Position numbers and translations under genes: made by a program
Notes under the pieces: generated by a model
What the model was told of the DNA's origin: nothing
The model's database searches: none
Seen by the model: the letters and a program-made list of their open reading frames with translations, nothing else
In this document: piece after piece, positions 1 through 64,000 of the stretch
How positions within the stretch are numbered: position 1 is the first letter of the stretch
Layout: every line of letters begins with the position of its first letter
From: a virus
Taxonomy: Duplodnaviria; Caudoviricetes
Virus record (IMG/VR): IMGVR_UViG_3300048502_000142
Coordinates: 1 to 64,000 of that record
DNA: 64,000 bases
Strand: one strand, 5' to 3'

Positions 1-25
1 AAGCAGTGGTATCAACGCAGAGTAC
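1..25 (+). other. Untrimmed amplification/template-switch adapter (SMART / PacBio ultra-low-input type)
   Basis: Exact AAGCAGTGGTATCAACGCAGAGTAC at the window start; it interrupts a transposase ORF. Confidence 0.97.
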
Positions 26-651
26 TTCGAGAGATTGCTGCGCTCGACGTAGGACGTGCTGACATGCGCCTTGTCGGGGTTGCCGGTCACGGCCTCCTTG
101 CGCGCTCCGACGCACTGCGCCGGGCTATAGCGGCCCTTGAAGGCTTCCGGGGCCTCGCCGTACAGCTTGACGAGCTGGGCATAGTCCACGTCGTCGCCGA
201 ACGCTTCCTCGACGGCATTGAGATATGCCTTGTGACCGTCCGTCGTGAGCTGGACGCGATTGGTGATCCGCTGCCGCAGATCGTCCATGAACGCCAGTGC
301 GTATTCCCCGTCACGGCCGCCGACCATGTAGCTGATCATGAGTTTGCTGGACGCCTCTAAAGCCGTCCACGTCCACACGTCCCCTGCGCCTTCCGGAGCG
401 GCCTTAGCCGATTTTACGTTGCGCTGCTTGCTGTAGCAGAACGCCCAGATCTCATCGCACTGGACGCGCGTGGCTTTGACGCCGCGTACCGTTTCATCGT
501 AATACGCGGCGCAAGCCTGCCCGGCATCGACCAGAAGCTTCGTGACCGTGTTGAGAGATACGCCCGTAACCCGCGTGATGGCTCGCATGGACGAACCCTC
601 GCAGAGCAGCGAGAGGATTTGGGTGCGGGTCGCGAGGTCGAGCTTGTTCAT
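26..651 (-). CDS. IS1-family DDE transposase, 3' end cut off by the adapter
   Basis: Hand translation (absent from the ORF track because it has no stop): MNKLDLATRTQILSLLCEGSSMRAITRVTGVSLNTV (HTH)...VQCDEIWAF...WTWTA...QLTTDGHKAY...STSYVERSNL. Confidence 0.9.
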
Positions 652-754
652 GGCGAGGATCATACCTCACCATGCTTTTACGCTCAAGCAAAAAATCAGT
701 TTGAATTAAGTTCCGGAATGAGACTCGGCAGCTTCTTTCCGGTCTTGCAGATAG

Positions 755-1261
755 CTAAACTTCGTCGCTGCGCTGTTTTTCCGCGTCTGTGGGCGCAGCG
801 TCGGGCGATCCTCCTGCTCCCGGAGAATCCTCTCCATCTGCCGCCGCACTTCCTCGTTTGTCGGCTTGCTCATGATCGCCCACGGCCTCCTCGCCATCTT
901 CGCCTTCAATCTTACCGGACAACATCATGAAATACCAGTCGGTTCCTTCGCCCATGGGATATCTTGCAAAAGAACCCAGAGCGGAAACAAGCTTCTTTTC
1001 TTCGTCATTCGCTGTTCTGACAACCTTGAATAGTCTTTCCGCTTCGCGCTGGTCGATATCTCGCCTCTCTTCGGCGCTAAGCTTGTCGGCCCGCGCCCGT
1101 CCCCCTTTTTGACCGCCAAGTCGCCCGAGTGCAACGGCGGCGGCATTCTTGCCGGTTTCCGGGTCAATGGGCGAATCGCTCGCTTCCCCCGTGGCAATAT
1201 CCACGATAAGTTTTGCGAGCTGGTTAACGTCCGTTGGACGCTTGCTTGAGCGAGTAGGCAT
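755..1261 (-). CDS. Small basic IS-associated protein, apparently fused to an unrelated ORF remnant
   Basis: KRPTDVNQLAKLIVDIATGE...KNAAAVALGRLGGQKGGRARADKLSAEERRDI; the sequence changes character near 1055. Confidence 0.6.
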   Translation of the reverse strand: MPTRSSKRPTDVNQLAKLIVDIATGEASDSPIDPETGKNAAAVALGRLGGQKGGRARADKLSAEERRDIDQREAERLFKVVRTANDEEKKLVSALGSFARYPMGEGTDWYFMMLSGKIEGEDGEEAVGDHEQADKRGSAAADGEDSPGAGGSPDAAPTDAEKQRSDEV

Positions 1262-1296
1262 GGACGGAATGTGGCACGTGACAGGGGGAAGACGCA

Positions 1297-1527
1297 ATGC
1301 GCGCGATCATCAGATTTTCACTCAACGGCGATAACGGCTCGCTGACCACGACACTCGGGAACAAGCTGATCGCTCATGGATTCACCAAGACAGGAACGGG
1401 AAAATACGAGCACTCCTCCGCGACGGTCAGCGACATAAGGGCGGCGTCGCGAGAATTCTGGAAAGCGCTATCGGGACACACGGGGACCGCATCGCTTGAT
1501 CATTTTTGGATGTACGCCGATGCGTAG
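1297..1527 (+). CDS. Hypothetical IS passenger protein
   Basis: 76-aa ORF with AGGGGG RBS, ending just before the IS end. Confidence 0.6.
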   Translation: MRAIIRFSLNGDNGSLTTTLGNKLIAHGFTKTGTGKYEHSSATVSDIRAASREFWKALSGHTGTASLDHFWMYADA

Positions 1528-1744
1528 ACCGGCAGAAATTTCAAACTGAGGCAGTACCCTCCCATCCCGGACACGCGAACGGATTGGGAACGAGGGAAGC
1601 CGCCCGGCTACGCGCGCTGCGGTCGACGCGGCTAGCGAGCGCAGCGCCGACTACGTCATTTTCGACAGGGATACACCGGTGCTGACCGGCCTCCCCCATT
1701 GGAACGATTGAGCCCAACCACCGACACCAAACAGGAGACCCGCC

Positions 1745-2101
1745 ATGCTGACCCGTTACACCGTCTACCGTCCCGGCGCCGACCCCCAACATGGCGAAAT
1801 CGACTGGCCCGAGGATCCCGGCTACGACCGGATCAAGGCGCTGGTCGTGCCCTTGCTCGACGGCGCCGACCCTGAGCACCTCCATGTCCTCGCGCCGGAC
1901 AGGGTCGGCGCGGCCGAGCTGACCGAAGCCGACGACTGGGACATGTTCGTCGATGAGAACGGAATCTGGAAGAACCTCGACGAAAACAGGGCCGCGACCA
2001 AGATCTATCACGGCGCGTCCCGGCACCGCGGCGAGACCATCATCGGCAATTACACGATTTGCGGCCCGGCCGTGCTGATCCGACGCACGGTCTGGTTCTG
2101 A
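1745..2101 (+). CDS. Hypothetical phage protein
   Basis: AGGAG RBS, good GC3 bias, DMFVDENG...N motif. Confidence 0.75.
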   Translation: MLTRYTVYRPGADPQHGEIDWPEDPGYDRIKALVVPLLDGADPEHLHVLAPDRVGAAELTEADDWDMFVDENGIWKNLDENRAATKIYHGASRHRGETIIGNYTICGPAVLIRRTVWF

Positions 2102-2421
2102 TGGCCGCCGCGCTAGTCAAGATCCGGCGGCCCGAGGTAACGGCCTGGATACGGGGACCTGAGATAGATGCCACGGTGATGGCTTTTGCCGCAGTCATTA
2201 TGGAGCGGCAAAACATCGACGTCGTGTTCTTCTGGGACAGACCTCTATACCGGGTCGACATCTATCTTTGTGGCGCACCGGCCTGCGAGCATACCGTCGC
2301 GGCGGTCGGCGAGATCAGGCCGATTGGGCTGATGCTAACCTATTCCGACGCGCCGTGGTGCCGTCGCGTCGGGCTCGAGTTGTGCTACCTCTGGCAGCGG
2401 ATGCACCATCGGCGCAGCTAG
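2101..2421 (+). CDS. Hypothetical protein
   Basis: ATG coupled to the upstream stop (TGATG). Confidence 0.5.
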   Translation: MAAALVKIRRPEVTAWIRGPEIDATVMAFAAVIMERQNIDVVFFWDRPLYRVDIYLCGAPACEHTVAAVGEIRPIGLMLTYSDAPWCRRVGLELCYLWQRMHHRRS

Positions 2422-4238
2422 CGGGCGCGGGCGAACCGGTTGCGGGCGACGGTAGCCATCCTATTACGGCCGGGACCGGCGCCACCCGTGAGCCGCTGCA
2501 ATACCTCCGGCGAGGGGTCGAAGTGCGCGGCCATCGGCGCGAACTTAATCATCACCGAGTCGCCGAGGTCCGGCGATTTGATACCGTCCGGGGCCTTGTC
2601 GATCGCGATCTTTCCCGAGCCGTCCAGGGACCACGTTACCTGCGCTAGCTGGTTCGCCAGCTTCGTGAAGACGTCGGCGGGGATCCCAGACGAGATCGAT
2701 ATGATCCTGTCCGGCGGGCAGGGCTTCCCCTCCGTAACCCAGCGGTGCGTCAGCATGAAGCGCGTGCGGAGACCCCACCACCCCTGCGACTTCCGGTTCT
2801 TGAAGAAGTCCTTGTTCGTCCGCCCCTTGACGTCCTGCCCCTCGGGGTTGTAGACGGCGGCCGAGCCGACGAACGGCGTCAGCGCGATGCGCGGCTGCAT
2901 CTGCTTCTTGCGGCGCTCGTTTATTACACGCCCGTCGCCCGAGACGGCCGCGCCAGGGCCACCAGCGTCGTACCGCATCTCCGTCACGCCGTGCTCGTCA
3001 CAGACCAGGAAGGCGCGTTCGACGGTCGCGAACGGGTCGCTCCCCTTGCCCGACCATTCCTCGACGTGCTCGACCAGTATTCCGGTGCCTAGCGAGATGG
3101 CGTTCAGGTCCACGCCGCCGTCCGCGACGTCTAGAGCCGCTCCCCGGCGCCCAGTCGCTACGATCCCCAGCCTGACGTGCGCGTCCCGCGCCGACTGCAC
3201 CCACTCCTGCGGGATGATAATGCCGTCGGCCGAGGCCGTGTAGTCGATGTCGATCTCCTGCGCGATGATCACCGGGTCGACGATGTTCTCTACCTGCTTC
3301 TGTCGCCACTCCGACCCCTTGCGTGGGTCCTGGAGGTAGGAGAACGTGAAAACCTCGACGCGCCCGGAGTGACGCAGCTCGGCGAAGGGGTTCGCCATGC
3401 CGGCGGGCGTCGAGATGTCCTGGCGGCAGTTCGTCGTCTGCGAGAGCGCGGCGTCGACGAGCTTAGGGTGCTTCAGCTTCGCCGTCTCATCGACGAAGTA
3501 AATGGAATTTCTGCCCCCGCGACCGATCTCGTCGCCACCTTCGCCGACGATAACGGATCCCGTCGCCGGGAACTTGATGCGGAACTCCGGGGCGTCCCGC
3601 TCCGTCCAGCCGGCGCGGAACTCAGCCGGCAGGTTGCGCATGAAGATCCGGGCCTTCTCGAACAGGCTCTTCGGGTCGCCGATCGCGTCTACGTCGCGCG
3701 CCAGCTTCGAGCCGAACCCGATGGCGGCGCCGAAATTGAAGATGCACAACTGACACGACAACGAGACCGCGAGCCATGAGACCCCACACTCGCGCGACTT
3801 GTCGGTCAGGCCGCGCTCGCGGGCCCGCCACTTGCGCAGGATGTAGTCGATCCACTCGCGCTGCCGCGGGAACGGCACGAACGGAATGAAGGGATCAAGC
3901 CCGATGTCGAGATTGCGGGGGTCAAAGGTGACACCCCAGTCTGCTATGAAGTCCGCGTGGGCGTGACGGTAGTACTGCCTGAAGCGTTCGAGGAGCCGGC
4001 GGTCCGCCCGCAATTCTCCTAACAGCGCGTCCCGCTGCTCGAACACCGCATCGTAGTCGGGGTTCTTCCAGTCGAAGTTCACGATCGCCGGCAGCGGCGG
4101 GAGCGGGCGCGGGATCGGTCCCTCATCCCGCTGGCGAGAGGTCATAGGAGACACTGTCCTCCCCTCCCTCTGTCGGGCAACCCCGAGGGCGAAGAGCTTC
4201 AGCTTCTGTTCGTAGTTGAGCGAGGAGAAGTCGGACAT
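2418..4238 (-). CDS. terL: Terminase large subunit
   Basis: PFPRQ adenine motif, DKSRECGVSW Walker A, YFVDE Walker B, ISTP coupling motif, ALDVADGGVD and SPDLGDS nuclease motifs. Confidence 0.93.
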   Translation of the reverse strand: MSDFSSLNYEQKLKLFALGVARQREGRTVSPMTSRQRDEGPIPRPLPPLPAIVNFDWKNPDYDAVFEQRDALLGELRADRRLLERFRQYYRHAHADFIADWGVTFDPRNLDIGLDPFIPFVPFPRQREWIDYILRKWRARERGLTDKSRECGVSWLAVSLSCQLCIFNFGAAIGFGSKLARDVDAIGDPKSLFEKARIFMRNLPAEFRAGWTERDAPEFRIKFPATGSVIVGEGGDEIGRGGRNSIYFVDETAKLKHPKLVDAALSQTTNCRQDISTPAGMANPFAELRHSGRVEVFTFSYLQDPRKGSEWRQKQVENIVDPVIIAQEIDIDYTASADGIIIPQEWVQSARDAHVRLGIVATGRRGAALDVADGGVDLNAISLGTGILVEHVEEWSGKGSDPFATVERAFLVCDEHGVTEMRYDAGGPGAAVSGDGRVINERRKKQMQPRIALTPFVGSAAVYNPEGQDVKGRTNKDFFKNRKSQGWWGLRTRFMLTHRWVTEGKPCPPDRIISISSGIPADVFTKLANQLAQVTWSLDGSGKIAIDKAPDGIKSPDLGDSVMIKFAPMAAHFDPSPEVLQRLTGGAGPGRNRMATVARNRFARAR

Positions 4239-4542
4239 TTAGACCGGGATAGCGGAAACGGGAAGAGGGACGGCCCGGAGGACGTCCCTCTATGTCGACG
4301 GAGAGGCCGGAATTTTCGACGCCTAGAGGGGTCTAGCGGCCTCCGGGCAGCATACCTACCCGGAGGGGCGATTTACCCGCTAGGGACCCTAGGGCAGCCA
4401 TCCGACGTCATCCGCCGCTTGAATGTCCGTGCCGCACGCAGTAGCAGCACGGACTAGCGGGAGGCAGTTCACGCGACGAGCGCGCTGAGCGTCGGCTTAC
4501 GATCCTGGCTGCGGAACCGTTCGGTTTCCCGCCGGACGGCGG

Positions 4543-5010
4543 CTACAGACCGGTGACGGACGAGACCAGGGCGAACACGTCCGGCAGCAGCGGGGCGGCG
4601 TCGGCCAGGCTCGGCTTCTCGGCCAAGGTCGCGAAGGCCTGCACGAGCTTGACGAGGGCAGGCGACGCCGAGACGGACGTCAGCTCCCCCTCGACGAATG
4701 CCTTCGCCTCCTCCTCGCCGTCCTCCTCGATCTTCTCGACGAGCTGCGAGGCGAAGGACGACCAGTCGAACGTCGAGAGAGACGGCCCGGACAGGTCGGA
4801 GACGACCTTGAGGAGGTCCGGGAGATCCGCCTCGGCGGCCGACGCGGAGGGCTTCGCCGCGAGCGACACGACGTCCCGGTAGAGCTGGAGGGCAGCCGCC
4901 TGGGCGCCGGGTCCGAACTTGTCGGCGACAAAGGTCTTCACCGCGTCCTCGCTGTCCGTCTCCGCGACGGAGACGAGTTCCGCACCGATGGACTTCCAAT
5001 CGATCGTCAT
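4543..5010 (-). CDS. Hypothetical acidic protein with an internal two-fold repeat
   Basis: GAGGA RBS; DWKSIG...KPSASAAE repeats as DWSSFA...KPSLADAA. Confidence 0.7.
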   Translation of the reverse strand: MTIDWKSIGAELVSVAETDSEDAVKTFVADKFGPGAQAAALQLYRDVVSLAAKPSASAAEADLPDLLKVVSDLSGPSLSTFDWSSFASQLVEKIEEDGEEEAKAFVEGELTSVSASPALVKLVQAFATLAEKPSLADAAPLLPDVFALVSSVTGL

Positions 5011-5067
5011 GCTTCGTTCCTCTTTCCAGAATGGGGAATGCGGGACGACCCGCGGGGATTATATACG

Positions 5068-5583
5068 CTACCGGTCGAGCGAGAGGTACTCCCGCGCCCG
5101 CGACAGGCGCGAGCGGACGGTGCCGATCGGAATCCCGAACCGCGCGGCGAGTTCGCCGGAGGTGCCACCACCCGCGACCCGCATCACGATCTCGAAGTCG
5201 CCAGGGCGGTTGACGTAGAGATTTTCCAACACTTCGTCGAGTTCGATGCGGGTAAGCGCGTCCCGGGCACCGTCAGACCCGACGAGAAACTCATCGAAGT
5301 TGTCCGGGAGCCCGCAGATCACGGCGCGGGCTCGGCGACCCTTCCTCACGGAATTGATGTGGAGGTTGTGCATGATCGTCATGAGCCACGCCCTGGCGTT
5401 GCTGCCGGGCACGTACTGCTCGGCGCAGCGGAGAGCCCGCGCGAACGTGTCCTGCACGAGGTCCTCGGCGTCCGCGCCGCGCCGGAGGACGGTCGCGTAG
5501 CGGTGCAGGATCGACGCGATGTGCGGATCGACGATCGCGAGGCGGCCCTCGGTCGCCGCCGGGGACGGCCCGTCGAGCGGCAT
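5068..5583 (-). CDS. ECF-type RNA polymerase sigma factor
   Basis: DAEDLVQDTFARA...NARAWLMTIMHNLHIN (region 2); ELAARFGIPIGTVRSRLSRAR (region 4). Confidence 0.9.
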   Translation of the reverse strand: MPLDGPSPAATEGRLAIVDPHIASILHRYATVLRRGADAEDLVQDTFARALRCAEQYVPGSNARAWLMTIMHNLHINSVRKGRRARAVICGLPDNFDEFLVGSDGARDALTRIELDEVLENLYVNRPGDFEIVMRVAGGGTSGELAARFGIPIGTVRSRLSRAREYLSLDR

Positions 5584-5855
5584 CAGGTGCGCCTCCGGAA
5601 GGCGGGCGCCGAGGAGGGCAAGACGGCGAGCCCCGCTTTGCGCCTCGCGCGGACGTCCCGCAGCGCGCCGGCCACCGCCTCCCGCATCGTCTTCCCCCGA
5701 GCGTACTCGGTGGTCCTCGACATCGCTCCTCCGCCGGTCCACCACAGATTGCACTGCCACGCCCCGTTCGCTCCCTGGAAGATATTGTTCACCCTCCACC
5801 CGAGACCGACGATCTCGTCGACGATGTCCTCTATAGGACGCCTCTCTTCCGCCAT
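5583..5855 (-). CDS. Hypothetical protein
   Basis: Translationally coupled to the sigma gene; MAEERRPIED... Confidence 0.6.
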   Translation of the reverse strand: MAEERRPIEDIVDEIVGLGWRVNNIFQGANGAWQCNLWWTGGGAMSRTTEYARGKTMREAVAGALRDVRARRKAGLAVLPSSAPAFRRRT

Positions 5856-5889
5856 CGTTTCGTACCCCCGGATGCGCCGCCTACACCCA

Positions 5890-6762
5890 CTATGTACGCC
5901 GCTCACCGCCGCCGGGAGCGGGCGTCACGTCGATCATCTTGTCGACGTCGTCCTGGTTGAACAACCTCTTGCGCTGCATATCCTGGAGGAGCGCCTCTAG
6001 CTGCTCGGGGGAAACGTCCTCGGGGTCGATCCGCAGGAGGGGGCGCACAGGGCGGCGTAGGCCGGTCAGCGTCTCGTAATTTAGCCTGGCGGCGTCGCGG
6101 TCGCGCCACTTCAGCTCGATGGAGCCGTCACGGTTGACCTTATATCCGTTAAAGAGCATCCGCTCGGCCGGCGACATGCGGCGGACGTCCGGCTTGACGA
6201 AGCGAAAGATCCCCTCGCCGTGGCAGCGCGGGCACTCCGGGTGCGGCGCCGCCGTCCGGTCGTAGCCGGGACCGCCCCCCTCATCGAACGGGACGCGGTC
6301 CTTCTCCTTCATCTTCATCATCTTCGCGAGATGGTCGCGCAGGGCGTGGCGGAACTCCACGTCGTCGTAGTGGTGCTCGTGATCGATCCCGTGACAGTGC
6401 CGGCAGGCGCCGACCTTCAACGTATCGAGGTGATCGGCGGTCAGGTCGACCGCGGCCATCCCGCTCCAGTAGACCCCCTGCTGGGCGCCCTCGGAACCTA
6501 TGCGCTCCTGCCGCTGGCGGAGGACGAACAGCACCGCGCGCAGGACCTTCGGATCCTGGAGGAGCCGGTGCGCGACGACCGCCGCCGACCCCGTGGCGTA
6601 GCCGGCCTCCTTGGCCGCGGCGGCCCCATTGAACCTCGTGGAGAACTCGGCGACGAAGATCGCCTGCTGGGGGTCGAGCCAGTCGTCCCCGATGCGAACC
6701 ATGCCGTCGTCGCGCGGGCTCTTGCCCGGGTCCGGCGTCCGCCGCTTGAAGCCGTATCCCAC
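5890..6762 (-). CDS. terS: Terminase small subunit with Zn-binding insertion
   Basis: QQAIFVAEF...NGAAAAKEAGY...AHRLLQDPKV HTH; CRHC...CPRC; near terL. Confidence 0.85.
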   Translation of the reverse strand: MGYGFKRRTPDPGKSPRDDGMVRIGDDWLDPQQAIFVAEFSTRFNGAAAAKEAGYATGSAAVVAHRLLQDPKVLRAVLFVLRQRQERIGSEGAQQGVYWSGMAAVDLTADHLDTLKVGACRHCHGIDHEHHYDDVEFRHALRDHLAKMMKMKEKDRVPFDEGGGPGYDRTAAPHPECPRCHGEGIFRFVKPDVRRMSPAERMLFNGYKVNRDGSIELKWRDRDAARLNYETLTGLRRPVRPLLRIDPEDVSPEQLEALLQDMQRKRLFNQDDVDKMIDVTPAPGGGERRT

Positions 6763-6765
6763 CGG

Positions 6766-7278
6766 TCAGACCTCCGTCAGGTCCCCGTAGTCGAACCGGA
6801 CGACCTGGTCCCGGTTCAGGAAGCTCAGGCGCACCATCACGCGCTGGTCCTTCGTCAGGGAGTCCACGATCCCCTCGAACTCGACGAAGCAATTCCTGGC
6901 GTTCGTGATCCGGACCCGCGCGCCGGGCCGCAGGACAGGCGTATCCACAAGACGCTGGCGAAGGTCGAGCATCGTGGCCTCGGACACGGGCAGTGGCTTC
7001 GGCGAGAGTTGGTTACGATCGGTCAGGAGACGGATAACGCCGGGCGTGCTGTTTATCGAGTCCCATGGTTGCCCCTCGCCAAGATTGACGAACACGTAGC
7101 CGGGGAACAAGGGGATCTCCCTGAACTCGGGGGGCGGCCTCCCGGGCAGGGGCGCCCGGTACGTCGGGCAGAATGCCTCGAACTTCTCCACCCCGTTCAT
7201 CCTCGGCCACCGCATCCCGAGGCTGTCGACGACGCGCTCCTCTTGCCCCACGTACGTGTGAACGCACGACCACCCCAT
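6766..7278 (-). CDS. NusG-family transcription antiterminator
   Basis: W..VHT..GQE, PLFPGYVFV, INSTPGVIRLL (NGN domain); C-terminal KOW with FEGIV. Confidence 0.9.
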   Translation of the reverse strand: MGWSCVHTYVGQEERVVDSLGMRWPRMNGVEKFEAFCPTYRAPLPGRPPPEFREIPLFPGYVFVNLGEGQPWDSINSTPGVIRLLTDRNQLSPKPLPVSEATMLDLRQRLVDTPVLRPGARVRITNARNCFVEFEGIVDSLTKDQRVMVRLSFLNRDQVVRFDYGDLTEV

Positions 7279-7352
7279 CGAGATCCTCCCGGACGCGCCG
7301 AATAGCTGCCGCAGACCGCCACCCTAAGGACTGACGACGGTCCGCGACGAAC

Positions 7353-7428
7353 TGGAGCCGAATGCGAGGATTCGAACCCGCGACCCGTCCCTTACAAAGG
7401 GACCGCTCTACCGCTGAGCTAAATCGGC
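7353..7428 (-). tRNA. tRNA-Thr(UGU)
   Basis: GCCGATTTAGCTCAGCGGTAGAGCG-GTCCC-TTTGTAA-GGGAC...GGTTCGAATCC...TTCGGCTCCA; cloverleaf with encoded CCA. Confidence 0.92.
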
Positions 7429-7483
7429 CTTAGACAAGCCCCCATTCTATCGCAAACGGGGAGGACCGCAAGGTGCGAGCAAC

Positions 7484-10400
7484 TCACCCGCAGGAGGAAT
7501 ACCCGCAGCTCTTGCAGACCCGGCACCCCTCCTCGATCACAAGCGCGGGCGCCTCGCACTTCGGGCACGCGGAACCGCCGACCGCCTCCACCGTCGCGCC
7601 GGCCGGAAGCGGGGCGGACGCTCCCTCCGATCGCCCCAGGTGGTGCCGCAGGGTCGCGCCCACCAGCGCCGGCAGAGAGGTGTGGAACATCGGCTTCGGC
7701 GACCCCGCCGTCTTGACGATCGCGCCGCCGGCCGGGTCGAACACGTTGAGCAACTCCTCGACGACCAGCGTATAGTCGCCCCGCCTTAGGTTCGCGCTCG
7801 CCAGCCGCGTGAGCGCCGACCACCACGCGTGGTGCGTGACGTTGCTGCTCGTCATGAAGATCTCGAACGGCTTCCCGTCCGGCCCGTCGTTCACTGTCAG
7901 GTAGATCGTCTCCATGACGGAGTCCCCGCCGGGCAGCGGGCGCGGCCACTTGAGCTTGTAGGTCAGCCCCGGCAACTCGTCCGGGCGCCGCGGAACCCCG
8001 TAGGTGATCGGCGCTGCGCCTTCCGGCATCGGAACCGACAACTTCGGGTTCGGGACGAGCGTGCTCTTGCCGACCTCGGATTCCGGCTTCTTCCCTTCGA
8101 CGATCGGTGTGAGCACGGCCCCGCGGATGCCGCTCGGCCGGTACGTCGTGCACCCCTTGCAGCCACGGGCGTAGGCTTCGGAGTAGACGGCCTTGAAATC
8201 CTCGAAACTCGTCTCCGCCGGTAGGTTTATCGTTTTGCTCACTGCCGAATCGCACCACTTCTGCGCAATCGCGAGCGTCGCAAGATGTGCCTCAACCGGA
8301 AGGTCCTGCGCGGTCACGAATAGTCGTTTCTCTTCCGCCTCGTCCAAACGCTTGCCGATCGTATGCCGCTTCTCCCACGCCCAGTCGTAGACCTCCATCG
8401 TCGACCGGCTGCCGTCCGGCTCTATAAATTTGCGCTCGGCGCCGAGCGAGAAGATCGGCTCAATGCCGGACGAGACGTTGCCAGCAAACATGCTAATCGT
8501 GCCGGTCGGCGCAATCGACAGGACGTGCGAGTTGCGGAGGCCGTGCGCAGCTACCAACGATAGCGTGCGCGCCGACAGTTTCTTCAGCATGTGCAAATTG
8601 AACTTGTCCGGAGCGTAGAGCGGGAATACCCCGCGGTCCCTCGCTAACTCAGCACTGCGAGCATACGCGGCGTCGGCAATCGCCTCTAGCCATGTATCCG
8701 TCGCCTCAAGTGCCTCCTTCGATCCATAAACATAACCGCACATAGCGAGCGCGTCGGCGAGTCCGGTCACACCGAGCCCGACGCGACGCTTGTTCGTCGA
8801 CTCCTGTCGCTGCGCCTCTAGCGGATAACCGGAAGTCTCGACGACGTTATCTAGGAAGTCGATCGCCGTCCCGACAAGTGCTCGCAAATCAGCAGTATCG
8901 ATCCAAGCCGACACGGTAAAAGGCGACTGAACTAGAGCTGCGAGGTTGATCGAACCTAGGCAGCAGGCGCCATAAGGAGGCAGGGGCTGTTCGCCACATG
9001 GGTTAGTTTGCGACAGAGTTTCACAGTAATTTATATTGTTAAGCGCATTTAATCGATCGACGAAAATTACTCCAGGTTCGGCGTATTCGTAAGTTGATCG
9101 CATAATCAGATCCCACAATTCGCGGGCCTTTAACGTCTTCCGTACCGCGCCCTCCCAGACAAGATCCCAACTCTCTCCGGCCTCGATAGCATGCATAAAT
9201 GCGTCAGGAACGAGCACCGACACGTTGAAGTTCGTGAGCCTGCCGGGCTCGCGCTTCGCCCGGATAAAATCCTCGATATCGGGATGATCGGCCCGCAGGC
9301 ACGCCATCATCGCGCCGCGACGGGAATTTGATACGCTAATTCCTTCGGCTACGTACGAATGCGTATCCTCTACCTCGATATCGTAGACGTGCCGGTCCCC
9401 GACTTCCTCAATCTCCCTTATCCGTATCCCACCAAACTTCAACAACTCGGCGTCCGGAAACACATCTTGGAAAGTATGATAACCTATGTTCTGTCCCGGC
9501 ATTATCCGCCTTCTAATCAACTTGCTAGACCATTCGACACTTTTTAATGCCTCCGGCGGATACACGAAGGAGTGACTCCTGCGATTAACGTTTTCGCGGA
9601 TCTTGGATAACCACGGCCCGAACAGGGACAAGAACCGTCCCTGCCACGCCGCCCCACTAATAGATATGCTGTGCATATCCCGCCAGCCGTTAGGACGGCT
9701 CTCGCACCGATACCGACTCGGTATCCCCAAATCCATCAGGATATCCTGGACACGCTTAATCATCCCCTCGGACGCCCCGCCCAGGATCGCGCCCTTCTTG
9801 TTCGACTGCCAGGATCCGCCCCCGTCAAAGTAGCCGGCAACGAACGGTACCGGATCTACCCCGTCCGGGAATTGGATTTCGTGAGATAGGGGCTTCGCCC
9901 CCGCGAGGGCGACTAAGTTCTCCGCGTGCGGATTGTACAGGCAGATAATCGTACAGTCGCCGTCCCCAGGAACAATCTTGTATAGATACTTATTGTCATC
10001 TAATATTGACTGACACTTCTGAATGCTAACCTGTCCGAACGCCGAATTAGCAAACGATATCGACACGTGATGCAAGACAACACGTCCGTCGTCGTAGGTC
10101 CGGTACCGAGTATGTCCGTTCGCCCAGTAGTGCCCTAGGACGTAGGACAGGTCACTAGCTACGTAAGACCCTTGCATTCCCGGAAAGAAGCGCGTCGGAA
10201 AGAGACAGGTATCCCCTTCCGACATCTCACCGATAGACTTCTTAACAACCGCCCCGTCCTCATTTATAGTGTGAAAACGATGCGTAGGCGTGCAGACGAT
10301 CGAGCGCCCGTGCTCGAACGTAACCCGGATTGACCGGGCTACTCCGTTATCAAAATAACTCGTAATCTTCCGCCACCCCAGATGCGTCTTCACCCTTACC

Positions 10401-10951
10401 GGCAAACGCTCCTCGACAATCCTGCAGATAGAAAAAAACCCGTGGTCGGTCGTAAGAACGGTGTCACCGTCTAGGCACCCCGCACTCATAATCGTGCGAC
10501 ACATAGCATCCCACGTATCCATAAACGGCAGCGGACCGGACGCGTCAGAATCGACACTTCTTACCAGTTCACCCTTCGGACGGATCGTCGAGAAGTCGTA
10601 GCCGATCCCGCCACCCTGCTGGAGCGTTAGGGCCGCCTCCTTCAGGTGCGAGAAGATCCCGTCGAGACTATCCGGGATCGTACCCATTCCATAGCAGTTC
10701 ATCATCGTAACCCGTCGCCCGGTTCCGGCGCCGGCAAGGATACGTCCGGCGGGCAGGAACTTGAAGTCGCGCAGGGCGTCCATATACATCATGGACAGAT
10801 TGCGATGCGCCGGAGTAGCGACGGGACACGCCCCCTCAGCAACCGCCCGCGCGACGCGCCACCAGGTATCCTCGATCGTCGCCTCGGGCTCGCCGCCTAC
10901 CGGAGCGTACCGGTACTTCGTGCGCCACACCCAATCCTGCGCCTTGTTCAT
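7484..10951 (-). CDS. nrdJ: Class II (adenosylcobalamin) ribonucleotide reductase with intein and C-terminal Zn ribbon
   Basis: FLPAGRILAGAG, NC, GGGIGYDFS, RRGAMM, TNPCGEQPL, IAPTGTIS, SKTIN, KGCTTYR; terminal CPKC...CKSCGYSSCG. Confidence 0.95.
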   Translation of the reverse strand: MNKAQDWVWRTKYRYAPVGGEPEATIEDTWWRVARAVAEGACPVATPAHRNLSMMYMDALRDFKFLPAGRILAGAGTGRRVTMMNCYGMGTIPDSLDGIFSHLKEAALTLQQGGGIGYDFSTIRPKGELVRSVDSDASGPLPFMDTWDAMCRTIMSAGCLDGDTVLTTDHGFFSICRIVEERLPVRVKTHLGWRKITSYFDNGVARSIRVTFEHGRSIVCTPTHRFHTINEDGAVVKKSIGEMSEGDTCLFPTRFFPGMQGSYVASDLSYVLGHYWANGHTRYRTYDDGRVVLHHVSISFANSAFGQVSIQKCQSILDDNKYLYKIVPGDGDCTIICLYNPHAENLVALAGAKPLSHEIQFPDGVDPVPFVAGYFDGGGSWQSNKKGAILGGASEGMIKRVQDILMDLGIPSRYRCESRPNGWRDMHSISISGAAWQGRFLSLFGPWLSKIRENVNRRSHSFVYPPEALKSVEWSSKLIRRRIMPGQNIGYHTFQDVFPDAELLKFGGIRIREIEEVGDRHVYDIEVEDTHSYVAEGISVSNSRRGAMMACLRADHPDIEDFIRAKREPGRLTNFNVSVLVPDAFMHAIEAGESWDLVWEGAVRKTLKARELWDLIMRSTYEYAEPGVIFVDRLNALNNINYCETLSQTNPCGEQPLPPYGACCLGSINLAALVQSPFTVSAWIDTADLRALVGTAIDFLDNVVETSGYPLEAQRQESTNKRRVGLGVTGLADALAMCGYVYGSKEALEATDTWLEAIADAAYARSAELARDRGVFPLYAPDKFNLHMLKKLSARTLSLVAAHGLRNSHVLSIAPTGTISMFAGNVSSGIEPIFSLGAERKFIEPDGSRSTMEVYDWAWEKRHTIGKRLDEAEEKRLFVTAQDLPVEAHLATLAIAQKWCDSAVSKTINLPAETSFEDFKAVYSEAYARGCKGCTTYRPSGIRGAVLTPIVEGKKPESEVGKSTLVPNPKLSVPMPEGAAPITYGVPRRPDELPGLTYKLKWPRPLPGGDSVMETIYLTVNDGPDGKPFEIFMTSSNVTHHAWWSALTRLASANLRRGDYTLVVEELLNVFDPAGGAIVKTAGSPKPMFHTSLPALVGATLRHHLGRSEGASAPLPAGATVEAVGGSACPKCEAPALVIEEGCRVCKSCGYSSCG
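9326..10477 (-). mobile_element. Intein in NrdJ (384 aa, LAGLIDADG-type)
   Basis: MSAG|CLDGDT...CTPTHRF...FVAGYFDGGG...VYDIEVEDTHSYVAEGISVSN|SRRGA; lower GC. Confidence 0.92.
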
Positions 10952-11149
10952 ATCAGATCCCCTACCGAATAGATCTCGAAACGAAATTCACCGCCGCCGC
11001 AGCTGGTCCATCCTCCAGGATCGGAGGCTACCCTCGATCGTGCCGAGCACGAAGTCCGCCCGCAGCTCGACCGACGCGTCGGGCACCCGGTAGAACCGGA
11101 CCACGTGCCGGCACAGGAACGCCTCGATCACGGCGTCGACGACGTGCTG

Positions 11150-11753
11150 GTACCCCGCGCTCGTCAGGATAACTGCCGTTTATACTATCACGAGATAACA
11201 CGTCTATCTCTAGATCTTCCCCAAACACGCCGACGCCGCGCTAGCCAAGAAGCAACTGATAGTGCGGATATGCGCGCTCGGCATCCTCGATTAGAAGATT
11301 CTGGACGTGTGCTGCCTGGTCCGCCGTGAGCGCCTCGGCCCGACCCTGCTTGTTGTCCTTCGACTGGACGCCGATGTTCTCCGGCTCGGGGATGTAGAAC
11401 TCCTTGTCGAGGATCGAGTAGCGCGCCGACGGCTCGTTCACGTTCGCCGTGCGGTGGCGGATCCACTGCCGGGCGACAAAGATCGGCATCTTCACGTAGA
11501 GCTGGATCTCGCACGACTCGAACGGTGTCGTATGCCGGTGCCGCATGAGGTAATGGATAAGCGACGCGTCGTCGCTAACGGCCCTAGTGCCGCGCTAGTA
11601 GGAGACGCGGGCCGAGCGGACGATCGCCTCGTCGTTCCCCATGTAGTCGACGACCGCGAGCGCGCCGTGATCGAGGATCGGGAACTCCCTCCCGATTAGC
11701 GGCTCGATGCCAGCCGACACCGGCCGGAACGTCGTAACAGGCAACTCGTCCAT
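11150..11753 (-). pseudogene. thyX: Flavin-dependent thymidylate synthase pseudogene
   Basis: ILDHGALAVVDYMGND..IVRSARVSY*RGT...HRHTTPFE...PIFVARQWIRHRTANVNEPSARYS; in-frame TAG at 11595-11597 and 11241-11243; C-terminal third missing. Confidence 0.85.
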
Positions 11754-11879
11754 CCTATCCTCCTTAGCAGCCCCGTCCTAGCACGTACAGCGCGCGACGG
11801 GATCCGCCGGGGTAGGCTACCCTACCCGCCGAGGCGCGGACCCCTCCAGGCACCGAAATTTCCCGGTCAGAAATCGACG

Positions 11880-13679
11880 TCACGCGACGAAGCTCCCGTC
11901 CGGACCCTTCGCGATCGTTATCACCCGATCGATACCAGCGTGCTGGAGACCCCGGTGGTCGGCGAGGAAGATCCTACGCCCGTGCATGTCCGCCCGCTCC
12001 TTGAGCAGTTCGAGGAGGTCCTCGATCCCCGCCTCACTCAACCACGCGGTCGGCTCGTCCAGGACCTCGAAGTCGTAGCGGACGCCGCTCCACCTCTGGA
12101 TAAGCGAGGCCAGCCCAAAGGAGATGCACAGGCGGATGCGCTGTCCCTCCCCACCCGACCAGGCATCAAACCGCGCCTCGCCCGCGGGTGACGCGACGGA
12201 TATCTGGACGCCCGTCTTCGTCGTCCCGCTCTTCGTCTCCGTCTCGGTTACAAACGCGATCTTCCAGCCGACGAGCCCCAGCGAGTGCGCCGCGTTCATC
12301 GTGTCGAGCCCGAGCTGGTCCATGGCGCGGCCCATGCAGAACAGCCGGACCCGCTTAAACCCCTGCCGCCAGTAGTCTAGGCGCGCGATCCTCGACGCGA
12401 GGTCCTCCTCGGCCTTCCTCTGATCGCGGAGCTTCTCGCGCAGCGACCGCCGCTGGACACGCACCGCCTCCCGACGCTCGGCGTAGGGATTCGCCTCCGC
12501 CTCGACCCGGGCGTAGAGGGCGTGTGCGGATCGGACGTCGCGCTCGGCCGCTTCTACCTTCGCGTCGAGCTTCCCCGCGGTGACCTCGTGCTCGACGCGC
12601 TCGTCGCGGACCTTCTCCCATGCGGCGCGGCGTCGCTCGACCACTCCCTCGATCTTCGCGAGACGGTCCCGGAGGGTCTCCAGGCCGCCCACCGTCTCGG
12701 ACAGGGACCTCTCGACGTCCGCACGGAGCCTCTCCCTAGCCGCGGGATCCGCCGTCGCTATGGACTGACCGCACGTAGGACACACGTCGCTCTCGTCGAA
12801 CTCCGCGAGGTCCGCCCGCAGCCGGCGCTCCTCCGCGGCGGCGACGGCGATTTCCGCGCGGGCGGTAGCCTCGCGCCTCTGCGCCTGCCGGACAAGTTCC
12901 CGCGCCTCGGTATCGTCCGGCGCACCCCGCACCGCCAAGCGATCGCGCTCGATCGACAGGACGGCGGCGACCCCCTCAGCCTCCTCGATCTCGGCCTTGG
13001 CGACCTTGCGCCGCTCCGCGCGGACGTCGTCCCAGTCCTGGACCCGCGCCAGGAGGTCGTCCGCGGACTCCAGCGCGCCGAAGGCCCCCTCCGTCCGGCC
13101 GATGTCGACCTTCAAAGAATTAAGCTCGGAGGTCGCGGACGCGAGCTTCTTCCCGGCGACCTCAGACGCACGCAGCCACACGCCCAGACCCAGCACGTCG
13201 TCGAGCAGCTCGCCGCGCTCGGGGATCGAGCGGTCCACGAAGAGGGGGACGGCCTGACCGAAAATCACGGAGGACAGGAACCGGGCGCGGTTCAATCCGA
13301 GCAGCGCGTCGATCACCTCCTGCTCGACGCGGTGCTCCGCCGTCCTGCCGTCCAGGAAGACGTGCCCCGGCGGTCCCTTGCGGAAGACGACGCGGGGTTC
13401 TCCGTCGACCCGCAACCCGACCTCGACCTCCGTCGACTTCTCACCGTGGGAGACCAGATCGCCCACCTTAAGGCCGCGGACGGACTGCCCGTGGAAGCAC
13501 CACTCGATCCCGTCCCATACACTCGATTTCCCTGCGCCGTTCGCACCCAAGCGCGGTTCCACCCGATTGTCACCGGCGAAGAGGACGAGGCCGGGAGCGC
13601 CAGACAGGTCGATCCTCACCTTCTTCCGAAACGACCGGAATCGAGTGAGGATAACGTAGTCGAGGGAGACGGTCTTCAC
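11880..13679 (-). CDS. SbcC/Rad50/gp46-like SMC ATPase
   Basis: FRSF, GANGAGKSS Walker A, Q-loop, coiled coil with CPTC hook, WSGGEGQR signature, VLDEP. Confidence 0.92.
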   Translation of the reverse strand: MKTVSLDYVILTRFRSFRKKVRIDLSGAPGLVLFAGDNRVEPRLGANGAGKSSVWDGIEWCFHGQSVRGLKVGDLVSHGEKSTEVEVGLRVDGEPRVVFRKGPPGHVFLDGRTAEHRVEQEVIDALLGLNRARFLSSVIFGQAVPLFVDRSIPERGELLDDVLGLGVWLRASEVAGKKLASATSELNSLKVDIGRTEGAFGALESADDLLARVQDWDDVRAERRKVAKAEIEEAEGVAAVLSIERDRLAVRGAPDDTEARELVRQAQRREATARAEIAVAAAEERRLRADLAEFDESDVCPTCGQSIATADPAARERLRADVERSLSETVGGLETLRDRLAKIEGVVERRRAAWEKVRDERVEHEVTAGKLDAKVEAAERDVRSAHALYARVEAEANPYAERREAVRVQRRSLREKLRDQRKAEEDLASRIARLDYWRQGFKRVRLFCMGRAMDQLGLDTMNAAHSLGLVGWKIAFVTETETKSGTTKTGVQISVASPAGEARFDAWSGGEGQRIRLCISFGLASLIQRWSGVRYDFEVLDEPTAWLSEAGIEDLLELLKERADMHGRRIFLADHRGLQHAGIDRVITIAKGPDGSFVA

Positions 13680-14032
13680 GAACCGACGTCCCCCGCCACG
13701 TACCTGCCGAACCAGGCGGAGAGTTCGTAGGCTAAGTCGTGGGTCTCGGCCTCCGTGTACTGATTGCCCATAGCCTTCTGCCGCGCGTCCGCCCGCTGAG
13801 CGTACTTCTGAGTAAGGAACTCGAACAACTTCTCGACCGTCTCGTCGGCGCGTCCGGCGACGGCCCTCCACTTCACGGTCGAGGGCGTCCCGTCGAGAAA
13901 CGCTATGTCGACGTCTCCGTCGGAGTACACCGTCAGGACGCGGACCTTCACGATTCCCCGGTAGTAGGCGTCCTCACCCTCCCGGACGCGCCCCTGTCCG
14001 ATGTCGTACGACGCCACTGCCGCACTGCTCAT
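13676..14032 (-). CDS. Hypothetical protein
   Basis: Coupled between sbcD-like and sbcC-like genes; GGAGG RBS. Confidence 0.65.
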   Translation of the reverse strand: MSSAAVASYDIGQGRVREGEDAYYRGIVKVRVLTVYSDGDVDIAFLDGTPSTVKWRAVAGRADETVEKLFEFLTQKYAQRADARQKAMGNQYTEAETHDLAYELSAWFGRYVAGDVGS

Positions 14033-15021
14033 CCGATCGCCTCCCTCAGGAGTTCGAGGCCGGTCGCGGACATCGCGTCGTCGATCTCCTCCGTCCTCGC
14101 ATACTCGGCGAGGATCACCTCGGGCGACAGCTCGGGCTCGGGAGAGCCGGACGCGGAGGGCGACGCGACGGAGGCCTCGGCCACGCAGTCGACACCGACC
14201 GCCTGCGCCCACTCCGCGATCTCGCGCTCGATCCCGCCCCACCGCGCGACGTCCCCAGTCCCGAGCGACATCCGCACGCGGACCGTATCGCCGGGGTTCA
14301 CCTTCAGGTCACGCAGGTCGTCGACGGAGTCGACCTCGACCACGCGCTTGCGGACCGTCTCGATCGGGATCTCGCGGACTACGTCGAACGTATCCCCGTC
14401 GAGCAGCAGCATCCGGCACGGGAAATCGTCACCGAACTTGATCGGGTGCGGGCAGCCAACGTAGGTAACCTGGCCCTGCTTCTGGGGGACGTGGACGTCC
14501 CCGCTGTAGATCTTCATCTTCCTCGGGAAGGCGGGGAACCGCGGACCCTCCAGCGCCGTCCCGTTCTCTCCCCTCGCCCCCGTCACAGTCTGGTGGATAA
14601 AGGCCGCCCGGTAGTCTTTGAAGTCGATCTTCTCCCACGCCGAGGCGGGGTCGTCGGCGAAGGGCAGTAAGATCGAGCCGTCCTCGCAGGGGATTGGATG
14701 CACGACGTACCGAAGCCATCCGGGCATGCTGTTGAGGAACTCGAAAAACGCCGGACCGGTAAGCGGCGTGTCGTGATTACCGCGGAGGACGTCGAACGGG
14801 CACAGGCAGCCTACGTCCAACAGGCTGCGCACGAGCCGGTTAACGAACTTGGACGAGAAGCGGTCCTTCTTGCCGACGAAATCACCAAGGTGGATCACAC
14901 GGGAGATACCGTGCGTCTTCACCGCCTCGACGATCCGCGAAAAGACCTCCCAGCGATACTCGTTCGCCGGGTTCTCGTCAAAATGAGTGTCCGTAACACA
15001 AAGGATCGTCACGGTTCGCAC
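14029..15021 (-). CDS. SbcD/Mre11/gp47-like metallophosphoesterase nuclease
   Basis: DTH, HLGD, GNHD, HQ and GDVH motifs. Confidence 0.92.
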   Translation of the reverse strand: MRTVTILCVTDTHFDENPANEYRWEVFSRIVEAVKTHGISRVIHLGDFVGKKDRFSSKFVNRLVRSLLDVGCLCPFDVLRGNHDTPLTGPAFFEFLNSMPGWLRYVVHPIPCEDGSILLPFADDPASAWEKIDFKDYRAAFIHQTVTGARGENGTALEGPRFPAFPRKMKIYSGDVHVPQKQGQVTYVGCPHPIKFGDDFPCRMLLLDGDTFDVVREIPIETVRKRVVEVDSVDDLRDLKVNPGDTVRVRMSLGTGDVARWGGIEREIAEWAQAVGVDCVAEASVASPSASGSPEPELSPEVILAEYARTEEIDDAMSATGLELLREAIG

Positions 15022-15485
15022 CCCTTACCGATCCCGCTGCCGGAAGCGTCGGGAAAGTCCTGCCACGAGACCCATCCTCGCGGACAGTGAAAGCCCCAGT
15101 CGCGTCGCTTAACACCAGAGATGAACAGCGACGTGACGGGAGCGCCCACGATCTCGACGCGGTGCGGCTGCTCGGCGACGCGCTCGATCCGCTCTCCCTC
15201 CCTACGCAAGATCGCCGGGCCGGACTGGAGGTGCTCCAGGTACTCACCGCGGAGAAGCCACGACACGTTGTCGGCCGGATGGTCGTGGAGGGCGCGGCCA
15301 TCGTCCGACTTCAGGAATAGGTGCAGGTAGACGTTCTGGACCGGGTTGCGCGGGACCACGAACCAGCGGAGGACCTGACGATCTCCGATCACGAGGTCGG
15401 GCTCGCGCGACGCCATCAGGGCGGCGGCCCAGTCCTGCATCGCCTTTAGGTCGCCCAGCGACGCCTGCCGATAGCTCTCGCTCAT
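15009..15485 (-). CDS. Cupin-fold phage protein
   Basis: NVYLHLFLKSDD..LHDHP...L.GEYLE...HRVE...WGF. Confidence 0.7.
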   Translation of the reverse strand: MSESYRQASLGDLKAMQDWAAALMASREPDLVIGDRQVLRWFVVPRNPVQNVYLHLFLKSDDGRALHDHPADNVSWLLRGEYLEHLQSGPAILRREGERIERVAEQPHRVEIVGAPVTSLFISGVKRRDWGFHCPRGWVSWQDFPDASGSGIGKGCEP

Positions 15486-15808
15486 AGCCCGGTCCAATCG
15501 GAGGCCGAGAAGTGATTAGCGGGAAGGGGCACGGCGCCAGAGGGCTTCGGATCCCAAAATCCGTCCATACTTCCGCCGTGCTTATCTGCGTACTCACTAG
15601 GGCTACCGGCGTAAACGCGATACTCGTTAAATAACCCAAGCGGACGAAAGACATAAACCCGCTCTAGCCACGCCACCCTCCAATCCTGAGTAACATAGTC
15701 GTAGGCCCGGACGGGGAACCATGCGAAATGGGTCCATGACGGCGAGACTACCTTTGGGTCTAGTCCCAGCCTTACCGCAACCTCTAGCCGCCGATCTACT
15801 TCGTTCAT
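15482..15808 (-). CDS. Hypothetical protein
   Basis: Coupled ORF; WFPVR...WLERV. Confidence 0.55.
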   Translation of the reverse strand: MNEVDRRLEVAVRLGLDPKVVSPSWTHFAWFPVRAYDYVTQDWRVAWLERVYVFRPLGLFNEYRVYAGSPSEYADKHGGSMDGFWDPKPSGAVPLPANHFSASDWTGL

Positions 15809-16329
15809 GTTCGCCTCGTCATCTTCAGACGCTCGAACCGCGACACATCGTCGAAGAGATATACGACGACACCGTACAGTGCGTCGCCGCGGATCGAGAT
15901 AAACGGCGATGCGGAGAATATCGGGGCACTCTCCAGGGTAATCGCGAGCGTCGGGTAGAGGTTCTGCCGCGCGATTAGCAGCGGACGCTTCGCGTACCGC
16001 GCGGCCTCCCGGCAGCAGGTCTCCCAGAACCCGGCGAGGGGCCCAGTCCCGCACACGAGGAAGCGCCCGATCCCCAGGTCGGCGTAGTGCTTGCACTCGA
16101 TAAAGGTCTTCTCGCAGAACTCGTAGGCGCCCTGCCCGACCGCGGTTACGTCCCCCGACTGGCTCAGGTTCACCTTTCCCGAGTTCATCTGGATCGTCGC
16201 GCGTCCACCAGACATCGCGCTTCTCCACAGGAGATCGTCGCGGGCGCCGGAGGAGAGCCACAGCGACAAACGCTTGCAGGTATCCCTTTCAAACTGGGAA
16301 CCTTTACTTTTTCCTCCTCCAGGCTTCAT
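15805..16329 (-). CDS. Holliday junction resolvase-like PD-(D/E)xK nuclease
   Basis: KSKGSQFER...RSAMSGG...GDV...FIECKHY. Confidence 0.75.
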   Translation of the reverse strand: MKPGGGKSKGSQFERDTCKRLSLWLSSGARDDLLWRSAMSGGRATIQMNSGKVNLSQSGDVTAVGQGAYEFCEKTFIECKHYADLGIGRFLVCGTGPLAGFWETCCREAARYAKRPLLIARQNLYPTLAITLESAPIFSASPFISIRGDALYGVVVYLFDDVSRFERLKMTRRT

Positions 16330-16387
16330 ATGACGTGCTTTCAATGCCTACAACAAATAATAGCGCCAAAAGCGCTCGGGATCGTCA

Positions 16388-16597
16388 TCAGCCACGAGCC
16401 TTCGTCCGCGACATGAACTCCTGACGGCCTTCTACCATCAGAGCGTCGACCTCGTCGAGCAGACGGGCGCGCATGGCCTTCGGCGTGCCCGCGCCAGACT
16501 CCGCCTCGACGGTCGCGGACACCTCGATCCTCTCGGACCCGAAGTTGCCGAGGTTGACCGTCCGGGAGATCGACATCTCTACCTTCGCGACCTTCAT
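16388..16597 (-). CDS. Small hypothetical protein
   Basis: SRTVNLGNFGSERIE motif; GGAGG RBS. Confidence 0.7.
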   Translation of the reverse strand: MKVAKVEMSISRTVNLGNFGSERIEVSATVEAESGAGTPKAMRARLLDEVDALMVEGRQEFMSRTKARG

Positions 16598-16908
16598 CCT
16601 TCCCTCCGATTGTCCCGCGCCAGGCACTCCGTGACGTAGCGGTCGCGCGCGAGGTGCGCACTATTGAGGGTATTGGCATGCTCAGCCGCCGCTGCCGATC
16701 CAGATGTGCCGGCCGCCTTCCAGTCGATCCCGCAGCCGACGCCCGTCGACAGATCGACGACCGTAAAGCCGGATGTGAAGCCCGCGCAGCAATCGCAGAG
16801 GAGGTCGAATACCCGGACCACGGTGTAGGGACCGCTCTCGGTCGGTTCCTCCGGATCCGCCTTATCCTGCACGATCCACTTCGGATCGTAGCCGTTCTCT
16901 CTCAGCAC
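16594..16908 (-). CDS. Hypothetical protein
   Basis: ORF filling the operon gap; start uncertain. Confidence 0.5.
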   Translation of the reverse strand: MLRENGYDPKWIVQDKADPEEPTESGPYTVVRVFDLLCDCCAGFTSGFTVVDLSTGVGCGIDWKAAGTSGSAAAAEHANTLNSAHLARDRYVTECLARDNRREG

Positions 16909-16941
16909 GTCGTCCGAGACGCGCGCGTACCACGCGAACCA

Positions 16942-18018
16942 TCAGTCCCTCCTCTTCGGCTGACGCTCGACCTTGAACCTCTCCTCGACCTCGCGCCAGA
17001 CCCGGATCACCTCGTCCCGAAGCAGGTGCTCGGCGTCAGCCGCCTCGACCCGGTGCGCTGCCGATTCCAGAGAAGAACCGTACTTATCGTTACCGATATT
17101 GTACGTCGTCGCGCCGATCCGCTGCTTCAAATATTCGAGGTTCGCCGAGACGTCGTCTATCCCGTAGTCGAACATGATCTTTACGGGAGCGGTGTGGTAC
17201 GGCTCCCAGATCGACGACTTGTAGACGTAGATGTCCGTCTCGACGCCGACGACGCGGAATTCCTCCTTGCCGCCGATCTTCAGCTTCCGCTTGATCTTCT
17301 CGGGATTGCGGCACTGGAGGCGCAGGGAGGCGTAGAAACCGGTCGCCTCGCCGCCGGGCGTCTTGTACTTCTCCGCGTACGGGTTCGTCGACCGCTCCAT
17401 GTTGTGCCGAACCTGGTTCGAGCAGACGACCAGGAACCCCTGCTTCGTGATCGTCCGGCAGGTTACGCGGAGTTGCTCGGAAAACTCCTTCGCCCGCCGC
17501 TGCCCCATCTTATCGCCGCCGTCCATCTCCATATCCGTGGAGAGCGCGGCGAGGGAGTCCGCCATGACGCCGTTGATTCTGTCGGGGTCCTTCGGCTTCC
17601 ACTCCCGAATCTCGCCGAACACCTCGGTCACGGTGTCCGGCATGGAGATCCCCGCCTTGGAGGCGTCGAAGCCGAACAGAGACGCGAACTGGCGGTTGAG
17701 CCGCGCCTCCGGATCGTTGAACTTGACCTCTCCTCCAGCTCGCTGCACGCCCCCCGCAATCTCGCAGAGCAGCACCGTTTTTCCAGCACCGCTCGGCCCG
17801 AAGATCTCGACGAGGATGCCACCCGGCAGGCCACCGCGCTCGTAGATGCCGCCGGAGATAGCGAGGTCGAGCAGCGTCGACCCCGTCGAGATCAGACCGC
17901 CCCTCGGGGGCTCCGCGGTGCGCGCCTTCGCAGCCTTGCGGCGCGCTAGGGACTCGTCGACCTGATCGGAGATCTTCTGACCAGAGCCGGCCGGATGGGA
18001 ACGCCTCGTGAACGTCAC
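16942..18018 (-). CDS. recA: RecA/UvsX recombinase
   Basis: ISTGSTLLDLAISGG, VEIFGPSGAGKT, DPE, DSLAAL, NQVR, TPGGEA.GFYASLRL. Confidence 0.93.
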   Translation of the reverse strand: MTFTRRSHPAGSGQKISDQVDESLARRKAAKARTAEPPRGGLISTGSTLLDLAISGGIYERGGLPGGILVEIFGPSGAGKTVLLCEIAGGVQRAGGEVKFNDPEARLNRQFASLFGFDASKAGISMPDTVTEVFGEIREWKPKDPDRINGVMADSLAALSTDMEMDGGDKMGQRRAKEFSEQLRVTCRTITKQGFLVVCSNQVRHNMERSTNPYAEKYKTPGGEATGFYASLRLQCRNPEKIKRKLKIGGKEEFRVVGVETDIYVYKSSIWEPYHTAPVKIMFDYGIDDVSANLEYLKQRIGATTYNIGNDKYGSSLESAAHRVEAADAEHLLRDEVIRVWREVEERFKVERQPKRRD

Positions 18019-18061
18019 AGCCTCTCGGGAAACCCCGCCTCCTCAGACTTGTTGTTCAACG

Positions 18062-19315
18062 TCACGTCGCCGCCTCCCCAGCCTCCAGGCACGGCGCCCA
18101 CACCGGACAGTTGTCGCAGTCCGTCCCGAACTTGTCGTTGTCCTTGCCGAACGCGTGACCGTGCGGGCACTCCCCGGCGGGAGCCTTCGCGGCGGAGGGC
18201 TCCTTGTCCGCCCCGCGGGCAGAGCGGGGCTCCTCCTTCGGCTTGTCGGCCTCCTTAGGCTTCTCGTCGCGCGCGGTGCGGCGAGCCGACCGGGGATCAC
18301 GCTCCTCCTCCGGCTTCTCGTCCCGATCTCGCCGACTCGACCGGGTCTCCCGCTCGGGCTCCTCCTGCGGCTCGGATCGGCGGCTGGAGCGAGTCTCGCG
18401 CTCCGGCTCGGAGCGATCCCGGGAGGTGTGCCCCTCGTGCCCTGCGGAGCGCGTGCGACGTGCGTCGCGGTCGTCGGGCTCGTCTCCCCCACCCCGGTCC
18501 GACCGCGTCTCACCGCTCCCCGGGCGACCCGCAGCGGTGCGACCGTCGGCGTCGTCCGCCGCCCCGTCGCCGACCTCGAAGAAGAGCGCCTTGATCTCCT
18601 CGTAAGTCTTGAAGTCGAGCACGTCGTCGAGGGACGTCAACTCCTCGATGTCGCGCTCGTCGTACTTGTAGTTCCGGTCCTCGAAGTCGATGCGCGACGT
18701 CTTGGCGTACGTGTTCTTCCCCATCTTCTCCTCGGAGAAGCGGATCTTCAGCGTGTAGCCATTCTCCAGGTCGGGAAACTCCTCGTAGTCCGGGTTCTCC
18801 GACAGCTCGTCGTTCAGCACATCCTGGAAGCAGAACTGGGAGATGTCCCAGATATACGGCCTGTCCTCCAGCTTCTTCTCGTCCTTCGGCTGGACGTAGT
18901 AGAGGTTGCGGTCGCGCGGCGAGAGCGCCTTGACGTCCTCGTCCTTCCAGTTCGCCCCCTCCTTGTCCAGCAGGTGCTTCCGATGCTCGCAGATCGGGCA
19001 CTTCTTGCCGACGCTCGTCGGACAGATGACCGACGCGTTGCCCGAGCCCACGTTCCGGTGGAGCTTGTAGGGGCGGCGGTACCAGAACTTGTCCTTGACC
19101 GCGATCTCGTACTCGTCGTTGCGGTCGGGGTGGCGGTCGTCCGTGACCACGTAGGGCAGGATGTCGAGCGTCACGCGCGAGCCCGGCTCCTCCTTGAACA
19201 CCTGAATGCCCTTCGGCAGGATCAGGTGCCCGTAGCTCGCACCCCGCGCCTTTTGCTGCTGGCTGTTGTGCGACACCTTGCCCCGGAAAGACCCGCGACG
19301 GCTGTCTCTCGCCAT
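18062..19315 (-). CDS. gp32-like ssDNA-binding protein with long charged C-terminal tail
   Basis: HRN...ICPTSVGKKCPICE, DLENGYTLKI; adjacent to recA. Confidence 0.75.
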   Translation of the reverse strand: MARDSRRGSFRGKVSHNSQQQKARGASYGHLILPKGIQVFKEEPGSRVTLDILPYVVTDDRHPDRNDEYEIAVKDKFWYRRPYKLHRNVGSGNASVICPTSVGKKCPICEHRKHLLDKEGANWKDEDVKALSPRDRNLYYVQPKDEKKLEDRPYIWDISQFCFQDVLNDELSENPDYEEFPDLENGYTLKIRFSEEKMGKNTYAKTSRIDFEDRNYKYDERDIEELTSLDDVLDFKTYEEIKALFFEVGDGAADDADGRTAAGRPGSGETRSDRGGGDEPDDRDARRTRSAGHEGHTSRDRSEPERETRSSRRSEPQEEPERETRSSRRDRDEKPEEERDPRSARRTARDEKPKEADKPKEEPRSARGADKEPSAAKAPAGECPHGHAFGKDNDKFGTDCDNCPVWAPCLEAGEAAT

Positions 19316-19450
19316 GATGCTATTCTCCCTTGCTCGACTTGCCGAAGTAGCGGCGAGCCGACAGCCGACCCGCCTCCGCCCACTTGCTGGCGTAATAGAT
19401 CACGAAGGGTGCGACGGGCAGCCCCACTAGTATCCAGGCCCACGCGGGCA

Positions 19451-19942
19451 TCAGGTCCGCCTCCGGATCTTGACGCCCCTCTGCGCCTCCTCGTCCTTCT
19501 GGCGGCGCATCTCCCCGAGGTCGTGGGGCACCTTCGGGCCGGCGAAGTAGCTCTGACCGTGCAGGCGCACGAGGTTCTCCAGCGCCGTCTTCCGCTGATC
19601 GAAGGCGGCGACGACTCCGGTAGCGACGTTGAACTCGTACGACGAGTCAACGTAGGCACGGTTCGCCTTGATATAGTCCGGGTGATCGGCGATGGCCGCG
19701 GTGATGCCGCCCTCGGTTATGCCGCGGGGACCGGCGACGACCCCGTGCTTCTCGGGGTCCTCGCGGATTGCCTTGTCGACGCGCGCCCGCGTGACGTCCC
19801 GTATCTCCTTCGCCATGTCGAGTTCGCGCTGGGCCTCGGCCCTCGCGCGGGTGTACTTCAGCATCAGCTTTGGCTGGTTCAGCCACTCCACGTCGAGCGC
19901 CTGCTCATCGATCTCGATCTCTTCGTCGTACGTCACGATCAC
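19451..19942 (-). CDS. UvsY-like recombination mediator (putative)
   Basis: IDEQALDVEWLNQP, ITEGGI, AFDQRKTALENLV; helical; next to SSB and RecA. Confidence 0.6.
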   Translation of the reverse strand: MIVTYDEEIEIDEQALDVEWLNQPKLMLKYTRARAEAQRELDMAKEIRDVTRARVDKAIREDPEKHGVVAGPRGITEGGITAAIADHPDYIKANRAYVDSSYEFNVATGVVAAFDQRKTALENLVRLHGQSYFAGPKVPHDLGEMRRQKDEEAQRGVKIRRRT

Positions 19943-19966
19943 CTCCGCGCACTAGGACGTTATACG

Positions 19967-22615
19967 CTACGCGCCACCGTTGTCCCCGTTGACGACGCAG
20001 TACGAGGCGTGGACGAGACCAGGGAAGCCGCTGTCGTAGAAGTTGGAGACGAACTGGTCGAGCACGACCATCGCCCGCTCGTTCGCCCCCTTGAGCAATA
20101 TCACCGTGCAGTAGCCCAGGACGGCGCGGCGCGTCCGCTCCACGTCCTCGTCCTTAAGCTCCGCCAGGATCGAGGCGACCTCCTTCCACCCCTTCGCGCC
20201 GATCAGGGCGCGGCACAGGTCGATCGTCTTCGCCTCGGACGACTGGAACGACGCGAGCGTCGCGTCGGGATCCGCGATCATCTGCTGGAGCATCTGAATT
20301 GCGTCCCGGCAGTGTCCGCCGGACACCTCGACGATCTTCTGGATCGACGACCGCGGGATCTGCGCACCCTCCCTAGCCGCAATCCGACCGAGCAGCTTGA
20401 GCATCTCCGGTTCGGTAAGGAGATGCACGAGGAACGCGCTACAGCGCCCGCGAAGCGTCGGCAGGAGCTTCTCCGGCTCCGTCGTGCACAAAACGTAGTA
20501 GGCGTGTGCCGGAGGGTCCTCCAGGCCCTTCAGGAACGCCTCCTGCGCGTCCTTCGTGAGCTTGTGACAATTGTGAACGGCTACACCGCCCACGAAGTAG
20601 GACGGATCGTCCTCGACTTCTAGGTCGTGGAAGATCACGTATCCGCGACGACGCTCTTGATCTCTAATAATACCGAGGAAAGATCCGTCATTACAGCCTG
20701 GTTCGTAAACCTCAATACTCTCCACCCTAACGACGCAAGCTTCGGTACCTTCTTCTCGTCTAGCGTCCTTATGCGCTTCGAATTGTGAGAAACCCCGTCG
20801 ACTTCGATCGCTATCCTCAATTCCGAGTTCGCAATATCGACCTTGTAGTTGGACGGGAACCCGGCGTCCCCCGGAGCGTGTCCGGTCGGTATCGCAACCT
20901 CCGTCCTCCATCCCAACGTGGTCGCCAGAAGTATCTGCGGCGCAGTAAGCTTCCCATTGCCACCCCTGTTCCCCGACCGGAAAGCGTCTATCGTCCCATT
21001 TATCCGCTTCGTCACTAACGCCCTCGCTACGACCTCGGGCCGCGTGAACGGATTGTTCGTCTTCATCCGATCCGACGATGCTTTGCGCAAACGACGACCG
21101 CGCTCCGTACTCGAATCTAGGACCTTCGTATGGGCCTCGGACAGCTTCCTGCGGGTATCCTCGGATCGAACGAGCCCCGTCCGTTTGCGCCCCGCTAGGA
21201 TATTCCCACACACCTTGCCACACGTCTCGCGACCGAATTTCCTGGAACCGGCGAGGTAGTTCATCTCGCTCCCGCACACCGGGCACGGACGCGTCGGATA
21301 GTCCTTCGGCGGTTTCATCTTCCGGGACGAAGTTAGCGCACATAGTGCCGAACAGAACCGCTGCCTCTTCTTCTTCGGGACGAAGCCGTTCTCGCACGTC
21401 GGACAGATAATCTCGCCCACTATACATCTCCGCATAATCTTCGGAACCTACGATACACCGACCGACAGGCAGAAGCAAATCGCCGACCGACAATGTGCCT
21501 GCCTCTATCCACCTACCGTCCGAAGTCATAAACAAGTGTTCCAACGTCGTGTAGAGCGTTTGCCCAGTCGATAGACCCAAACGAACGATACGATGAAGAA
21601 GTACTACGTTCCTAAAAGTATTCAGAACTTTCGAGGGACCTACGAGACTGTAGACTACATCGCCGGGAACTACATGCTCGATTGGGCGATCTCCCTGCGG
21701 CATACTCACTAGAGTCCCCGAGGCAAAACACTCGTCGATCAGCCACAGGCGCCGGCCGCCACCCGTCCCCTTGTAGCCGGAGTTCCGGCGGATGTCGCGG
21801 ATCGAGTCGATGCCGCGGAAGTCCGCGCTGTCGATCTCGTTGTAATCTATCTCGGCGACGCCTAGCTCCGCAGCTATGAGGCGACCGATCGTCGTCTTGC
21901 CACAATTGTGATGTACCAAACCCGCAGCCCAGTAATTATTCCATACAGGCACATGAAAATCGAAATACGGCGCGCTCCCGATGTCTTCTATCTCTATAAT
22001 CCGATCGGTTGCGGACGATACGGAGACCGACCGTGAAGATTGGCCGCCCGCGCCTTCCAACGGAGGTGGTGTATCACAAGAATAAAGATAAGTCTGACAA
22101 TCGACCGGAGAACCTACTTCTATTTCAGAATAACGGGACTCACCTTGGAGTAGAACTCCTAAATCAGACGCCTCAATGGACAAAAGAGGGACGTTCCCGA
22201 ATCCTAAACCGGCAAGTTCCTTCAATGAAAGATATTCCCCGTCCTCCGAAAGGAACCGGTGTTCGACGGAGACGCAGACGACTGATCGAGCAGTTTTTAC
22301 ACGATACAGACGGGTTGAAGGATACCGGACCGGTGGCAGCGCTTGAGCTGCCACAAATCGACCGTCCCCCATCCACGACCACACATAAAAAGGGAGCCCG
22401 ATCCTATACCTTTCGGCGACGGACCTAACCATCCCCTCAACCGGATCAAAGATCGGAGTATCTCCTCTAAGACATCCGCTCGGACCCGCCAGAAGGTAGG
22501 CGTGGGGAGGGTCGGCGACGTCCAGGGTCGCCTTTAGGGTCTTGATCGTGTCCGCGTTCTTCGCCCCCGCCACATCGGCGAACGAGGCGGGGCGGTACTT
22601 CTGGTACAGCGACAT
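19967..22615 (-). CDS. dnaX: DnaX-like clamp loader AAA+ ATPase with two inteins
   Basis: MSLYQKYRPASF, HAYLLAGPSG/CGKTT, LIDE/CHKL, AFLKGLEDPP, CTTEPEKLLPTLRGRC, GHCRDA. Confidence 0.92.
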   Translation of the reverse strand: MSLYQKYRPASFADVAGAKNADTIKTLKATLDVADPPHAYLLAGPSGCLRGDTPIFDPVEGMVRSVAERYRIGLPFYVWSWMGDGRFVAAQALPPVRYPSTRLYRVKTARSVVCVSVEHRFLSEDGEYLSLKELAGLGFGNVPLLSIEASDLGVLLQGESRYSEIEVGSPVDCQTYLYSCDTPPPLEGAGGQSSRSVSVSSATDRIIEIEDIGSAPYFDFHVPVWNNYWAAGLVHHNCGKTTIGRLIAAELGVAEIDYNEIDSADFRGIDSIRDIRRNSGYKGTGGGRRLWLIDECFASGTLVSMPQGDRPIEHVVPGDVVYSLVGPSKVLNTFRNVVLLHRIVRLGLSTGQTLYTTLEHLFMTSDGRWIEAGTLSVGDLLLPVGRCIVGSEDYAEMYSGRDYLSDVRERLRPEEEEAAVLFGTMCANFVPEDETAEGLSDASVPGVRERDELPRRFQEIRSRDVWQGVWEYPSGAQTDGARSIRGYPQEAVRGPYEGPRFEYGARSSFAQSIVGSDEDEQSVHAARGRSEGVSDEADKWDDRRFPVGEQGWQWEAYCAADTSGDHVGMEDGGCDTDRTRSGGRRVPVQLQGRYCELGIEDSDRSRRGFSQFEAHKDARREEGTEACVVRVESIEVYEPGCNDGSFLGIIRDQERRRGYVIFHDLEVEDDPSYFVGGVAVHNCHKLTKDAQEAFLKGLEDPPAHAYYVLCTTEPEKLLPTLRGRCSAFLVHLLTEPEMLKLLGRIAAREGAQIPRSSIQKIVEVSGGHCRDAIQMLQQMIADPDATLASFQSSEAKTIDLCRALIGAKGWKEVASILAELKDEDVERTRRAVLGYCTVILLKGANERAMVVLDQFVSNFYDSGFPGLVHASYCVVNGDNGGA
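20570..21730 (-). mobile_element. Intein 2 in the DnaX Walker B motif (387 aa)
   Basis: LIDE|CFASGT...TTLEHLF...FHDLEVEDDPSYFVGGVAVHN|CHKL. Confidence 0.92.
20635..21420 (-). CDS. Zn-finger + Vsr/DUF559-type endonuclease encoded out of frame inside intein 2
   Basis: CPTC...FCSALC, CPVC...TCGKVC, SEDTRRKLSEA (NUMOD3-like), YKVDIA...IAIEVDGVSH...D..K...L..LGWRVLRFTN; GGAGA RBS before GTG 21420. Confidence 0.85.
   Translation of the reverse strand: MGEIICPTCENGFVPKKKRQRFCSALCALTSSRKMKPPKDYPTRPCPVCGSEMNYLAGSRKFGRETCGKVCGNILAGRKRTGLVRSEDTRRKLSEAHTKVLDSSTERGRRLRKASSDRMKTNNPFTRPEVVARALVTKRINGTIDAFRSGNRGGNGKLTAPQILLATTLGWRTEVAIPTGHAPGDAGFPSNYKVDIANSELRIAIEVDGVSHNSKRIRTLDEKKVPKLASLGWRVLRFTNQAVMTDLSSVLLEIKSVVADT
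21905..22474 (-). mobile_element. Intein 1 in the DnaX Walker A motif (190 aa)
   Basis: GPSG|CLRGDT...VSVEHRF...YFDFHVPVWNNYWAAGLVHHN|CGKTT. Confidence 0.9.
22009..22428 (+). pseudogene. HNH endonuclease remnant, antisense inside DnaX intein 1
   Basis: KIGRPRLPTEVVYHKNKDKSDNRPENLLLFQNNGTH matches the HNH_3 pattern; N-terminal part missing. Confidence 0.7.
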
Positions 22616-23604
22616 TACTCGACCTCTTCGTCGGAAAAGAGCTTGTTCGACCGGGCGCGAGGACCGTCCCTGGCGATCTTCTCGGCCTCCTTCAAATTTA
22701 GGACGGCCTGCCGGAAGTAGCTGCGTTTTAGCTCGAACCCTACGGCGCGGCGCCCGTTTATCACCGCCCCGTACGCCTCGGACCCGACGCCAAGAAACGG
22801 CGTCAGTACCGTCTCCCCAGGATTGCTCCAGAGGACGACACCACGATCGATCACGTCGAGCTGCAACGGGTGTACGTGCTTCTCGTCGTCCTCCTCCCGC
22901 GCCACCTTGAAGGGGAGCACCCGGTCGAGGCGCACGTCGTCCCAGAACGCATCGGCGTACTGTCGCCAGATCCAGTGCGAGTATTGGTTCTGCTTCTGGT
23001 CGCCGGAGAAGCCGCGGAAGCGCCGGAGGTGGTGGGGGATCTCGCGCTCTCCCGCGTATTCGAGCAGGCCGTTCGGGTGCTGGACGGGTACCGGGTTGTC
23101 GCCGGAGCGACGAAATATCAGCAGGTAGTCGGCGGAGGCCATCGAGCACCGGGACGCGTCCTCGACGATCGTCTGGTGCATTAGCCCCTTCTGCATCGTC
23201 CTATTGCGGACGCCGAGAGGCTCCTTCCACACGTGGTAGCGACCGACGTACGCCCACCCGAGGTCGCGGTGCAGCCGGATGACGTCCCCCGGGAAGTCCG
23301 TTAGCGCGTCGCAGCCGGTGTTGCCAGTCGGGACGTCCGCGCAGTGCACGAGGCTCATCCGGCCGGGCATCGTTACCCTATGCTTCTCCCGCACCACGAA
23401 CCCGTAGTGCTGCATGAACTCGTCGTAGTTCAGGCAGTTCGACAGGTCGCTCGGCGACGAGCTGTACTGGTAGAGCCCGGCAAAGGGCGGAGAGTAGACC
23501 GACAGGTGGACCGACGCGTCGGGTAGTCCCTTCATTCCCTCGACGCAGTCCCCGCAGTAGAGCGCGTAGCTGTCCTTCAAAACCTGATCCTTCACCTGAG
23601 CCAC
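22615..23604 (-). CDS. Amino (m4C/m6A) DNA methyltransferase, beta class
   Basis: GDC, SVYSPPF (motif IV), HVHPLQL, VLTPFLGVGSE (motif I), GFELK. Confidence 0.88.
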   Translation of the reverse strand: MAQVKDQVLKDSYALYCGDCVEGMKGLPDASVHLSVYSPPFAGLYQYSSSPSDLSNCLNYDEFMQHYGFVVREKHRVTMPGRMSLVHCADVPTGNTGCDALTDFPGDVIRLHRDLGWAYVGRYHVWKEPLGVRNRTMQKGLMHQTIVEDASRCSMASADYLLIFRRSGDNPVPVQHPNGLLEYAGEREIPHHLRRFRGFSGDQKQNQYSHWIWRQYADAFWDDVRLDRVLPFKVAREEDDEKHVHPLQLDVIDRGVVLWSNPGETVLTPFLGVGSEAYGAVINGRRAVGFELKRSYFRQAVLNLKEAEKIARDGPRARSNKLFSDEEVE

Positions 23605-24980
23605 GACACCGCCTCCATCGTCTTGAGTACCTCGCGCTCGCGAACGTCCTTCGACCGGTACATGCGCTCAATGAGGCGCTCGAACATCTCGTCCGCCTGA
23701 CGCCCCTTGCGCCGGAGGTTCGCGACCACGCCGTCTAGTCCGTCCGCGCCGACGACGTCTACCGTGACCGGACTCCTCTGCCCGAACCGCCAGCAGCGGC
23801 GAACGCCCTGGTAGTATTGCTCGAATGAGTGGGAGACCATGAAGCCCACGTGCGCGCACCGCTGGAAGTTCATTCCCCAGGCGCCGATCTTGGGCTTCGA
23901 AACGAGACGCTTGACCTGCCCCTCGGAGAAGGCCAGGAAGACTTCCTCCTTCCGCTCGTCCGGATCGGCCCCGCTCACCTGCACCGCGTCGGGGATCAGC
24001 TCCGTTAGGAGATCTCCCTCGGCGTTAAGATTGCACCACACGAGGGACATCGGGTGTGCGGCCGACAGCTCGGCGAGCTTCTCGCAGCGCTCCCGCAGCG
24101 TCCTCCTACCCACCTCGCGCTGCGCAGACAAGCCGTCTGCCAGGGGATCGAATAGACGCCCGGGGAGCGTCCTGCGTGCATCCACAATGTGCGTGTGCTC
24201 TTCGAGCCCCGGGAGGAGAAAGGGGCCGTCGTCGAAGCCCAGGTCGGAGGGTTTGCGCACAGCTCGCGCCCAGGAACTCACCCATCGCCAGAACGGCTCC
24301 TCAGCGTGCCCCTTTAGTCGAAACTTAACGTTCTCTCCCCAGCCGCGGCGGGCGGCCGATCCCCTGCCGTCGTCGGCGGCGAAGAACCGGCCGAGGACGT
24401 CTACATAGCCGAGTTCGCCGAGCGCCTCACTGTGCGTCCCCAGCTCGACGTAGTCGTTCGGCGCGCTCGTCGCGGTGCAGAGCAGCCGATAGCGCATCTT
24501 CGACAGGAAGCGTGTAACCTCGACGCTCCGCACGCCGTCGAACGACTTCAGGCACGAACTCTCGTCACAGACGACGCCGACGAAATCGGTGGCCTCGAAC
24601 TTGTCCAGCATCTCGTAGTTCGCCACGACGATGCCCGACTTCGGAAGGTTTCGCCCGTCGCGGGACCGAACGCACCCGATCCCGAACTTCTCGCCCTCGC
24701 GCACGGTCTGCGCAGAGACCGCCAACGGCGTCAGGACGAGCACCCTGCCGCCCGTGTGCTCGACGACGTTCTGCGCCCACGCTAGCTGCATGAGCGACTT
24801 CCCGAGGCCGCACTCAGCGAGGATCGCACCCCGCGCCCGCCGCTGCGCCCACTCGATAAGGGAGCCCTGGAAGTCGAACGCCTCGGCTGGGATGAACGTA
24901 GGTGCGAACCCGTCGCCGTCCGCGACGTGCTCCTTCCGGTAAAGGAAGGTCCGGTAGTCGTCTACGCTGCCAGCGGCCAC
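23592..24980 (-). CDS. SNF2-like superfamily 2 helicase coupled to the methyltransferase
   Basis: CGLGKS, VCDESS, TATSAPND, GMNFQ, QGVRRCWRFGQ. Confidence 0.88.
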   Translation of the reverse strand: MAAGSVDDYRTFLYRKEHVADGDGFAPTFIPAEAFDFQGSLIEWAQRRARGAILAECGLGKSLMQLAWAQNVVEHTGGRVLVLTPLAVSAQTVREGEKFGIGCVRSRDGRNLPKSGIVVANYEMLDKFEATDFVGVVCDESSCLKSFDGVRSVEVTRFLSKMRYRLLCTATSAPNDYVELGTHSEALGELGYVDVLGRFFAADDGRGSAARRGWGENVKFRLKGHAEEPFWRWVSSWARAVRKPSDLGFDDGPFLLPGLEEHTHIVDARRTLPGRLFDPLADGLSAQREVGRRTLRERCEKLAELSAAHPMSLVWCNLNAEGDLLTELIPDAVQVSGADPDERKEEVFLAFSEGQVKRLVSKPKIGAWGMNFQRCAHVGFMVSHSFEQYYQGVRRCWRFGQRSPVTVDVVGADGLDGVVANLRRKGRQADEMFERLIERMYRSKDVREREVLKTMEAVSWLR

Positions 24981-26848
24981 TTTACCTCCTCCGTGTCCGA
25001 CCAGTCGCCGTCCACCTTCGTCGTCTTGATCTCGATGTTCATCGGCACGTCGATCCAACTCCACTGCTCCAGCAGCCACTCGCTGCACAGGTAGTGGCAC
25101 AACTTCACCAGGTCCTCGAACTCGTCGGGGTGGTAGTCGATCAGCGTGCTGTCGTGGATCTCCCCGATGATCTTGCTCTTCCACCCGCGGATGCGGCGCT
25201 CAAGCTCGACGAGCACCTTCAGAAGGCAGTGGAACGCGGCGCCCTGGACAGGGTAGTTGATTACCTGGTTCCGCTGCATGTAGCCGGAGCAGACGAAGCC
25301 CGTCTTCATCTCGAACCGGCCGTTCCTCTGGTACTCCTCGTGCCACTTCTTCCGCCACCGATTGTAGACCTTGAACCGGTTGTTCCAGAAGTCGTCCTCG
25401 ATCCTCTTCATGTGTTGCGCGAAGTCTTCGAGGGACGACATGCCGTTCTCTAGCATTATACGTCCGATCGGCTCCCCCCGGAAGTTCAGGCCGTCCGTCG
25501 CCTTCCACCGGCCCGAGCGTGGCATCTTGCACCACGTGAAGGCGATGTTAAACGCGCAGCTCTCGTACCAGTCGCCGTAGAACTGCGGGAAGACGAAGCC
25601 GTTCTTCGCGCTCTGCCGGAGGATCTCGCTGAAGTTGTCGCCCTTCTGCGGCTGGTAGCTCTCCGGCAGCCAGAAGATCTGCCGGGCCATGTCGCCGTGC
25701 ATGTTCGACTTCGGATTGAGCAGGTACTCCCGCATCCGCGGGTCCTTGTGGTAGCAGCAGGCGACGGAGACCTCGATCCCCTTGAAGTCGATCTCCATGA
25801 TCGCGTGCCCCAGACGCGGAACGATCGCCCGCCGGCACAGAAACATAGACTCCGGGTCCCGCGAGGGCACGTTCTGCATGTTCGGGTCGGACGAAGAATT
25901 GTGGACGCAGATCTCGTTAGCGATAAAATTGTGGCAGTCCTCGACCTCGATGTCGTAGACGTCGACCGCCTCGTCCAACCATTCGACGCGAGTTATCATG
26001 TGATTTCCAGGGATACCCCCGCGCCCGTAGGGATTGCGGACTGGGCCGGGCGACACAAACGGGACACCGCGCTTGCCGAGCATCCTCTGCGCCTCCTCGT
26101 ACGTCCCGTCAACTAGGCGAATTAAGTGCTCCGGCGTAACATCTAGATGCCCGCTTCCGTGATTTCCCCTCTCCGACCAGTGAAGTCTAACGACCTTGCG
26201 GTGCCCGGTCTTGCCGGTCCACAGAACCTTCTTTAGCGCCGGCCGCAGGGCGTCGTCGAAGCAGTAGACGTAGTCACCGACCCGGACGTCCTCGATCGGC
26301 ACCCCATCGGGATGCGTGAGGAAGTCCCGAGCAACTAAAACCTTCGACCCTTTCGCGACGCAGCTCCGATACGTCTGGACTGTATGCAGCGAGAAGGACG
26401 GGTGGAGGAAGCCATCGACCTGATAGCGGTCGAAGCCGATCAGGACGTTCTTTACCTTATTCAGACGCCGCAGCCGCAGCAGGTCGACGACGCCGTCTAC
26501 CTCGACCTGGCGGAGGGACTCCTCGTCCGTCCCCTCCTCGTCGCTCTCCGTCATCTTGAACGGCTTGACCTTCAAATCGTCGTAGAGCACGGCCCGGAGC
26601 TGATGCGGGCTGTTCCAGTTCGTCTTGCCCTCGAACCGCCTCTGCCAGACCGTCCCGAGTTCCTTCCTCTCTAGGCGGCGCCGGCTCTGCTCGATCTTGC
26701 CGTCGAGCCACTCAAGCTTCTCCCGGACGTACTCGACATCGACCCGCATCCCCGCGCGCTCGATCGCGGCGAGCGCCTCGGAGCCCGCCTGAAACAGCCG
26801 GTAGGCGTCGACCCGGCTCAGGCGCGAGTTCGATCCCAGGTCAGACAC
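24962..26848 (-). CDS. Family A DNA polymerase, polymerase domain only, with mini-intein
   Basis: IERAGMRVD, NWNSPHQL, TYRS/SSSDPNMQNVP, DFKGIEV (A), RQSAKNGFVFPQFYG (B), NYPVQG, EIHDS (C). Confidence 0.93.
   Translation of the reverse strand: MSDLGSNSRLSRVDAYRLFQAGSEALAAIERAGMRVDVEYVREKLEWLDGKIEQSRRRLERKELGTVWQRRFEGKTNWNSPHQLRAVLYDDLKVKPFKMTESDEEGTDEESLRQVEVDGVVDLLRLRRLNKVKNVLIGFDRYQVDGFLHPSFSLHTVQTYRSCVAKGSKVLVARDFLTHPDGVPIEDVRVGDYVYCFDDALRPALKKVLWTGKTGHRKVVRLHWSERGNHGSGHLDVTPEHLIRLVDGTYEEAQRMLGKRGVPFVSPGPVRNPYGRGGIPGNHMITRVEWLDEAVDVYDIEVEDCHNFIANEICVHNSSSDPNMQNVPSRDPESMFLCRRAIVPRLGHAIMEIDFKGIEVSVACCYHKDPRMREYLLNPKSNMHGDMARQIFWLPESYQPQKGDNFSEILRQSAKNGFVFPQFYGDWYESCAFNIAFTWCKMPRSGRWKATDGLNFRGEPIGRIMLENGMSSLEDFAQHMKRIEDDFWNNRFKVYNRWRKKWHEEYQRNGRFEMKTGFVCSGYMQRNQVINYPVQGAAFHCLLKVLVELERRIRGWKSKIIGEIHDSTLIDYHPDEFEDLVKLCHYLCSEWLLEQWSWIDVPMNIEIKTTKVDGDWSDTEEVKWPLAA
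25898..26362 (-). mobile_element. Mini-intein in DNA polymerase (155 aa)
   Basis: TYRS|CVAKGS...VTPEHLI...VYDIEVEDCHNFIANEICVHN|SSSDPN. Confidence 0.92.
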
Positions 26849-27749
26849 CGCGCGCCTCCATGTAGGCCGTCACGAACTCGGCTCCGACCTGCGGGACGAT
26901 GGCGTTACCGATGGCACGCAGTCGAGCCACGCGGCCGGGTACCCCATCAGCCATAGGGAAAATTCCGGATTTAACGCGGCGCCTTCCGTCGGCGCATTCG
27001 ACCCACCCGGCATCTTCCCAAGGCGTACGGCTTCCCCCAGGCACATCCCCGGATGAGCGTTTGGCGCTCGCCTCTCCCTCTTCGAATCCGTCGCCATGGG
27101 CGTCGGCCAGCCCCGGACGACCCTCTGCACGGCGACCGCCAGGGAGCCGTTCCCCATCCCCTTCTCCGGATTGCGGGCGCGGGACCGCTCCTTCCGCGCC
27201 TTGAACTTCTCCAGGTCGTCCGACGCCTGCTGCGTCGGGGTAGGCCACCCAATAGAGGCGCTGCCGAATGTGCGGCGCGCCGACGCCCGCAGCGCACAGA
27301 TCTGCGGCCCCGCAGGCATAGTCCACCGCCTCCAGGTCAGCGCGTACTCCGGCGAGCCACTCGCGTCCATCCGCGCTCGCAACCTGCTCTCCAAAGACCG
27401 TTGCAGGATGGCACTCGGCGACGAGCCGAAAGAGAGCGGGCCAAAGGTGTCTCTCGTCGGCATGTCCGCGCCGCTTGCCAGCGCCCGAAAGCGGCTGACA
27501 GGGACAGGAGGCGGTCCAGACGGGCTCACCGTCTGGCCACCGGGCGAGGCGGAGGGCGAGGGACCAGCCGAGAATGCCGGCGAAGAAGTGGCACTGCCGG
27601 AATCCCCGGACGTCCTCCGGTCTAACTTCCTTGATCGAGCAGCAATCGACCTCTCCGTCGGGGACGAGTCCAGCTCGAACAAGATTCCGCGCCCACTCGC
27701 AGACGAACGGGTCGTTGTCATTGTAGTAGGCCCACCTCTCGTTAGACAC
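26841..27749 (-). CDS. C5-cytosine DNA methyltransferase (alpha polypeptide)
   Basis: HFFAGILG (I), SCPCQPLS (IV), GEQV (VI), PHIRQRLY (VIII), LRAIGNAIVP (X); motif IX absent in this frame. Confidence 0.9.
   Translation of the reverse strand: MSNERWAYYNDNDPFVCEWARNLVRAGLVPDGEVDCCSIKEVRPEDVRGFRQCHFFAGILGWSLALRLARWPDGEPVWTASCPCQPLSGAGKRRGHADERHLWPALFRLVAECHPATVFGEQVASADGREWLAGVRADLEAVDYACGAADLCAAGVGAPHIRQRLYWVAYPDAAGVGRPGEVQGAEGAVPRPQSGEGDGERLPGGRRAEGRPGLADAHGDGFEEGEASAKRSSGDVPGGSRTPWEDAGWVECADGRRRVKSGIFPMADGVPGRVARLRAIGNAIVPQVGAEFVTAYMEARGV
26870..27463 (-). CDS. Nested out-of-frame methyltransferase beta polypeptide (start uncertain)
   Basis: Two WPTP repeats and LNPEFSLWLMGYPAAW (motif IX-like) in an alternative frame. 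Confidence 0.7.
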   Translation of the reverse strand: MPTRDTFGPLSFGSSPSAILQRSLESRLRARMDASGSPEYALTWRRWTMPAGPQICALRASARRTFGSASIGWPTPTQQASDDLEKFKARKERSRARNPEKGMGNGSLAVAVQRVVRGWPTPMATDSKRERRAPNAHPGMCLGEAVRLGKMPGGSNAPTEGAALNPEFSLWLMGYPAAWLDCVPSVTPSSRRSEPSS

Positions 27750-28599
27750 CGCACATGCCCTCGCACTCGTTCCCGAATAGCGAGGGACGGTCGTCCTCGA
27801 CGCCCGGCGAGAGGTCGACGACCTCTAGCGGGACGCACGACCTGTGGAGATATAACTGTCCCTTCGTACGGTACTCCCCCGGTGGACGGTCGCGGAGGCG
27901 TCGATCAACCGCGACGGCCCTAGCGAACTCCTCCGGCGCGAGCGATGCCCACTCGGCGTCGCTGTGGAAGGGACAGAAAACACATGCCGACTTCTGCGGA
28001 CGCGGATAAGCGTTCTCCTTTATCCACCTCAAACAATCCCCACGAGACATCCCTAGCGCAATCAATGGCCATCGACTCTCCCACCACGCCTCGCGAGACG
28101 GCTTCATCCGCTGCGCCTCATCTGCGGATATGCCAATCCATTGTGAGCAGATCGGAGACGTCGGGGACCGCTTCCCGACTATACCTAGCAGCTCGCGCAC
28201 CCGGCGTCGGATAGGGACGATCTTAAAGTCACGCGTACAGGACCGGTTAATTATCGCCACGCGCCCGTCGTCGTTCCTTACGAACGCGGGAATATCAACC
28301 CTCAGGAACTTCCCTATAGGCCGCTCGGAGGCGACGAGACCCTCCAGGTTCCCGGCCGTAACGTCGTAGACTGGGAAGGGAAGGACGGTCCGCAACCACT
28401 CTAGGTGCCGGTAGACGTGCGCCGGCTCCGCCTGCGTATCGGCGAAGATCGCACAGTCTGGCATCGGCAAGATCAACCCTGCGGCAGCCATCAGCGCCAT
28501 CGTCGTAGACTGCACACCCGCCCCAAGCGATAGGATGTTTAGGCGCAGGGCTCTAGCGACCTTCCTCGCCCGGGCCTGGTCGACCGCTGCGTTGCTCAT
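27742..28599 (-). CDS. PAPS reductase-like (PP-loop) protein
   Basis: LSLGAGVQST, IFADTQAEP, RSCTRDFKI.PI, WIGISADE, KSACVFCPF, ECEGMCGV. Confidence 0.8.
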   Translation of the reverse strand: MSNAAVDQARARKVARALRLNILSLGAGVQSTTMALMAAAGLILPMPDCAIFADTQAEPAHVYRHLEWLRTVLPFPVYDVTAGNLEGLVASERPIGKFLRVDIPAFVRNDDGRVAIINRSCTRDFKIVPIRRRVRELLGIVGKRSPTSPICSQWIGISADEAQRMKPSREAWWESRWPLIALGMSRGDCLRWIKENAYPRPQKSACVFCPFHSDAEWASLAPEEFARAVAVDRRLRDRPPGEYRTKGQLYLHRSCVPLEVVDLSPGVEDDRPSLFGNECEGMCGV

Positions 28600-29819
28600 A
28601 TTCCTAGCTGCTCCATCTGCCGCATCGCGAGCCTGTACCCGACGAGGCTGTCGATCCCGTTGTAGACGAGGAGCGCGTCCTCGCCGAACCGCTCCACGAA
28701 CTCGCGGAGCCTGTTCGGGGCGTGGTAGCCGTCCGTCGACCGCATGTACGGATTTATCTCGGTCGACCAGTCGGGGACGCCGAAGTTCAGGAACGCCTGC
28801 ACGTCGAGCCCGCACACGCCCTGCCGGTTGTCGAGGACGTGCGCGGCGAGCATTGTGTCGAAGGCCCAGGCGATGCCCTCGACGCCCAGATGCACGGCGC
28901 TCCACGCGGCCTCGAACTTGATGTTGTGCGCGATCTTGCCGACCGCGCCGTCCTCTAGGACGTCTATCCAGGCGCGGCGGACCGCCTCCGATCCCGTCCA
29001 TGGGAACGCGAACGCCTCCTCGCCCGACGTCGCGAACGACGCGGAGATCAGCTCCTGGACCTCCGGAACGAGCCCCGTCGTCTCGTAGTCGAACGAGAAG
29101 AACCGCGCGCGCCGGGCCGCGGCGAGGGTCGCCACGATCGCATCGTCCCCCCGCAGGATCCGCACCCTCCTGCGCAGGTCGTCCGGCCGGGGAAGCGGGG
29201 CGTCGAGCAGCTTCACCGCCTCCGCAAGGTCGCGGCGCCATATGACACCGACCTCCGGGTTCCGCTCCTCGCGGGCGACGAAGCTCGGGTGGTAGGTCGG
29301 GCAGACGTGGCACCCCCAGTCCGGAACCGGTATCCGCCAGCCGCGCCACTTCGAGATAGAATCCGTCAGCGGCGATATCTGCCCGAGCACCGACGCCGTC
29401 GCGACGCCGCCGAGCAGGATTATCACCCTCGGCCTGTAGTCCCTGATAGAGGGCTCTACGAACTTCGCCTGGCAGCAGGCGCGCTCGTGAGGCGCCGGCT
29501 CGCGATTCTCTGGTGGACGACACGCTACGCTGTTGAGACTTATGCAATCCAGGTCCAAGTTCACGTCCACGTCGTACAGAGCATCGCGCAGGAGCCTCCC
29601 TGTAGGCCCCTGCCACGGCTTCCCACGCTTGTCCTCTACCGCTCCCGGCGCCTCCCCTATCGTCATGATCTTCCGACGGAACTCCCCGTGCGGGGGCATC
29701 TTCGGGGAGACGACATCCTTGAACAATCCGCACGAGATGCAAGACAACGTACGCGCCGACGCTACCGACGTGTTGTCGCCGGTCGACGGGCCGATGTCGA
29801 ATAGGAGACGCGCAGGCAT
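28596..29819 (-). CDS. Family 4 uracil-DNA glycosylase fused to a 3'-5' exonuclease (SPO1-type polymerase N-terminal half)
   Basis: CISC, IGEAPG..ED..G.PW.GPTG, CRPPENREP, PTYHPSF; FDYETTGL, AHNIKFE, FDTMLAAH, YNGID. Confidence 0.9.
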   Translation of the reverse strand: MPARLLFDIGPSTGDNTSVASARTLSCISCGLFKDVVSPKMPPHGEFRRKIMTIGEAPGAVEDKRGKPWQGPTGRLLRDALYDVDVNLDLDCISLNSVACRPPENREPAPHERACCQAKFVEPSIRDYRPRVIILLGGVATASVLGQISPLTDSISKWRGWRIPVPDWGCHVCPTYHPSFVAREERNPEVGVIWRRDLAEAVKLLDAPLPRPDDLRRRVRILRGDDAIVATLAAARRARFFSFDYETTGLVPEVQELISASFATSGEEAFAFPWTGSEAVRRAWIDVLEDGAVGKIAHNIKFEAAWSAVHLGVEGIAWAFDTMLAAHVLDNRQGVCGLDVQAFLNFGVPDWSTEINPYMRSTDGYHAPNRLREFVERFGEDALLVYNGIDSLVGYRLAMRQMEQLGI

Positions 29820-29822
29820 CGG

Positions 29823-30830
29823 TCAGCGCAGGGCGACAACATGCTCCCACGAGGGTCCGACAAATTTGATGCTGCCCTTCCCGATGACGCAGGATGTTCC
29901 AGAGGCGAGCGCCTCTACGAACAGCCGCGGCGTAATCGCGAAGGCTGCCGAAGCCTTCCCCTCCCAGCGGACGATCTCGGAAAAATCCGCTCCATCACAT
30001 TTCGCACCGACAACGATCTGATTCGGGCGCAGTTCGATTTCGACCTCTTCGTCGATACGAACATCGCGCTTCGCGAAGATCCCGGCCCGGTCGAGGACTT
30101 CGGACAGGGTAGCCGGAAGCGCGATCGGATCACCGTCGACGACATAGAACTTTGCTAGAGCCGGATAAGCTCCCGACAGCAGCCGTGCATAGATCGTCGT
30201 GTCTCCGCCGTGTGAGACAAAGCGCATCCACTCGCCGCCGTCCGACACGGCGACGCTCTCGACCGGGAAGCCCACGACCTCCTCCGCCGCGGTCGCAGGC
30301 AGGAGGGCGGTAGGAAGCCCCGCGTCGGGGAAGTGGAAGCGCACGGCCCGGAAGCCGTCCGCCCCCTCCAGTCCGTCCTCCCCGAACCTGACGCACGTCA
30401 CCGCCGGCTTGTTCATCGTCTTAGCGCAACAGCTCGCGGACATGCCGAGCGCCGCTAGGAAGCCGGAGGGGAGAGGCACGTCGTCGCCGGTCCCGTCGAT
30501 CTGGTCGATCGGAAGCGCGACCGGAAGGACGTCGAACGCCGTCTTCGACCGACCACCCCTTAGGACGAGCTTCGCGTTCCCGTCCCGCTCCAGCGTCACG
30601 GTCTCCGCCGACAGCTTGGACAGGAGGGCGTGGAACCGCCTCCCGTCGATCGCACCCTCTATGTCGCCGAGTTCCGGCAGCCTCGCCGAGATCGAGATCG
30701 CGTCGTTGTAGGCGACGACACGACCGCCCGCGAAGGCGAGCTTGTCGGCCTGCTCAAAAGTCTCTTTCTTCGCCACGGCCGGCAGGACCCGCCCCACAAC
30801 CTCGATCAACTTCGCCCTGCTAACTTCCAC
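29823..30830 (-). CDS. DNA polymerase III beta-like sliding clamp
   Basis: 335 aa; GADGFR, ARLLSGAYP, LDRAGIF; replication operon context. Confidence 0.75.
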   Translation of the reverse strand: MEVSRAKLIEVVGRVLPAVAKKETFEQADKLAFAGGRVVAYNDAISISARLPELGDIEGAIDGRRFHALLSKLSAETVTLERDGNAKLVLRGGRSKTAFDVLPVALPIDQIDGTGDDVPLPSGFLAALGMSASCCAKTMNKPAVTCVRFGEDGLEGADGFRAVRFHFPDAGLPTALLPATAAEEVVGFPVESVAVSDGGEWMRFVSHGGDTTIYARLLSGAYPALAKFYVVDGDPIALPATLSEVLDRAGIFAKRDVRIDEEVEIELRPNQIVVGAKCDGADFSEIVRWEGKASAAFAITPRLFVEALASGTSCVIGKGSIKFVGPSWEHVVALR

Positions 30831-30870
30831 GGTGGAACCCTCCCGGATAGACTAGACTAAGATGCGTCGG

Positions 30871-32796
30871 TCAGGCGACGGGAACTATCCCGCACTCGAT
30901 CGCGGCCCGGCCGATAGCGGTTACGACCTGCGGGACCACGGTATTCCCCAGCACCCTTAGCCGGTCGTCCCGCCGACGTCGGTCCACCCCGCGGGGTAGC
31001 CCATGTACTGCTCCGCCCAGCAGGGGTTCATCCGGGACCGCCACCTTTCCGGCATCGAGGGCTCTTCCGAGGGCGCGGACGAAGGATAGCCCCAGATCCA
31101 CTCCTCCCGCCGCCCTACCAGGTCCGACATGGGGACCGGCTCCGCCACCGACAGGTTCGGGAGGTTCCCCATTATCCGGCCCCACTTGTTGTGGGCCGTC
31201 CCCTCCCGGCCCCACTCGTCCCCGCTCAGAAGGGTAGGCCACAATCCACATGCGGTCCCTCTCGTGTAGAGCGCCCACTCGGGAAGCCGGTACGCAGCAC
31301 CAGACCGCGTCGTACCCCACCTCGGAAAGGTCCCCAAGAACGCGGCCGAGTCCCCTTCCAGCGAGCGCCGCGACGTTCTCCACGATCGCGACGCGGGGTC
31401 GTACCTCGCGAACCAGCCGCGCGTACTCGCCCCAGAGCCAGCTTCCGCCCTTGTCGCCGCGTCCCTCGACGGGTCCTCCATCTACGCCCCTCTTGTGTCC
31501 GGCATTGGAAACGTCGATGCAGTTGTGAACGACGATGCCGTCTGCGACGTAGCTCTCGTCTTCCTCAACCGCAAAGTTATATACGTCCTCTACTGTCCCT
31601 TCCTCAACAACGGATCGGATCGGCCCGAAGAAGTGTCCGTCGAGGACCCTCCCCTGCTTAGACGTAGTCGCCCCGCGGAGTTCCCAGTGGAATGGCTGCT
31701 GATTAACGACGCGTCCCTCTATCTCACACGTAGTTCCCGCATGCTTGCAATAGTACACCGCGACTGATTGCCCGAGTCCTAGAGCGAGCAGACGCATACC
31801 GATCGCGAGCCGCTTCGATATCGAAGCGGCGCGCCAACTCCCATCGTAGACGGTCCCGTCGCCGGATATCCACCCGTCCAAGAGAGCCTGCCGACAGGAC
31901 GCTGGCAGACCGTACACCCACGACGGCAGCCGCTTATTCGCCGCGCCCTTGTCGAATTGAGACAGGTAATCGAACAGCTTCGCATGTTGCACTACAAACT
32001 TCACAACAGTAGATTCGTTAGCTCGCGTCACGTGGAGACCCGCACCCTTGCGAAGCCGATCAACGAGTTCTCCTACCTCGTTGTAAGCACAACACCAGTG
32101 GACGCGCTTTGCCCAACTGTTCTTCCTGCTGCCGCGTCCATGTGCAACCTTACTCGTCCGCTTAAATGACACACACCGGCCGTCCGCGAGCCAGCGCCCT
32201 ACGGCCCAATAAAAATCCTCGTCGCTCTCGCGCTCGGAAGCCGGAATCTCCGGCGCCGGGAGATCCGCCTCTATAGATACGGGGCTTGCCCACAGCATCC
32301 CTCTCGAAAGATTGCGGGCGTCGATCCATTCCGGCTCTACGGCAGCTCTATCACAGAGAGCGTAGAACGGATGCTCTCCCGTTACGCGCATCACAGGCTG
32401 CCCTAGTCCTCGGACGTTTAGAATAGGCGCGTCCCTATTTACATACGTCTCCTTTACCCGACGCCACCGACCCCGGTGTGTCAGGACAACGTCATCAACA
32501 ACAACCTCGGAGATGTCTACCATCCCACGACGGGTCAGGATTAGCGTTCCCTTCGGAAAGCACGGGAAACCACCACAGATTGCATCGACCTGTATATTAT
32601 CTACCTTTAGTCTTTCTGCCGTAAGTCCCTGGACGTCCCGGTATCGTCGCACCCCCGGCCAGTGCTCGGCGAGGACGCGCCGGCAGAAGCGGTCCGTATC
32701 GCAGAACGCCACGGTGCGGAAGCGTCCGGTGGCTTCGAGGCCATAAGAAAAACCCCCTATGCCACTGAACAAATCTAGCAGATTGAGAATAGCCAA
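30871..32796 (-). CDS. C5-cytosine DNA methyltransferase with intein
   Basis: LDLFSGIGGF (I), GGFP/C (IV), VENV (VI), HERDRMW (VIII), LRVLGNTVVP (X). Confidence 0.92.
   Translation of the reverse strand: MAILNLLDLFSGIGGFSYGLEATGRFRTVAFCDTDRFCRRVLAEHWPGVRRYRDVQGLTAERLKVDNIQVDAICGGFPCFPKGTLILTRRGMVDISEVVVDDVVLTHRGRWRRVKETYVNRDAPILNVRGLGQPVMRVTGEHPFYALCDRAAVEPEWIDARNLSRGMLWASPVSIEADLPAPEIPASERESDEDFYWAVGRWLADGRCVSFKRTSKVAHGRGSRKNSWAKRVHWCCAYNEVGELVDRLRKGAGLHVTRANESTVVKFVVQHAKLFDYLSQFDKGAANKRLPSWVYGLPASCRQALLDGWISGDGTVYDGSWRAASISKRLAIGMRLLALGLGQSVAVYYCKHAGTTCEIEGRVVNQQPFHWELRGATTSKQGRVLDGHFFGPIRSVVEEGTVEDVYNFAVEEDESYVADGIVVHNCIDVSNAGHKRGVDGGPVEGRGDKGGSWLWGEYARLVREVRPRVAIVENVAALAGRGLGRVLGDLSEVGYDAVWCCVPASRVGALHERDRMWIVAYPSERGRVGPGGDGPQQVGPDNGEPPEPVGGGAGPHVGPGRAAGGVDLGLSFVRALGRALDAGKVAVPDEPLLGGAVHGLPRGVDRRRRDDRLRVLGNTVVPQVVTAIGRAAIECGIVPVA
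30957..31481 (-). CDS. Nested out-of-frame methyltransferase beta polypeptide
   Basis: YDPASRSWRTS...TFPRWGTTRSG...GLWPT...MNPCWAEQYMGYPAGWT. Confidence 0.7.
   Translation of the reverse strand: MEDPSRDAATRAEAGSGASTRGWFARYDPASRSWRTSRRSLEGDSAAFLGTFPRWGTTRSGAAYRLPEWALYTRGTACGLWPTLLSGDEWGREGTAHNKWGRIMGNLPNLSVAEPVPMSDLVGRREEWIWGYPSSAPSEEPSMPERWRSRMNPCWAEQYMGYPAGWTDVGGTTG
31522..32562 (-). mobile_element. LAGLIDADG intein at the methyltransferase catalytic Cys (347 aa)
   Basis: GGFP|CFPKGT...VTGEHPF...VGRWLADG...LLDGWISGDG...VYNFAVEEDESYVADGIVVHN|CIDVS. Confidence 0.92.
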
Positions 32797-32995
32797 TCAA
32801 AGCCTCCTCGCCGCGACGTCGGCGAGGTACCTCGCCAGGTAGTGATCGGTCGGGACGTAACCTAGGTCGTCTCCCGCGGTCGAGAGGTCACGGACGCGCG
32901 GCCACCTGCGGAAGATCTCCGCATGCACCGGTCGTGCCGCGCGCTACGTCGTCCTATTGACGAGCGCGCAAGCGGCCAGCATCCGGAACGGACAG

Positions 32996-33679
32996 CTACG
33001 CAGCCGCTCCTAAAACAGCCTTCTCCGCGCGAAAGGCATCGGAGACGCCGACCGGGAGGACCGCCTTGACGAGGCTGCCGTCGGCGAACGAGAAGCCAAT
33101 GCCGCAGTCGCGCCACAGGCAGAAGACGTGCGACGAGCAATTGCCGCGGTCGAGCTGCAATTCGTCGGCGATCTGCGAGATCGTTCGGGTGCCGTCCATG
33201 CGGTCGAAGATGTTGCCGCGAATCGTACCCTTCCGGAGCGGCCGGAACTCGTCCTTCGGCTTCGGGTCCTTGCCGGACTTGGACGAACTCCGGGACGCCT
33301 TCGCCTCCTTCGGGGCCTTCGCCAGCTTCGCGACCTTGACCTTCACCAGCTCCGGCGCCTTCGGGGGTACCGCTTCCTCGACGGGCTTCGCGGCCTTCGC
33401 CTTCGGCTCCTTCGGAGCGGCGGGGGTCTTCTCCGCCTTCGCTACCTTCTTCGGCGGCTCGGGCTTGACCTCCGGCGACATCTCGCCGTCCTTTAGGCTC
33501 TTCAGGACATCGGACGCCAACTCGGACAGCACGTCGTCCGGCTGCACGAGCTTCGCGGCCTCGATGATCTGCGCCTTGAGTTCGTTAACGGTCTTGCTCA
33601 CGTCGATCGGCGGCTCGGGGTCGAGGAGCTTGTTCAGCTCCTGCGCGACGTCGACGAAGTCCTTGCGGGTGTGTGCCAC
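32996..33679 (-). CDS. Lys/Ala/Pro-rich putative DNA-binding protein
   Basis: Histone-like middle region; C-terminal TISQIADEL HTH-like; GGAG RBS. Confidence 0.65.
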   Translation of the reverse strand: MAHTRKDFVDVAQELNKLLDPEPPIDVSKTVNELKAQIIEAAKLVQPDDVLSELASDVLKSLKDGEMSPEVKPEPPKKVAKAEKTPAAPKEPKAKAAKPVEEAVPPKAPELVKVKVAKLAKAPKEAKASRSSSKSGKDPKPKDEFRPLRKGTIRGNIFDRMDGTRTISQIADELQLDRGNCSSHVFCLWRDCGIGFSFADGSLVKAVLPVGVSDAFRAEKAVLGAAA

Positions 33680-33865
33680 GATCTGTGCTCCAGCTGACTC
33701 GGGTTGTCTCTGACACTCACCTTATACGTCCGGGAGGTGACCCGTGAGAAGTGGAAAAATCTAAAAATCTTTGGAGCCTCGGCCGAAACCGGACGGGCGT
33801 CGACGGGGAGGCCGGATTCCAGGGCGCCTGGAGGGGATCCAGGAGGTTCCGGGTAGGGAAGTAGC

Positions 33866-34204
33866 CTACCGTTCCGCTATGCGCTCTAGCGCCTCGATCT
33901 GCCGATCCGAGAGCGTCCCCGTCCGCTCGAACTGCTCCCGCACGTCGACGACGAACTCGCTGCGGTCGCGCTCCAGCCTGCCTAGCAGGTCCTCGATGTC
34001 GGCGCGGCGACGGGGTGACTCCGGGGGAATCGATCCCCGCTCTACCGTCGCCGCCCAGACCCGCGACAGGACCTTTACCCAGTCTAGGTCGTGCTTCCGC
34101 AGGATCTCGTTCGCCGAGCGCAGCGCCGTGAGCGCCTCCGCGTCGGACCCCGAGAGGGTCTTGTTCATCAGCACCTTCAGGCGCGACAGGTCGTTCAGGT
34201 TCAT
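33866..34204 (-). CDS. Hypothetical protein (DUF2786-like N-terminus)
   Basis: LSRLKVLM...SGSDAEALTALRSANEIL; LSDRQ tail. Confidence 0.65.
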   Translation of the reverse strand: MNLNDLSRLKVLMNKTLSGSDAEALTALRSANEILRKHDLDWVKVLSRVWAATVERGSIPPESPRRRADIEDLLGRLERDRSEFVVDVREQFERTGTLSDRQIEALERIAER

Positions 34205-37053
34205 TTCAACAGGTAACTCCCCGTAAACGGTCGCCCCCTATTTAGGTGCTGCATGACGACGACCTGGTCGTCGACGGAGAACGCCCCGTCGCGGACGAGG
34301 ATCGCGCCGACCCGGATCACCCCAAGGGCCTTCTCGCGCCCGTCCGGGGACTGGTTCAGGGCGAACATGGCTGTCACGTGGGCGTTCTTGCGCTTGTCCT
34401 CCGTGAAGTTCCCGACGCTGAGCTTGCCCTGCTTGTAGCTCGCGGCGTCGGCCTGCGTAACCGTCACGAGGAGGGCGTGGCGCTCCTGGCTCACCCGGCG
34501 CAAACCACCCCATATGTCGTCCTGCTTGTGCCGGAACTCCTTGACGTCGGACGACATAATGTCCGGGTAGTCGACCACGATGACGTCGGGAACGAAGTCG
34601 TCCACCCGCTCCCACTCGTCTAGGCAGCTATCCATCTCGGCCGTCGTCAGCGTATTGCGCGAGTAGGTCGCGAGCTTAAACCGGCGGCGGTGACGCCTGA
34701 AGAAGTGCTCGGCGTGCCGACGCGCTATCTTCCCGGTCAAGACTTCCCGCGCGTCCACGTGCATGAGCCACACGGTGGGGCGCCGGACGGCGCAGGTCCC
34801 GCTCTCGCACGGCCGGTAGTCCGGAAAGTCCCGGGCCTTCTCGGTCAGCGTCGAGAGGCACTCGAAGCTACCGCGGTCCTTGTAGAACTCCTCAAGCTGC
34901 CCCTCGTGGATCCCGTGGTCGCAGTTGCGGTCGGACCGGTCGCAGGCGTCAAATTGGTTCTTGACGCAGTCGCCGACCGCGTACCAGTGCTCGACGCAGG
35001 CCTTCGGGTCGTCCGACCAGCCGGCCAAGTGGACGCCGAAGCGCCGGAGTTGCTGGTCCTGTGTCATGTCACCTCCCTGAAAGAACGCGACGTTCCGCTG
35101 CTGGCGGATCGCCCGCACGACGATGTCCAGCAGCCACCAGGTATTGTGGACTAAGACATTCTCGGCAACGAAATTATGCTGATTAGCCACCGTTAAATCG
35201 AACGTCTCTTCACTCCCGACAAAGTCAATCGACAGAATCTCGTCCCACAATATTTGGGAGTTTAGATACTTTACGCCGGCAACGGTGTCCGATACCTCGG
35301 TAAACGATTGCCGCATTATCGGCAATCCCTTATCCAACTGCTGACGAATGGCGGGCGCTTTCGTAAAGCACTTTACAAAAGCCCTCCACCGCGGATCGTG
35401 CCTGTCACGCCGGACACCAAAAACGCCGAACTCGCGCTCGACATCATCATAAAATCGACGCGCTACTTCCGAGGGGAATTTATCAAGAAAAGACCGAAGT
35501 ACCGTGGGGCTATCCGAAGTAACTCGGCAGAGTTTCTCTCCCTTTCCAAATAGACACCCTACTCTATTCCTAAATCGAGTGATATTCTCACAATCACGAA
35601 CGGCTACCGTCCACGCACCCTTGCATATGTTCTCCTTAAAATGCACCCGAGAGACAATCCCGAATCTCGATAGGAGTTCCTGGACCTGCCTTGCTAGACG
35701 CTCGTTCGCTACGGAGAATCCCACCCCCTTTCCGCTTCCGTCTACCCACCCATCACAAGTATACAAGACGGACAAAAAGAGACTAATCTCGGCCGAGTTC
35801 AACCTAAACACAATAGGGGGAACGAGTTTGTCGTACGACCTCTTATTCATAAGGCCATTCTCAAAAAGGAAATTCCGAACGTGATTGTGCCTGTGCAGGC
35901 CGCGAACGGCCTCCGCATTATACACGCCGCAATTAATCCCCTTCCAAACGGTCCGACAACCCATCGCGGAGACGCACCGATCAAAATCGCGCCTAATATC
36001 CTCATCCGCCGTAGTAAACTGCACTCGCTCCCGCATCTCATTACCTAGGCACCCCTCAGCGATAAAATAGGCGAGCAGCCTGATCTTCTCGTCAGGAAGG
36101 GTCTCACTACCGAATACCGGTATCTCCTTAGGTACCGCGATGTACCGACCAATCTCTAGATCCTGTAACTCGACCCACCCATCAGGAGTTAAGAATGGAT
36201 GATTTTTAGTCACCTTTACTTTACGTCCCGTCCGCGTTGTCACACTCCAAACGTCTTTTACACCATTCACATAAAAATCCGTAATAGTTGAGGGGACGAA
36301 TTGCCCAATAGTCTCATCATACGCGATTACATCACGGCGCTCGTCCCGAATAACGTCCCGAATGGGAAGGACGTCCCCATTAGACAATAAGACGCGTTGA
36401 TCTCCCGGTAGACACTTGCCGCGCTTCTCGGGGGCGAGGAAGGCGACGAGGGAGGCGCGGGAGAGTTCGGAGTTGAGCATATCCCCGAGGTCGCCGGGGT
36501 ACTCCACGACGGGCTTACGGACGGTGCCGAAGGCGCGCTCGATGGCCTCGAACCCCTGGGGGGAGTTGACGTCGAGCCCTCGGGTCGTCTCGAAGCTCGT
36601 CGGCCGGAACGACCGGAGTGCCCTCTCGACCGCCTCGTCGTCGCCGCGCTCGCTCGCGACCATGACCTCGTCCAGGTAGGTCTTCTGCTCGCGCTGCCGC
36701 AGGTACTTGACCGTCCGGTCGTAGAGGTAGTCGGCGTTGAACAGCTCGTCGCGGCCGTACTCGGCCGAGACCGTCTCCAGCACCCTCTCGATGTACTCGG
36801 CCTCGGCCTTGGGAACCCCCTCGGACTGGACGCGCTCGAAGTAGATCGCCCCCAGGTCCGTGTCGGCGACCCTGCCGTACTTGTCGAAGTGCTCCAGGCA
36901 CCAGCGGGCGACGCGTCCCAGCTCCGGAGACTCCAGCAGGTCGTCGCGCCAGAAGCGCCGGATCTTCCGGACGAAGACGCTCGACACGGCAAGGCCGGTG
37001 ACGATGCGCCGCTCGACGTCGGAGGCGGACCTCCCCTCTCGGATCGTACCCAA
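34201..37053 (-). CDS. DnaB-like replicative helicase with intein (start approximate)
   Basis: APEKRGK/TWWL Walker A, IVVDYPDIM, VTVTQA, EDKRK.AHV; the 1408-aa ORF call over-extends the 5' end. Confidence 0.9.
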   Translation of the reverse strand: MGTIREGRSASDVERRIVTGLAVSSVFVRKIRRFWRDDLLESPELGRVARWCLEHFDKYGRVADTDLGAIYFERVQSEGVPKAEAEYIERVLETVSAEYGRDELFNADYLYDRTVKYLRQREQKTYLDEVMVASERGDDEAVERALRSFRPTSFETTRGLDVNSPQGFEAIERAFGTVRKPVVEYPGDLGDMLNSELSRASLVAFLAPEKRGKCLPGDQRVLLSNGDVLPIRDVIRDERRDVIAYDETIGQFVPSTITDFYVNGVKDVWSVTTRTGRKVKVTKNHPFLTPDGWVELQDLEIGRYIAVPKEIPVFGSETLPDEKIRLLAYFIAEGCLGNEMRERVQFTTADEDIRRDFDRCVSAMGCRTVWKGINCGVYNAEAVRGLHRHNHVRNFLFENGLMNKRSYDKLVPPIVFRLNSAEISLFLSVLYTCDGWVDGSGKGVGFSVANERLARQVQELLSRFGIVSRVHFKENICKGAWTVAVRDCENITRFRNRVGCLFGKGEKLCRVTSDSPTVLRSFLDKFPSEVARRFYDDVEREFGVFGVRRDRHDPRWRAFVKCFTKAPAIRQQLDKGLPIMRQSFTEVSDTVAGVKYLNSQILWDEILSIDFVGSEETFDLTVANQHNFVAENVLVHNTWWLLDIVVRAIRQQRNVAFFQGGDMTQDQQLRRFGVHLAGWSDDPKACVEHWYAVGDCVKNQFDACDRSDRNCDHGIHEGQLEEFYKDRGSFECLSTLTEKARDFPDYRPCESGTCAVRRPTVWLMHVDAREVLTGKIARRHAEHFFRRHRRRFKLATYSRNTLTTAEMDSCLDEWERVDDFVPDVIVVDYPDIMSSDVKEFRHKQDDIWGGLRRVSQERHALLVTVTQADAASYKQGKLSVGNFTEDKRKNAHVTAMFALNQSPDGREKALGVIRVGAILVRDGAFSVDDQVVVMQHLNRGRPFTGSYLLK
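35143..36414 (-). mobile_element. LAGLIDADG intein in the helicase P-loop (424 aa)
   Basis: RGK|CLPGDQ...VTKNHPF...LLAYFIAEG...LSVLYTCDG...TFDLTVANQHNFVAENVLVHN|TWW; lower GC. Confidence 0.93.
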
Positions 37054-37055
37054 TC

Positions 37056-38036
37056 CTACTGCCCCACCGCGCAGGACTCGCCGGGCTTGAGGGAACCCCC
37101 TTGAACGCAGAGTTCGGGCTGGGCCGGAGGGAGCGGCGAGACGGGACGGCTCCGGTCGGCCAGGACGATCCCGACCGGCGCGCGCCCGGCGCTCTCGTAG
37201 CACCTCACGGCGTCGAGGTTCCCACGATTGACGGTGGCGACGTCCGCGCCGCTCATCGAGTAGGTGAACCCGGTAATGTAGTCCGGCATCAGCGCCTTGC
37301 ACTCGGCTAACGTCCCGCCCCCGCTCGTCTGGACCTGGTAGTCGGACCACGCGACCTCGATCGACCACTTCGACCTGCCCTTGGCGCGGTCGGTGTCTTT
37401 GCCGTCGCACGGCAGGTACATGAGCCCCGAGAATATACCGCGGTTGAAGGTCCAGCAGGCGGGATCGGCGGGTCCGATGTCCTCGTTGTCGTAGTCGTCC
37501 CTGTCCCAGTCGAAGTTCGACCAGCACAGGCGCCCCGGCGCGCAGGTCTGCCCGCGGGCGAGGGCTCCGTCCCTCCGGACGTAGGGCTCGGGTGGCGTCT
37601 TGAGATAAGCAGATTTGACGGCGCGGGCGAACGACGGGAGCTTCGCGACGTCGTCGTGGCCGTAGACCGACCGCGCGGCGAACTCGGCCGGCACGAAGTC
37701 GAAGGTGTACTCGTCCTCGTCGTCGATCACCTCGACGCACTTGCCGGCCACGTGCGTGGCGTCGGCCTCCTGATCGGACGGCAGCGGATCGGGGAAGCAA
37801 TTCAGCAGCCATGTCCCGTCCGTCCCCGAGCTGCCGCCGCCGGTCCCCCACCGCTCCATGTGCCTCAGTCGATTCTGGAGATCCTCGGCTCCGATCGCGG
37901 GGTCGCCTGCGGCCCTCTCGGCCGCAGGCTTGGACTGGACGCGATCGGGGAACATCGGGCGGGTGGAGAGGTAGCAGAGACCGCAAGCCAACGCGACCGC
38001 GACTATCGCTGCGCCCCAGGGGTTTCCGTTCGGCAT
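37056..38036 (-). CDS. Membrane-anchored or exported Cys-rich hypothetical protein
   Basis: N-terminal hydrophobic AAIVAVALACGLCYL; many Cys; GAGGA RBS. Confidence 0.7.
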   Translation of the reverse strand: MPNGNPWGAAIVAVALACGLCYLSTRPMFPDRVQSKPAAERAAGDPAIGAEDLQNRLRHMERWGTGGGSSGTDGTWLLNCFPDPLPSDQEADATHVAGKCVEVIDDEDEYTFDFVPAEFAARSVYGHDDVAKLPSFARAVKSAYLKTPPEPYVRRDGALARGQTCAPGRLCWSNFDWDRDDYDNEDIGPADPACWTFNRGIFSGLMYLPCDGKDTDRAKGRSKWSIEVAWSDYQVQTSGGGTLAECKALMPDYITGFTYSMSGADVATVNRGNLDAVRCYESAGRAPVGIVLADRSRPVSPLPPAQPELCVQGGSLKPGESCAVGQ

Positions 38037-38065
38037 GGGATCGATCCTCGGACAGAAGGGAGAGA

Positions 38066-39268
38066 CTACGTACGACCGGAGCGCCCGGTGATCGGGTCAC
38101 GCCCGAGCGGGTCGCCGGCCGCCATCTCCGCCCGCCACCTGGAGAACGACTTGCTCGTCGGGACGAACACGGAGGCGGTGTAGTCGGCCCACCCCTGCCC
38201 GGATATCCAGTCCAGGTACTGCCAGAGCAGAGACGTCGACCCCTGCGCGAAGTCCGCAGGGGGTGTGGCCGCCTGCACCATTCGCCCGATCTCCAGCTGC
38301 ATGGCCGCAAGGCACCGCGCGAGGTCCGCCTCGGAGGTCGCGCCGCGGACGGACAGCTCCCGCGCCTTCGGCATAATCTCGGCGAGGAAGTGCCTGGCCC
38401 GCCTGGACGGATCCCCGAGCCCGGCAAACGCGTCCTCCAGGACCTCTTGCACAGTCCTCTCCACCGATCCGTCGGCGTGCCCGTTCAGGCGAGCGGGAGG
38501 GCTGCGCCTGGCATCGTCGCGCGGCGCTCGCTCCTCCTCGTCAGCCCAGCCCTCCTGGTTGAGCCACGTCGCCATGTGGCAGGTGAACGTCTTGTCCTGT
38601 CCCGCGCGCTCCCGCGCGTACCGGACGACGCCGGCCGTCACCGTCTCCAGATCGGTCTTCTTCAGCGCCCGCCTGCACGCTATCCGGGCCGCTCCCTTCC
38701 CGACGTGCCGCGGGTAGATCTGCCACAGCGCCTCGAACTCCGCCAGAAAGGCCACCTCCCTCGCCGAGGGTGCACGCCGGACGAACCCGTAGACCACCGG
38801 CACCGGCAGCCGGGGGGATGCGCACACCTCGCGGACCTCCCCGTCCAACCCTACGAGGTGGACGGGAATGCCGCGCCGCAGCGCCCGGTGGTACGAACGC
38901 CAGGTGCAGCCGACCTCCTTCGGCTCCTCCGTCGACGGTGCGACGATCAGCTCGTCCACGGCCTTCACCAGGTCGATCGCGCAGGCGGGGTAGTCCCGCG
39001 CCGGCAGCCTCCTGGAGTCAGGCCGGCAGTCCCTGCACCGGCACAGCGGGTAATCGCCGACCCTGGCCGCGATCGTCGGCGGGTGCAGGATCATCGGGAT
39101 GTGGCACGCAACGCATATGTTGTGGAACACCTTGTCTCGGTGCAGGCCGTCCCCGTGGCGGCCTATCCAGCCGCCCCCGGAGTAGCGGGCGCGCACGAAC
39201 TGCCGCACGGCCTTGACCTGCGCATCGGACATGCCCCGACTCGTGCCGACGAACCCGAAGTACCTCAT
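38066..39268 (-). CDS. SLOG-like domain fused to a phage replication-initiator-like domain
   Basis: GFVGTSRGMSDAQ...HGD...HPP; FEALWQIYPRHVGKGAA...HMATWLNQEGWAD. Confidence 0.6.
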   Translation of the reverse strand: MRYFGFVGTSRGMSDAQVKAVRQFVRARYSGGGWIGRHGDGLHRDKVFHNICVACHIPMILHPPTIAARVGDYPLCRCRDCRPDSRRLPARDYPACAIDLVKAVDELIVAPSTEEPKEVGCTWRSYHRALRRGIPVHLVGLDGEVREVCASPRLPVPVVYGFVRRAPSAREVAFLAEFEALWQIYPRHVGKGAARIACRRALKKTDLETVTAGVVRYARERAGQDKTFTCHMATWLNQEGWADEEERAPRDDARRSPPARLNGHADGSVERTVQEVLEDAFAGLGDPSRRARHFLAEIMPKARELSVRGATSEADLARCLAAMQLEIGRMVQAATPPADFAQGSTSLLWQYLDWISGQGWADYTASVFVPTSKSFSRWRAEMAAGDPLGRDPITGRSGRT

Positions 39269-39274
39269 CCCAAG

Positions 39275-39838
39275 TCACCGCCTCCGTCGAAGTCCGCGAG
39301 CGCGTCGTGCGTCCACCCCACCTTGGCGCCGGACCGGCGGACGAACCTGTACGCAGCCAACGCGCCCTCCTACGCTAACCCTGGCCGCGACGGCCAGTCG
39401 GTCGACGCGCTCGTTGTGCGGGTTCCCGCTGTGCCCGCGCACCCATCGCCAGTCCACTTCGTGCCTCCCGCTCACGGCCAGGAGGCGCTCCCACAGCTCC
39501 CGGTTCTTCACCAGCCTGTTGTCCCGCGTCCGCCACTGCCGCTTTACCCACCCGCGGATCCACAGCGTGATCCCGTTCTTCACGTACTGACTGTCGGTGT
39601 ACAGCGTGACGGCGCAGCGCCACTTGAGTGCCTCCAAGCCGGCGATAGCACCCATCAGCTCCATCTGGTTGTTCGTCGCGCAGGGGTCGGAGCCGACGAC
39701 CTCACGCTCCACGAGCCCGGTCTTATGCTCGTAAAGGAGGAGCGCGGCGAACCCGCCCGCGCCTGGATTGGGTAAACAGGATCCATCCGTGTAGATCCTT
39801 ACCCGCGGGTGTCGCGGCAGCCTCTCGCTGTCAGGCAT
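39275..39838 (-). CDS. rnhA: Ribonuclease HI
   Basis: IYTDGSCLPNPGAGG, TNNQMEL, YTDSQYV, VKNRELW, WVRGHSGNPHNERVDRLA. Confidence 0.96.
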   Translation of the reverse strand: MPDSERLPRHPRVRIYTDGSCLPNPGAGGFAALLLYEHKTGLVEREVVGSDPCATNNQMELMGAIAGLEALKWRCAVTLYTDSQYVKNGITLWIRGWVKRQWRTRDNRLVKNRELWERLLAVSGRHEVDWRWVRGHSGNPHNERVDRLAVAARVSVGGRVGCVQVRPPVRRQGGVDARRARGLRRRR

Positions 39839-40044
39839 CGGAATGGTTCTCGTCCCTCGTCATCTGGGGGCTCCGGGATAGCCTACTATACGTCGGGACG
39901 AGATCCGCGTGGAAGGAGCCTCCGGAAAACGTCCAGACCGCCGCGAAAAGTCAACGCTGCGCGCCCGAATTTTCTTCATGTCTACCTCTCTACGCGTGCG
40001 CGTGCCCTCGCGTGCGCATATACGCGCGTACGTGTGCGATACTA

Positions 40045-40700
40045 AAGCCAATACAGGAAGACAAGCGTTGATTTAGAGCTGAGCGGAGACGTATGTCCCC
40101 CGTGACCGGGGAAACATGCGCCTCCAGTGACTTGACAGTTTGACCCGTCGCCTCGCTTTCAACGTCCGAACCAGCACGCTCAAGATTTTTAGATGGGGAG
40201 CCCCGGCGGTCATCCTGTACCGAGATTGCTGTGCCGAAGTCCCGCCTCGCGGCGACGACGGTTGTCCCGCGCTCCGGAGCCGGTTCGGCGACTGCCGGGC
40301 GCGCCCCGCCATCGCGGGGTCGTTGGTGCCCATCCCACTCTTCGCCGCTCAGGGGCGGCAGGAGGTCGGTCTCCCGGTGTCTGCGGGTGAGGTGTGGCTT
40401 GTGGCGTTGAGCCGGGCCATGCCGTCCTGTATCCGGCCACCCGACGCGCCTAGGGACGGGCTCCGCTCGGGAGGCCTCCCAGCCACGCTATGCATCGAAC
40501 GGAAGGACCGCGGGGAGCTTTCTTCGGTAGACCCTTGCCAGCGACGTGAAAGCGGGCTATATAAGGACCCATCAAGAAAGCTTGCGGCGCACTCCTCATT
40601 CTCCTCCGGGCCGGTTTCCAGAAATGGGTTCCGGCCCGAAGTGTTTCTAAGGTACGACGAAACATCGGCCGCGTAAACGGGGTAGATAAACAACCGGGGT
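40045..40700 (-). ncRNA. Candidate large structured non-coding RNA
   Basis: No convincing ORF; many stems, with G-U pairs favouring the minus strand; ends approximate. Confidence 0.45.
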
Positions 40701-40732
40701 CGGATGTAATTCCCCGTCCAGCGCTAACGGTC

Positions 40733-40763
40733 TTGCCGCCCTACGCTTCCGGTCGTGTATAGC
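40733..40763 (+). promoter_or_regulatory. Putative sigma70-like promoter for the tRNA
   Basis: TTGCCG followed by TGTATAGC just upstream of the tRNA. Confidence 0.4.
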
Positions 40764-40767
40764 TCCT

Positions 40768-40841
40768 GCCCGTGTAGCTCAGTTGGAAGAGTGCCTTGCC
40801 TGTAACAAGGAGGTCGGCCGTTCGAATCGGCCCCGCGGGCT
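40768..40841 (+). tRNA. tRNA-Thr(UGU), atypical (C33, no encoded CCA)
   Basis: GCCCGTG-TAGCTCAGTTGGAAGAGTG-CCTTG-CCTGTAA-CAAGG-AGGTC-GGCCGTTCGAATCGGCC-CCGCGGGC-T. Confidence 0.8.
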
Positions 40842-40890
40842 CCTACTCCGTGCGTCTCGTGACCCCGTCCCTCCGGACGTATAGTGGTGC

Positions 40891-41160
40891 ATGTCGAACC
40901 TATCCAAGCTCAGCAAGATCCTCCCGATGCTCGGCTCGTCGTCCGAGGGCGAGATCGTCGCCGCCGTCGCGGCGATCGGCCGAATGCTCGTCGCGGACGG
41001 CAAGGACTGGCACTGGCTCACGACCCGTCTGTCGGGACCGGGCACCCCGCCGGACTCCTTCGGTGACAACAAGCGCGCGGAGCAGGAAAACCGCCGGTTT
41101 GCGGACCCAGGTGTCGGTCCTGTCGAAGGAGAACGCGGCCCTGCGCGACGACCGCAATGA
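40891..41160 (+). CDS. Hypothetical protein (DUF2786-like N-terminus), possibly frameshifted
   Basis: LSKLSKILPMLGSSSEGEIVAAVAAIGRML...DWH. Confidence 0.55.
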   Translation: MSNLSKLSKILPMLGSSSEGEIVAAVAAIGRMLVADGKDWHWLTTRLSGPGTPPDSFGDNKRAEQENRRFADPGVGPVEGERGPARRPQ

Positions 41161-41501
41161 GCCTCCACAGGGTCGTGCGCCGGCTCGACCAGGAGGTCGC
41201 GGCGCTAAGGGCGCAGCAGCACCGCTCCTGGACGCGTCGGGACCCTGGGGATAACCGGTCTGAAGGCGGGGGATAAGTCGGACGGGGAGTCCGCACGTCG
41301 CCGCTGGCTCTTCCGCGTCGGGAAGATGCTGGAGCGCGCCGATGCCAATCCCGACGTTAACGACGACGCGCCGCGCGCCCTGCGCGCGCTCCTCGGGCTG
41401 CTGGAATGCGAGGGGTACGTGCCGGGGGAGTACGAGCTGCGCATCCTGACCCCGCTGTGGGCAGCCTACGTCGAGGCGCGCACGGCGGAGCGTGCGTGAT
41501 G

Positions 41502-41521
41502 TTTTGCGGTTTTCCGCAAAA
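41502..41521. promoter_or_regulatory. Palindromic operator, copy 1
   Basis: TTTTGCGG-TTTT-CCGCAAAA, followed by TGGACG-N17-TAGGGT. Confidence 0.75.
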
Positions 41522-41587
41522 TGTGACTGGACGGAACGTCGGGGCGGCGCTAGGGTGCGGGCCATCGAGAGACGGAGAGATCCCGAG

Positions 41588-43576
41588 ATGCCCACGCAGA
41601 TCAAGGTAGTCGAGACGAACGCGCGCTTCGAGGCGCACTTCCAGTTCGACTACGCGACGAAGGCCCTGGTCAAGGCGGCCGGCATGAAGTTCGACCCGGT
41701 CGCCAAGGTCTGGTGGACGAAGGACGCCGCCATCGCCGCGAAGGTCGCGGACCCCGAACTCGCGAAGAAGCTAAACGAGCAGGCAATTGCGGCGCAGGCC
41801 GCGGTGCGCGTTTCGATCGAGGCTTCGCAGGCGACGAAGGTGGACGTCGAGATCCCGGCGCCCGCCGGCCTCTCCTACCTCCCCTACCAGAAGGCCGGCA
41901 TCGCCTACGGGCTCGGTCGGAAGGACGTACTGATCGGCGACGAGCCCGGCCTCGGGAAGACGATACAGGCCGCCGGCATCATTAACGCCGACGAGACGAT
42001 CCGCAAAGTCGTCATCGTCTGCCCGGCCTCCCTGAAGCTGAACTGGCGCAACGAGCTGAACAAGTGGCTCGTGCGGCCGATGACGGTCGAGATCGCGAAC
42101 GGGATCTTCGATCACGGTGTTGACATCGTGATCGTGAACTACGAGCAGGTGAAGAAATTCCGGGACGCGATCGACATCTTCGCGCCGGACCTCCTCGTCT
42201 GCGACGAGGTCCACATGTGCAAGAACCCGAAGGCGCAGCGCACGCAGGCGATCTTCGGCGAGTGGGACAATAGCGCGAAGGGCTGGAAGGTCCCGCCGAT
42301 CAAGGCGGGGCGTCGCGTCTTCCTGACGGGTACGCCGATCGTGAACCGCCCGATCGAGATGTGGACGATCGTCTCCTCGCTCGACCCCGAAGGCCTCGGG
42401 AAGTCCTGGTACAACTACGCCACCCGCTACTGCAACGCCTTCCGGACCAAGTACGGCTGGGACGTCTCCGGCGCGGCGAATCTCGACGAACTCCAGGCGA
42501 AGCTTCGGGCGACGTGCATGGTCCGTCGCCTGAAGGCGGACGTCCTAAAGGAGCTGCCGGCGAAGCGTCGGCAGGTGATCGTCCTCCCGGCCGACAGCGC
42601 CGAGGCACGCGCCGCGGTCAAGTGGGAGAACGAGAACTACGGCAGTCAGGCAAGGTCCCTGACGGCGCTGGGGGCGGACGTCGAACTCGCGAAGGCGTCG
42701 GACGACCCGGAGGAGTACGAGCGCGCCGTCGCCGCTCTGCGTCAGCAGTCGTCGTCCGCGTTCGCGGAGCTGTCCCGGATCCGGCACGCGACGGCCCTAG
42801 CGAAGGTTCCGGGCGTCGTCGAGCACGTCCGCGAGGCGCTGGAGGCCGGCGACAAGATCGTCCTCATGGCGCACCACCTCGACGTCGTGGCCGCGATAGC
42901 CGCGGAGTTTCCGGGCTGCGCCGTCCTGACCGGCGAGACGAAGCTCGCGGACCGGCAGGCCGCGGTCGAGCGGTTTCAAGGTGACCCCGAGTGCCGCCTG
43001 TTTATCGGCACGATCGGTGCGGCCGGCGTCGGCATCACCCTTACGGCGGCGGCCCACGTAATCTTCGCCGAGCTGGACTGGGTCCCGGGGAACATGTCGC
43101 AGGCGGAGGACCGCTGCCACCGCATCGGGCAGACGAACTACGTCCTCGTGCAGCACCTCGTCCTGGACGGTTCGGTCGACGCGCGGATGGCGACGGTGAT
43201 CGTCGAGAAGCAGGAAATCATCGACCGGGCGCTCGACGGCGGCGGGAAGCTGCCGGAGGCTCAGAACTTCGCCGATCCGATCCCGGCCGCGGCGACGAAG
43301 GAGATCACGCGGGAGCAGATCGCGCGCGAGGCGATCGAGGACGACGTCACCGAGTTCCGCGACGCGATCCACCTCGGTCTGAAGCGGCTGGCCGGCGTGT
43401 GCGACGGGGCGATCGAGCAGGACGGCGTCGGCTTCAACGGGGTCGACACCCGCATCGGGAAGGCGCTCGCCGCGGTCGTCAAACTCTCGCCGAAGCAGGC
43501 GATCCTGGGCCGGAAGATCTGCCGTAAATATCACCGTCAGCTCGGTGCCGAGCTGATCGCAGCGATGGGGAAGTAG
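41588..43576 (+). CDS. SNF2/SMARCAL1-like helicase
   Basis: LPYQ, GDEPGLGKT, CDEVH, LTGTPIVNRP, GVGITLT, QAEDRCHRIGQ; GGAGA RBS. Confidence 0.93.
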   Translation: MPTQIKVVETNARFEAHFQFDYATKALVKAAGMKFDPVAKVWWTKDAAIAAKVADPELAKKLNEQAIAAQAAVRVSIEASQATKVDVEIPAPAGLSYLPYQKAGIAYGLGRKDVLIGDEPGLGKTIQAAGIINADETIRKVVIVCPASLKLNWRNELNKWLVRPMTVEIANGIFDHGVDIVIVNYEQVKKFRDAIDIFAPDLLVCDEVHMCKNPKAQRTQAIFGEWDNSAKGWKVPPIKAGRRVFLTGTPIVNRPIEMWTIVSSLDPEGLGKSWYNYATRYCNAFRTKYGWDVSGAANLDELQAKLRATCMVRRLKADVLKELPAKRRQVIVLPADSAEARAAVKWENENYGSQARSLTALGADVELAKASDDPEEYERAVAALRQQSSSAFAELSRIRHATALAKVPGVVEHVREALEAGDKIVLMAHHLDVVAAIAAEFPGCAVLTGETKLADRQAAVERFQGDPECRLFIGTIGAAGVGITLTAAAHVIFAELDWVPGNMSQAEDRCHRIGQTNYVLVQHLVLDGSVDARMATVIVEKQEIIDRALDGGGKLPEAQNFADPIPAAATKEITREQIAREAIEDDVTEFRDAIHLGLKRLAGVCDGAIEQDGVGFNGVDTRIGKALAAVVKLSPKQAILGRKICRKYHRQLGAELIAAMGK

Positions 43577-43577
43577 T

Positions 43578-43856
43578 ATGGCCCGGCAGTTTGATTGGAA
43601 GCCAGTCGATTACGGGCGGGGCTTCCGCGCGGAGATGCCGGACGCGATTTCTCTAAATGTCGCTCCCAATCAGACGGTAGCCTTCGGGACGAAACCGGCG
43701 CGCGGGACGTCGTGGTGTGTATCGATCTCCCGGTATGAAGAGGCTACCCGGACGATCTACCGTTTCGGACGGGATACCTATGGGATCGAGCATCGTACGG
43801 CAAAAGACGCGATGCGCGCGGCAGAGCAGGTTTATCTAGAAGAGGTAGGGAAGTAA
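43578..43856 (+). CDS. Hypothetical protein
   Basis: Closely packed ORF in the plus-strand operon. Confidence 0.65.
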   Translation: MARQFDWKPVDYGRGFRAEMPDAISLNVAPNQTVAFGTKPARGTSWCVSISRYEEATRTIYRFGRDTYGIEHRTAKDAMRAAEQVYLEEVGK

Positions 43857-43858
43857 AA

Positions 43859-44089
43859 ATGTCCTGGCGCAAGTACGTCTTCCGCTGCGACCCGCGGCTG
43901 CTCGACGTTGCCACGGTCCTCGCGGCCCGGTACGTCGGCGGCGTCTACGACCACGTCGTGATCGACGGTCGGCAGCGCCTGAAGAGCCGCGACGCCCTCA
44001 TCGTCAAGGTCTATACCGGGACGTTCGCGATATGGGGCGACGTGAGCGAGGGCGCTATGACGCCGATCAACGTAAGGCAAATCAAGTAG
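43859..44089 (+). CDS. Hypothetical protein
   Basis: Closely packed ORF with good codon bias. Confidence 0.65.
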   Translation: MSWRKYVFRCDPRLLDVATVLAARYVGGVYDHVVIDGRQRLKSRDALIVKVYTGTFAIWGDVSEGAMTPINVRQIK

Positions 44090-44104
44090 ATCGCGGAGGA
44101 TACG

Positions 44105-44443
44105 ATGGACGACAGGACGCTTGAGGCTCTCTACGGCTCGATTAGGAAGTGGGAAGCTATTGTAGCCGGCGAAGGCGTCGACGAGGGTCCGGATAATTGC
44201 CCTCTTTGCTTACTCTTCTATGCGCCGGCACTGTGCCGGCGCTGTCCGGTTTATCAGAAGACGGGAGCTAGCGACTGTGTCGGAACCCCGTACATTGAAT
44301 GGCATAAATGGGCAGAGCTACTCGAAACATCGACCGTATTCGCGAGACCCGACGACGCTATGCCCGATCCTTTGGGTGTGCGTCTCGCACAAGCGGAGGT
44401 CGACTTCCTGAAGTCCCTGCTGCCGCCGGAGGCGCCGTCGTGA
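44105..44443 (+). CDS. Cys-rich hypothetical protein
   Basis: GGAGG RBS; SIRKWE...CPLC...CRRCPV...C. Confidence 0.7.
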   Translation: MDDRTLEALYGSIRKWEAIVAGEGVDEGPDNCPLCLLFYAPALCRRCPVYQKTGASDCVGTPYIEWHKWAELLETSTVFARPDDAMPDPLGVRLAQAEVDFLKSLLPPEAPS

Positions 44444-44793
44444 CGTCGCGAAACCGGAACAACGCGGACGCCGTCGCAACGCGATCGTCGGGGAACTCCG
44501 GCGTCGGCGTCGGGAGCTGTACATCTCGCAGATCGACCTGAACGACCGGCTAGGCCTCTACGCCCACGTGATATGGTCGTAAGAGAACGGCGTGCGGTTT
44601 CCGTCACCCTTTAACCTCGCCTGCTGGCGCGAGGCCCTGGGACTGTCGGCCGCAACATCGACGGAGAGACCGGAAATTTCGACGCCTAGGGGTATCGAGC
44701 CGGTCGGGGCTGCGGGAGAGTGCCCTTCGCGGCGTAACGTGCTGTACGGGCTCCGGAGCGTCCCGCGTGCTAATCGCATCCTAGGAGGATAAG

Positions 44794-44997
44794 ATGGCGA
44801 AGATGGTAGCGATGATCACATTTACCGTGGACCCAAGGGCGACGAAGACCGACATCCGCGACTTCATCAAAGACACACTAGAGAGCTTCGGCGGAGCGAA
44901 GCATTCGGAGGATCCGCTGTTCGACTCGCTCGGGCACGTGTCCGTCGGGGTATTGCAGAAGTTTGTGCCGGGGCGGGAGGAACCGAAGGATGACTAA
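44794..44997 (+). CDS. Hypothetical protein
   Basis: AGGAGG RBS. Confidence 0.65.
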   Translation: MAKMVAMITFTVDPRATKTDIRDFIKDTLESFGGAKHSEDPLFDSLGHVSVGVLQKFVPGREEPKDD

Positions 44998-45267
44998 CGC
45001 GAGTTGGTATCGTTACATTCCACTTCTGCGTCCGGCGACGTTCGGCGCGCTCCCATCCGGTGTCAAGTGGGACTACGCCGAGCGACCGACGTCCTTCCCC
45101 ATGAATCGACCGGATCTTCCGCTGTCGACGCATCGGTTCGGCGTGATCGTCATCGATCAGAAGCTTCCCGACGATCGGGCAAGGTATTTCGACCTGCGGT
45201 ACGATGGAGAGGCGATGTGACACGTGTCCGTCGGGGTATTGCAGGAGTTTGTGCCGGGGTGGGAGGA
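44935..45267 (+). repeat. 47-bp direct repeats (44935-44981 and 45221-45267) flanking one gene
   Basis: CACGTGTCCGTCGGGGTATTGCAG(A/G)AGTTTGTGCCGGGG(C/T)GGGAGGA, 45/47 identical. Confidence 0.9.
44990..45220 (+). CDS. Small protein resembling a stand-alone DarA C-terminal domain
   Basis: YRY.PLLRPATFGALP.G...HRFGVI..DQKL......FDL. Confidence 0.5.
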   Translation: MTNASWYRYIPLLRPATFGALPSGVKWDYAERPTSFPMNRPDLPLSTHRFGVIVIDQKLPDDRARYFDLRYDGEAM

Positions 45268-45273
45268 TGTGTC

Positions 45274-45744
45274 ATGAGCGATGTCTGGACCGCCTGTGAC
45301 TGCGAGGGCTACCGTCGGGGGTGCATGTACAATCCCGGCTGGATGACGGTGGGGGAGGCGCAGAAGGCCGTTGAAGCCGGATTCGGCGACAGACTCATGC
45401 TCGACTGGTGGGACACCGACGGGGGCGGAAGGCTGTACCTGCTGTGTCCCGCCAGCACCGGCAGCCAGGGTAACTTCGCGCCGGAGCAGCCCGAAGACTT
45501 CTGGGAGGCGTACTTCTGGGAGAAGGGGACCCGCGTCCTCTTCGTCGCGGGAAGGTGCGCGATCCACGAGTCTGGCTTCAAACCGTGGGAGTGCCGACAC
45601 GCACACCACGATCGGACGACCTTCCGCGGCCGCGATCACGCCGATTTCGCGGCGCTCGTCGCCGGTTGGGACACGGCGGAGGGCAGCGCGCTCGTCGAGG
45701 CCTGGTCGCGGGATCACGCCGTGTTCGTGCGGGGACGCGAATGA
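45274..45744 (+). CDS. Cys-cluster protein (YkgJ-like)
   Basis: CDCEG...C..NPGW...GRCAIHE..FKPWECR. Confidence 0.6.
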   Translation: MSDVWTACDCEGYRRGCMYNPGWMTVGEAQKAVEAGFGDRLMLDWWDTDGGGRLYLLCPASTGSQGNFAPEQPEDFWEAYFWEKGTRVLFVAGRCAIHESGFKPWECRHAHHDRTTFRGRDHADFAALVAGWDTAEGSALVEAWSRDHAVFVRGRE

Positions 45745-45876
45745 CCGTGTCCGACCGCACCGCCGAGGCGATCAACCGGAGCGCTATGACCGTCCGGTTC
45801 CTGGGAGGCTTCCGGTACGGCGGACACGACCGCATGGCGGTGTGCGCCGATGGCGACCTCGTCTCCTGGTGGTAGT

Positions 45877-47280
45877 GTGCCTACGCCCTACCCGCACCAG
45901 CTCGACGGCGTGCGCTTCCTGCACGCGCGGGACGGACGCGCGCTCATAGCTGACGAACCCGGGCTCGGAAAGACCGGAACTACCCTGCTGTGGCTCAACG
46001 AGCGGCCGGAGCTGGAGCCCACCGTGATCGTGTGTCCGGCGACGATGCGGTCGGTCTGGGCGCGCGAGATAAAGATGTGGCGGGGGCAGTCCGCCTTCCT
46101 GCCCGTCGGAGAAACCCCCGACCCTGCGGCCTACGCCGGTCAGCCCTTCGTGATCGTCCACTACGATATCTTGGCGGGCGACTCGACGATCGACAAGTCT
46201 ACCCACCGGATCGTCGTCGGGGAGAACTCGTGGCTCGCACACCTGCGGGCGCTCAAGCCGCAGTGCGTCGTAGTGGACGAGGGGCACCTGATAAAGTCAA
46301 CCGCTGCTATGCGGTCGAAGGCGGTTCGCGCGCTCTGCCGCGGCGTCCGGCACGTGATCGTGCTGACCGGCACGCCGATCGTGAACCGCCCGGTCGAGGC
46401 CTACAACATCGTCCAGCTCGTCGCCCGGCCGGAGGACGGTATTCCCCCGTGGCCGACCTTCACTCGGAAATTTTGCGATCCCAAGCACAATGGGTTCGCT
46501 ATGAACTACGGTGGGGCGAAGAACGTCGAACAGCTGAATAGCCTGCTGCTAAAGACGGTCATGCTTCGACGCCGCAAGGCCGACGTTCTCGACGACCTGC
46601 CAGCGAAGGTGCGCCAGGTCGTGCCGCTCCGCCTGTCGAACCGGGGGGATTATCTGGAGGCCGAGAACGACTACCTCAACTACGTGCGGCAGACCGAGGG
46701 CGCAACGGCCGCGACGCGCGCGGGACGCGCCGAGGCGATCACGCGGATCAACAAGCTGCGTGGGCTCGCGGCGGCCGGGAAGCTGGACGAGGCGATCGAG
46801 TGGATCGAGGACGCGCTGGAGACGAACGGAAAGCTGATCGTCTTCGCCGTGCGTCGGTCAATCCTAGACCGGCTGTCCGCACACTTCGGGAGGCGCTCGG
46901 TCCGCATCGACGGGGACGTCCCGCAGGCTGAGCGCGGGGGAATCGTCGACCGGTTCCAGAGTGATCCGAAAGTCGGGCTGTTCCTGGGGCAGATGCAGGC
47001 CGCCGGCGTCGGCATCACCCTCACGGCCGCGTCGAACGTCGCCTTCCTCGAATTTCCGTGGACGCCGGTGGACCTCATACAGGCGGAGGACAGAGCGCAT
47101 CGCATCGGGCAGCGCGACGTCGTCAACGTACACTACCTCGTGGCGGAGGGGACTGTTGACGAGCAGCTAATGAAACTGCTCGACGCAAAGCGGGCGGTGA
47201 TCGAGCGGCTCGTGGACGGTGAGATCGACGGGAGCCCGACGGTCCTCCAGGACCTGCTCCGCGGGTGGCGGACGGCGTAG
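45877..47280 (+). CDS. Second SNF2/SMARCAL1-like helicase
   Basis: PYPHQ, ADEPGLGKT, VDEGH, LTGTPIVNRP, QAEDRAHRIGQ. Confidence 0.93.
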   Translation: MPTPYPHQLDGVRFLHARDGRALIADEPGLGKTGTTLLWLNERPELEPTVIVCPATMRSVWAREIKMWRGQSAFLPVGETPDPAAYAGQPFVIVHYDILAGDSTIDKSTHRIVVGENSWLAHLRALKPQCVVVDEGHLIKSTAAMRSKAVRALCRGVRHVIVLTGTPIVNRPVEAYNIVQLVARPEDGIPPWPTFTRKFCDPKHNGFAMNYGGAKNVEQLNSLLLKTVMLRRRKADVLDDLPAKVRQVVPLRLSNRGDYLEAENDYLNYVRQTEGATAATRAGRAEAITRINKLRGLAAAGKLDEAIEWIEDALETNGKLIVFAVRRSILDRLSAHFGRRSVRIDGDVPQAERGGIVDRFQSDPKVGLFLGQMQAAGVGITLTAASNVAFLEFPWTPVDLIQAEDRAHRIGQRDVVNVHYLVAEGTVDEQLMKLLDAKRAVIERLVDGEIDGSPTVLQDLLRGWRTA

Positions 47281-47284
47281 GGTG

Positions 47285-47306
47285 ATTTTGCGGTTTACCG
47301 CAAAAT
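47285..47306. promoter_or_regulatory. Palindromic operator, copy 2
   Basis: ATTTTGCGG-TTTA-CCGCAAAAT, followed by TGGACG-N17-TAGTGT. Confidence 0.75.
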
Positions 47307-47360
47307 AGTGATGGACGCGGCCGGGACGGTCGCTTAGTGTGAGGACATCGGAAGCGGGAG

Positions 47361-47627
47361 ATGCCCATGTCGGTCGACGAGGCGTTGTGTGTGATCTACG
47401 ACGCGTGTGTGCGCTTCGACGCCGCGCTCCGCGAGGCTGGGCTGCACCGCGCCTACGTGTCCACCGGCACCCTGCATGGTCAGACTTACCTGGTCATGCA
47501 CCCGGAGGACCCCCGCAGAGAGGCCCGCTGGTGCCGGACGGAGGACGAGGCCGAGCAGGTGGTGGACGCGCTCGTCCGCGCCAAGAGGGCGCGGGATCGG
47601 CTGATGCACGTCGGAGAGGTCGGATGA
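47361..47627 (+). CDS. Hypothetical protein
   Basis: Downstream of the promoter; GGAG RBS. Confidence 0.6.
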   Translation: MPMSVDEALCVIYDACVRFDAALREAGLHRAYVSTGTLHGQTYLVMHPEDPRREARWCRTEDEAEQVVDALVRAKRARDRLMHVGEVG

Positions 47628-47937
47628 TCGCCGTGCCGCCGCCGGACGGGAATCCGCAGCCCTCCCCCGAGGGACGACGCCTCGCTGAGTGGAGGGGTTA
47701 TCTAAGCGTTCAGTCGTGGGCACTCGGCGAATTGGCAAAGATCCGGCACGCCGAGTCTCGTATGGAAGAACTTGCGAGGGAACGGAAATGATCTCCCGCC
47801 GCCGCCTCGATCGTCACGCGAACCGCGTCGCGATCGGGGTCGAGAACGCCATCGAGTGGTGGGGCGCGCTCGTCGGACACTGCTGCAACGGCACTATCGT
47901 CGTCGTGGCGTTGCTATTGATCTGTGGAGCGGTGTGA

Positions 47938-48344
47938 TGGACAAGATGCAAACTTCCGACCCGCGTGAAGTCGTCTTCGTCGCGAAGCGAGATCCGGCGC
48001 CGGAGGAGGTCGAACTGTTTCGCGCCGCTGCTCGACATCCCGAGCCGGCCCGCAGCGTCCTGCTTTACGGGTCGGCCCTGCCGGTCGACGTGCGGTCCAT
48101 CCGGGTTCCTGTCGGCGGCCCCGGCCTCATGTCGTCCTACGGCGCCCGCCTGCGGCAGCCGGTCGAGGTCCGGGACGAGACGGGGGCGGTCGACCCGCTG
48201 CTGTCGCGGCTCGCCACGAAAGACCGGGCGAACGCGGATGTGCTCCTCTCGTCCGCCGTCCTCGTGATCCGCGGGCTGCTCCGGGGTGTCGCCGACACGC
48301 GGGATGCGATTGACCTGCTCGCCGCGATCGAGGGAATGGGGTGA
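47938..48344 (+). CDS. Hypothetical protein
   Basis: MDKMQTSD..., immediately after the upstream stop. Confidence 0.55.
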
Positions 48345-48772
48345 TGACCGACGCATCGAAATTTCACTTCCCGTCGCCGGTGCCCACCCGGCCGCCGCGA
48401 GCCAGACAGCACTGCCGGCACTACGACTACGAGACCGGCATGACGGGGCGCGGACCGATCTGCGGCCTCGCCATCGACCTGTCGGCGCCCCGCGCGGCGC
48501 TACGGTGCATGCCACCAGACAGCACGCAGGGCGAGACCTGCGAAAAGCGCGAGGACTGGACCAGCAAGGAACGCGCGGCGTGGCAAGCCTGGCTCGAAGA
48601 GCACACGGCGCGGACGGCCATCGTTATGGCCGTGATCCCGGCCAAGGGCTATTCCGGAAACCTGCCGTGCCCAGGCTGCGGCATCGGCATGGTGAGTTGG
48701 AGTCGCACCCACTCGAACAACCACCTCCACGCGCGCTGCTCGACGCCGCATTGCTTCGCGATTATGCAATAA
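48341..48772 (+). CDS. Zn-binding hypothetical protein
   Basis: CRHY...C...CPGC...NNHLHARCSTPHC. Confidence 0.7.
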   Translation: MMTDASKFHFPSPVPTRPPRARQHCRHYDYETGMTGRGPICGLAIDLSAPRAALRCMPPDSTQGETCEKREDWTSKERAAWQAWLEEHTARTAIVMAVIPAKGYSGNLPCPGCGIGMVSWSRTHSNNHLHARCSTPHCFAIMQ

Positions 48773-48811
48773 GCACGCCGAACTCGACAAGCTGTTGAAG
48801 GAGATTAGGCA

Positions 48812-49102
48812 ATGATCGAACAGACCGCACGGGATCTGGAAGCCGCACTGGCGCTGATACCGGAGGGGAAGTGGGGGAAGGGGCTACCAATGAGCCGGTC
48901 ACCGCACTGTCTTTGCACACTGGAAGCCATCGAACTTGTCGTGGATGAGGATTTCAACCGCTACATAGCCGCGCGCGAAGCCCTGTTCCCGATCATCGGT
49001 GAGAGCGCCGTAATAGACTGGAACGACGCCCCCGAGCGCACCCACGCGGAGGTAGTCGAGGCTTTTCAGAAGGCCATTGCGGCAGAGAGGGCGAAGGGAT
49101 GA
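48812..49102 (+). CDS. Hypothetical phage protein
   Basis: AAGGAG RBS; CLCTLEAI...WNDAPERTHAEVVEAF motif common in phages. Confidence 0.75.
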   Translation: MIEQTARDLEAALALIPEGKWGKGLPMSRSPHCLCTLEAIELVVDEDFNRYIAAREALFPIIGESAVIDWNDAPERTHAEVVEAFQKAIAAERAKG

Positions 49103-49338
49103 GCAACGCAAAACTTCAGCGTCTTATCGACCGCACCGTAAAGGCCAACAACGATTTCCAGCGCGCTCAATCAGTTCTCATGGAGGAATGCCTCAAGCGT
49201 TACGGGCATGAGCCGGGGGATGTGGATTGTGATGCAATCATCGATTCGGTGCTTGGCGGTTGCGGCGTTTCGGACGGAATGAGTGCCGAAGACTTTGATC
49301 GGGAAATGAGCGCGGCAGTTTCAAGGAAAAGGCCATGA
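49099..49338 (+). CDS. Hypothetical protein
   Basis: ATGA translational coupling. Confidence 0.65.
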   Translation: MSNAKLQRLIDRTVKANNDFQRAQSVLMEECLKRYGHEPGDVDCDAIIDSVLGGCGVSDGMSAEDFDREMSAAVSRKRP

Positions 49339-49516
49339 CCCAGGATCTAAAGATTACCGATCTGCGCGCGGGCGACCGAGTGCAGCGCGGCAGGGCGAGA
49401 TCGACGGCGACTTCCGCTCGATCCTCTATCGCATACGGCAACTAGCGCCGCCGGAATCGACCGAGGAAGAAACCGCCGAATCCGTCGACAGCAGCGATTG
49501 AAGGAGGAATTGCATC

Positions 49517-49666
49517 ATGAAGCCGATCAAGGGTCAGTACCGCCAGGGCGACGTTCTTCTGACGCCGGCCAAGGAAATTCCGGCCGGCGACGGCTGTGGC
49601 GATGACGGCGATCCTGTCGCGAAGCCGGGGCGCAGCGAATTTTGGCGAACGGGGCAGCCGCAGTGA
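49517..49666 (+). pseudogene. Truncated 'RQGDV' small phage protein
   Basis: AGGAGG RBS; MKPIKGQYRQGDVLL...IPAG then an abrupt switch to unrelated sequence. Confidence 0.5.
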
Positions 49667-49805
49667 CCGTCGTCATTCCCCACCAATCCGCACCCGTTCT
49701 GCCCCACTACAATCCGCTGGTCGCGCCGACCAAGGAGGCACTGCTGACCGACCAGGGTTGGCCCCCCCCATTCACCTTCTATCCAACAACTTGATGAGGC
49801 ATCCT

Positions 49806-50084
49806 ATGTCACTGAAACCTGTAATTGTCCGCACCTATTCCGCAGGCGTCCATTTCGGCTACCTCGCCAGCCGGGATGGTAAGGAAGTCACGCTCGAACG
49901 CTCGCGCCGCATCTGGCGCTGGTATGGTGCTTGGACGCTGTCCGAAATCGCAACCAGCGGCCTCGACGCGAAGCGCAGCAAGGTCGCGGCGCCGGTCAAC
50001 ATCACCCTGACCGAGGCGGTCGAAATCATCGACTGCACCCCGGCAGCGGTCGAGTCGATCGAGAGCGCAAAATGGGTGGAGTAA
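49806..50084 (+). CDS. Conserved small phage protein (DUF6948-like)
   Basis: VIVRTYSAGVHFGYL...RRIWRW.GA.TLSEIATSG...EII. Confidence 0.75.
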   Translation: MSLKPVIVRTYSAGVHFGYLASRDGKEVTLERSRRIWRWYGAWTLSEIATSGLDAKRSKVAAPVNITLTEAVEIIDCTPAAVESIESAKWVE

Positions 50085-50329
50085 AAACTGGCCACGGCTC
50101 CGGCTCCGGCTACGGCGACGGCTCCGGCTCCGGCTACGGCGACGGCTCCGGCTCCGGCTACGGCGCCGGCGACGGCTACGGCGACGGCTACGGCTACGGC
50201 GACGGCTCAGGCTACGGCGACGGCTCAGGCTCAGGCTACGGCTCAGGCTCAGGCTACGGCGACGGCTACGGCTACGGCGACGGCTCAGGCTCCGGCGACG
50301 GCGCAGGCTCCGGCGACGGCGACGGCTGA
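50072..50329 (+). repeat. Gly-rich (G-S/Y/D)n hexanucleotide repeat ORF
   Basis: Tandem GGCTCC/GGCTAC/GGCGAC units encoding GSGYGDG... Confidence 0.85.
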
Positions 50330-50706
50330 CAGCACGGTTTCCCCAATCGCCGGCCCGGCACCCTCGCGGTGTCCGGGCCTTTCCCGGCAGGAAGCCCGGC
50401 ACCGTGCCGGACCTGGAAAGGAAGATGTGATGTCGTCTCTCGTGTTCTGCGGAAGTGTCCCATGACGACCCTCATCCCATGCAACACCTGCTTCTTCCGC
50501 CCCGGCTGCACGCTGCGGCTGGAATGGCAGGCCAAGATCCGCGGCCTGGGATTCGGCAGCGCCAAGTTCCGGGGTCCCCCGCAGGACGAGGAATACCGTC
50601 CCGGCCGGCGCGTCAGCGCCCGGATCATTGGCGCGGGTTGCGGCGGCTTCACGTCATGCCGATGCCACCCGCCCCACCCTCATCTCAGACCGAGGAGAAG
50701 ACAGAA

Positions 50707-50927
50707 TGATCGCGCATGGCTGGATTATTGTGTTCTATAGTGTTTCTTCTGGAACAATCCATTTTCCAACACCGGACGGGCTGTTCTCTAGTGAAGCGAC
50801 ATGCGACAAGCAGATCGACCGCGATCAGTCATTAGATCGCAATACGGTGTGGGGATGTTTGGAGATTGGCATTCACATGCCACCAGAATGGAATTCGCCC
50901 AAGTCTAATGAGAAGGTGAAGCCATGA
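50707..50927 (+). CDS. Small low-GC hypothetical protein
   Basis: GAGGAG RBS; MIAHGWIIVFY... Confidence 0.5.
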
Positions 50928-51167
50928 GCCGCCCCGACCTCGACGCCATAGAGGCGAAAGCGAGATGATGCAGATAGCATTCTTCTACCTGTACCACGCC
51001 TGCGTCCTAATCGCCGTCTTCTGCGCCGGATATCTGTGCGCGTCGCTGAGCGCTAAGTCGCGCTGGTGCGACGCGGGTCGCAGGTGGGATCGGATGGAAG
51101 CGTCCGCGGAGCGAGGGACGGCAGAGATCGTGCCGTTCGCGCACGTCGACCGCAGGGTCTAATATCG

Positions 51168-51197
51168 TTTGCGGTTTTCCGCAAAGCGCCGTAAGAT
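51168..51197 (+). promoter_or_regulatory. Palindromic operator copy 3 overlapping a promoter
   Basis: TTTGCGGTTTTCCGCAAA; TTGCGG-N17-TAAGAT. Confidence 0.75.
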
Positions 51198-51224
51198 TGA
51201 CGGACACGCACAGGAGGGGAGCAC

Positions 51225-51464
51225 ATGACCAAGAGGACGCTGAGGGCGCGCCTGATCGAGGCGCTAGAGACCCGAGGGTGCAAGCGGGTCGAGCATCGCA
51301 CTACGAAGTACACGGTGCTGGAGAAGCTCGAATCGATGACGGGCGGCCGGTTCTACTTCGTCGGGAAGTCGGGTTCCCTGCGGACCGGCAAGACGGTAAG
51401 TACCTCCGCATCGCTAAAGGGCTTGCCGGTCTACCTCAAGCTCCTCGAAGAGGTGCCGGCGTGA
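51225..51464 (+). CDS. Small basic hypothetical protein
   Basis: GGAGGGGAG RBS; YFVGKSGSLRTG. Confidence 0.7.
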   Translation: MTKRTLRARLIEALETRGCKRVEHRTTKYTVLEKLESMTGGRFYFVGKSGSLRTGKTVSTSASLKGLPVYLKLLEEVPA

Positions 51465-52009
51465 ACCCCGACGTCGAGCGCGCCGCCTCGTACCAGGCGC
51501 ACCGCTTCGCGCGGATCACCGGCATGGACGTGGACGACCTGATGCAGGAGTCCCGGCTCGCCGCTCTCGCCGCCGTAGGGCGCACCGCCGAGCACTACGA
51601 CCCGCGCAAGGCGTCGATGTTTACCTACCTGAGCGCGGCCATAAGCTGGCGGCTGACGGACGTGGCGAGGAAGGCCGGCCGCCGCGTCCCCACGGTGTCA
51701 ATCGACACGGCCGGCGGGGACGACGAGGAGGGGGGAGCGCGCGGCATCGAGGTCGCGGACCCGGGACCGAGCCCGGAGGACCTCGCGATCTTCCGCGACC
51801 TGCTGCGGCAGATGCCCGACGACGCGCTGGCGGTCGTTCGCCTCGTGCTCGACGACGCGTCGTCCATAGCGAACCTCGTCGACGTGCGCCGGGCGGTCGC
51901 GAGGCGGCTCGGGTGGACGGCGGACCGGGTCGAGGTCGCGGTCGCCTGCGTCGGCCTCGCGCTCTCGCGGGGAGGGATGTCGCGGCGCCGCGCACCAGCA
52001 GCGTCGTGA
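51461..52009 (+). CDS. Sigma-70-like factor
   Basis: DVDDLMQESRLA...YDPRKASMFTYL...VSID...PSPED. Confidence 0.75.
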   Translation: MNPDVERAASYQAHRFARITGMDVDDLMQESRLAALAAVGRTAEHYDPRKASMFTYLSAAISWRLTDVARKAGRRVPTVSIDTAGGDDEEGGARGIEVADPGPSPEDLAIFRDLLRQMPDDALAVVRLVLDDASSIANLVDVRRAVARRLGWTADRVEVAVACVGLALSRGGMSRRRAPAAS

Positions 52010-52015
52010 AGGTCT

Positions 52016-52294
52016 ATGCCTGACCTCCCACGCCAGTGGCTAACGACTGCCCCCAATCCGAATGTCTCGCAGACGGACCCGGACGCCGGGCAGCGGGGAT
52101 GGTGCCTGCACGCGGTCAAGGCGACAGAGGATACGTCGTTGTCCGACATCCGGCATCGCCAGGCCGCGTGCGGGTTGCGACCGCGTCACGGCTGGGGACT
52201 AGATCTATTCATCTCTACGCCGTGCCGGCGGTGTGTCTCGAAGGTAGGGGGATGGGTCGAGATTACCGGCATCTGGAGGCGGACGCGTGCCTGA
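52016..52294 (+). CDS. Hypothetical Zn-binding protein
   Basis: LHAV...ACGLRP...CRRC. Confidence 0.6.
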   Translation: MPDLPRQWLTTAPNPNVSQTDPDAGQRGWCLHAVKATEDTSLSDIRHRQAACGLRPRHGWGLDLFISTPCRRCVSKVGGWVEITGIWRRTRA

Positions 52295-53228
52295 CCTCCC
52301 CACCGTACTCCGACAGCACGGGGTCACCCTTGAGCAGCCGGGCTCGGACCGACACGTCCGCCTCGGCTGGTTGGGACACGTTTGCCCCTGGTGCGCGGGC
52401 TCGTTCGGCTATCACCTCGGGTTCAACGTCGAGAAGGGGTACTTCCGCTGCTGGCGTTGCGGTTTTCACCCTACGCGCGACGTCATCCAGAAACTCTGTC
52501 ACGTCGACCGATCCACGGCGATCGATATCCTGCGGTCGGCGGACGGCCCGAACCGCGGGCGCAACCGCCGGCTCGACCAGCTCGTTCAGAAGAGGATCGG
52601 GCTGCACCGGTACCGCCGCCCGAGCGGGGTAGCGCCGCTCGCCGCGAACCACCGGAGCTACCTCGCCAGCCGGGGCTTCGACCCGGACAGGGTCGCCGAG
52701 GAGTGGGGGATCGAGGGCACCGGCCCGGTGTCGTCCCTGGACGGGATCGACTACCGGTTCCGGCTGTTCGTCCCCATCCACTGGGACGGGACGGAGGTAT
52801 CATTCCAGACCCGCGACGTCACCGGCAAGTCGGACGCCAAGTACGTGTCGTGCCCGCCGGAGCGCGAGCTGGTCACGCACAAGGACGTCGTCTACCGGCA
52901 CCCGGACTATGGCGGGAGGCTGGGCCTGGCCGTCGAGGGTGTGACCGACGCCTGGCGCTTGGGACCGATCGCGTTCGCGACGTTCGGCACGTCCTTCAAG
53001 GTCGAGCAGGTGCGGGCAATAGCCGGCCTGTACTCGTCGGTTGCTGTCCTGTTCGACGCCGAGCGCGCCGCGCAGCAGCGGGCGGACAGGCTGGTAAGGA
53101 TGCTCGGCGACGTGGGCGTGCGGGCGACGTCCTTCCTGCTAGACGGCGACGACGACCCCGGCAGCATGTCGGACGACGACGCAGCTAGGGCGGTCGAGGC
53201 GGTGATAGAGTGGGACGCGCGCGGATAG
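52287..53228 (+). CDS. DNA primase (Zn finger + TOPRIM)
   Basis: CPWC...CWRC; YLASRG; VEGVTDAW, LFDAE, DDDPG. Confidence 0.88.
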   Translation: MPDLPTVLRQHGVTLEQPGSDRHVRLGWLGHVCPWCAGSFGYHLGFNVEKGYFRCWRCGFHPTRDVIQKLCHVDRSTAIDILRSADGPNRGRNRRLDQLVQKRIGLHRYRRPSGVAPLAANHRSYLASRGFDPDRVAEEWGIEGTGPVSSLDGIDYRFRLFVPIHWDGTEVSFQTRDVTGKSDAKYVSCPPERELVTHKDVVYRHPDYGGRLGLAVEGVTDAWRLGPIAFATFGTSFKVEQVRAIAGLYSSVAVLFDAERAAQQRADRLVRMLGDVGVRATSFLLDGDDDPGSMSDDDAARAVEAVIEWDARG

Positions 53229-53290
53229 GGCCGCGCGCGGCGGCCTCTTGCTCCGGTCCTCACATTTTCGTCTCGTCCTTACGAAAAGTG

Positions 53291-53320
53291 TTTGCGGTTT
53301 TCCGCAAAGAGTCGTATGAC
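53291..53320 (+). promoter_or_regulatory. Palindromic operator copy 4 overlapping a promoter
   Basis: TTTGCGGTTTTCCGCAAA; TTGCGG-N17-TATGAC. Confidence 0.75.
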
Positions 53321-53359
53321 TATCCGCACGGACGAACCGATCCGGCACGGAGAGACGCG

Positions 53360-53833
53360 ATGAAGATCGCGCTGCGGAAGGTCACGAAGAACGAGCGCAT
53401 GAGCGAGGAGACGTACTGCTTCTCGGCGGACGTATGGATCGACGGCGCCAAGGCCGGCGAGGTCTCGAACCGCGGCTGCGGCGGACCGAACGACTACCAC
53501 CCAACCTCCCTGTGGCAGAGGCTTGAAGAGCACGCGAAAACGCTCCCGCCCGTCGTGTCGAAATACACTGATGATACGTTTCCGTCGACCGCGGACATCG
53601 TGATCGGCGACCTGCTGGAACTCGAGCTCGCGCGCAAGGACGCGAAGCGGGCGATGTCCGGGAAGATCCTCTTCACGAAGGTCGGGAAGGCCGGCATATG
53701 GGGCATGAAGAAGCCGGCCGGCTGCACCGACGATACGATCCGGACCTTCGCGGCGAAGGCGAAGGGGATCGACCGGGTGTTGAACCTGCTGCCGCTCGAC
53801 GAGGCGGTCGCGCTTTACCGCTCCGCCGCCTGA
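53360..53833 (+). CDS. Hypothetical phage protein
   Basis: GGAGA RBS; MSEETYCFSA...NRGCGGP. Confidence 0.75.
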   Translation: MKIALRKVTKNERMSEETYCFSADVWIDGAKAGEVSNRGCGGPNDYHPTSLWQRLEEHAKTLPPVVSKYTDDTFPSTADIVIGDLLELELARKDAKRAMSGKILFTKVGKAGIWGMKKPAGCTDDTIRTFAAKAKGIDRVLNLLPLDEAVALYRSAA

Positions 53834-53850
53834 CGGGAGGTACCTATTAA

Positions 53851-54966
53851 ATGCGGTATCTCGCGGCGACGACCATGTTCGACCGGTACCTCCTCGGAAA
53901 GCCGGACGTCCACATCGATCGCAGGGTGCGCGACGGCGTGCAGTCCGGCCTCCGGAAGGCGAAGCGGTTCGTGCTCGACGCGGAGGCCTCCGCCCAGGTG
54001 GGCCGCTTCGTCGTCGAGCACCGGGAGGGTGTCTTCGATGCGTTCCGGAATGTGCGCGTGCCGTACCCCGACCTCTACGTCGAGATGGACACGATCGCTT
54101 TCAACGACGCGATAGGGCCGATATCTACGGCGGATGTCACGGGCATGGAGCGGGATAGCCACTGCGGCTACCTATTCACTGGGAACACCGTTAATGTTAT
54201 TGCCGAGAGCACAACAAAGCCTCCGGTTCTTACCGGCCTCGCCTATCGTCTGAACACCCTAGGGCAGGACGCCGATGTTGACTACATGATCGAGCGTCTC
54301 GGCGGCAAGATCACCGAGAGGCACCTCGCGCACACGCTCGGCAGCAGCATCAACGGCATCAGTACGAAAGACGCATTCGAGCTGGTCAAGCGACACGCCT
54401 GGCACCTGACGGTCACCGGCCGCGCGAGGAGCGAGGTCGACCGGGATCTCGTCGGCTACCTGACGAACTCGAACGGCGAGCTGCGCAACATCGTGAGCCT
54501 GCTGCACCTGCTCAATCAAGAGCGCGTCGTCGAGGAGCGGCCCGGCCGCGAGGTCGCGGAGCGCCACCTGCACAAGGGGAAGAACAGTCAGTTCCACGTC
54601 TACCGGAAGCTCATCCTACACCTCGACCGGGTCGTCGTCCGGACCGAGCGACCTCCCGAGGGAGCGGCCGATCGCCCGCACCCACGCTGGCACGAGGTCC
54701 GCGGGCACTGGTGCCACAACAGGAAGGCACACGAGGCGACGGCGATCGGCTGCATCCACGACTGGCTCGACCTGTCGCCGACGTCCCAGTTGTGCAACAG
54801 GTGCCACGGGAAGCGCTGGTGGCGCGAGCTGCCGAACGGCAGGGGAGACAAATCGGCCGGTACCGTGATAAAAGATTACGAGGTTAGGGGAATGTCGCCC
54901 GCGCCGGTCGTTACCTTCGAAGAGATCGACGAGGCGCTCGCGCGACGAAGAGGAGATCGGGCATGA
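53851..54966 (+). CDS. Hypothetical protein with HxVRGHW motif
   Basis: GGAGG RBS; PRWHEVRGHW...C.H...C..C. Confidence 0.75.
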   Translation: MRYLAATTMFDRYLLGKPDVHIDRRVRDGVQSGLRKAKRFVLDAEASAQVGRFVVEHREGVFDAFRNVRVPYPDLYVEMDTIAFNDAIGPISTADVTGMERDSHCGYLFTGNTVNVIAESTTKPPVLTGLAYRLNTLGQDADVDYMIERLGGKITERHLAHTLGSSINGISTKDAFELVKRHAWHLTVTGRARSEVDRDLVGYLTNSNGELRNIVSLLHLLNQERVVEERPGREVAERHLHKGKNSQFHVYRKLILHLDRVVVRTERPPEGAADRPHPRWHEVRGHWCHNRKAHEATAIGCIHDWLDLSPTSQLCNRCHGKRWWRELPNGRGDKSAGTVIKDYEVRGMSPAPVVTFEEIDEALARRRGDRA

Positions 54967-55196
54967 GCAAGCCCGAGCACGCCGTCGCCGGGTCGTCGCA
55001 GATCGCGCGCCTAGCCTATGACGAGGAGACGTCGGAGCTGACGACCGACTTCCGTGGCACAGTCTACGTCTACGAGGGCGTGCCGATGTCGACCTACGAC
55101 CGGCTCGTCGCAATCGACAAGGCCGGCGAGAGCGTGGGGTCGGCGCACGCGAAGCTCGTCAAGAGGGTCGGCTACAAGTTCCGGAAGCTGGACTAG
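54963..55196 (+). CDS. KTSC domain protein
   Basis: SSQIARLAYD...L...F...YVYEGVP...SVGS. Confidence 0.85.
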   Translation: MSKPEHAVAGSSQIARLAYDEETSELTTDFRGTVYVYEGVPMSTYDRLVAIDKAGESVGSAHAKLVKRVGYKFRKLD

Positions 55197-55205
55197 GGAC
55201 GCGAC

Positions 55206-55502
55206 ATGACGATCGGTTCGGTGCTGAGGGAGGCGAGGGAGCGGTCGGGGCTTAGCCTGCGGGAGGTCGGGGAGCGCCTCGGCATGTCGCTCTGGTCATG
55301 GAACCGCGTCGAGACCGGCGAGCGCGCCTTCGACCCCGACTGGATCGTCCTCCTGCCGGCGCCGATCGCGCACGCCGCGGCGACCGCGTGGGTCGAGAAG
55401 CTCCGGGAGGACATCGATAACGTCCTGGGGGCGATGGAGAGGGTCGAGACGAAGAGAGCCCCGTACGGGTTCGTACGGGGCTCTCGGGGGAACGCGGCCT
55501 AG
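55206..55502 (+). CDS. XRE-family HTH regulator
   Basis: LREARERSGLSLREVGERLGMS...WNRVETGER. Confidence 0.85.
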   Translation: MTIGSVLREARERSGLSLREVGERLGMSLWSWNRVETGERAFDPDWIVLLPAPIAHAAATAWVEKLREDIDNVLGAMERVETKRAPYGFVRGSRGNAA

Positions 55503-55569
55503 GATGCCCGGAGTAGTCCCGACGCGTCCAGGCGACCGGGAAAACCGGGTTTCCGTCGACGTCTATCTC

Positions 55570-55833
55570 CTAGGGGATCGAGGACGCCTGCCCGGCCTGG
55601 CCCAGGCTCGGGGGCGTCCAGGGGACCACGACCTCGACCGCCACGAACCCTACTAGGCCGCTCGGATTCGGGTTCTGCCTGACTGCCTCGATCGCGACCT
55701 GACCGACCTGGCCGCTCGGATTCGGGTTCTGCCTGACTGCCTCGATCGCGACCTGACCGACCTCGGCGGAGGGGTTGGCGCTCTGCCTGACGACCTCGAT
55801 CCCCTGCTGGCCGACGAGTCCGCTCGTCATCAC
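55570..55833 (-). CDS. Small tail-associated repeat protein
   Basis: Perfect 54-bp tandem repeat at 55656-55763 (VGQVAIEAVRQNPNPSG). Confidence 0.7.
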   Translation of the reverse strand: MMTSGLVGQQGIEVVRQSANPSAEVGQVAIEAVRQNPNPSGQVGQVAIEAVRQNPNPSGLVGFVAVEVVVPWTPPSLGQAGQASSIP

Positions 55834-56825
55834 GCCACCAGCTTGTAGCCGGGACGGGCCGCGTTGAGCGCCGCGGCGCTCGCCCAGGGCACGCCAGTAG
55901 CCGGATCATTGTCGATGTCGTCGCGATAGAGCAGCGCGCCGGTGCCGAGGGACCGAGTGCTGCCGAGCGTGGTGCTGGACCCCGACAGGACGTAGTTCGA
56001 GTAGGAACGCGCACCCGAGTCGCTCGCCCAAGCGTACGACATCATGCTCACTCCGTATATCGTGCCGGAGATGGTCTGCATGACGTAGTCGTCGATCTGC
56101 CCCACCGTCGAGGACGAGTTGTAGTTCGCCGTCTGGATGCCGCCGTCGACCATCTGGTAGTTCGACCCGGAGAGCGGCGCCCACGTGATCGTGCCGCCGT
56201 TGGCGGTCGGGACGAGGGCGCGGACGCGGATCGGCCCGAGGTTCGTCGTGTAGCAGGCGATATCGCTGACGTAGGCATTGCCGATCGTGGTGTATCCGAG
56301 CTGGTCCCACGAAGCGTTGCTCGACTGCTGGGTGTTTCCCGTGAACGGGAACTGGCCGCCGACCGAGATCCCGTCGATAAAGACGTCGACCGTCGCGGAC
56401 GCGCCGATCGCCATCCGGATAACGGCGCTGAAGTAGGCATTGATCGGGACGACGTTGACTGCGGACGTCGCGAGCAGCGTGGCACCCCTGTAGAGGCGGA
56501 CCGTGCCGACCGACGTCTCCAGCACGACGTGGCACTGCTCGCCGAAGGTCGAGTCCGAGAAGTAGACGATATTCTGCGTGTTGTTCGAGGAGTTGAAGTT
56601 CTGGTGGAGGTAGGTGATCCCGGAGACCGGAGACGACCCCTGGAAGTAGAAGGAGTTGGCGCCGAGGCCGGGGATGAAGGCATTGCCGCTACCGTTCGGA
56701 CCATTATTTACACCGATGCCTGGAGCCTGTTGGCGGCACTGCCACAGGTTCCCAGGCGCCGACGACGCTAGCATCTGAGCGGCGTTCGCGTACGTATCGG
56801 CGCTGAAGGCGAATATCTTGGACAT
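55830..56825 (-). CDS. Virion structural protein, putative receptor-binding
   Basis: S/T/G/N-rich beta composition; DPATGVPW tail; tail module context. Confidence 0.65.
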   Translation of the reverse strand: MSKIFAFSADTYANAAQMLASSAPGNLWQCRQQAPGIGVNNGPNGSGNAFIPGLGANSFYFQGSSPVSGITYLHQNFNSSNNTQNIVYFSDSTFGEQCHVVLETSVGTVRLYRGATLLATSAVNVVPINAYFSAVIRMAIGASATVDVFIDGISVGGQFPFTGNTQQSSNASWDQLGYTTIGNAYVSDIACYTTNLGPIRVRALVPTANGGTITWAPLSGSNYQMVDGGIQTANYNSSSTVGQIDDYVMQTISGTIYGVSMMSYAWASDSGARSYSNYVLSGSSTTLGSTRSLGTGALLYRDDIDNDPATGVPWASAAALNAARPGYKLVA

Positions 56826-56829
56826 GCGA

Positions 56830-57381
56830 TCAAGTCCCCAATACTAGGCCGACGACGAGTCCCGCAGCGGTGGCGTCGGACGATCCCGTGTTGCGGATGC
56901 GGAGGTCGCAGCCGGCGGGGAGGACGACCGCGCTCGCGACGGAGAACGTCCCGATCTCCGTCCCACCCGAGCCGGCGCCCGCGAACGATATCGTCCCTAC
57001 GACTGTCTCCGTCGCGCTCGTCCCGGCGTAGGTGCAGACGACGATCTCCAGCGTCAGCGCCGAGGTCGCACCCTGGTCTAGCGTGGCGGTGGACCCGGGC
57101 GCGCCGGCAGCGATGCTCGACGCGACGCTGCGCCGAGCGACCGCGACCTCGGCGGCCCTAGTGGAGAAGGCCCCTAGCAGTCCCGCCACGCGGATCGAGA
57201 AGGCGGGGGTCGTGACGCCGGGGGCTGGGTCGATCACCGGATTGATCAGCGTCTGGTTCGTCGAGCACCCGCCGTTCGCGTCGACCTTGGCGGCGAAGTA
57301 GGCGTTCCACTGCGCGGCGAGGCGGCCAAACAGGTTGCCCCCGGCCGTGAAGTTGGGGGTAGACTGGGGTCCGCACGCCAT
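56830..57381 (-). CDS. Virion structural protein
   Basis: AQWNAYFAAKVD N-terminus; A/G/T-rich. Confidence 0.65.
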   Translation of the reverse strand: MACGPQSTPNFTAGGNLFGRLAAQWNAYFAAKVDANGGCSTNQTLINPVIDPAPGVTTPAFSIRVAGLLGAFSTRAAEVAVARRSVASSIAAGAPGSTATLDQGATSALTLEIVVCTYAGTSATETVVGTISFAGAGSGGTEIGTFSVASAVVLPAGCDLRIRNTGSSDATAAGLVVGLVLGT

Positions 57382-57401
57382 TTGCTAGTCCCTCGCTCCG
57401 G

Positions 57402-58502
57402 TCACGGGTACGAACCGAGCGTGCCGGTGAACTCGTCGATTAGGACGATGCCGTTCATGCCGGCGCCGCCGTTCTGCGCGGTCTGTCCGTTGAACGAGTT
57501 CGCGCCGCCACCGCCCGCACCGGGGCCGACGCCGGGGAAGCCGTCGACGGAGTTGCCGTCGCGCGCGCGGGCCGATGACCCACCGAACGGGCTGGAGCCA
57601 CCCGCGCCAGACAGGGAAGGTCCCCCGCTGCCGAAAATGATAGCTGCGCCGCCCGGCGTGGTGCCGCCGTTGATCACGTTGCCGCCTGTCGACACGGTCG
57701 GGGTAGTGCCGGCGACGGTAAAGCCGTTTCCGGAGGCCGCGGACATCGTGTTGCCGCCCGCACCGCCCGGCGCCGTCAGGATCGATCCGATCGTGCTGGC
57801 CGTGCCGTTGTTGCCGTTGTTGGCGCCGTTGCCGGGCTGGGCGCCGCCCTGGCCTACGGTAACCGCCTGACTAGCCAGGGTAGAGGTTGCGTACACGCCC
57901 TCCAGGTAGGCACCGCCGTCGCCGCCGGAGCCCGAGGCGGCCTCGCCGGACGGCGTGGAGGGAACGCTCGCGCCGGAGCCGCCGCCGCCGCACATGCGGA
58001 CGCGCACGAAGCCCGCCCCCGCCGACGACGTGTAGGTGCCGTTCGCGGTGAACACCTGCGTCCCGAGGTAGGTACCGGCGGCGGTCCCAAGTCGGGACTG
58101 CGTCCAGTTCGCCCCGCCCGTGTCCGGGTTCGACGTGTTGTTATCGGTCGTGCTCTGCCACAGGACGCCGGGCGTCGTCGCCGACTGGACGATGGCGCCG
58201 TTCGGGTACCCGCCGATCGTCGTCGACCAGGCCGAGTCCCACTTCCATATGCCGATCGCCTGGGACCACTGGAGGCCGGCGGTGGTCTGCTTGAGCAGTC
58301 CGTTGAAGTCCTTGCCGAAGGGTCCGGCGCCCCCCGAGGCGACGGGCACGAAGCAGTTCGGCGGGAAGCCATCGGTAAACGACGCGGCGCCGTTCGTGAT
58401 CCCGATTTGTGAGGCCGTGGGGATCGGGTAGTTGATGTAGGATCCCCCGGCGCTGCTGCCGAACGGGAGCGGGATCTTCGGGGGGATGGCGGATGCGAGC
58501 AA
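57402..58502 (-). CDS. Tail fibre protein with Gly-rich domain
   Basis: ASFTDGFPP...GKDFNG...IGGYPNGA...NPD...W; GGGGSG repeats. Confidence 0.85.
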   Translation of the reverse strand: MLASAIPPKIPLPFGSSAGGSYINYPIPTASQIGITNGAASFTDGFPPNCFVPVASGGAGPFGKDFNGLLKQTTAGLQWSQAIGIWKWDSAWSTTIGGYPNGAIVQSATTPGVLWQSTTDNNTSNPDTGGANWTQSRLGTAAGTYLGTQVFTANGTYTSSAGAGFVRVRMCGGGGSGASVPSTPSGEAASGSGGDGGAYLEGVYATSTLASQAVTVGQGGAQPGNGANNGNNGTASTIGSILTAPGGAGGNTMSAASGNGFTVAGTTPTVSTGGNVINGGTTPGGAAIIFGSGGPSLSGAGGSSPFGGSSARARDGNSVDGFPGVGPGAGGGGANSFNGQTAQNGGAGMNGIVLIDEFTGTLGSYP

Positions 58503-58515
58503 GTCCTGCGCTCCT

Positions 58516-59202
58516 CTAGGCGGCTGCCGCGGTGTAATTCCAGGAGGGCGTCACACCGGTAGGCTTCGGGAGAACGCCGCTCTTGACCATCGCGATCTCG
58601 AACGGTTCGAGCGGGAAGTCGAAGTTGTACTGCAACGTCATGTTCGTGGGCGCGATCGAGATCAGATCGCCGAAGGGGCCCGCGTCCGCGTCCGTCTCCG
58701 CGAACCGCAGGCGGTCGCCGGCCTCGCCGAAGCCGAACTCGTAGGGGGCGACGGACCCGCCCTCTGACACCCAGGCGTTGCCGCGTCCGGGGAACAGGAT
58801 GTTCATCAGGATGTAGTTGATCGCAGGGATCGACCCATCCGTGATGTTGAACGCGGCCTTCGCGAATATGAGCGCCCGGTAGGCGTCGTCCGTCAGCGTG
58901 ACGTTCTGCACCGCCGTCGTGATGTAGTCGCCGAAGGGGCCGAAGTCGAAGCACGCCCGATCGCCAGCCTCGCCGAAGCCGAAGGCGGTGTAGGAGGCGA
59001 TCGTGAGGACGCGTGGGATCACCACGATTCGCCCCCAGACGTTCAGGCCCTCCTCGACGGCGGTGAGGATGTTGAAGCAGTTGTCGTAGAAGCTCTCGAT
59101 GGGCGCGTCCGGCGAGAACCACTGACTGATGGCCCTTAGGATAGTCATGAGAGCGGGGCTGCTCTTGTACTGTCCGAGCACTGTTTGAGAAAAATTCTGC
59201 AT
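58516..59202 (-). CDS. Baseplate wedge protein (DUF2612-like)
   Basis: QYKSSP...TA...GLNVWGRIV...LTDDAYRALI.AKA.FNI...LPKPTGV. Confidence 0.85.
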   Translation of the reverse strand: MQNFSQTVLGQYKSSPALMTILRAISQWFSPDAPIESFYDNCFNILTAVEEGLNVWGRIVVIPRVLTIASYTAFGFGEAGDRACFDFGPFGDYITTAVQNVTLTDDAYRALIFAKAAFNITDGSIPAINYILMNILFPGRGNAWVSEGGSVAPYEFGFGEAGDRLRFAETDADAGPFGDLISIAPTNMTLQYNFDFPLEPFEIAMVKSGVLPKPTGVTPSWNYTAAAA

Positions 59203-59282
59203 CGGATCTTCCGCGAGGTCCTGCGGTTGTTATCGTATACTAGATCGGGTATCGGTGCGATGCCGATCTAGGAGGGATTTCC

Positions 59283-59582
59283 ATGCCGCTCGACAACGCC
59301 ACCGCCCACTTCGGCGCCGCCTACAAGGTCCTGTTCGAGAACTGGGATCCGGACGGCTGCAACGCACCGGAAAAGCTCAACGCGCTGACGGCAAAGGCGA
59401 AGGTAGTTCAGGACTGGGCATCGACGCAGGAGAAGATTATTTGTGACGCCTACGTGAAGGCATCGCTGGAACTGATGCGTCGCGCCGAGAAGGTCCTGGA
59501 GAATAACGTACGATCAAATCAAATGAACGAGATGACAAAGACGATCGCACGTCCGCCCGGCTACGAAGTGTCAGACGAGTAA
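59283..59582 (+). CDS. Hypothetical moron-like gene, antisense to the tail operon
   Basis: Own TATACT -10 and AGGAGG RBS. Confidence 0.7.
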   Translation: MPLDNATAHFGAAYKVLFENWDPDGCNAPEKLNALTAKAKVVQDWASTQEKIICDAYVKASLELMRRAEKVLENNVRSNQMNEMTKTIARPPGYEVSDE

Positions 59583-61017
59583 TAGCTGAATATTCTGAGC
59601 ACTTACGGCCGGCGCCTGATCTATGTTCATCTGTACATCGTTCGCGAGCGTCGTCGCATTCATCGATTCGCTCGCGAGCGTTTGCGCGACGCTGATCTGA
59701 TAGGTCCCGGTTCCGCCGGTCGTACCCGTTAACTGCTGGACGATTATTGTCCCGGGTGCCATCAGCTGATTTACGTCTTGAAGAAGCTGTCCTTTTGCAA
59801 GCGTCCCGGTCTCGACTGCGGAGACGGTAAGAACGGCTCCCGAGGTCGAACCGGTAAATATCGCGGCACCGCCCGACCCACCGATTTGGATCGAAACGAT
59901 CTGTGCCCAGCTCCCGAGCGACAGAATCCCGGAATAGAGCCTGGACGCGTAGACAAGGCTGCCGATCTTCGCTCGCGTCCCGCCGTCCGTTCCGGCGAAG
60001 GCAGAGATTACCTTAGCCTGGATCAGGGTTAGGGCATTCGCCGGCACACCCGGACTGTTCGTGATCGTGACGAGGACGGCAAATCCGACGATCGTCGACG
60101 TCTGAAACTTTACGGTATATTGTGGTGCCGGCGGATTGTAGGCCGGGTTCGGATCGGTAACGATAACCGACGTGTTGCCGTTCCAGGCGCAGCCCGGCCC
60201 CTTCTTGAGCCACATCGCGTAGGCCACGTCCGAAGTCGTGCCGCCGAGGACGCAGACGTAGACCGAGTTCGGAAAAAGCTCAACACCTCCGAACTCCCCC
60301 CGCGCTTGGACTATCGTTTTCGATCGCGTAGCAGTCAAGCACGCCATCGACGGCGAGAACCTGTCCTTGAATTGCGTCGAGGATCTGGTTAGCATTTGCC
60401 GCCACGGACTGCTGACGACGTGTCTCGAACTCGCTCGCGGTCTCGACAAGTCGTCCGAGCACGGCATCGCCGGTAGGCGTAATCGATTCCCAGCCAGTAC
60501 TGCCAGCCGGAACCTGCGAGATGTTCAGCGACGTCGGACCGGTAACCGGTCCGCTCGTCACGCACGAGAAGTCGAGGGTGACGGTGCCGCCGGAGCCGAT
60601 CGCGCCGGCCTGCGTGCAGATCCACTGGATGCCGGTATTCGGATCAATTGCGAGGGCGCCGACCGGGATCGGGGTCGTCGCGAGGCCGGTGCAGACACAC
60701 GGCTGGACCGTCGGCTGCGCCGCGATCCGCGTCATGAAGTAGATGCGGCCGACCGCGTCCTGCATCCGCCCCGAGTTCTGTGCCGGGTCGAATTGGTTGA
60801 ACAGCCACGCGACGATCGCGTTCGCGTCGCCGATCGCCGCCGCCTCGCTCGTCGCCAGTTGCCCCTGCGGCGTGCTCAGCTGGGTGTTGAGGTTCCCGCC
60901 GAACGCCGAGTTCAGATCCGCGAGAACCCCGACGACGATCGCGTTCTCGGTCGGGAGGACGATGCCGTTCGGGCCGTACGTGACCGAGGGCACATTTGTA
61001 ACGAAGGTATCGCTCAC
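59571..61017 (-). CDS. Baseplate J-like protein, frameshifted at a G6 run near 60296-60301
   Basis: TPQGQLA...DP..NSGRMQDAVGRI...GRLVET..EF..RR in one frame; continues as NSVYVCVLGG...KKGPGC in another. Confidence 0.85.
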
Positions 61018-61065
61018 TGCACTCGCTCTCGTATGTAGCGGGAGTTAGTCTGACGGAGGTGGAAT

Positions 61066-61296
61066 ATGAGTGACATCCCGAACGCCCTGTCGATCGTGAC
61101 CTACCTGCACTGCCGCCTGAGCGTCGTCGAGCTGCCGCCGGGCACGAGCCCGCGGGACTACGCCAGGGTATCGGTCGGCATGACCGAGAGGGGCTTTCGG
61201 GTCTGGTGCAACCGGCACGATGTGAACGTCGCGCACGTCGACTTCGAGGGCTGTTGCCCCCGGCTAACACGACGCGCCCGGCGTCGTCGAAGATAA
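61066..61296 (+). CDS. Hypothetical moron-like gene, antisense to the tail operon
   Basis: GGAGGT RBS; YLHC...VG.T..G..VWC.RH. Confidence 0.65.
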   Translation: MSDIPNALSIVTYLHCRLSVVELPPGTSPRDYARVSVGMTERGFRVWCNRHDVNVAHVDFEGCCPRLTRRARRRRR

Positions 61297-61297
61297 A

Positions 61298-61642
61298 CTA
61301 GATCGGCCAGCCGTAGTCACCCACCTCCGATAGGGTAGGTAGCGGGACTTTCTTTCCCGCGAACTCGTGCGGGCTATCTCCGCAGAACTCTATGTACCCG
61401 TCCCTAACGAAGTAGTGACATATCGTCTGCTCCGGCGTCTCCGTTCCGTCCCCGTGCCTGTGCGCCGGCACGTAGATCCTCATCGAGGGCGAGAAGGTCG
61501 GCCTATACAGGTTTCCGTCGAACGTCCAGCGCGGTCGTTTCCCGTCCTCGACGGTCTTGAATATGTGGGCACACTGGCAGGCCGGACACCAGTGGACGTA
61601 TCCCATCGAATAGCTGCGCAGGACAGGACTGACTTGCGACAT
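61298..61642 (-). CDS. DUF6527-like Cys/His protein
   Basis: CPAC..AH...WTFDGN...PTFSPS...CHYFVRDG.IEFCGDS.H. Confidence 0.8.
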   Translation of the reverse strand: MSQVSPVLRSYSMGYVHWCPACQCAHIFKTVEDGKRPRWTFDGNLYRPTFSPSMRIYVPAHRHGDGTETPEQTICHYFVRDGYIEFCGDSPHEFAGKKVPLPTLSEVGDYGWPI

Positions 61643-61757
61643 GCTTTGTGCTCCTACGACCTGCGGAGAGGTACCGCACATCCCTCCGCCGAGGCTACCC
61701 TACCCGGAAGATCCCGGAGCCCCCTAGGCGGCCGAGAAAACCGGGTTTCCGTCGATG

Positions 61758-62207
61758 TTAGGTCGAGGCCCCGACAGCGATCTCGGACGCGGACTGCACG
61801 TACCAGGGCAGCGAACCCGAGAGATCGCCGGTCGAGGCGACGGCGACGAGCTGCCCGTTCGTGTAGATCTGGATTTGTCCGCCGAGCTGCCGCAACTTGC
61901 TCCCTCCCGTGAGGAAGCACTTGTAGGTCGTGCCGGACGGAACCGGGACGATCGAGGCCTGGAGGATCATCAGTTGCTTAATGTACTGGAAGCTGACGCG
62001 CTCCTTGAATATCAGCGTGTAGTACGGGATACCGAGCGTCGTGTCGTACCAGCACTCCCTGGAGAACGTGCGGATGGCGCTGCCGACGTCTTGTGCTATC
62101 GCGATGCCCCCGGTATTCACCGCGATGTTGCCCGCGGCGGTGAGGTAGAGGTCCCAGCCGGCGGAGACGCCGTCGGGCGTCGAGGCGGAGAGCGCGAGCG
62201 TGTCCAA
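61758..62207 (-). CDS. Baseplate wedge / sheath-initiator-like protein
   Basis: WDL...GNIA...AQDV.SAIRTF..ECWYDTTLGIPY. Confidence 0.8.
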   Translation of the reverse strand: MDTLALSASTPDGVSAGWDLYLTAAGNIAVNTGGIAIAQDVGSAIRTFSRECWYDTTLGIPYYTLIFKERVSFQYIKQLMILQASIVPVPSGTTYKCFLTGGSKLRQLGGQIQIYTNGQLVAVASTGDLSGSLPWYVQSASEIAVGAST

Positions 62208-62211
62208 TTCC

Positions 62212-62862
62212 CTAGCTCCCCGGCGTGATAGTGCCCGTCGCCGTGATGTTTCCCTGGACCGCGAGGTCGCCGTCGACCTTCAGCGTCCCGCCGTCGCCGA
62301 CCGTGATCGTGATGGACCCGTTGGACGAGATCGACATGTTGCCGTCCGAGAAGATCGTGATCGTGCTGCCGTCGTTCGCCGTGACGAGGATGGCGCTGTC
62401 CGTGAACCGGACGCACCGCACCACGTCCGCCTGTCCGAGCCCGAGCCCGAAGTAGATCCCGTACTCGCGGCGGGTCCGTCCCTGCGAGGCCGGGTTGGCC
62501 GCCGCGCCCGTCGACTTGACGGTGGCCGTGTCCCGGTCGGCGACGACGACGACCCCGATGTCACCAGCCTCCGGGTCGAGGATCACCGCGTTCTTGCCGC
62601 CGCCGTAGCGAAAGTAGTTCAGCCCGTAGACGGTGCCATGGGGGATGGCGTTGCCGTAGCCGTCAACCTGATTGACGAGGGGCTTGACGCTAACGCACCC
62701 GATCGCGCCGACCGTGCCGGGCGCGTTCGTGCAGGCGACCACCTCGACGAGTTCGACGTGCGTGCGCTTGTTCATCAGGCGCTCGACGATGAATGCTATC
62801 GCATTCGTGTCCGTCGCATCGTCTTTCGGACCCTGCGCGCCTAGAAACGGAACGGCCGACAT
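62212..62862 (-). CDS. Baseplate central spike (Gp138/GpV-like)
   Basis: VSVKPLVNQVD...YFRYGGG.NAVILDP..GDIG...ADRD; beta-repeat C-terminus. Confidence 0.85.
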   Translation of the reverse strand: MSAVPFLGAQGPKDDATDTNAIAFIVERLMNKRTHVELVEVVACTNAPGTVGAIGCVSVKPLVNQVDGYGNAIPHGTVYGLNYFRYGGGKNAVILDPEAGDIGVVVVADRDTATVKSTGAAANPASQGRTRREYGIYFGLGLGQADVVRCVRFTDSAILVTANDGSTITIFSDGNMSISSNGSITITVGDGGTLKVDGDLAVQGNITATGTITPGS

Positions 62863-63822
62863 TTAGGACCCCGATGCTCCCTTGCTCTGATATCCGCGGA
62901 CGATCATTTCCCACGGGCCGTCGGGCATCTGCGAGGCGAGCGAGTAGTCGAGCTTCATGCAAATCCACGGGTTGTCCGGCGGGTTGTTCGCCGCCGTGAG
63001 CTGACTCTGGACGGTAAAGGGCTGGCTGCCCTTGAGCACGAGGCTCGGATCGAAGATCGACCGCACGGTGACGTGCGACTGCTCGAACTGCGGATAACCG
63101 ATCATTCCCGTCGCGGGAGAGAACGTCGGACCTGACCCGTCGACCGTGCCGTTGAACTTCGGCCGAACGGTGAAGGTTCCGGCCGTGCCGGAAGCCTGCG
63201 GGATCGCGTCGAGACTGCCATAGGCACCGACGGCATCGACCGCGGCCTTAAGCTGGTCCAAGATCGTGCCGGGGAAGTACGGATTGTGCAGCGTACCGGT
63301 CACACCGTTGTTCACGAGCGTCAGGTTTGCCGTCGCGCACAGCGTCTGAAGGACGGTGTTGATGTCGACGCCGTCCTCGAAGGTCGTGGAGTTCGTGGTC
63401 GGCATCGAGAACCCTACGGACATCGTGGCGCGCACGATGAAGCCCATGTCGGGCTGATGCCCGTCGGGATACGCCTCCACGATGTAGCCGGTGAAGATCG
63501 TCGCGCTCCGCGCGCTGTCCCCGGCCACGACCGACACGAAGTTCGGGGTCGGGCCGCCCGGCGCTGCCGTGAAGTAGTTGAGCCCGGCGACCGTCAGTGC
63601 GTTCATGTCCGACAGCTTCATGCCGTTGATGCGCATGACGAGTCCACCGGTCGTCGGGAGCATCGCATCTACGGCTTGAAGCTCAACGCGCAGACCGGTG
63701 AAGGTATAGAGCGGTCCGGTACGCGTTAGCTGGAACGTCGGGGTAATGAACCGCGTCGCGTAGACCGATTGTCCCGCCGGCTGCGGTGACGGCGCGGATA
63801 CGTCCGAGGTCGGGCCAGCCAT
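62863..63822 (-). CDS. Baseplate hub protein
   Basis: INGMKLSDMN.L, AGD...IFTGYI..AY, NPYFPGT, TGMIGYPQF. Confidence 0.8.
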   Translation of the reverse strand: MAGPTSDVSAPSPQPAGQSVYATRFITPTFQLTRTGPLYTFTGLRVELQAVDAMLPTTGGLVMRINGMKLSDMNALTVAGLNYFTAAPGGPTPNFVSVVAGDSARSATIFTGYIVEAYPDGHQPDMGFIVRATMSVGFSMPTTNSTTFEDGVDINTVLQTLCATANLTLVNNGVTGTLHNPYFPGTILDQLKAAVDAVGAYGSLDAIPQASGTAGTFTVRPKFNGTVDGSGPTFSPATGMIGYPQFEQSHVTVRSIFDPSLVLKGSQPFTVQSQLTAANNPPDNPWICMKLDYSLASQMPDGPWEMIVRGYQSKGASGS

Positions 63823-64000
63823 CAGATCCCCTCCGGGATCGTATAGCCCGGCGTGTAGGAGCCCACCGGCCAATAGGTCAAGATGAACCGTGTCCCCATG
63901 CCCGGAATCGTCCCCGCGATCGACGCAGGAGCCTCGTCGCCGTCCGACAGGGGAAACATGGCAACCTGTGCCGCATTGCGCAGGGCGAGCGGCGGAAGCC
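63822..64000 (-). CDS. Partial baseplate protein (3' end only)
   Basis: Hand translation ...GMGTRFILTYWP...PEGI*, coupled to the hub start. Confidence 0.5.
   Translation of the reverse strand, partial: LPPLALRNAAQVAMFPLSDGDEAPASIAGTIPGMGTRFILTYWPVGSYTPGYTIPEGI

Follow-up and report, generated by a model that had tools for sequence, protein, structure and literature searches.

Inteins whose homing endonuclease is encoded in a reading frame other than that of the intein have been described before (Gosselin, Arsenault & Gogarten, bioRxiv 10.1101/2025.01.02.630785; Phillips, DeSimone & Gogarten, bioRxiv 10.64898/2026.09.14.751524) and, according to a paper that cites it, already appear in Gorbalenya 1998. 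The 2025 and 2026 studies reported purifying selection on the endonuclease frame and a sporadic distribution of such inteins, and proposed that they originate when a free-standing endonuclease gene invades a mini-intein. Published cases include an endonuclease VII-like protein in 'frame 3', antisense LAGLIDADG and Vsr-like endonucleases in actinophages, and a +2 LAGLIDADG ORF in cyanobacterial dnaX. In the 'fractured' genes, a free-standing Vsr-like endonuclease gene lies between the halves of a split intein (Dassa et al. 2009, PMC2677866). One of these split inteins is gp41-1, which serves as a protein-ligation tool (PMC10882715). The phage endonuclease I-Bth0305I, the prototype of the EDxHD homing endonucleases (Taylor et al. 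2011, PMC3239194; PDB 3r3p), cleaves the uninterrupted allele of its target gene (PMC3239194).

The window considered here, the whole 64,000-nucleotide stretch of DNA that was analysed, comes from a phage from peat. A clamp-loader gene with two inteins starts with MSLYQKYRP at 22615, and its frame runs uninterrupted down to 19967 on the minus strand (Table 1). We conclude that the endonuclease of the second intein, intein 2, is very probably not an in-frame domain but the product of a gene of its own, which overprints the DNA between the splicing regions in frame +1. The initial annotation had proposed a separate, out-of-frame endonuclease gene with its own start signals; conservation of the +1 layout, the predicted fold and the selection pattern all support such a gene, which is presumably expressed.

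Table 1. Features of the clamp-loader gene, intein 2 and the nested endonuclease gene (positions in the window)
Feature	Position	Strand	Evidence or detail
Clamp-loader (DnaX/RFC-like AAA+) gene, two inteins	19967..22615	-	PHROG clamp loader E=5.9e-44; Pfam DNA_pol3_delta2 E=4.5e-12
Intein 2, 387 aa, in Walker B	20570..21730	-	LIDE|C...VHN|CHKL; boundaries read from translation
N-terminal splicing region, intein residues 1-95	21446..21730	-	AlphaFold2 pLDDT 94-98, beta-rich
Host-frame linker, intein residues 96-330	20741..21445	-	stop-free, predicted disordered; pLDDT 39-60
C-terminal splicing region, intein residues 331-387	20570..20740	-	pLDDT 91-98; VAVHN end, then +1 Cys
Nested gene, frame +1, predicted 266-aa Vsr-like/EDxHD-type homing endonuclease	20635..21435	-	DUF559 E=1e-11
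Candidate starts of the nested gene	21418..21435	-	ATG 21435-21433; GGAG 21431-21428, 7 nt, then GTG 21420-21418
Two Cys4 zinc ribbons, C11/C14/C28/C32 and C51/C54/C72/C76	21208..21405	-	cysteine conservation
Nuclease domain, nested residues 165-266	20638..20943	-	aligns to DUF559/3hrl and I-Bth0305I
Doubly constrained overlap	20635..20740	-	nuclease C-terminus (LGWRVLRFTN... helix) over intein C-terminal strands (VVRVESIEVYEP...)
Intein-free junction (DNA)			Walker B codons ...ATCGACGAG joined to TGTCACAAG...

Class 1 inteins are recognized by an N-terminal Cys or Ser nucleophile, a TxxH motif in block B, a C-terminal HN and a Cys, Ser or Thr at the +1 position. Intein 2, inserted directly after LWLIDE, carries C1, H65 (within TLEH), H386-N387 and a +1 Cys, and an alignment of 49 related inteins showed C1, H65 and N387 to be invariant. 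Its Pfam Intein_splicing score of 34.5 bits is slightly below the cut-off of 35.8, and Pfam and PHROG profiles matched the host frame only as Hint/intein-splicing and clamp loader. Judged by these sequence features, intein 2 is a contiguous class-1-type intein that is predicted to splice in cis. The exact borders and the absence of any host-frame stop agree with its earlier description as a stop-free C1...HN|C intein in Walker B. Intein 1 of the same gene has no in-frame endonuclease. The folded parts of intein 2 gave 34 intein/Hint chains at E<=1e-3 in Foldseek, the best match being the gp41-1 intein (6qaz, E=6e-7); as modelled, the splicing halves have the Hint fold. Hardly any secondary structure was predicted by AlphaFold2 for the linker between them, and no Pfam domain was found in it. 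The initial observation that the in-frame insert lacks a recognisable domain is borne out for the linker, with its low pLDDT; as a correction, the nested gene also extends, by its final ~35 codons, over the structured C-terminal splicing region.

Over the 266 codons of the nested gene, which ends with a TGA at 20635-20637 on the minus strand, there are 0 stops in the intein frame, 21 in the third same-strand frame and 4-9 in the antisense frames. The nested protein scored 45.1 bits against the Pfam DUF559 cut-off of 20.6, a match common to all 47 of its relatives, and its PDB profile matches were 3hrl (1.3e-12) and 3r3p, that is, I-Bth0305I (1.4e-4). An AlphaFold2 model with a mean pLDDT of 87.1 retrieved 3r3p, 3hrl and Vsr (1cw0/1vsr) as its top Foldseek matches, at probabilities of 0.97-1.00; the E-values were just 2e-3 to 3e-2 because the nuclease domain makes up ~100 of the 266 residues. 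According to this model, the nested protein has a Vsr-type nuclease fold, best matched by I-Bth0305I. All 47 aligned sequences share residues D200, E211, D213, H217 and D226, which form a putative catalytic acidic/His set. In the second ribbon, C72 and C76 are invariant and C54 almost invariant among the 47 relatives, and C51 and C54 are invariant in a first alignment of 10 sequences. Profile and structure searches therefore recovered the Vsr/DUF559 core that the initial annotation had noted in the shifted frame, and both of its Cys4 zinc fingers (C11-C32 and C51-C76) were found. The NUMOD3-like motif noted there was not confirmed: it is below Pfam significance in the nested protein and reaches E=0.02 in 2 of the 47 relatives.

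The true start of the nested gene is uncertain because the upstream ATG has a weak Shine-Dalgarno (SD) sequence; the downstream GTG does have the ribosome-binding site of its own that had been claimed for it. In 84 unique relatives, an SD-like motif accompanies an ATG in 51 and a GTG or TTG in 5, against a background of 14.6%. These start signals bear on whether the endonuclease could instead be made by programmed +1 ribosomal frameshifting, as an N-extein-IntN-endonuclease fusion. In favor of frameshifting, the open stretch of the nested frame that precedes the first CxxC has a median length of 16 codons; in this stretch, a start codon is missing from 4 of the 84 relatives, and the ATG of another 24 lacks an SD-like motif. 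However, a start codon lies just ahead of the first zinc ribbon in 80 of the 84, the motif occurs in 56, well above background, and the same protein is the product of an independent gene in free-standing and split-gene relatives, so that we regard frameshifting as very unlikely. Contigs from a metatranscriptome library cover 20487-20723, 21562-21712 and 22021-22487; RNA-library contigs of this kind are not informative on transcription, strand or starts and did not enter the evidence.

Conditional on the nested protein, both the shuffling of codon order and synonymous resampling predicted 10-11 stops in the intein frame, with 0 of 20000 trials free of stops, and neighbouring-gene codon usage predicted 5.6 (P=0.003). 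Since about 10 stops were expected and none was seen, the open host frame is not due to chance. Summing over 85 loci (0 stops observed, 909 expected) is circular, as those loci were chosen for their openness, and this sum was not used; the argument from openness therefore rests on the tally of relatives and the split-gene baseline given below. An artefact, either two compensating assembly indels or a second open frame arising as a by-product of high G+C, might be suspected in a metagenome assembly with ~65% G+C around the clamp-loader gene. Yet intein 2 itself has merely 50-60% G+C, the shuffles gave P<5e-5 to 0.003, and 92 independent loci, many of them AT-rich, share the same register. Moreover, contigs from an independent peat sample and study are identical in DNA, with no gaps or indels, which excludes an assembly error and answers the concern over compensating indels raised at the outset. 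We consider an artefact extremely improbable.

A tblastn tally of the 100 closest nuclease relatives found the same +1 layout in 92 (75 of 80 viral and 17 of the 20 best genomic matches) and an in-frame or other-frame layout in none, so that homologs do keep both frames open, as had been predicted. The family candidates seen numbered 138 viral and >414 genomic, and the hosts of +1-layout inteins (C...HN|C) are clamp loaders, helicases and terminases. Cultured phages that have the layout include Vibrio phage 1.088.O, Pseudomonas phage MR14 and Corynebacterium phage phi673. As a baseline, none of 59 ordinary free-standing DUF559 genes has a meaningful second open frame, and free-standing and split-intein relatives have 19-25 stops in the corresponding host frame. 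Two loci with the split-intein layout, L070 and L100, have a +1 register identical to that of intein 2; L015 has a single stop in the read-through frame, and P0003 is an in-frame form. Searching at the protein level for longer forms with the endonuclease in frame yielded a single match; as the sensitivity of this search is limited, it is mainly the tblastn tally that shows in-frame forms to be rare. That standard annotation would miss such a gene was borne out by three GenBank phage records, in which the helicase CDS alone is annotated. Whole-gene megablast against GenBank phages gave no match, and a single-sequence scan with the C-extein gave no confirmed relative; an alignment-based search was needed.

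Identity by codon position in the nested frame was about 0.55/0.60/0.34, and protein identity to relatives was ~0.44 in the nested frame against ~0.22 in the host frame. Close pairs differed mainly at nested position 3 (24/25/72 and 22/19/73 differences at positions 1/2/3). For the relatives compared, which are 40-49% identical, and the close pairs, which come from elsewhere in the family rather than from the window's own lineage, this sequence pattern shows purifying selection on the nuclease frame and relaxed selection in the host frame. It also fits, together with the +1 layout kept across relatives, the proposal that both frames are forced to stay open. In 76 of 80 related clamp loaders the site is empty, reading ...DE-CHK... 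without an insert, which, on sequence comparison, argues for mobility of the intein. Two loci, L166 and L168, differ at 3 of 942 extein bases, one carrying a mini-intein and the other an empty site.

The mini-intein of L166 lies at the insertion site of intein 2. Such derivatives would suit a nested ORF that is a dead relic, its endonuclease inactive and the intein acting as a long-spacer mini-intein under vertical inheritance only; in addition, the searches found no close relative of the copy in the window, and recent movement of that copy therefore cannot be shown. Against this, all 266 codons of the ORF are intact, every residue that is invariant in the 47 relatives has been kept, the encoded protein folds at pLDDT 87 in the model, and identity by codon position is patterned as in proteins under purifying selection. 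We therefore regard a dead relic as unlikely and favor an intact, separately encoded endonuclease.

The two frames appear to be constrained differently along the intein. In the linker, we did not find lower hydrophobicity than under synonymous resampling (observed 0.257, expected 0.241), and just 11 of 85 loci fell below the resampled expectation. Because the hydrophobicity test came out null, stop avoidance is the sole constraint that can be demonstrated for the host-frame linker. In the overlap of the nuclease C-terminus with the C-terminal splicing region, both encoded segments have high pLDDT and both are conserved in the family consensus; the overlap survives as a relic in the mini-intein L166. 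The +1 register would be fixed across the family because of this doubly structured overlap.

We propose that ribosomes engaged on the clamp-loader frame pass through the endonuclease DNA in frame 0, producing a disordered loop of ~235 residues. The Hint halves on either side would still fold, excise the whole insert and restore LIDE-CHKL. Other ribosomes would initiate internally, at the ATG or at the GTG behind GGAG, to yield a 261-266-aa nuclease with zinc ribbons and a Vsr-like (EDxHD-type) domain. By analogy with I-Bth0305I, this nuclease may cut intein-free DE^CH alleles in co-infecting relatives, and repair of the cut allele would copy in the intein together with the endonuclease. The +1 frame would then be selected for protein sequence and frame 0 only against stops, except in the last ~35 codons, where both frames would encode structured, conserved segments.

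In a wider reading, whose chances we regard as evenly balanced, contiguous inteins with a +1-overprinted endonuclease and 'fractured' genes are interconvertible states of one mobile element, held in register by the ~105-nt overlap. The contiguous, stop-free state would be the common one; stops accumulating in the linker would give rise to fast natural split inteins of the gp41-1 type, with L015 as an intermediate, a deletion that spares only the overlap would lead to mini-inteins such as L166, and indels would lead to P0003. Apart from this reading, the family shows that many "endonuclease-less" phage inteins do have their missing endonucleases, which escape standard gene callers. Since selection acts on the protein in one frame and only on stop avoidance in the other, the family offers a clean system for the study of overprinting. 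It also places contiguous, mini, split and in-frame inteins side by side, so that models for the origin of split inteins and for the gain of endonucleases by inteins can be tested. Since the splicing domain has gp41-1 as its nearest relative of solved structure, contiguous relatives able to accommodate a 235-residue loop may have practical use.

The general design, a homing endonuclease in another frame of an intein, has been published before and is common in phages. Intein 2 resembles the published non-canonical inteins in being contiguous, in having an in-frame middle without a fold and in carrying a recognisable endonuclease in another frame. It differs from them in its Vsr-like nuclease, which is encoded on the same strand and always in +1, and in its clamp-loader host; the family to which it belongs is large and extends over helicases, terminases and clamp loaders. 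Like I-Bth0305I, the nested protein is encoded by a phage and has N-terminal DNA-binding modules followed by a C-terminal Vsr-like nuclease domain, with an identity of about 21-22% over the catalytic domain; by analogy, we propose that it likewise targets an uninterrupted replication/repair gene. I-Bth0305I, however, belongs to a group I intron and has NUMOD2/HTH modules, whereas the nested protein occupies the alternate frame of an intein and has two Cys4 zinc ribbons. With the fractured genes, intein 2 has in common the endonuclease family, a phage replication gene as host, and an overlap between the endonuclease 3' end and the beginning of the C-terminal intein part. In fractured genes, the host is divided into two ORFs with one intein half each, and splicing occurs in trans; here, the host frame is continuous and stop-free, giving one polypeptide with predicted cis splicing. 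By its sequence, intein 2 is thus a sister state of the fractured genes and not a member of them. The same-strand, +1-frame Vsr-like nuclease, and its tie to the fractured split-intein genes, may be new.

The clamp loader gene, which lies in a 91.9-kb viral record, is interrupted by two inteins. Intein 2 occupies exactly the coordinates assigned to it in the initial annotation, and the nested ORF lies within it.

Coordinates of the clamp loader gene, its inteins and the nested ORF (window positions)
Feature	Position	Strand	Remarks
Clamp loader gene	22615-19967	-	PHROG clamp loader, E=5.9e-44; Pfam DNA_pol3_delta2
Intein 1	22474-21905	-	190 aa; interrupts the clamp loader's P-loop
Intein 2	21730-20570	-	387 aa; first residue Cys, after LWLIDE (Walker B); ends in VAVHN, followed by CHKL
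Nested ORF	21435-20635	-	266 aa; same strand as intein 2, +1 frame relative to the intein

Opposite intein 1 (21905-22474, -), the plus strand carries a 139-aa ORF (22009-22428) scoring above threshold against Pfam HNH_3 over residues 16-39 only (E=1.3e-6, 28.4 bits, cut-off 24.8). Judged by this match, the ORF may represent an HNH homing endonuclease that is antisense or has decayed.

The Vsr/DUF559 core proposed for the nested protein was borne out by a Pfam DUF559 match above threshold (E=1e-11). A profile of ten relatives matched the DUF559 structure 3hrl (1.3e-12) and also the catalytic domain of homing endonuclease I-Bth0305I (3r3p, 1.4e-4). An AlphaFold2 model based on a 47-sequence alignment had a mean pLDDT of 87.1, and its top Foldseek matches were 3r3p, 3hrl and E. 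coli Vsr. Residues D200, E211, D213, H217 and D226 are invariant across the 47 sequences, as are C72 and C76 of the second zinc ribbon, an RM..NP motif and GNG. The host-frame intein was modelled with 49 related inteins. Residues 1-95 (pLDDT 94-98) and 331-387 (91-98) form folded halves that matched 34 solved intein chains at E<=1e-3, the best being gp41-1 at 30% identity. The linker between them (residues 96-330) has a pLDDT of 39-60 and almost no secondary structure.

Across the nested ORF there are no stops in the intein frame, 21 in the third frame and 4-9 in the antisense frames. When the nested codons were shuffled, or resampled synonymously with the ORF's own usage, a mean of 10-11 intein-frame stops arose and 0 of 20000 trials were stop-free; when codon usage was taken from nearby high-GC genes, 5.6 stops were expected on average (P=0.003). 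GC3 of the nested frame is 0.71, toward the 0.85 of neighbouring genes. Since the G+C content of the intein region is only 50-60%, base composition does not account for the open frame. The shifted register might instead reflect compensating indels hiding a nuclease that is in frame with the intein. Two peat metagenome runs contain the window's DNA almost unchanged, and their contigs span 19900-22700; one is the probable source run, and the second belongs to a different sample and study. The second run showed zero differing letters over this interval, and the probable source run only two substitutions (21972 and 22052), both within intein 1. Neither run's contigs contained an insertion or deletion there, so the compensating-indel scenario was not seen.

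When GenBank phages were searched with tblastn, full-length relatives of the nested protein turned up inside the helicase genes of Vibrio phages, Pseudomonas phage MR14 and Corynebacterium phage phi673. In all three records inspected, a separate ORF encodes the relative, shifted +1 against an intein splitting QDE|CHH. The deposited annotation of three cultured phages (MG592463.1, MT104474.1 and MG324353.1; loci L001, L002 and L003) gives only a helicase CDS of 837-900 aa and omits both the intein and the nested nuclease ORF of 211-260 aa. Scanning viral and genome contigs with the nested-protein alignment yielded at least 160 loci. In 75 of 80 viral loci the nested ORF is shifted +1 against a long open host frame, and a simple motif check shows most of these host frames continuing to ...HN|C or ...SN|C; 17 of the best 20 genomic loci share the layout, so homologs keep both frames open. 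The nuclease shared the host frame, or used the remaining one, in 0 of these 100 loci, and of 59 remote, ordinary DUF559 genes 0 had a meaningful second open frame. The host proteins comprise clamp loaders (at the window's site), DExH/SNF2-type helicases and terminase large subunits, with most junctions reading DE|CF..GT...VHN|CH. One exception to the layout, locus L028, reaches its contig end.

Several relatives depart from this layout. In three fractured genes (L070, L073 and L100), the nuclease gene separates two ORFs, each with one intein half, and keeps the same register; here the host frame over the nuclease gene has 19-25 stops, equal to the third frame, which is the within-family baseline for no selection. 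A clamp-loader intein with a nested nuclease gene (L015, 2256-4397) has exactly one host-linker stop, at 3216, which may stem from a sequencing error, mark a recent pseudogene or represent a step on the way to a split intein. Free-standing nuclease copies in L085, L095 and L096 (around 2900-3650 in each) lie directly upstream of intein-less DExH helicase genes, whose starts they overlap or abut; by position, they look like intron-/intein-less homing endonuclease genes beside their likely target. The sole in-frame form found in the protein database is P0003, an 820-aa UvrD-like helicase from a public collection, with a DUF559 core lacking the zinc-ribbon N-terminus inside a Walker B intein (VLVDE|CLPYKT...ILVHN|CQ). 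This 'canonicalised' form may have descended from the overprinted layout through indels.

Compared with 17 relatives, the nested gene shows identities of about 0.55, 0.60 and 0.34 at codon positions 1, 2 and 3, and protein identity is roughly twice as high in the nested frame (0.37-0.49) as in the host frame (0.18-0.29). Because the second nested position coincides with the third host position, the host-linker "wobble" is the most conserved position, the reverse of the pattern for a protein-coding host frame. For two pairs of moderate divergence elsewhere in the family, the differences at nested positions 1/2/3 number 24/25/72 and 22/19/73, with 67-70 silent changes in the nuclease frame versus 17-18 in the host frame. 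A search for extra constraint on host linker composition found none.

The nested gene ends 35 codons into the C-terminal splicing region of intein 2. Over 20740-20635 the nuclease frame reads LGWRVLRFTN and then a helix, and the intein frame reads VVRVESIEVYEP...; both segments are family-conserved and predicted to fold with confidence. This overlap plausibly accounts for the invariable +1 register. A like junction has been described in fractured genes, with an overlap of 6-69 bp between the endonuclease 3' end and the intein part downstream (PMC2677866).

Shortly before the first CxxC, 51 of 84 unique loci have an ATG with an SD-like motif (background frequency of the motif, 14.6%); the others have an ATG without the motif (24), a GTG/TTG with it (5) or no start codon (4). 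In the window, the candidate ATG at 21435 has a weak SD, and the ribosome-binding site initially placed before a GTG was recovered as GGAG 7 nt ahead of GTG 21420. This pattern points to independent initiation as the likely route to the nested protein.

Among the 80 closest clamp-loader relatives, the Walker B site is uninterrupted (...DE-CHK...) in 76 and carries an intein in 3. Two near-identical phages, L166 (3095-4600) and L168 (3659-4600), differ at 3 of 942 extein bases and 10 of 1500 upstream. L168 has an empty site; L166 has a 188-aa mini-intein retaining only a C-terminal relic of the nuclease (...LGWTILRFTN...), with which its +1 frame still ends. The census and this pair indicate that the homing cycle is present at the site in three coexisting states: empty, full and minimised. 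One of the three extein differences, GAT versus GAC, lies 4 nt upstream of the insertion point. Our search turned up nothing closely related to the copy in the window itself, and its recent movement is therefore not demonstrated.

Altogether, the dual-coding intein is real, and the analysis supports its reading as a separate endonuclease gene overprinted in an intein with both frames open. Inteins with an endonuclease on another frame or strand are already published; two preprints cite Gorbalenya 1998 for this. The first describes actinophage inteins in which an endonuclease VII-like gene occupies "frame 3" or LAGLIDADG and Vsr-like genes run antisense (Gosselin et al. 2025, bioRxiv 10.1101/2025.01.02.630785), whereas the window's Vsr-like gene is on the same strand, in +1. 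The second describes a +2 LAGLIDADG ORF with frame-specific dN/dS in cyanobacterial dnaX inteins (Phillips et al. 2026, bioRxiv 10.64898/2026.09.14.751524); ours is Vsr-like, in +1, in a clamp loader. Vsr-like endonucleases themselves are described by Dassa et al. 2009 (PMC2677866) and were characterised as I-Bth0305I (Taylor et al. 2011, PMC3239194). In the papers compared, we found no contiguous intein with a Vsr-like gene on the same strand in +1, and no account of the size of such a family; these may be the new part. The arrangement in intein 2 is a variation on a published principle, not a new principle.

What the first reader, a model, noticed from the sequence alone, without database searches (positions are those of the whole stretch)
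21905..22474. Second intein in the same gene hides an HNH endonuclease on the antisense strand
Seen: intein 1 (Walker A, 190 aa) looks like a mini-intein with a junk linker. The opposite strand (22009-22428) reads KIGRPRLPTEVVYHKNKDKSDNRPENLLLFQNNGTHL, a close match to the HNH_3 pattern GRxLxxxEVVHHxNxDKxDNRxENL. The usual upstream HRxVME segment is missing, which suggests decay by an in-frame deletion. Inference: an independent case of a nuclease overprinted on an intein, with a different nuclease family and orientation. An antisense arrangement cannot arise from simple sequencing indels, so it supports the previous finding as a real strategy.
Basis: partly seen in the sequence, partly recalled or inferred. 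Interest (0 to 1): 0.85.

Follow-up and report, generated by a model that had tools for sequence, protein, structure and literature searches.

The report
Decayed antisense HNH gene inside intein
A self-splicing insert (intein) in a peat phage's clamp-loader gene still carries, on the opposite DNA strand, the rear half of an HNH homing-endonuclease gene; related phage inteins carry that gene whole, so the antisense layout is real and widespread, but this copy looks like a decaying relic.

Summary
Window 21905-22474 (minus strand) is a 190-aa intein in the Walker A loop of a phage clamp-loader gene. Its opposite strand holds a 139-aa ORF (22009-22428) that passes Pfam's HNH_3 threshold.

Related inteins at the same site are about 300 aa. 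They carry a complete 220-245-aa antisense gene (HTH plus HNH) with a Shine-Dalgarno site and, in most loci, a sigma-70-like promoter. The window ORF is 59% identical to residues 115-219 of that protein, so its first ~112 codons have been deleted.

- In about 90 loci from two collections the HNH ORF lies antisense in an open host frame, always in the same codon register.
- The host genes differ: clamp loader, terminase, SMC-like and TraG-like ATPases.
- Synonymous shuffles give 3-11 sense-frame stops; none is observed.
- Codon-position variability shows selection on the HNH frame in the linker. It shows constraint on both frames where the HNH tail overlaps the intein N-lobe.

The window copy lacks the HTH domain, has HH changed to YH, and has no recognisable -35 box. 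It is most likely an immobile mini-intein that still splices.

Antisense homing endonucleases in inteins are published for LAGLIDADG and VSR-like nucleases. I found no paper describing an antisense HNH. This scan has noted the same layout before on other DNA.

The parts
19967..22615 (-). Host gene: phage clamp-loader (DnaX/RFC-like AAA+) of 882 aa with two inteins; the exteins total about 305 aa
   Evidence: Translation. Pfam DNA_pol3_delta2 at 46.7 bits, plus weak sub-threshold AAA (17.4 bits against a cut-off of 21.2) and RFC-lid matches. Homologues P0002-P0005.
21905..22474 (-). Intein 1, 190 aa, inserted in Walker A (GPSG | C...HHN | CGKTT). GC is 51% against 65-67% in the exteins.
   Evidence: The AlphaFold model matches mini-intein structures (Mtu RecA, Npu DnaB, Ssp DnaE; E about 1e-6).
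22163..22474 (-). Intein N-lobe (aa 1-104; Cys1; block B S-x-x-H). It is co-encoded with the C-terminal tail of the antisense ORF.
   Evidence: pLDDT 84-94. In relatives, sense third-position variability here falls to 0.33, against 0.60-0.73 in non-overlapped parts.
22016..22162 (-). Intein linker (aa 105-153): the sense-strand read-through of the HNH core remnant, predicted disordered
   Evidence: pLDDT about 30. Sense-frame identity among relatives in the linker is only 22%, against 52% for the HNH frame.
21905..22015 (-). Intein C-lobe (aa 154-190; blocks F and G; terminal His-Asn)
   Evidence: Pfam Intein_splicing partial match to aa 155-190.
22009..22428 (+). Antisense ORF of 139 aa (TTG start; 131 aa from the GTG at 22033): a truncated HNH endonuclease gene homologous to residues about 113-220 of the 230-aa full-length protein
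22054..22125 (+). HNH_3 core match (EVVYH...DN...ENL...), with Tyr in place of the first His of the family's HH pair
   Evidence: Pfam match to ORF residues 16-39. H to Y at a column invariant in the 10 full-length copies.
21995..22000 (+). TATAAT, retained -10-like hexamer antisense to the Ile-Ile codons of the C-lobe. No acceptable -35 box accompanies it.
   Evidence: Sequence. Relatives have TTGACA-like and TATAAT-like hexamers at the homologous place. The window scan found no full promoter.
22022..22035 (+). SD-like GGAG, a 7-nt spacer, then an in-frame GTG. This is a possible start for the truncated ORF; whether it is ancestral or used is unknown.
   Evidence: Sequence. Full-length relatives have AGGAG 6-9 nt before their ATG.
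20570..21730 (-). Intein 2 of the same gene (387 aa), given as context. It holds a same-strand, out-of-frame ORF (20635-21435) of the DUF559/Vsr-like nuclease family.

Best explanation
Intein 1 is a deletion derivative (mini-intein) of a lineage of phage inteins that sit in the Walker A loops of P-loop ATPases. These inteins carry their homing endonuclease as a separate gene on the antisense strand.

In full-length members the host mRNA is translated straight through the element. The two Hint lobes fold and splice. The roughly 150-aa linker between them is only the stop-free reverse reading of the nuclease gene. From the other strand, a promoter lying opposite the C-lobe codons, followed by an SD and an ATG, expresses a 220-245-aa HTH plus HNH_3 protein. 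That protein is inferred to cut intein-less alleles in co-infecting phages, so that repair copies the whole element in.

In this window a deletion of about 330 nt, in frame for the intein, removed roughly the first 112 codons of the HNH gene: the HTH DNA-binding domain and the EHRLVME segment. What remains is the beta-beta-alpha-metal core and the tail that overlaps the N-lobe. The intein keeps all its splicing residues and should still splice. The nuclease remnant is most likely inactive as a homing enzyme, so the element is stranded at the decay stage of the homing cycle.

Shown here: homology, truncation, nesting, register, selection on both frames, and the Hint fold. Inferred: transcription from the antisense promoter, cleavage of the empty site, and loss of activity in the window copy.
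For: - HNH identity: Pfam HNH_3 at 28.4 bits against a cut-off of 24.8; PHROG HNH families at E 6e-7.
- Full-length relative: L001 has a 307-aa intein at the same site with a 230-aa antisense ORF (HNH_3 at 30.7 bits, weak N-terminal HTH matches). The window ORF matches its residues 115-219 at 59% identity, E 4e-44.
- Recurrence when searching with the intein: 33 of the 34 distinct viral contigs with an HNH match have the ORF antisense, with the host frame open through it and the same codon register. In 31 of them the ORF is complete; L017 and L018 carry truncated remnants.
- Recurrence when searching with HNH motifs only: 58 of 59 metagenome loci are nested the same way.
- Different hosts: clamp loader, terminase large subunit, SMC-like and TraG-like ATPases, with junctions such as HHN|[CST]GK[ST].
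- Sense frame kept open by selection: 0 stops in 22 non-redundant loci, against 2.6-11.3 expected from synonymous-codon shuffles. The other two opposite frames hold 1-24 stops. The dipeptides F-[KNTIM], which this register forbids, are absent.
- Selection on the HNH frame: pairwise differences per HNH codon position are 0.33/0.23/0.59 in the core. In the sense frame the linker shows the inverted pattern 0.43/0.62/0.33. The N-lobe under the HNH tail shows 0.26/0.28/0.33, against 0.44/0.29/0.60 for the non-overlapped part of the intein.
- Expression signals in relatives: a conserved MPKG[IVF]Y start, AGGAG 6-9 nt upstream, and -35/-10-like hexamers. The best promoter score averages 8.5 against 6.6 in control windows, and 33 of 57 loci score at least 9 of 12.
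- Decay in the window: the HTH and EHRLVME segments are absent. Five of 34 family-invariant residues are lost, including HH to YH, against 0-3 in each full-length copy. There is no -35 box, and no second copy in the 92-kb genome.
- Independent truncations occur in L017, L018, L069 and L081.
- The intein is intact: Cys1, S-x-x-H, blocks F and G, and Cys+1 are present. Lobe pLDDT is 84-94 and 69-93 with a linker of about 30. Foldseek matches mini-inteins at E 1e-6.
- Recent import: intein GC3 is 47% against 86-89% in the exteins.
Against: - No experiment or stranded RNA data show the antisense transcript or the nuclease activity in any member.
- The window remnant is still an open 139-codon frame. 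It keeps a -10 hexamer, an SD-like GGAG and an in-frame GTG, and it retains the putative general-base His and the Asn residues, so residual expression or activity cannot be excluded.
- No close high-GC relative was found, so neither the deletion end-points nor relaxed selection in this lineage could be measured directly.
- The Pfam Intein_splicing score of intein 1 alone is below threshold (15.7 against 35.8). Membership rests on motifs, alignment and fold.
Confidence: 0.8

Rival explanations
1. The truncated antisense ORF is still expressed (from the -10 hexamer, GGAG and GTG at 22033) and is a working minimal HNH nuclease or nickase. It might act without its own HTH domain, or its transcript might modulate clamp-loader expression.
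For: - The frame is open for 139 codons.
- TATAAT at 21995-22000 and GGAG 7 nt before an in-frame GTG are present.
- The core His and Asn residues are retained.
- A peat metatranscriptome library holds a 467-nt contig covering 22021-22487 only.
- Small stand-alone HNH proteins of about 100-130 aa are known to work in phages (general knowledge).
Against: - The DNA-binding HTH and the conserved EHRLVME segment are gone.
- Five invariant residues are lost, including the first His of HH.
- No -35 box is present.
- Much of the frame's openness is inherited from the part constrained by the intein N-lobe.
- Other truncated copies are broken or much shorter: L017 36 aa, L081 61 aa, L071 34 aa.
- The RNA contig carries no strand information, and DNA carry-over is possible.
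Confidence: 0.12
2. In the family as a whole the antisense ORF is a fossil of a single ancient insertion and is no longer used. The inteins persist or move by other means, and the apparent conservation is a by-product of constraint on the sense strand.
For: No direct evidence of expression or cleavage exists for any member. The tail of the ORF does overlap the constrained N-lobe.
Against: - In the linker, where the sense product is disordered and only 22% conserved, the variability pattern is that of purifying selection on the antisense frame.
- Complete ORFs with a conserved N-terminus, SD and promoter-like sites persist at 35-60% identity across about 57 non-redundant loci.
- Related elements occupy different host genes.
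- The window intein is compositionally foreign.
Confidence: 0.05
3. The HNH-like reading is a chance or compositional artefact of the reverse strand of an ordinary mini-intein linker.
For: Long spurious antisense ORFs are common in GC-rich DNA, and this window has many.
Against: The Pfam score is above the curated threshold. Identity to a full antisense HNH gene in relatives is 59% at E 4e-44. Tblastn matches free-standing phage HNH genes. The region is the least GC-rich part of the gene.
Confidence: 0.01

Closest known systems
Non-canonical inteins with an anti-sense homing endonuclease: Synechocystis DnaX intein and Chloroflexus SpoVR-like intein (Gorbalenya 1998, Gogarten 2002, as cited in bioRxiv 10.1101/2025.01.02.630785), and actinobacteriophage inteins with anti-sense LAGLIDADG or VSR-like nucleases (same preprint)
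   Same: The nuclease is a separate ORF on the strand opposite the intein. The intein frame stays open through it. The in-frame product of that stretch has no recognisable structure. The pair is thought to move as a unit. Mini-inteins are the expected decay products.
   Different: The nuclease here is HNH_3 with an N-terminal HTH. That preprint lists HNH only as an in-frame domain. The hosts here are Walker A loops of clamp loaders and other P-loop ATPases in uncultivated phages. The window copy is a truncated remnant. I could not read Gorbalenya 1998 itself.
Cyanobacterial dnaX intein with an out-of-frame LAGLIDADG endonuclease (bioRxiv 10.64898/2026.09.14.751524)
   Same: The host gene family is the same (DnaX/clamp loader). 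The nuclease is overlapping and under purifying selection while the intein frame above it evolves freely. Mini-intein alleles coexist. The authors propose origin by secondary invasion of a mini-intein.
   Different: The nuclease family differs (LAGLIDADG), it is described there as a +2 ORF, and the hosts are cellular cyanobacteria. I did not compare insertion sites.
[quoted passage not shown] 1997, cited)
   Same: A Hint splicing domain is combined with an HNH-type nuclease used for homing.
   Different: There the nuclease is part of the intein polypeptide. Here it is a separate protein from the opposite strand with its own expression signals.
Fractured genes: split inteins with a free-standing endonuclease gene between the halves (Dassa et al. 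2009, PMC2677866)
   Same: A free-standing homing-endonuclease gene is lodged in the intein's endonuclease slot. Related free-standing nucleases exist in phages.
   Different: In fractured genes the host frame is interrupted and splicing is in trans. Here the host frame is kept open, so splicing stays in cis. L036 may be an intermediate, since its sense frame is broken while its HNH ORF is intact.
[quoted passage not shown] 2025, PMC11855218)
   Same: An HNH gene is hidden in an alternative frame of an insertion whose host frame has no stops.
   Different: ShiLan is on the same strand, has no detectable splicing domain, and no RBS was found. Here the gene is antisense, sits inside a clear Hint domain, and has an SD in relatives.
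Free-standing phage HNH_3 endonucleases (for example annotated HNH genes of Pseudoalteromonas phage PHS3, Halobacterium phage phiH and Streptomyces phages; metagenomic locus L090)
   Same: Identity is 35-50% over the HNH core. L090 shares the HTH plus HNH plus tail-motif architecture, with its own promoter and SD.
   Different: These genes are not nested in another gene.

Membership tests
Intein (class 1, Hint fold) | N-terminal Cys/Ser nucleophile and a C-terminal His-Asn followed by a Cys/Ser/Thr +1 residue, inserted in frame at a conserved host motif | tested here: met
   GPSG | CLRGDT ... LVHHN | CGKTT in Walker A. The same junction occurs in 12 relatives.
Intein (class 1, Hint fold) | Block B T-x-x-H and block F/G motifs | tested here: met
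   The window has S-V-E-H where relatives have T-S-E-H, a conservative change. YFDFHVP and NNYWAAGLVHHN are conserved.
Intein (class 1, Hint fold) | Hint fold | tested here: met
   AlphaFold lobes have pLDDT 84-94 and 69-93. Foldseek matches Mtu RecA, Npu DnaB and Ssp DnaE/DnaB mini-inteins at E about 1e-6, probability 1.0. The Pfam Intein_splicing score for intein 1 alone is only 15.7 bits, below the 35.8 cut-off.
Intein (class 1, Hint fold) | Protein splicing activity | not testable with these tools
   Inferred from intact motifs and from the essential role of a clamp loader.
HNH_3 / His-Me finger nuclease (PF13392) | Profile match above the curated threshold | tested here: met
   28.4 bits against 24.8 for the window ORF, but covering only model positions 15-39 of 46. 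The full-length relative scores 30.7 bits over positions 4-39.
HNH_3 / His-Me finger nuclease (PF13392) | Complete catalytic core (His general base, Asn, metal ligands) in a beta-beta-alpha fold | tested here: inconclusive
   The second His of HH, the DN and ENL Asn residues and the downstream His are kept. The first His is Tyr. The model of the fragment has mean pLDDT 69 and finds no PDB match.
Functional homing endonuclease | A DNA-binding module giving site specificity | tested here: not met
   The N-terminal HTH region (weak Pfam HTH matches; PDB 2lvs at E 1e-4) is present in full-length relatives and deleted in the window.
Functional homing endonuclease | Cleavage of the empty allele and sporadic distribution | not tested
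Indirect support: foreign composition and related elements in different host genes.
Non-canonical intein with an anti-sense homing endonuclease | A nuclease ORF on the opposite strand inside the intein, with the intein frame open through it | tested here: met
   In the window the remnant ORF lies inside an open intein. Relatives: 33 of 34 and 58 of 59 loci. There are 0 sense-frame stops against 3-11 expected.
Non-canonical intein with an anti-sense homing endonuclease | The nuclease frame is under purifying selection | tested here: met
   Met for full-length relatives. It could not be measured for the window lineage because no close relatives were found.

The most novel reading that the evidence does not exclude
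Antisense-HNH inteins may be one old composite mobile element that papers have not described. It would be a P-loop-targeting Hint domain whose endonuclease slot holds a reverse-oriented HTH-HNH gene in a fixed codon register. Its promoter would be overprinted on the C-lobe codons and its C-terminal tail co-encoded with the N-lobe. The element would hop between clamp-loader, terminase, SMC-like and TraG-like genes of environmental phages and repeatedly decay by loss of the 5' half of the nuclease gene, as in this window. A bolder version is that the truncated, still-open remnant here is kept because its product or its antisense transcript does something for the phage.
Probability: 0.5. Interest if true: 0.7.

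Novelty: new variant of a known kind. Interest (0 to 1): 0.6.

Why it matters
**Mis-annotation.** Gene callers report only the long host ORF, so these nucleases go uncalled and the intein linker is taken for junk or an unknown domain.

**A test case for dual coding.** Two proteins and a promoter share one stretch of DNA under measurable, position-specific constraints. Examples are the forbidden F-[KNTIM] dipeptides, the halved synonymous variability over the N-lobe, and the inverted codon-position pattern in the linker.

**How inteins and nucleases associate.** The data fit a free-standing homing-endonuclease gene invading a mini-intein in reverse orientation and then travelling with it. The truncated copies, including this window, document the decay stage of the homing cycle.

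**Practical use.** The family offers compact P-loop mini-inteins and candidate site-specific HNH enzymes.

Tried and rejected
DNA of the homologues was obtained with the search for related loci instead.
- No close relative of this phage's gene was found by blastn in cultured phages, in viral contigs or in metagenome contigs. The deletion end-points and lineage-specific selection could therefore not be measured.
- The promoter and terminator scan of window 21700-22700 found nothing. Only the -10 hexamer is left.
- The fold of the 131-aa remnant (mean pLDDT 69) gave no PDB match by Foldseek. This is not evidence against HNH.
- A profile search of PDB sequences matched only the HTH part (2lvs).
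- Sequencing runs: one peat metatranscriptome library holds contigs on 22021-22487, 21562-21712 and 20487-20723. These are contigs without strand information, and DNA carry-over is possible, so they do not show transcription of either strand.
- Gorbalenya 1998 is not held in the library. Its content is cited second-hand.
- The Gordonia phage GAL1 hit is a same-strand HNH inside an annotated gene, not an antisense case.
- No cultured-phage record covers 80% or more of the full-length HNH.
- Other overlapping ORFs near the window's other inteins gave no Pfam match.
- Literature searches for antisense or anti-sense HNH in inteins returned only the papers cited here.
- Considered and rejected: misassembly or inversion artefact, because the layout recurs in about 90 independent contigs. 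Also rejected: a group I intron rather than an intein, because the frame is open, the Hint fold is present and the junction residues fit.
Full report
**What is at the coordinates.** The window comes from a 91.9-kb IMG/VR virus record that CheckV estimates to be about 90% complete. DNA runs from peat metagenomes hold the stretch. The minus-strand gene 19967-22615 encodes an 882-aa clamp-loader-like AAA+ protein (Pfam DNA_pol3_delta2, plus weak sub-threshold AAA and RFC-lid matches). Two inteins interrupt it. Intein 1 occupies exactly 21905-22474 and is 190 aa long. It splits the Walker A motif (GPSG | C...HHN | CGKTT).

**Is the HNH reading real?** Yes.
- The ORF scores 28.4 bits on Pfam HNH_3, above the curated cut-off of 24.8.
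- It matches eleven PHROG HNH families, the best at E 6e-7.
- By tblastn it finds annotated HNH genes in cultured phages.
- The sense-strand product of the same DNA matches no PHROG family, and its only Pfam match is a sub-threshold Intein_splicing hit to the C-lobe.

**Relatives decide the interpretation.** A search with the intein region of the host protein found clamp loaders of 607-620 aa. They carry an intein of about 300 aa at the same site, and its middle reads as F/L/S-rich junk. The DNA of one of them (L001) shows why. The opposite strand holds a complete 230-aa ORF with weak N-terminal HTH matches and an HNH_3 domain (30.7 bits). The window ORF aligns to residues 115-219 of that protein at 59% identity, E 4e-44.

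A profile search of viral contigs gave 43 loci. Of the 34 distinct contigs with an HNH match, 33 have the ORF on the strand antisense to the intein, with the host frame open through it and always in the same register: antisense codon position 1 lies opposite sense codon position 1. In 31 of these the ORF is complete (165-298 aa); L017 and L018 carry truncated remnants.

A second search used only two HNH peptide motifs and knew nothing about inteins. It returned 59 metagenome loci, and 58 are nested in the same way and register. Only L090 is free-standing. Host proteins include clamp loaders, terminase large subunits, and SMC-like and TraG-like ATPases, with junctions of the type HHN|[CST]GK[ST]. 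The arrangement is therefore a heritable, mobile unit and not an accident of one sequence.

**Both strands are under selection.**
- In 22 non-redundant loci the sense frame has no stop across the HNH ORF. Shuffling synonymous codons of the HNH gene gives a mean of 2.6-11.3 stops, with at most 1.8% of shuffles reaching zero. The other two opposite frames hold 1-24 stops.
- In this register a sense stop arises from an HNH codon NTT, NCT or NTC followed by a codon starting with A. Phe followed by Lys, Asn, Thr, Ile or Met therefore cannot be encoded. None of the F residues in the 22 HNH proteins is followed by one of these.
- Among ten full-length clamp-loader alleles, pairwise differences per HNH codon position in the core are 0.33/0.23/0.59, the signature of purifying selection on the HNH frame.
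- Read in the sense frame, the exteins and the non-overlapped start of the intein show the normal pattern (0.51/0.38/0.73, 0.44/0.29/0.60 and 0.41/0.28/0.67).
- The linker shows the inverted pattern 0.43/0.62/0.33, with only 22% amino-acid identity.
- The N-lobe segment under the HNH tail shows 0.26/0.28/0.33. Its synonymous sites are about half as variable as elsewhere, as expected if both products matter there. The free-standing L090 protein keeps the first tail motif (GKxPxWTxxG), so at least that part belongs to the nuclease proper.

**Expression signals.** All ten clamp-loader alleles start with MPKG[IVF]Y and have AGGAG-like sites 6-9 nt upstream. They also have TTGACA-like and TATAAT-like hexamers that lie opposite the C-lobe codons; the conserved Ile-Ile codons ATT ATA read TATAAT on the other strand. 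Over 57 non-redundant complete ORFs the best sigma-70 match upstream averages 8.5 of 12, against 6.6 in control windows, and 33 loci reach 9 or more. These are consensus matches. Transcription has not been shown.

**The state of the window copy.**
- It lacks the first ~112 codons: the HTH region and the GYV...EHRLVME segment.
- It has lost 5 of the 34 residues that are invariant in the ten full-length proteins, including the first His of the HH pair (now Tyr). Each full-length copy has lost 0-3.
- One of these losses (Leu to Arg, position 22052) is polymorphic. A second peat DNA run and the RNA library carry the ancestral Leu, and the change is silent in the intein frame.
- The -10 hexamer survives at 21995-22000, but no acceptable -35 box does.
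- A GGAG lies 7 nt before an in-frame GTG at 22033.
- There is no other copy of the nuclease in the 92-kb genome.

The intein itself looks sound. It has Cys1, S-x-x-H, blocks F and G, and Cys+1. An AlphaFold model has confident lobes and a linker with pLDDT about 30, and it matches solved mini-inteins at E about 1e-6.

Intein 1 is compositionally foreign, at 51% GC (GC3 47%) against 65-67% (GC3 86-89%) in the exteins. This points to recent import from a lower-GC donor; the relatives' HNH genes are 38-66% GC, and the closest (clamp-loader) group 39-47%. Independent truncations that also remove the 5' part of the nuclease gene occur in L017, L018, L069 and L081.

The most economical reading is the decay stage of a homing cycle. 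A full element invaded, the nuclease gene then lost its 5' half by a deletion that kept the intein frame, and a splicing-competent mini-intein remains.

**What remains open.** No tool here can show the antisense transcript, the cleavage site, or whether the 131-139-aa remnant is made. A peat metatranscriptome library holds a 467-nt contig on 22021-22487. It is an unstranded contig from a library that may contain DNA, so I do not count it as evidence.

**Comparison with what is known.** Antisense or out-of-frame homing endonucleases in inteins are an established, if little known, category called non-canonical inteins.
- Anti-sense LAGLIDADG is reported in the Synechocystis DnaX and a Chloroflexus intein (Gorbalenya 1998 and Gogarten 2002, as cited).
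- An overlapping LAGLIDADG occurs in cyanobacterial dnaX inteins (bioRxiv 10.64898/2026.09.14.751524).
- An out-of-frame HNH occurs in phage methylase insertions that lack splicing domains (PMC11855218).

The preprint lists HNH only as an in-frame domain. None of the other papers I read, and none of my five full-text searches, turned up an antisense HNH inside an intein.

This scan has noted antisense HNH genes in inteins before on other DNA. One search found 196 notes in 162 genomes that hold the search words; seven of the eight shown describe an antisense nuclease gene in an intein, mostly an HNH in a terminase P-loop. One of those notes led me to the 1998 reference.

I therefore class the finding as a new variant of a known kind. 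The window itself contributes a decayed member in a clamp-loader gene. The analysis adds the fixed register, the overprinted promoter, the dual-coded N-lobe and tail, and the repeated loss of the 5' half.

**Verdict.** The best explanation is a relic of an antisense-HNH homing intein, with confidence about 0.8. Interest is 0.6.

Noticed in passing
window 20570-21730 (minus); ORF 20635-21435 (minus): Intein 2 of the same gene (387 aa, after LIDE) has an in-frame middle with no recognisable domain. A same-strand, out-of-frame 266-aa ORF matches Pfam DUF559/Vsr-like nuclease (45 bits, cut-off 20.6).
   Followed up: partly
window 7484-38427: The replication module is unusually rich in inteins. The ribonucleotide reductase and a 1408-aa protein have in-frame LAGLIDADG inteins. 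The PolA fragment and a C5 methyltransferase also show intein splicing motifs.
   Followed up: no
L036:1-2007: In one high-GC viral contig (AAA+ host gene) the antisense HNH ORF is intact (236 aa) but the host frame is broken inside the linker. This could be a frameshift, a pseudogene, or a step towards a split intein or 'fractured gene'.
   Followed up: partly
L090:611-1258: This is the only free-standing relative found. It is a 208-aa HTH plus HNH protein with the same tail motif, a near-consensus promoter (TTGACG, 16 nt, TATAAT) and an SD. It lies between a helicase-like gene and another ORF, and is a plausible model of the ancestor that invaded a mini-intein.
   Followed up: partly
window 22052: A G>T polymorphism appears in a second peat DNA run and in the RNA library. 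It is silent in the intein frame but changes Arg back to the family-invariant Leu in the antisense frame.
   Followed up: partly
P0006 (694-aa SMC/Rad50-like protein from another contig): It carries a related mini-intein of about 150 aa in its Walker A loop (33% identity to intein 1 over its full length). I did not check the window's own SMC-like gene (11880-13871) for an intein.
   Followed up: no
window 18008-20623 (plus): An 871-aa open frame lies opposite the clamp-loader C-extein and the neighbouring genes. It is probably one of the spurious long antisense ORFs typical of 65% GC DNA and was not examined.
   Followed up: no

Follow-up and report, generated by a model that had tools for sequence, protein, structure and literature searches.

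The RNA II preprimer of plasmid ColE1 is a folded RNA of about 550 nt, which is cut by RNase H and extended by Pol I, and which is controlled by the antisense RNA I. Studies have shown that the R-loops of phage T4 oriF are processed by the viral RNase H (PMC3016281). GOLLD and ROOL lie next to tRNAs in phages and are maybe co-transcribed with them (PMC5737381). In this study, we analyzed a stretch of 64,000 nt (the window), with which an IMG/VR virus record of 91.9 kb and an estimated completeness of about 90% begins. A first-pass annotation had proposed a structured non-coding RNA of about 650 nt at 40045-40700 of this window and, more speculatively, a role for it as an R-loop replication primer.

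The phage has a high GC content, and peat metagenome DNA runs contain its record. The left end of the record carries the genes of the small terminase, an ECF-like sigma factor, a NusG-like protein, and an intein-bearing ribonucleotide reductase. The ECF-like sigma factor (Sigma70_r2 and r4) and the NusG-like protein, encoded at 5068-5799 and 6766-7278 on the minus strand, adjoin the small terminase gene; because both are encoded, the phage has parts of a transcription machinery of its own. Left of the gap under study, the minus strand carries, in order, rnhA for RNase HI (39275-39838; Pfam RNase_H, 1.2e-41; phrog_531, 6e-52), the replication-initiator gene (38066-39268; phrog_270 "replication initiation protein", 3e-20) with a RepA-like HTH segment at about aa 165-275, a gene for a 326-aa protein of unknown function, and a DnaB-like helicase (assigned by phrog_19) that is split by an intein. 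The tblastn matches of the initiator gene were RepA-like initiators of actinophages, and its closest relative was 48% identical across 56% of the length. The phage genome also encodes a split family-A polymerase, in which family-A polymerase and 3'-5' exonuclease domains were detected. Right of the gap, the plus strand carries tRNA-Thr (UGU) at 40768-40843 (ARAGORN; Rfam tRNA, 40.1 bits), small ORFs, and an SNF2 helicase. An 89-aa ORF lies at 40891-41160, with an ATG at 40891 and a codon score of 0.25.

Several other features of these genes were observed. The phage has a second tRNA-Thr (UGU) gene at 7353-7428 on the minus strand, and the two genes are about 77% alike over the aligned part. 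Intein-splicing and LAGLIDADG domains were found in the ribonucleotide reductase and the DnaB-like helicase, and an intein-splicing remnant was found in the polymerase ORF; the ORFs listed jointly for domains of the intein type are 7484-10951, 24962-26848, 30871-32796, and 34201-37053. The start listed for the SNF2 ORF (GTG at 41492) is probably wrong, and an ATG with a purine-rich leader lies at about 41597. A palindromic operator and a TGGACG-N17-TAGGGT promoter stand at 41503-41560, within the SNF2 ORF as listed. Sites of this kind were found at 41503, 47287, 51168, and 53291, and none was found in the gap.

The gap itself measures 929 nt (39839-40767) and is non-coding. It lies at the divergence point and at the GC-skew minimum, between rnhA on the minus strand and tRNA-Thr on the plus strand, so that the annotation had placed its candidate correctly between tRNA-Thr and RNase HI at the switch of gene direction. 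The annotation had also called it the longest gene-free stretch, and this was borne out: in a sliding measure over the 91.9-kb record, the longest stretch free of codon-phase GC periodicity was 39691-40920 (1230 nt), and the runner-up was 810 nt. The codon log-odds of the gap ORFs were 0.02 at most, compared with 0.2-0.65 for real genes, and none of these ORFs had a Pfam or PHROGs match; the overlapping ORFs thus carry no coding signature.

The gap was compared with known RNA families and with related phages. With the 4227 Rfam models, cmscan gave no match in the gap, either at the gathering thresholds over the whole window or at E<=10 over 39700-41000, where only the tRNA and a chance match to an L31 leader (E=8) were returned. 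The Infernal search against Rfam that the annotation had suggested therefore found no known RNA family, GOLLD and ROOL included. No homologue of the gap was found by blastn with settings for distant matches against 50,697 phage records, or by blastn and nhmmer against 111 and then 191 RNase H/SNF2-relative loci of viral and metagenome origin, and five whole related virus records gave only chance matches of 18-26 nt. An exact 29-mer of the phage tRNA was absent from the viral contigs searched. The nearest relatives show about 50% protein identity (52% for the closest relative of the SNF2 helicase), and none has the same gene order or the tRNA. By these sequence comparisons, the phage lineage is isolated, and the gap RNA is outside all known RNA families.

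Five public runs have words in common with the stretch, and one of them (X3) is a peat metatranscriptome. When the contigs of the runs were aligned across 39000-41500, two X3 contigs of 151 and 249 nt, with word depths of 2.7 and 7.7, covered 40166-40567. The contig at 40166-40316 had 0 differences (100% identity), and the contig at 40319-40567 had 1 difference (40385 G>A, 99.6% identity). Within 39000-41500, no X3 contig fell on rnhA, tRNA-Thr, or the 89-aa ORF, and the only further X3 piece was an unrelated match of 36 nt; holes in the contigs, both in X3 outside 40166-40567 and at 40219-40423 in a second run (X2), prove nothing alone. Because a depth of 7.7 beside unassembled flanks misfits a uniform carry-over of DNA, we take the signal for a local transcript of higher abundance than its neighbors. 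The gap thus gives a non-coding RNA of at least 400 nt (40166-40567) in one metatranscriptome, and the transcript for which the annotation had called exists; as assembled contigs of one run with uninformative Logan contig orientation, these data do not give the strand, ends, or level of the RNA.

We believed that the RNA is more likely to be plus-stranded than minus-stranded. A perfect TTGACA (40132-40137, plus strand) ends 29 nt before the left contig end, which is the spacing expected of a -35 element and a start site, and it weakly suggests the -35 of a plus-strand RNA. No good -10 follows TTGACA, and a consensus scan found no full sigma-70 promoter; a relaxed sigma-70 scan gave one weak minus-strand site at 40213. 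The other cues for the plus strand are the U-rich tail behind a hairpin (hairpin C, 40598-40648), the direction of the tRNA gene, and a predicted hairpin at 40365-40445, and the cues for the minus strand are a better overall folding and the G-U asymmetry of hairpins A (40085-40125) and C. In the plus-strand model, the RNA variant 40385 G>A would change a G-U pair into A-U in the 40365-40445 hairpin, and in the minus-strand model it would change G-C into G-U, which is tolerated. The annotation had assigned the RNA to the minus strand, pointing into rnhA and the replication genes. Neither part of this assignment was supported, because the X3 contigs stop short of rnhA and the few directional cues favor the plus strand if anything. 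Hairpins A and C bracket the RNA contigs at 30-40 nt on either side and both lie outside them; the right contig end is 31 nt short of hairpin C, and tRNA-Thr starts (40768) about 200 nt to the right of the contigs.

Every stem that the annotation had listed was found in its place, and two of the hairpins fold beyond their shuffles. Hairpin A (about 17 bp) had -26.6 kcal/mol and z -5.3 on the minus strand and -23.3 kcal/mol and z -5.0 on the plus strand, and hairpin C, with a GC-rich stem of 11 bp, had z -5.1 (minus) and -4.0 (plus). Both hairpins form on both strands, and the minus strand is better by 2-3 kcal/mol only, owing to G-U pairs (where the other strand has C-A). The remaining stems are present at chance level: hairpin B (40509-40589), with the stem AGCTTTCTT/AAGAAAGCT, had z of only -1.5 (minus) and -2.0 (plus), the GNRA mini-hairpin had z -1.3, and the three copies of TACAGGA/TCCTGTA are of a kind that every shuffle yields for some 7-mer. 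The claimed richness in stems thus comes down to hairpins A and C. On the plus strand, hairpin C has the U-rich tail downstream, which makes it the only terminator-like site listed; this tail is able to pair into another small hairpin. Helices of high predicted probability were obtained on either strand of the gap. If the RNA is plus-stranded, a long irregular hairpin with pair probabilities >0.86 and a G-rich 5' arm is predicted at 40365-40445, and the excess of G over C on the plus strand reaches +14 per 50 nt at 40350-40399.

The fold of 40045-40700 as a whole had z -3.0 (minus) and -0.9 (plus) against shuffles, and it ranked 7th (minus) and 73rd (plus) among 278 native window-strands, which were 656-nt windows of this genome, compared after the effect of GC and G content had been removed by regression. 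The RNA-covered part (40166-40567) had z +0.3/+0.5 and folds no better than shuffles. The folding of 40045-40700 is therefore suggestive rather than exceptional, modestly better than that of ordinary genome windows. Of the proposed structured RNA of about 650 nt, the non-coding nature and the transcription stood, whereas no Rfam model matched and the transcribed core folds like shuffles; the positive support for a large structured RNA is two hairpins only, and the claim is unproven.

The borders of the gap carry three copies of a promoter-like module, which were aligned to the consensus TCCGGNCGT followed by TATAG. The first copy (39885-39898, minus strand) ends in TATAGT and lies 47 nt before the start of rnhA; the second (40745-40762, plus strand) ends in TATAGC and lies 5 nt before tRNA-Thr; and the third (40872-40885, plus strand) ends in TATAGT and lies 5 nt before the ATG (40891) of the 89-aa ORF. 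All three are putative promoters. The copy at 39885-39898 is an inverted copy of 40872-40885 (93%), with an exact 10-mer common to both. The position of the third copy suggests, from the sequence, that the mRNA of the 89-aa ORF is leaderless, and because a promoter-like module stands 5 nt upstream of tRNA-Thr, this tRNA needs no leader from the gap. Alternating purine/pyrimidine tracts are prone to form Z-DNA. Such a tract lies at 39991-40038, just left of 40045, and consists of runs of 15 nt (39991-40005) and 30 nt (40009-40038) with a break of 3 nt. These two runs are the longest of the 92-kb genome, in which the next longest is 14 nt, and CGCGTGCGC occurs twice there, 16 nt apart. No 11-mer of the gap has a copy elsewhere in the genome.

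A comparison of the reference with the strain represented in X2 showed 28 differences in 1364 flanking bases and at most 1 in 724 gap bases. The Fisher p for gap versus flank was 6e-6, and it was 0.002-0.012 when a hypervariable patch was left out and one unlisted difference was charged to the gap; this is a comparison of one strain pair with clustered changes and low-depth contigs, whose coverage omits the GC-richest 205 nt (40219-40423). The gap varies less between these two strains than its flanking genes do. The hypervariable patch (41147-41209, at the end of the 89-aa ORF) has 13 substitutions and 1 indel in 63 nt. In X2, the 3' acceptor arm of tRNA-Thr (40831-40832) has a 1-nt deletion and a C>T change.

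The cumulative GC skew of the record is V-shaped, with a global minimum at 40-41 kb and a flat course over 39.8-41.2 kb, and the GC-skew mapping that the annotation had proposed thus puts the minimum of the record on the gap region. The mean plus-strand skew was -0.088 for the minus-strand genes at 7.4-39.8 kb (n=23) and +0.030 for those at about 55-92 kb (n=38), and the difference between these two groups was significant both overall (Mann-Whitney p=2e-8) and at third codon positions (p=8e-6). Because genes of the same strand oppose each other in skew according to the side on which they lie, the skew switch is not merely a switch of the coding strand. This pattern is the one expected of bidirectional replication and points to a start near the gap, and it fits the adjoining module of rnhA, initiator, and DnaB-like helicase. 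The skew resolves the position of the origin to about 1 kb only; we infer that the origin is within the gap, and it could equally be inside the initiator gene, as in lambda. A scan of the gap for origin elements found no iterons above chance (the best repeat families of k = 7-14 were within the range of dinucleotide shuffles), no tandem repeats, no DnaA box, and no clearly AT-rich unwinding element, the lowest GC content in 50 nt being 0.46 (40025-40099). The structural-gene block (55.5-92 kb) lies on the minus strand, yet it has a positive plus-strand GC skew. Transcription of its genes would run head-on to the inferred replication.

In this study, we tentatively favored the explanation that the gap serves as origin and control region and that its transcript works on the origin in cis, either by activation or by R-loop priming, in the manner of T4 oriF or ColE1. 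The gap would be a non-coding control region at or right beside a bidirectional replication origin. Its three border modules would drive rnhA, the initiator, and the helicase leftwards and tRNA-Thr and early genes rightwards; the left part of the gap would hold the Z-DNA-prone tract and the lowest-GC segment, and the GC-rich center would be transcribed into a discrete RNA. This RNA, more likely of the plus strand, would begin about 30 nt past the TTGACA (40132) and terminate near 40650, at hairpin C. We speculated that transcription through the origin opens it or leaves an RNA-DNA hybrid, and that trimming of the hybrid by the phage RNase HI may yield a primer that serves the family-A polymerase of the phage, as in T4 oriF and ColE1. 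We infer which strand the RNA has and where it ends, as well as any part that it plays in priming. We counted against this explanation the lack of a -10, the contigs that end short of hairpin C, the GC-rich transcribed core, which is unlike the T4 element, the slightly better folding of the minus strand, and the lack of iterons, a DnaA box, and an AT-rich element. As for the R-loop primer idea of the annotation, RNase HI, the initiator, the DnaB-like helicase, the family-A polymerase, and the origin indicated by the skew supply its ingredients, and the RNA contigs that stop before rnhA speak against an RNA pointing into the replication genes.

Other explanations of the gap were weighed against this one. 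The RNA may be a free-standing and stable structured RNA of a new family, about 0.4-0.6 kb long and trans-acting like GOLLD and ROOL, so that its place at the origin would be incidental. A discrete RNA signal confined to the non-coding gap, the conservation of the gap above its flanking genes in two strains, the predicted high-probability helices on either strand, and the minus-strand z of -3.0 with the G-U versus C-A asymmetry of hairpins A and C all agree with this idea, as does the position beside a tRNA in a phage, which is the context of GOLLD and ROOL (PMC5737381). Nevertheless, we consider it unlikely, although worth keeping in view: no Rfam model matched at E<=10, the transcribed core folds like shuffles, the whole region is merely 7th of 278 among genome windows, both significant hairpins form on either strand and are not covered by the RNA contigs, and 191 loci, five whole records, the phage database, and a metagenome scan gave no homologue from which covariation support could come. 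The gap may instead be an ordinary long regulatory spacer of divergent promoters, insulating hairpins or terminators, and operators, with the RNA as a functionless by-product, for example the leader removed from a tRNA precursor by processing or the product of read-through or pervasive transcription. Three promoter-like modules at the borders are what such a spacer would have; hairpins on both strands may be DNA palindromes or bidirectional terminators, and the weak folding signal and the low RNA depth (2.7-7.7) would also be expected. Yet the gap, at 930 nt, far exceeds all other non-coding stretches of this densely packed genome in length and is conserved between strains, and the RNA contigs reach neither rnhA nor the tRNA, which has its own module 5 nt upstream. 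We regard a plain spacer as unlikely, and as slightly less probable than the free-standing RNA.

A more specific form of the priming idea seems improbable to us, namely that the RNA is an orphan preprimer of about 0.5 kb, which would pair with the DNA of the origin, be cut by RNase HI, and be extended by the split family-A polymerase, while the initiator and the DnaB-like helicase would load on the displaced strand and the Z-DNA-prone tract would be a supercoil-sensitive switch. If true, it would mean that a large virulent phage contains an RNA-primed origin resembling that of ColE1. We give still less credit to one or more small protein genes that escaped recognition, or to what is left of a decayed gene, for which the main candidate is the plus-strand frame of the longest gap ORF (40140-40676). 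This frame has a weak GC periodicity and a codon score of 0.11-0.13 at 40180-40420, and a GTG at 40377 lies 11 nt downstream of GGAGG. However, the weak signal lies upstream of this GTG, the sole start with a ribosome-binding site; the codon score of the whole ORF is 0.017, and that of every other gap ORF is negative. The ORF has no relative in 1.84 billion protein representatives and belongs to no Pfam or PHROG family, and its translation is rich in Arg, Ser, Pro, and Cys, as is that of out-of-frame high-GC DNA. It is scarcely credible that the gap and the tRNA form a non-autonomous mobile insert of about 1 kb between the imperfect inverted repeats at 39885-39925 and 40833-40885. These repeats (28 nt at 71%; 14 nt at 93%) do flank the gap and the tRNA, but no target-site duplication is visible and no second copy was found in the genome or in other records. 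Because the repeats stand at promoter distance from both divergent start codons and the tRNA has a third copy in front of it, they fit promoters better than the ends of a mobile insert.

To our knowledge, it is very rare that a replication origin is mapped in an uncultivated phage. In the present case, a fairly clean origin call follows from composition alone, since genes of the same strand are opposite in skew on the two sides, and the call falls on a long, conserved, and transcribed non-coding region beside the genes of RNase HI, an initiator, and a helicase. Should the RNA prime or activate replication, it would be a natural phage case of the RNA-primed logic of ColE1 and T4, in which a single genome carries all components. 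Should it act in trans instead, it would be the founding member of a new family of phage non-coding RNAs linked to tRNAs. The value of the finding is limited by its being the orphan of one rare, uncultivated peat phage without comparative support.

The locus resembles known systems in part. Like GOLLD and ROOL, the gap RNA is several hundred nt long, non-coding, encoded by phage DNA, and located beside a tRNA (PMC5737381). The tRNA-adjacent phage setting to which the annotation had appealed is therefore real, with tRNA-Thr at 40768, whereas the gap differs from GOLLD and ROOL in showing no covariance-model match, no evidence of an ornate multi-junction fold, and no family of homologues. Lambdoid and RepA-plasmid origins are similar in that the gene of a RepA-like initiator is found at a distance of 0.6 kb, with a helicase gene after it, and in the skew minimum; they are different in that the gap has neither repeated binding sites above chance nor the typical AT-rich stretch.

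Compared with ColE1, the RNA is similar in length and comes from a non-coding region that is a putative origin, the phage genome itself encodes RNase HI and a family-A polymerase, and the gap has a G-rich segment on the plus strand. There is no sequence or Rfam similarity to ColE1 and no known antisense partner here, and the phage, unlike ColE1, has its own initiator and helicase. The rnh of T4 is a different kind of enzyme from the type-1 RNase HI of the present phage. The minimal origins of T4 are about 100 bp long with an A+T-rich unwinding element, whereas the transcribed part here is at least 400 nt with 68-80% GC. T4 oriF and oriG consist of a promoter and a downstream unwinding element, and their hybridized transcript is processed by the phage RNase H; here, an R-loop is only proposed. 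Iterons are not needed in oriF and oriG and are absent here (PMC3016281). The locus is also like oriF and oriG in being a probable phage origin region, whose transcript may arise within it, and in having a phage RNase H gene, which in the present phage directly adjoins the region.
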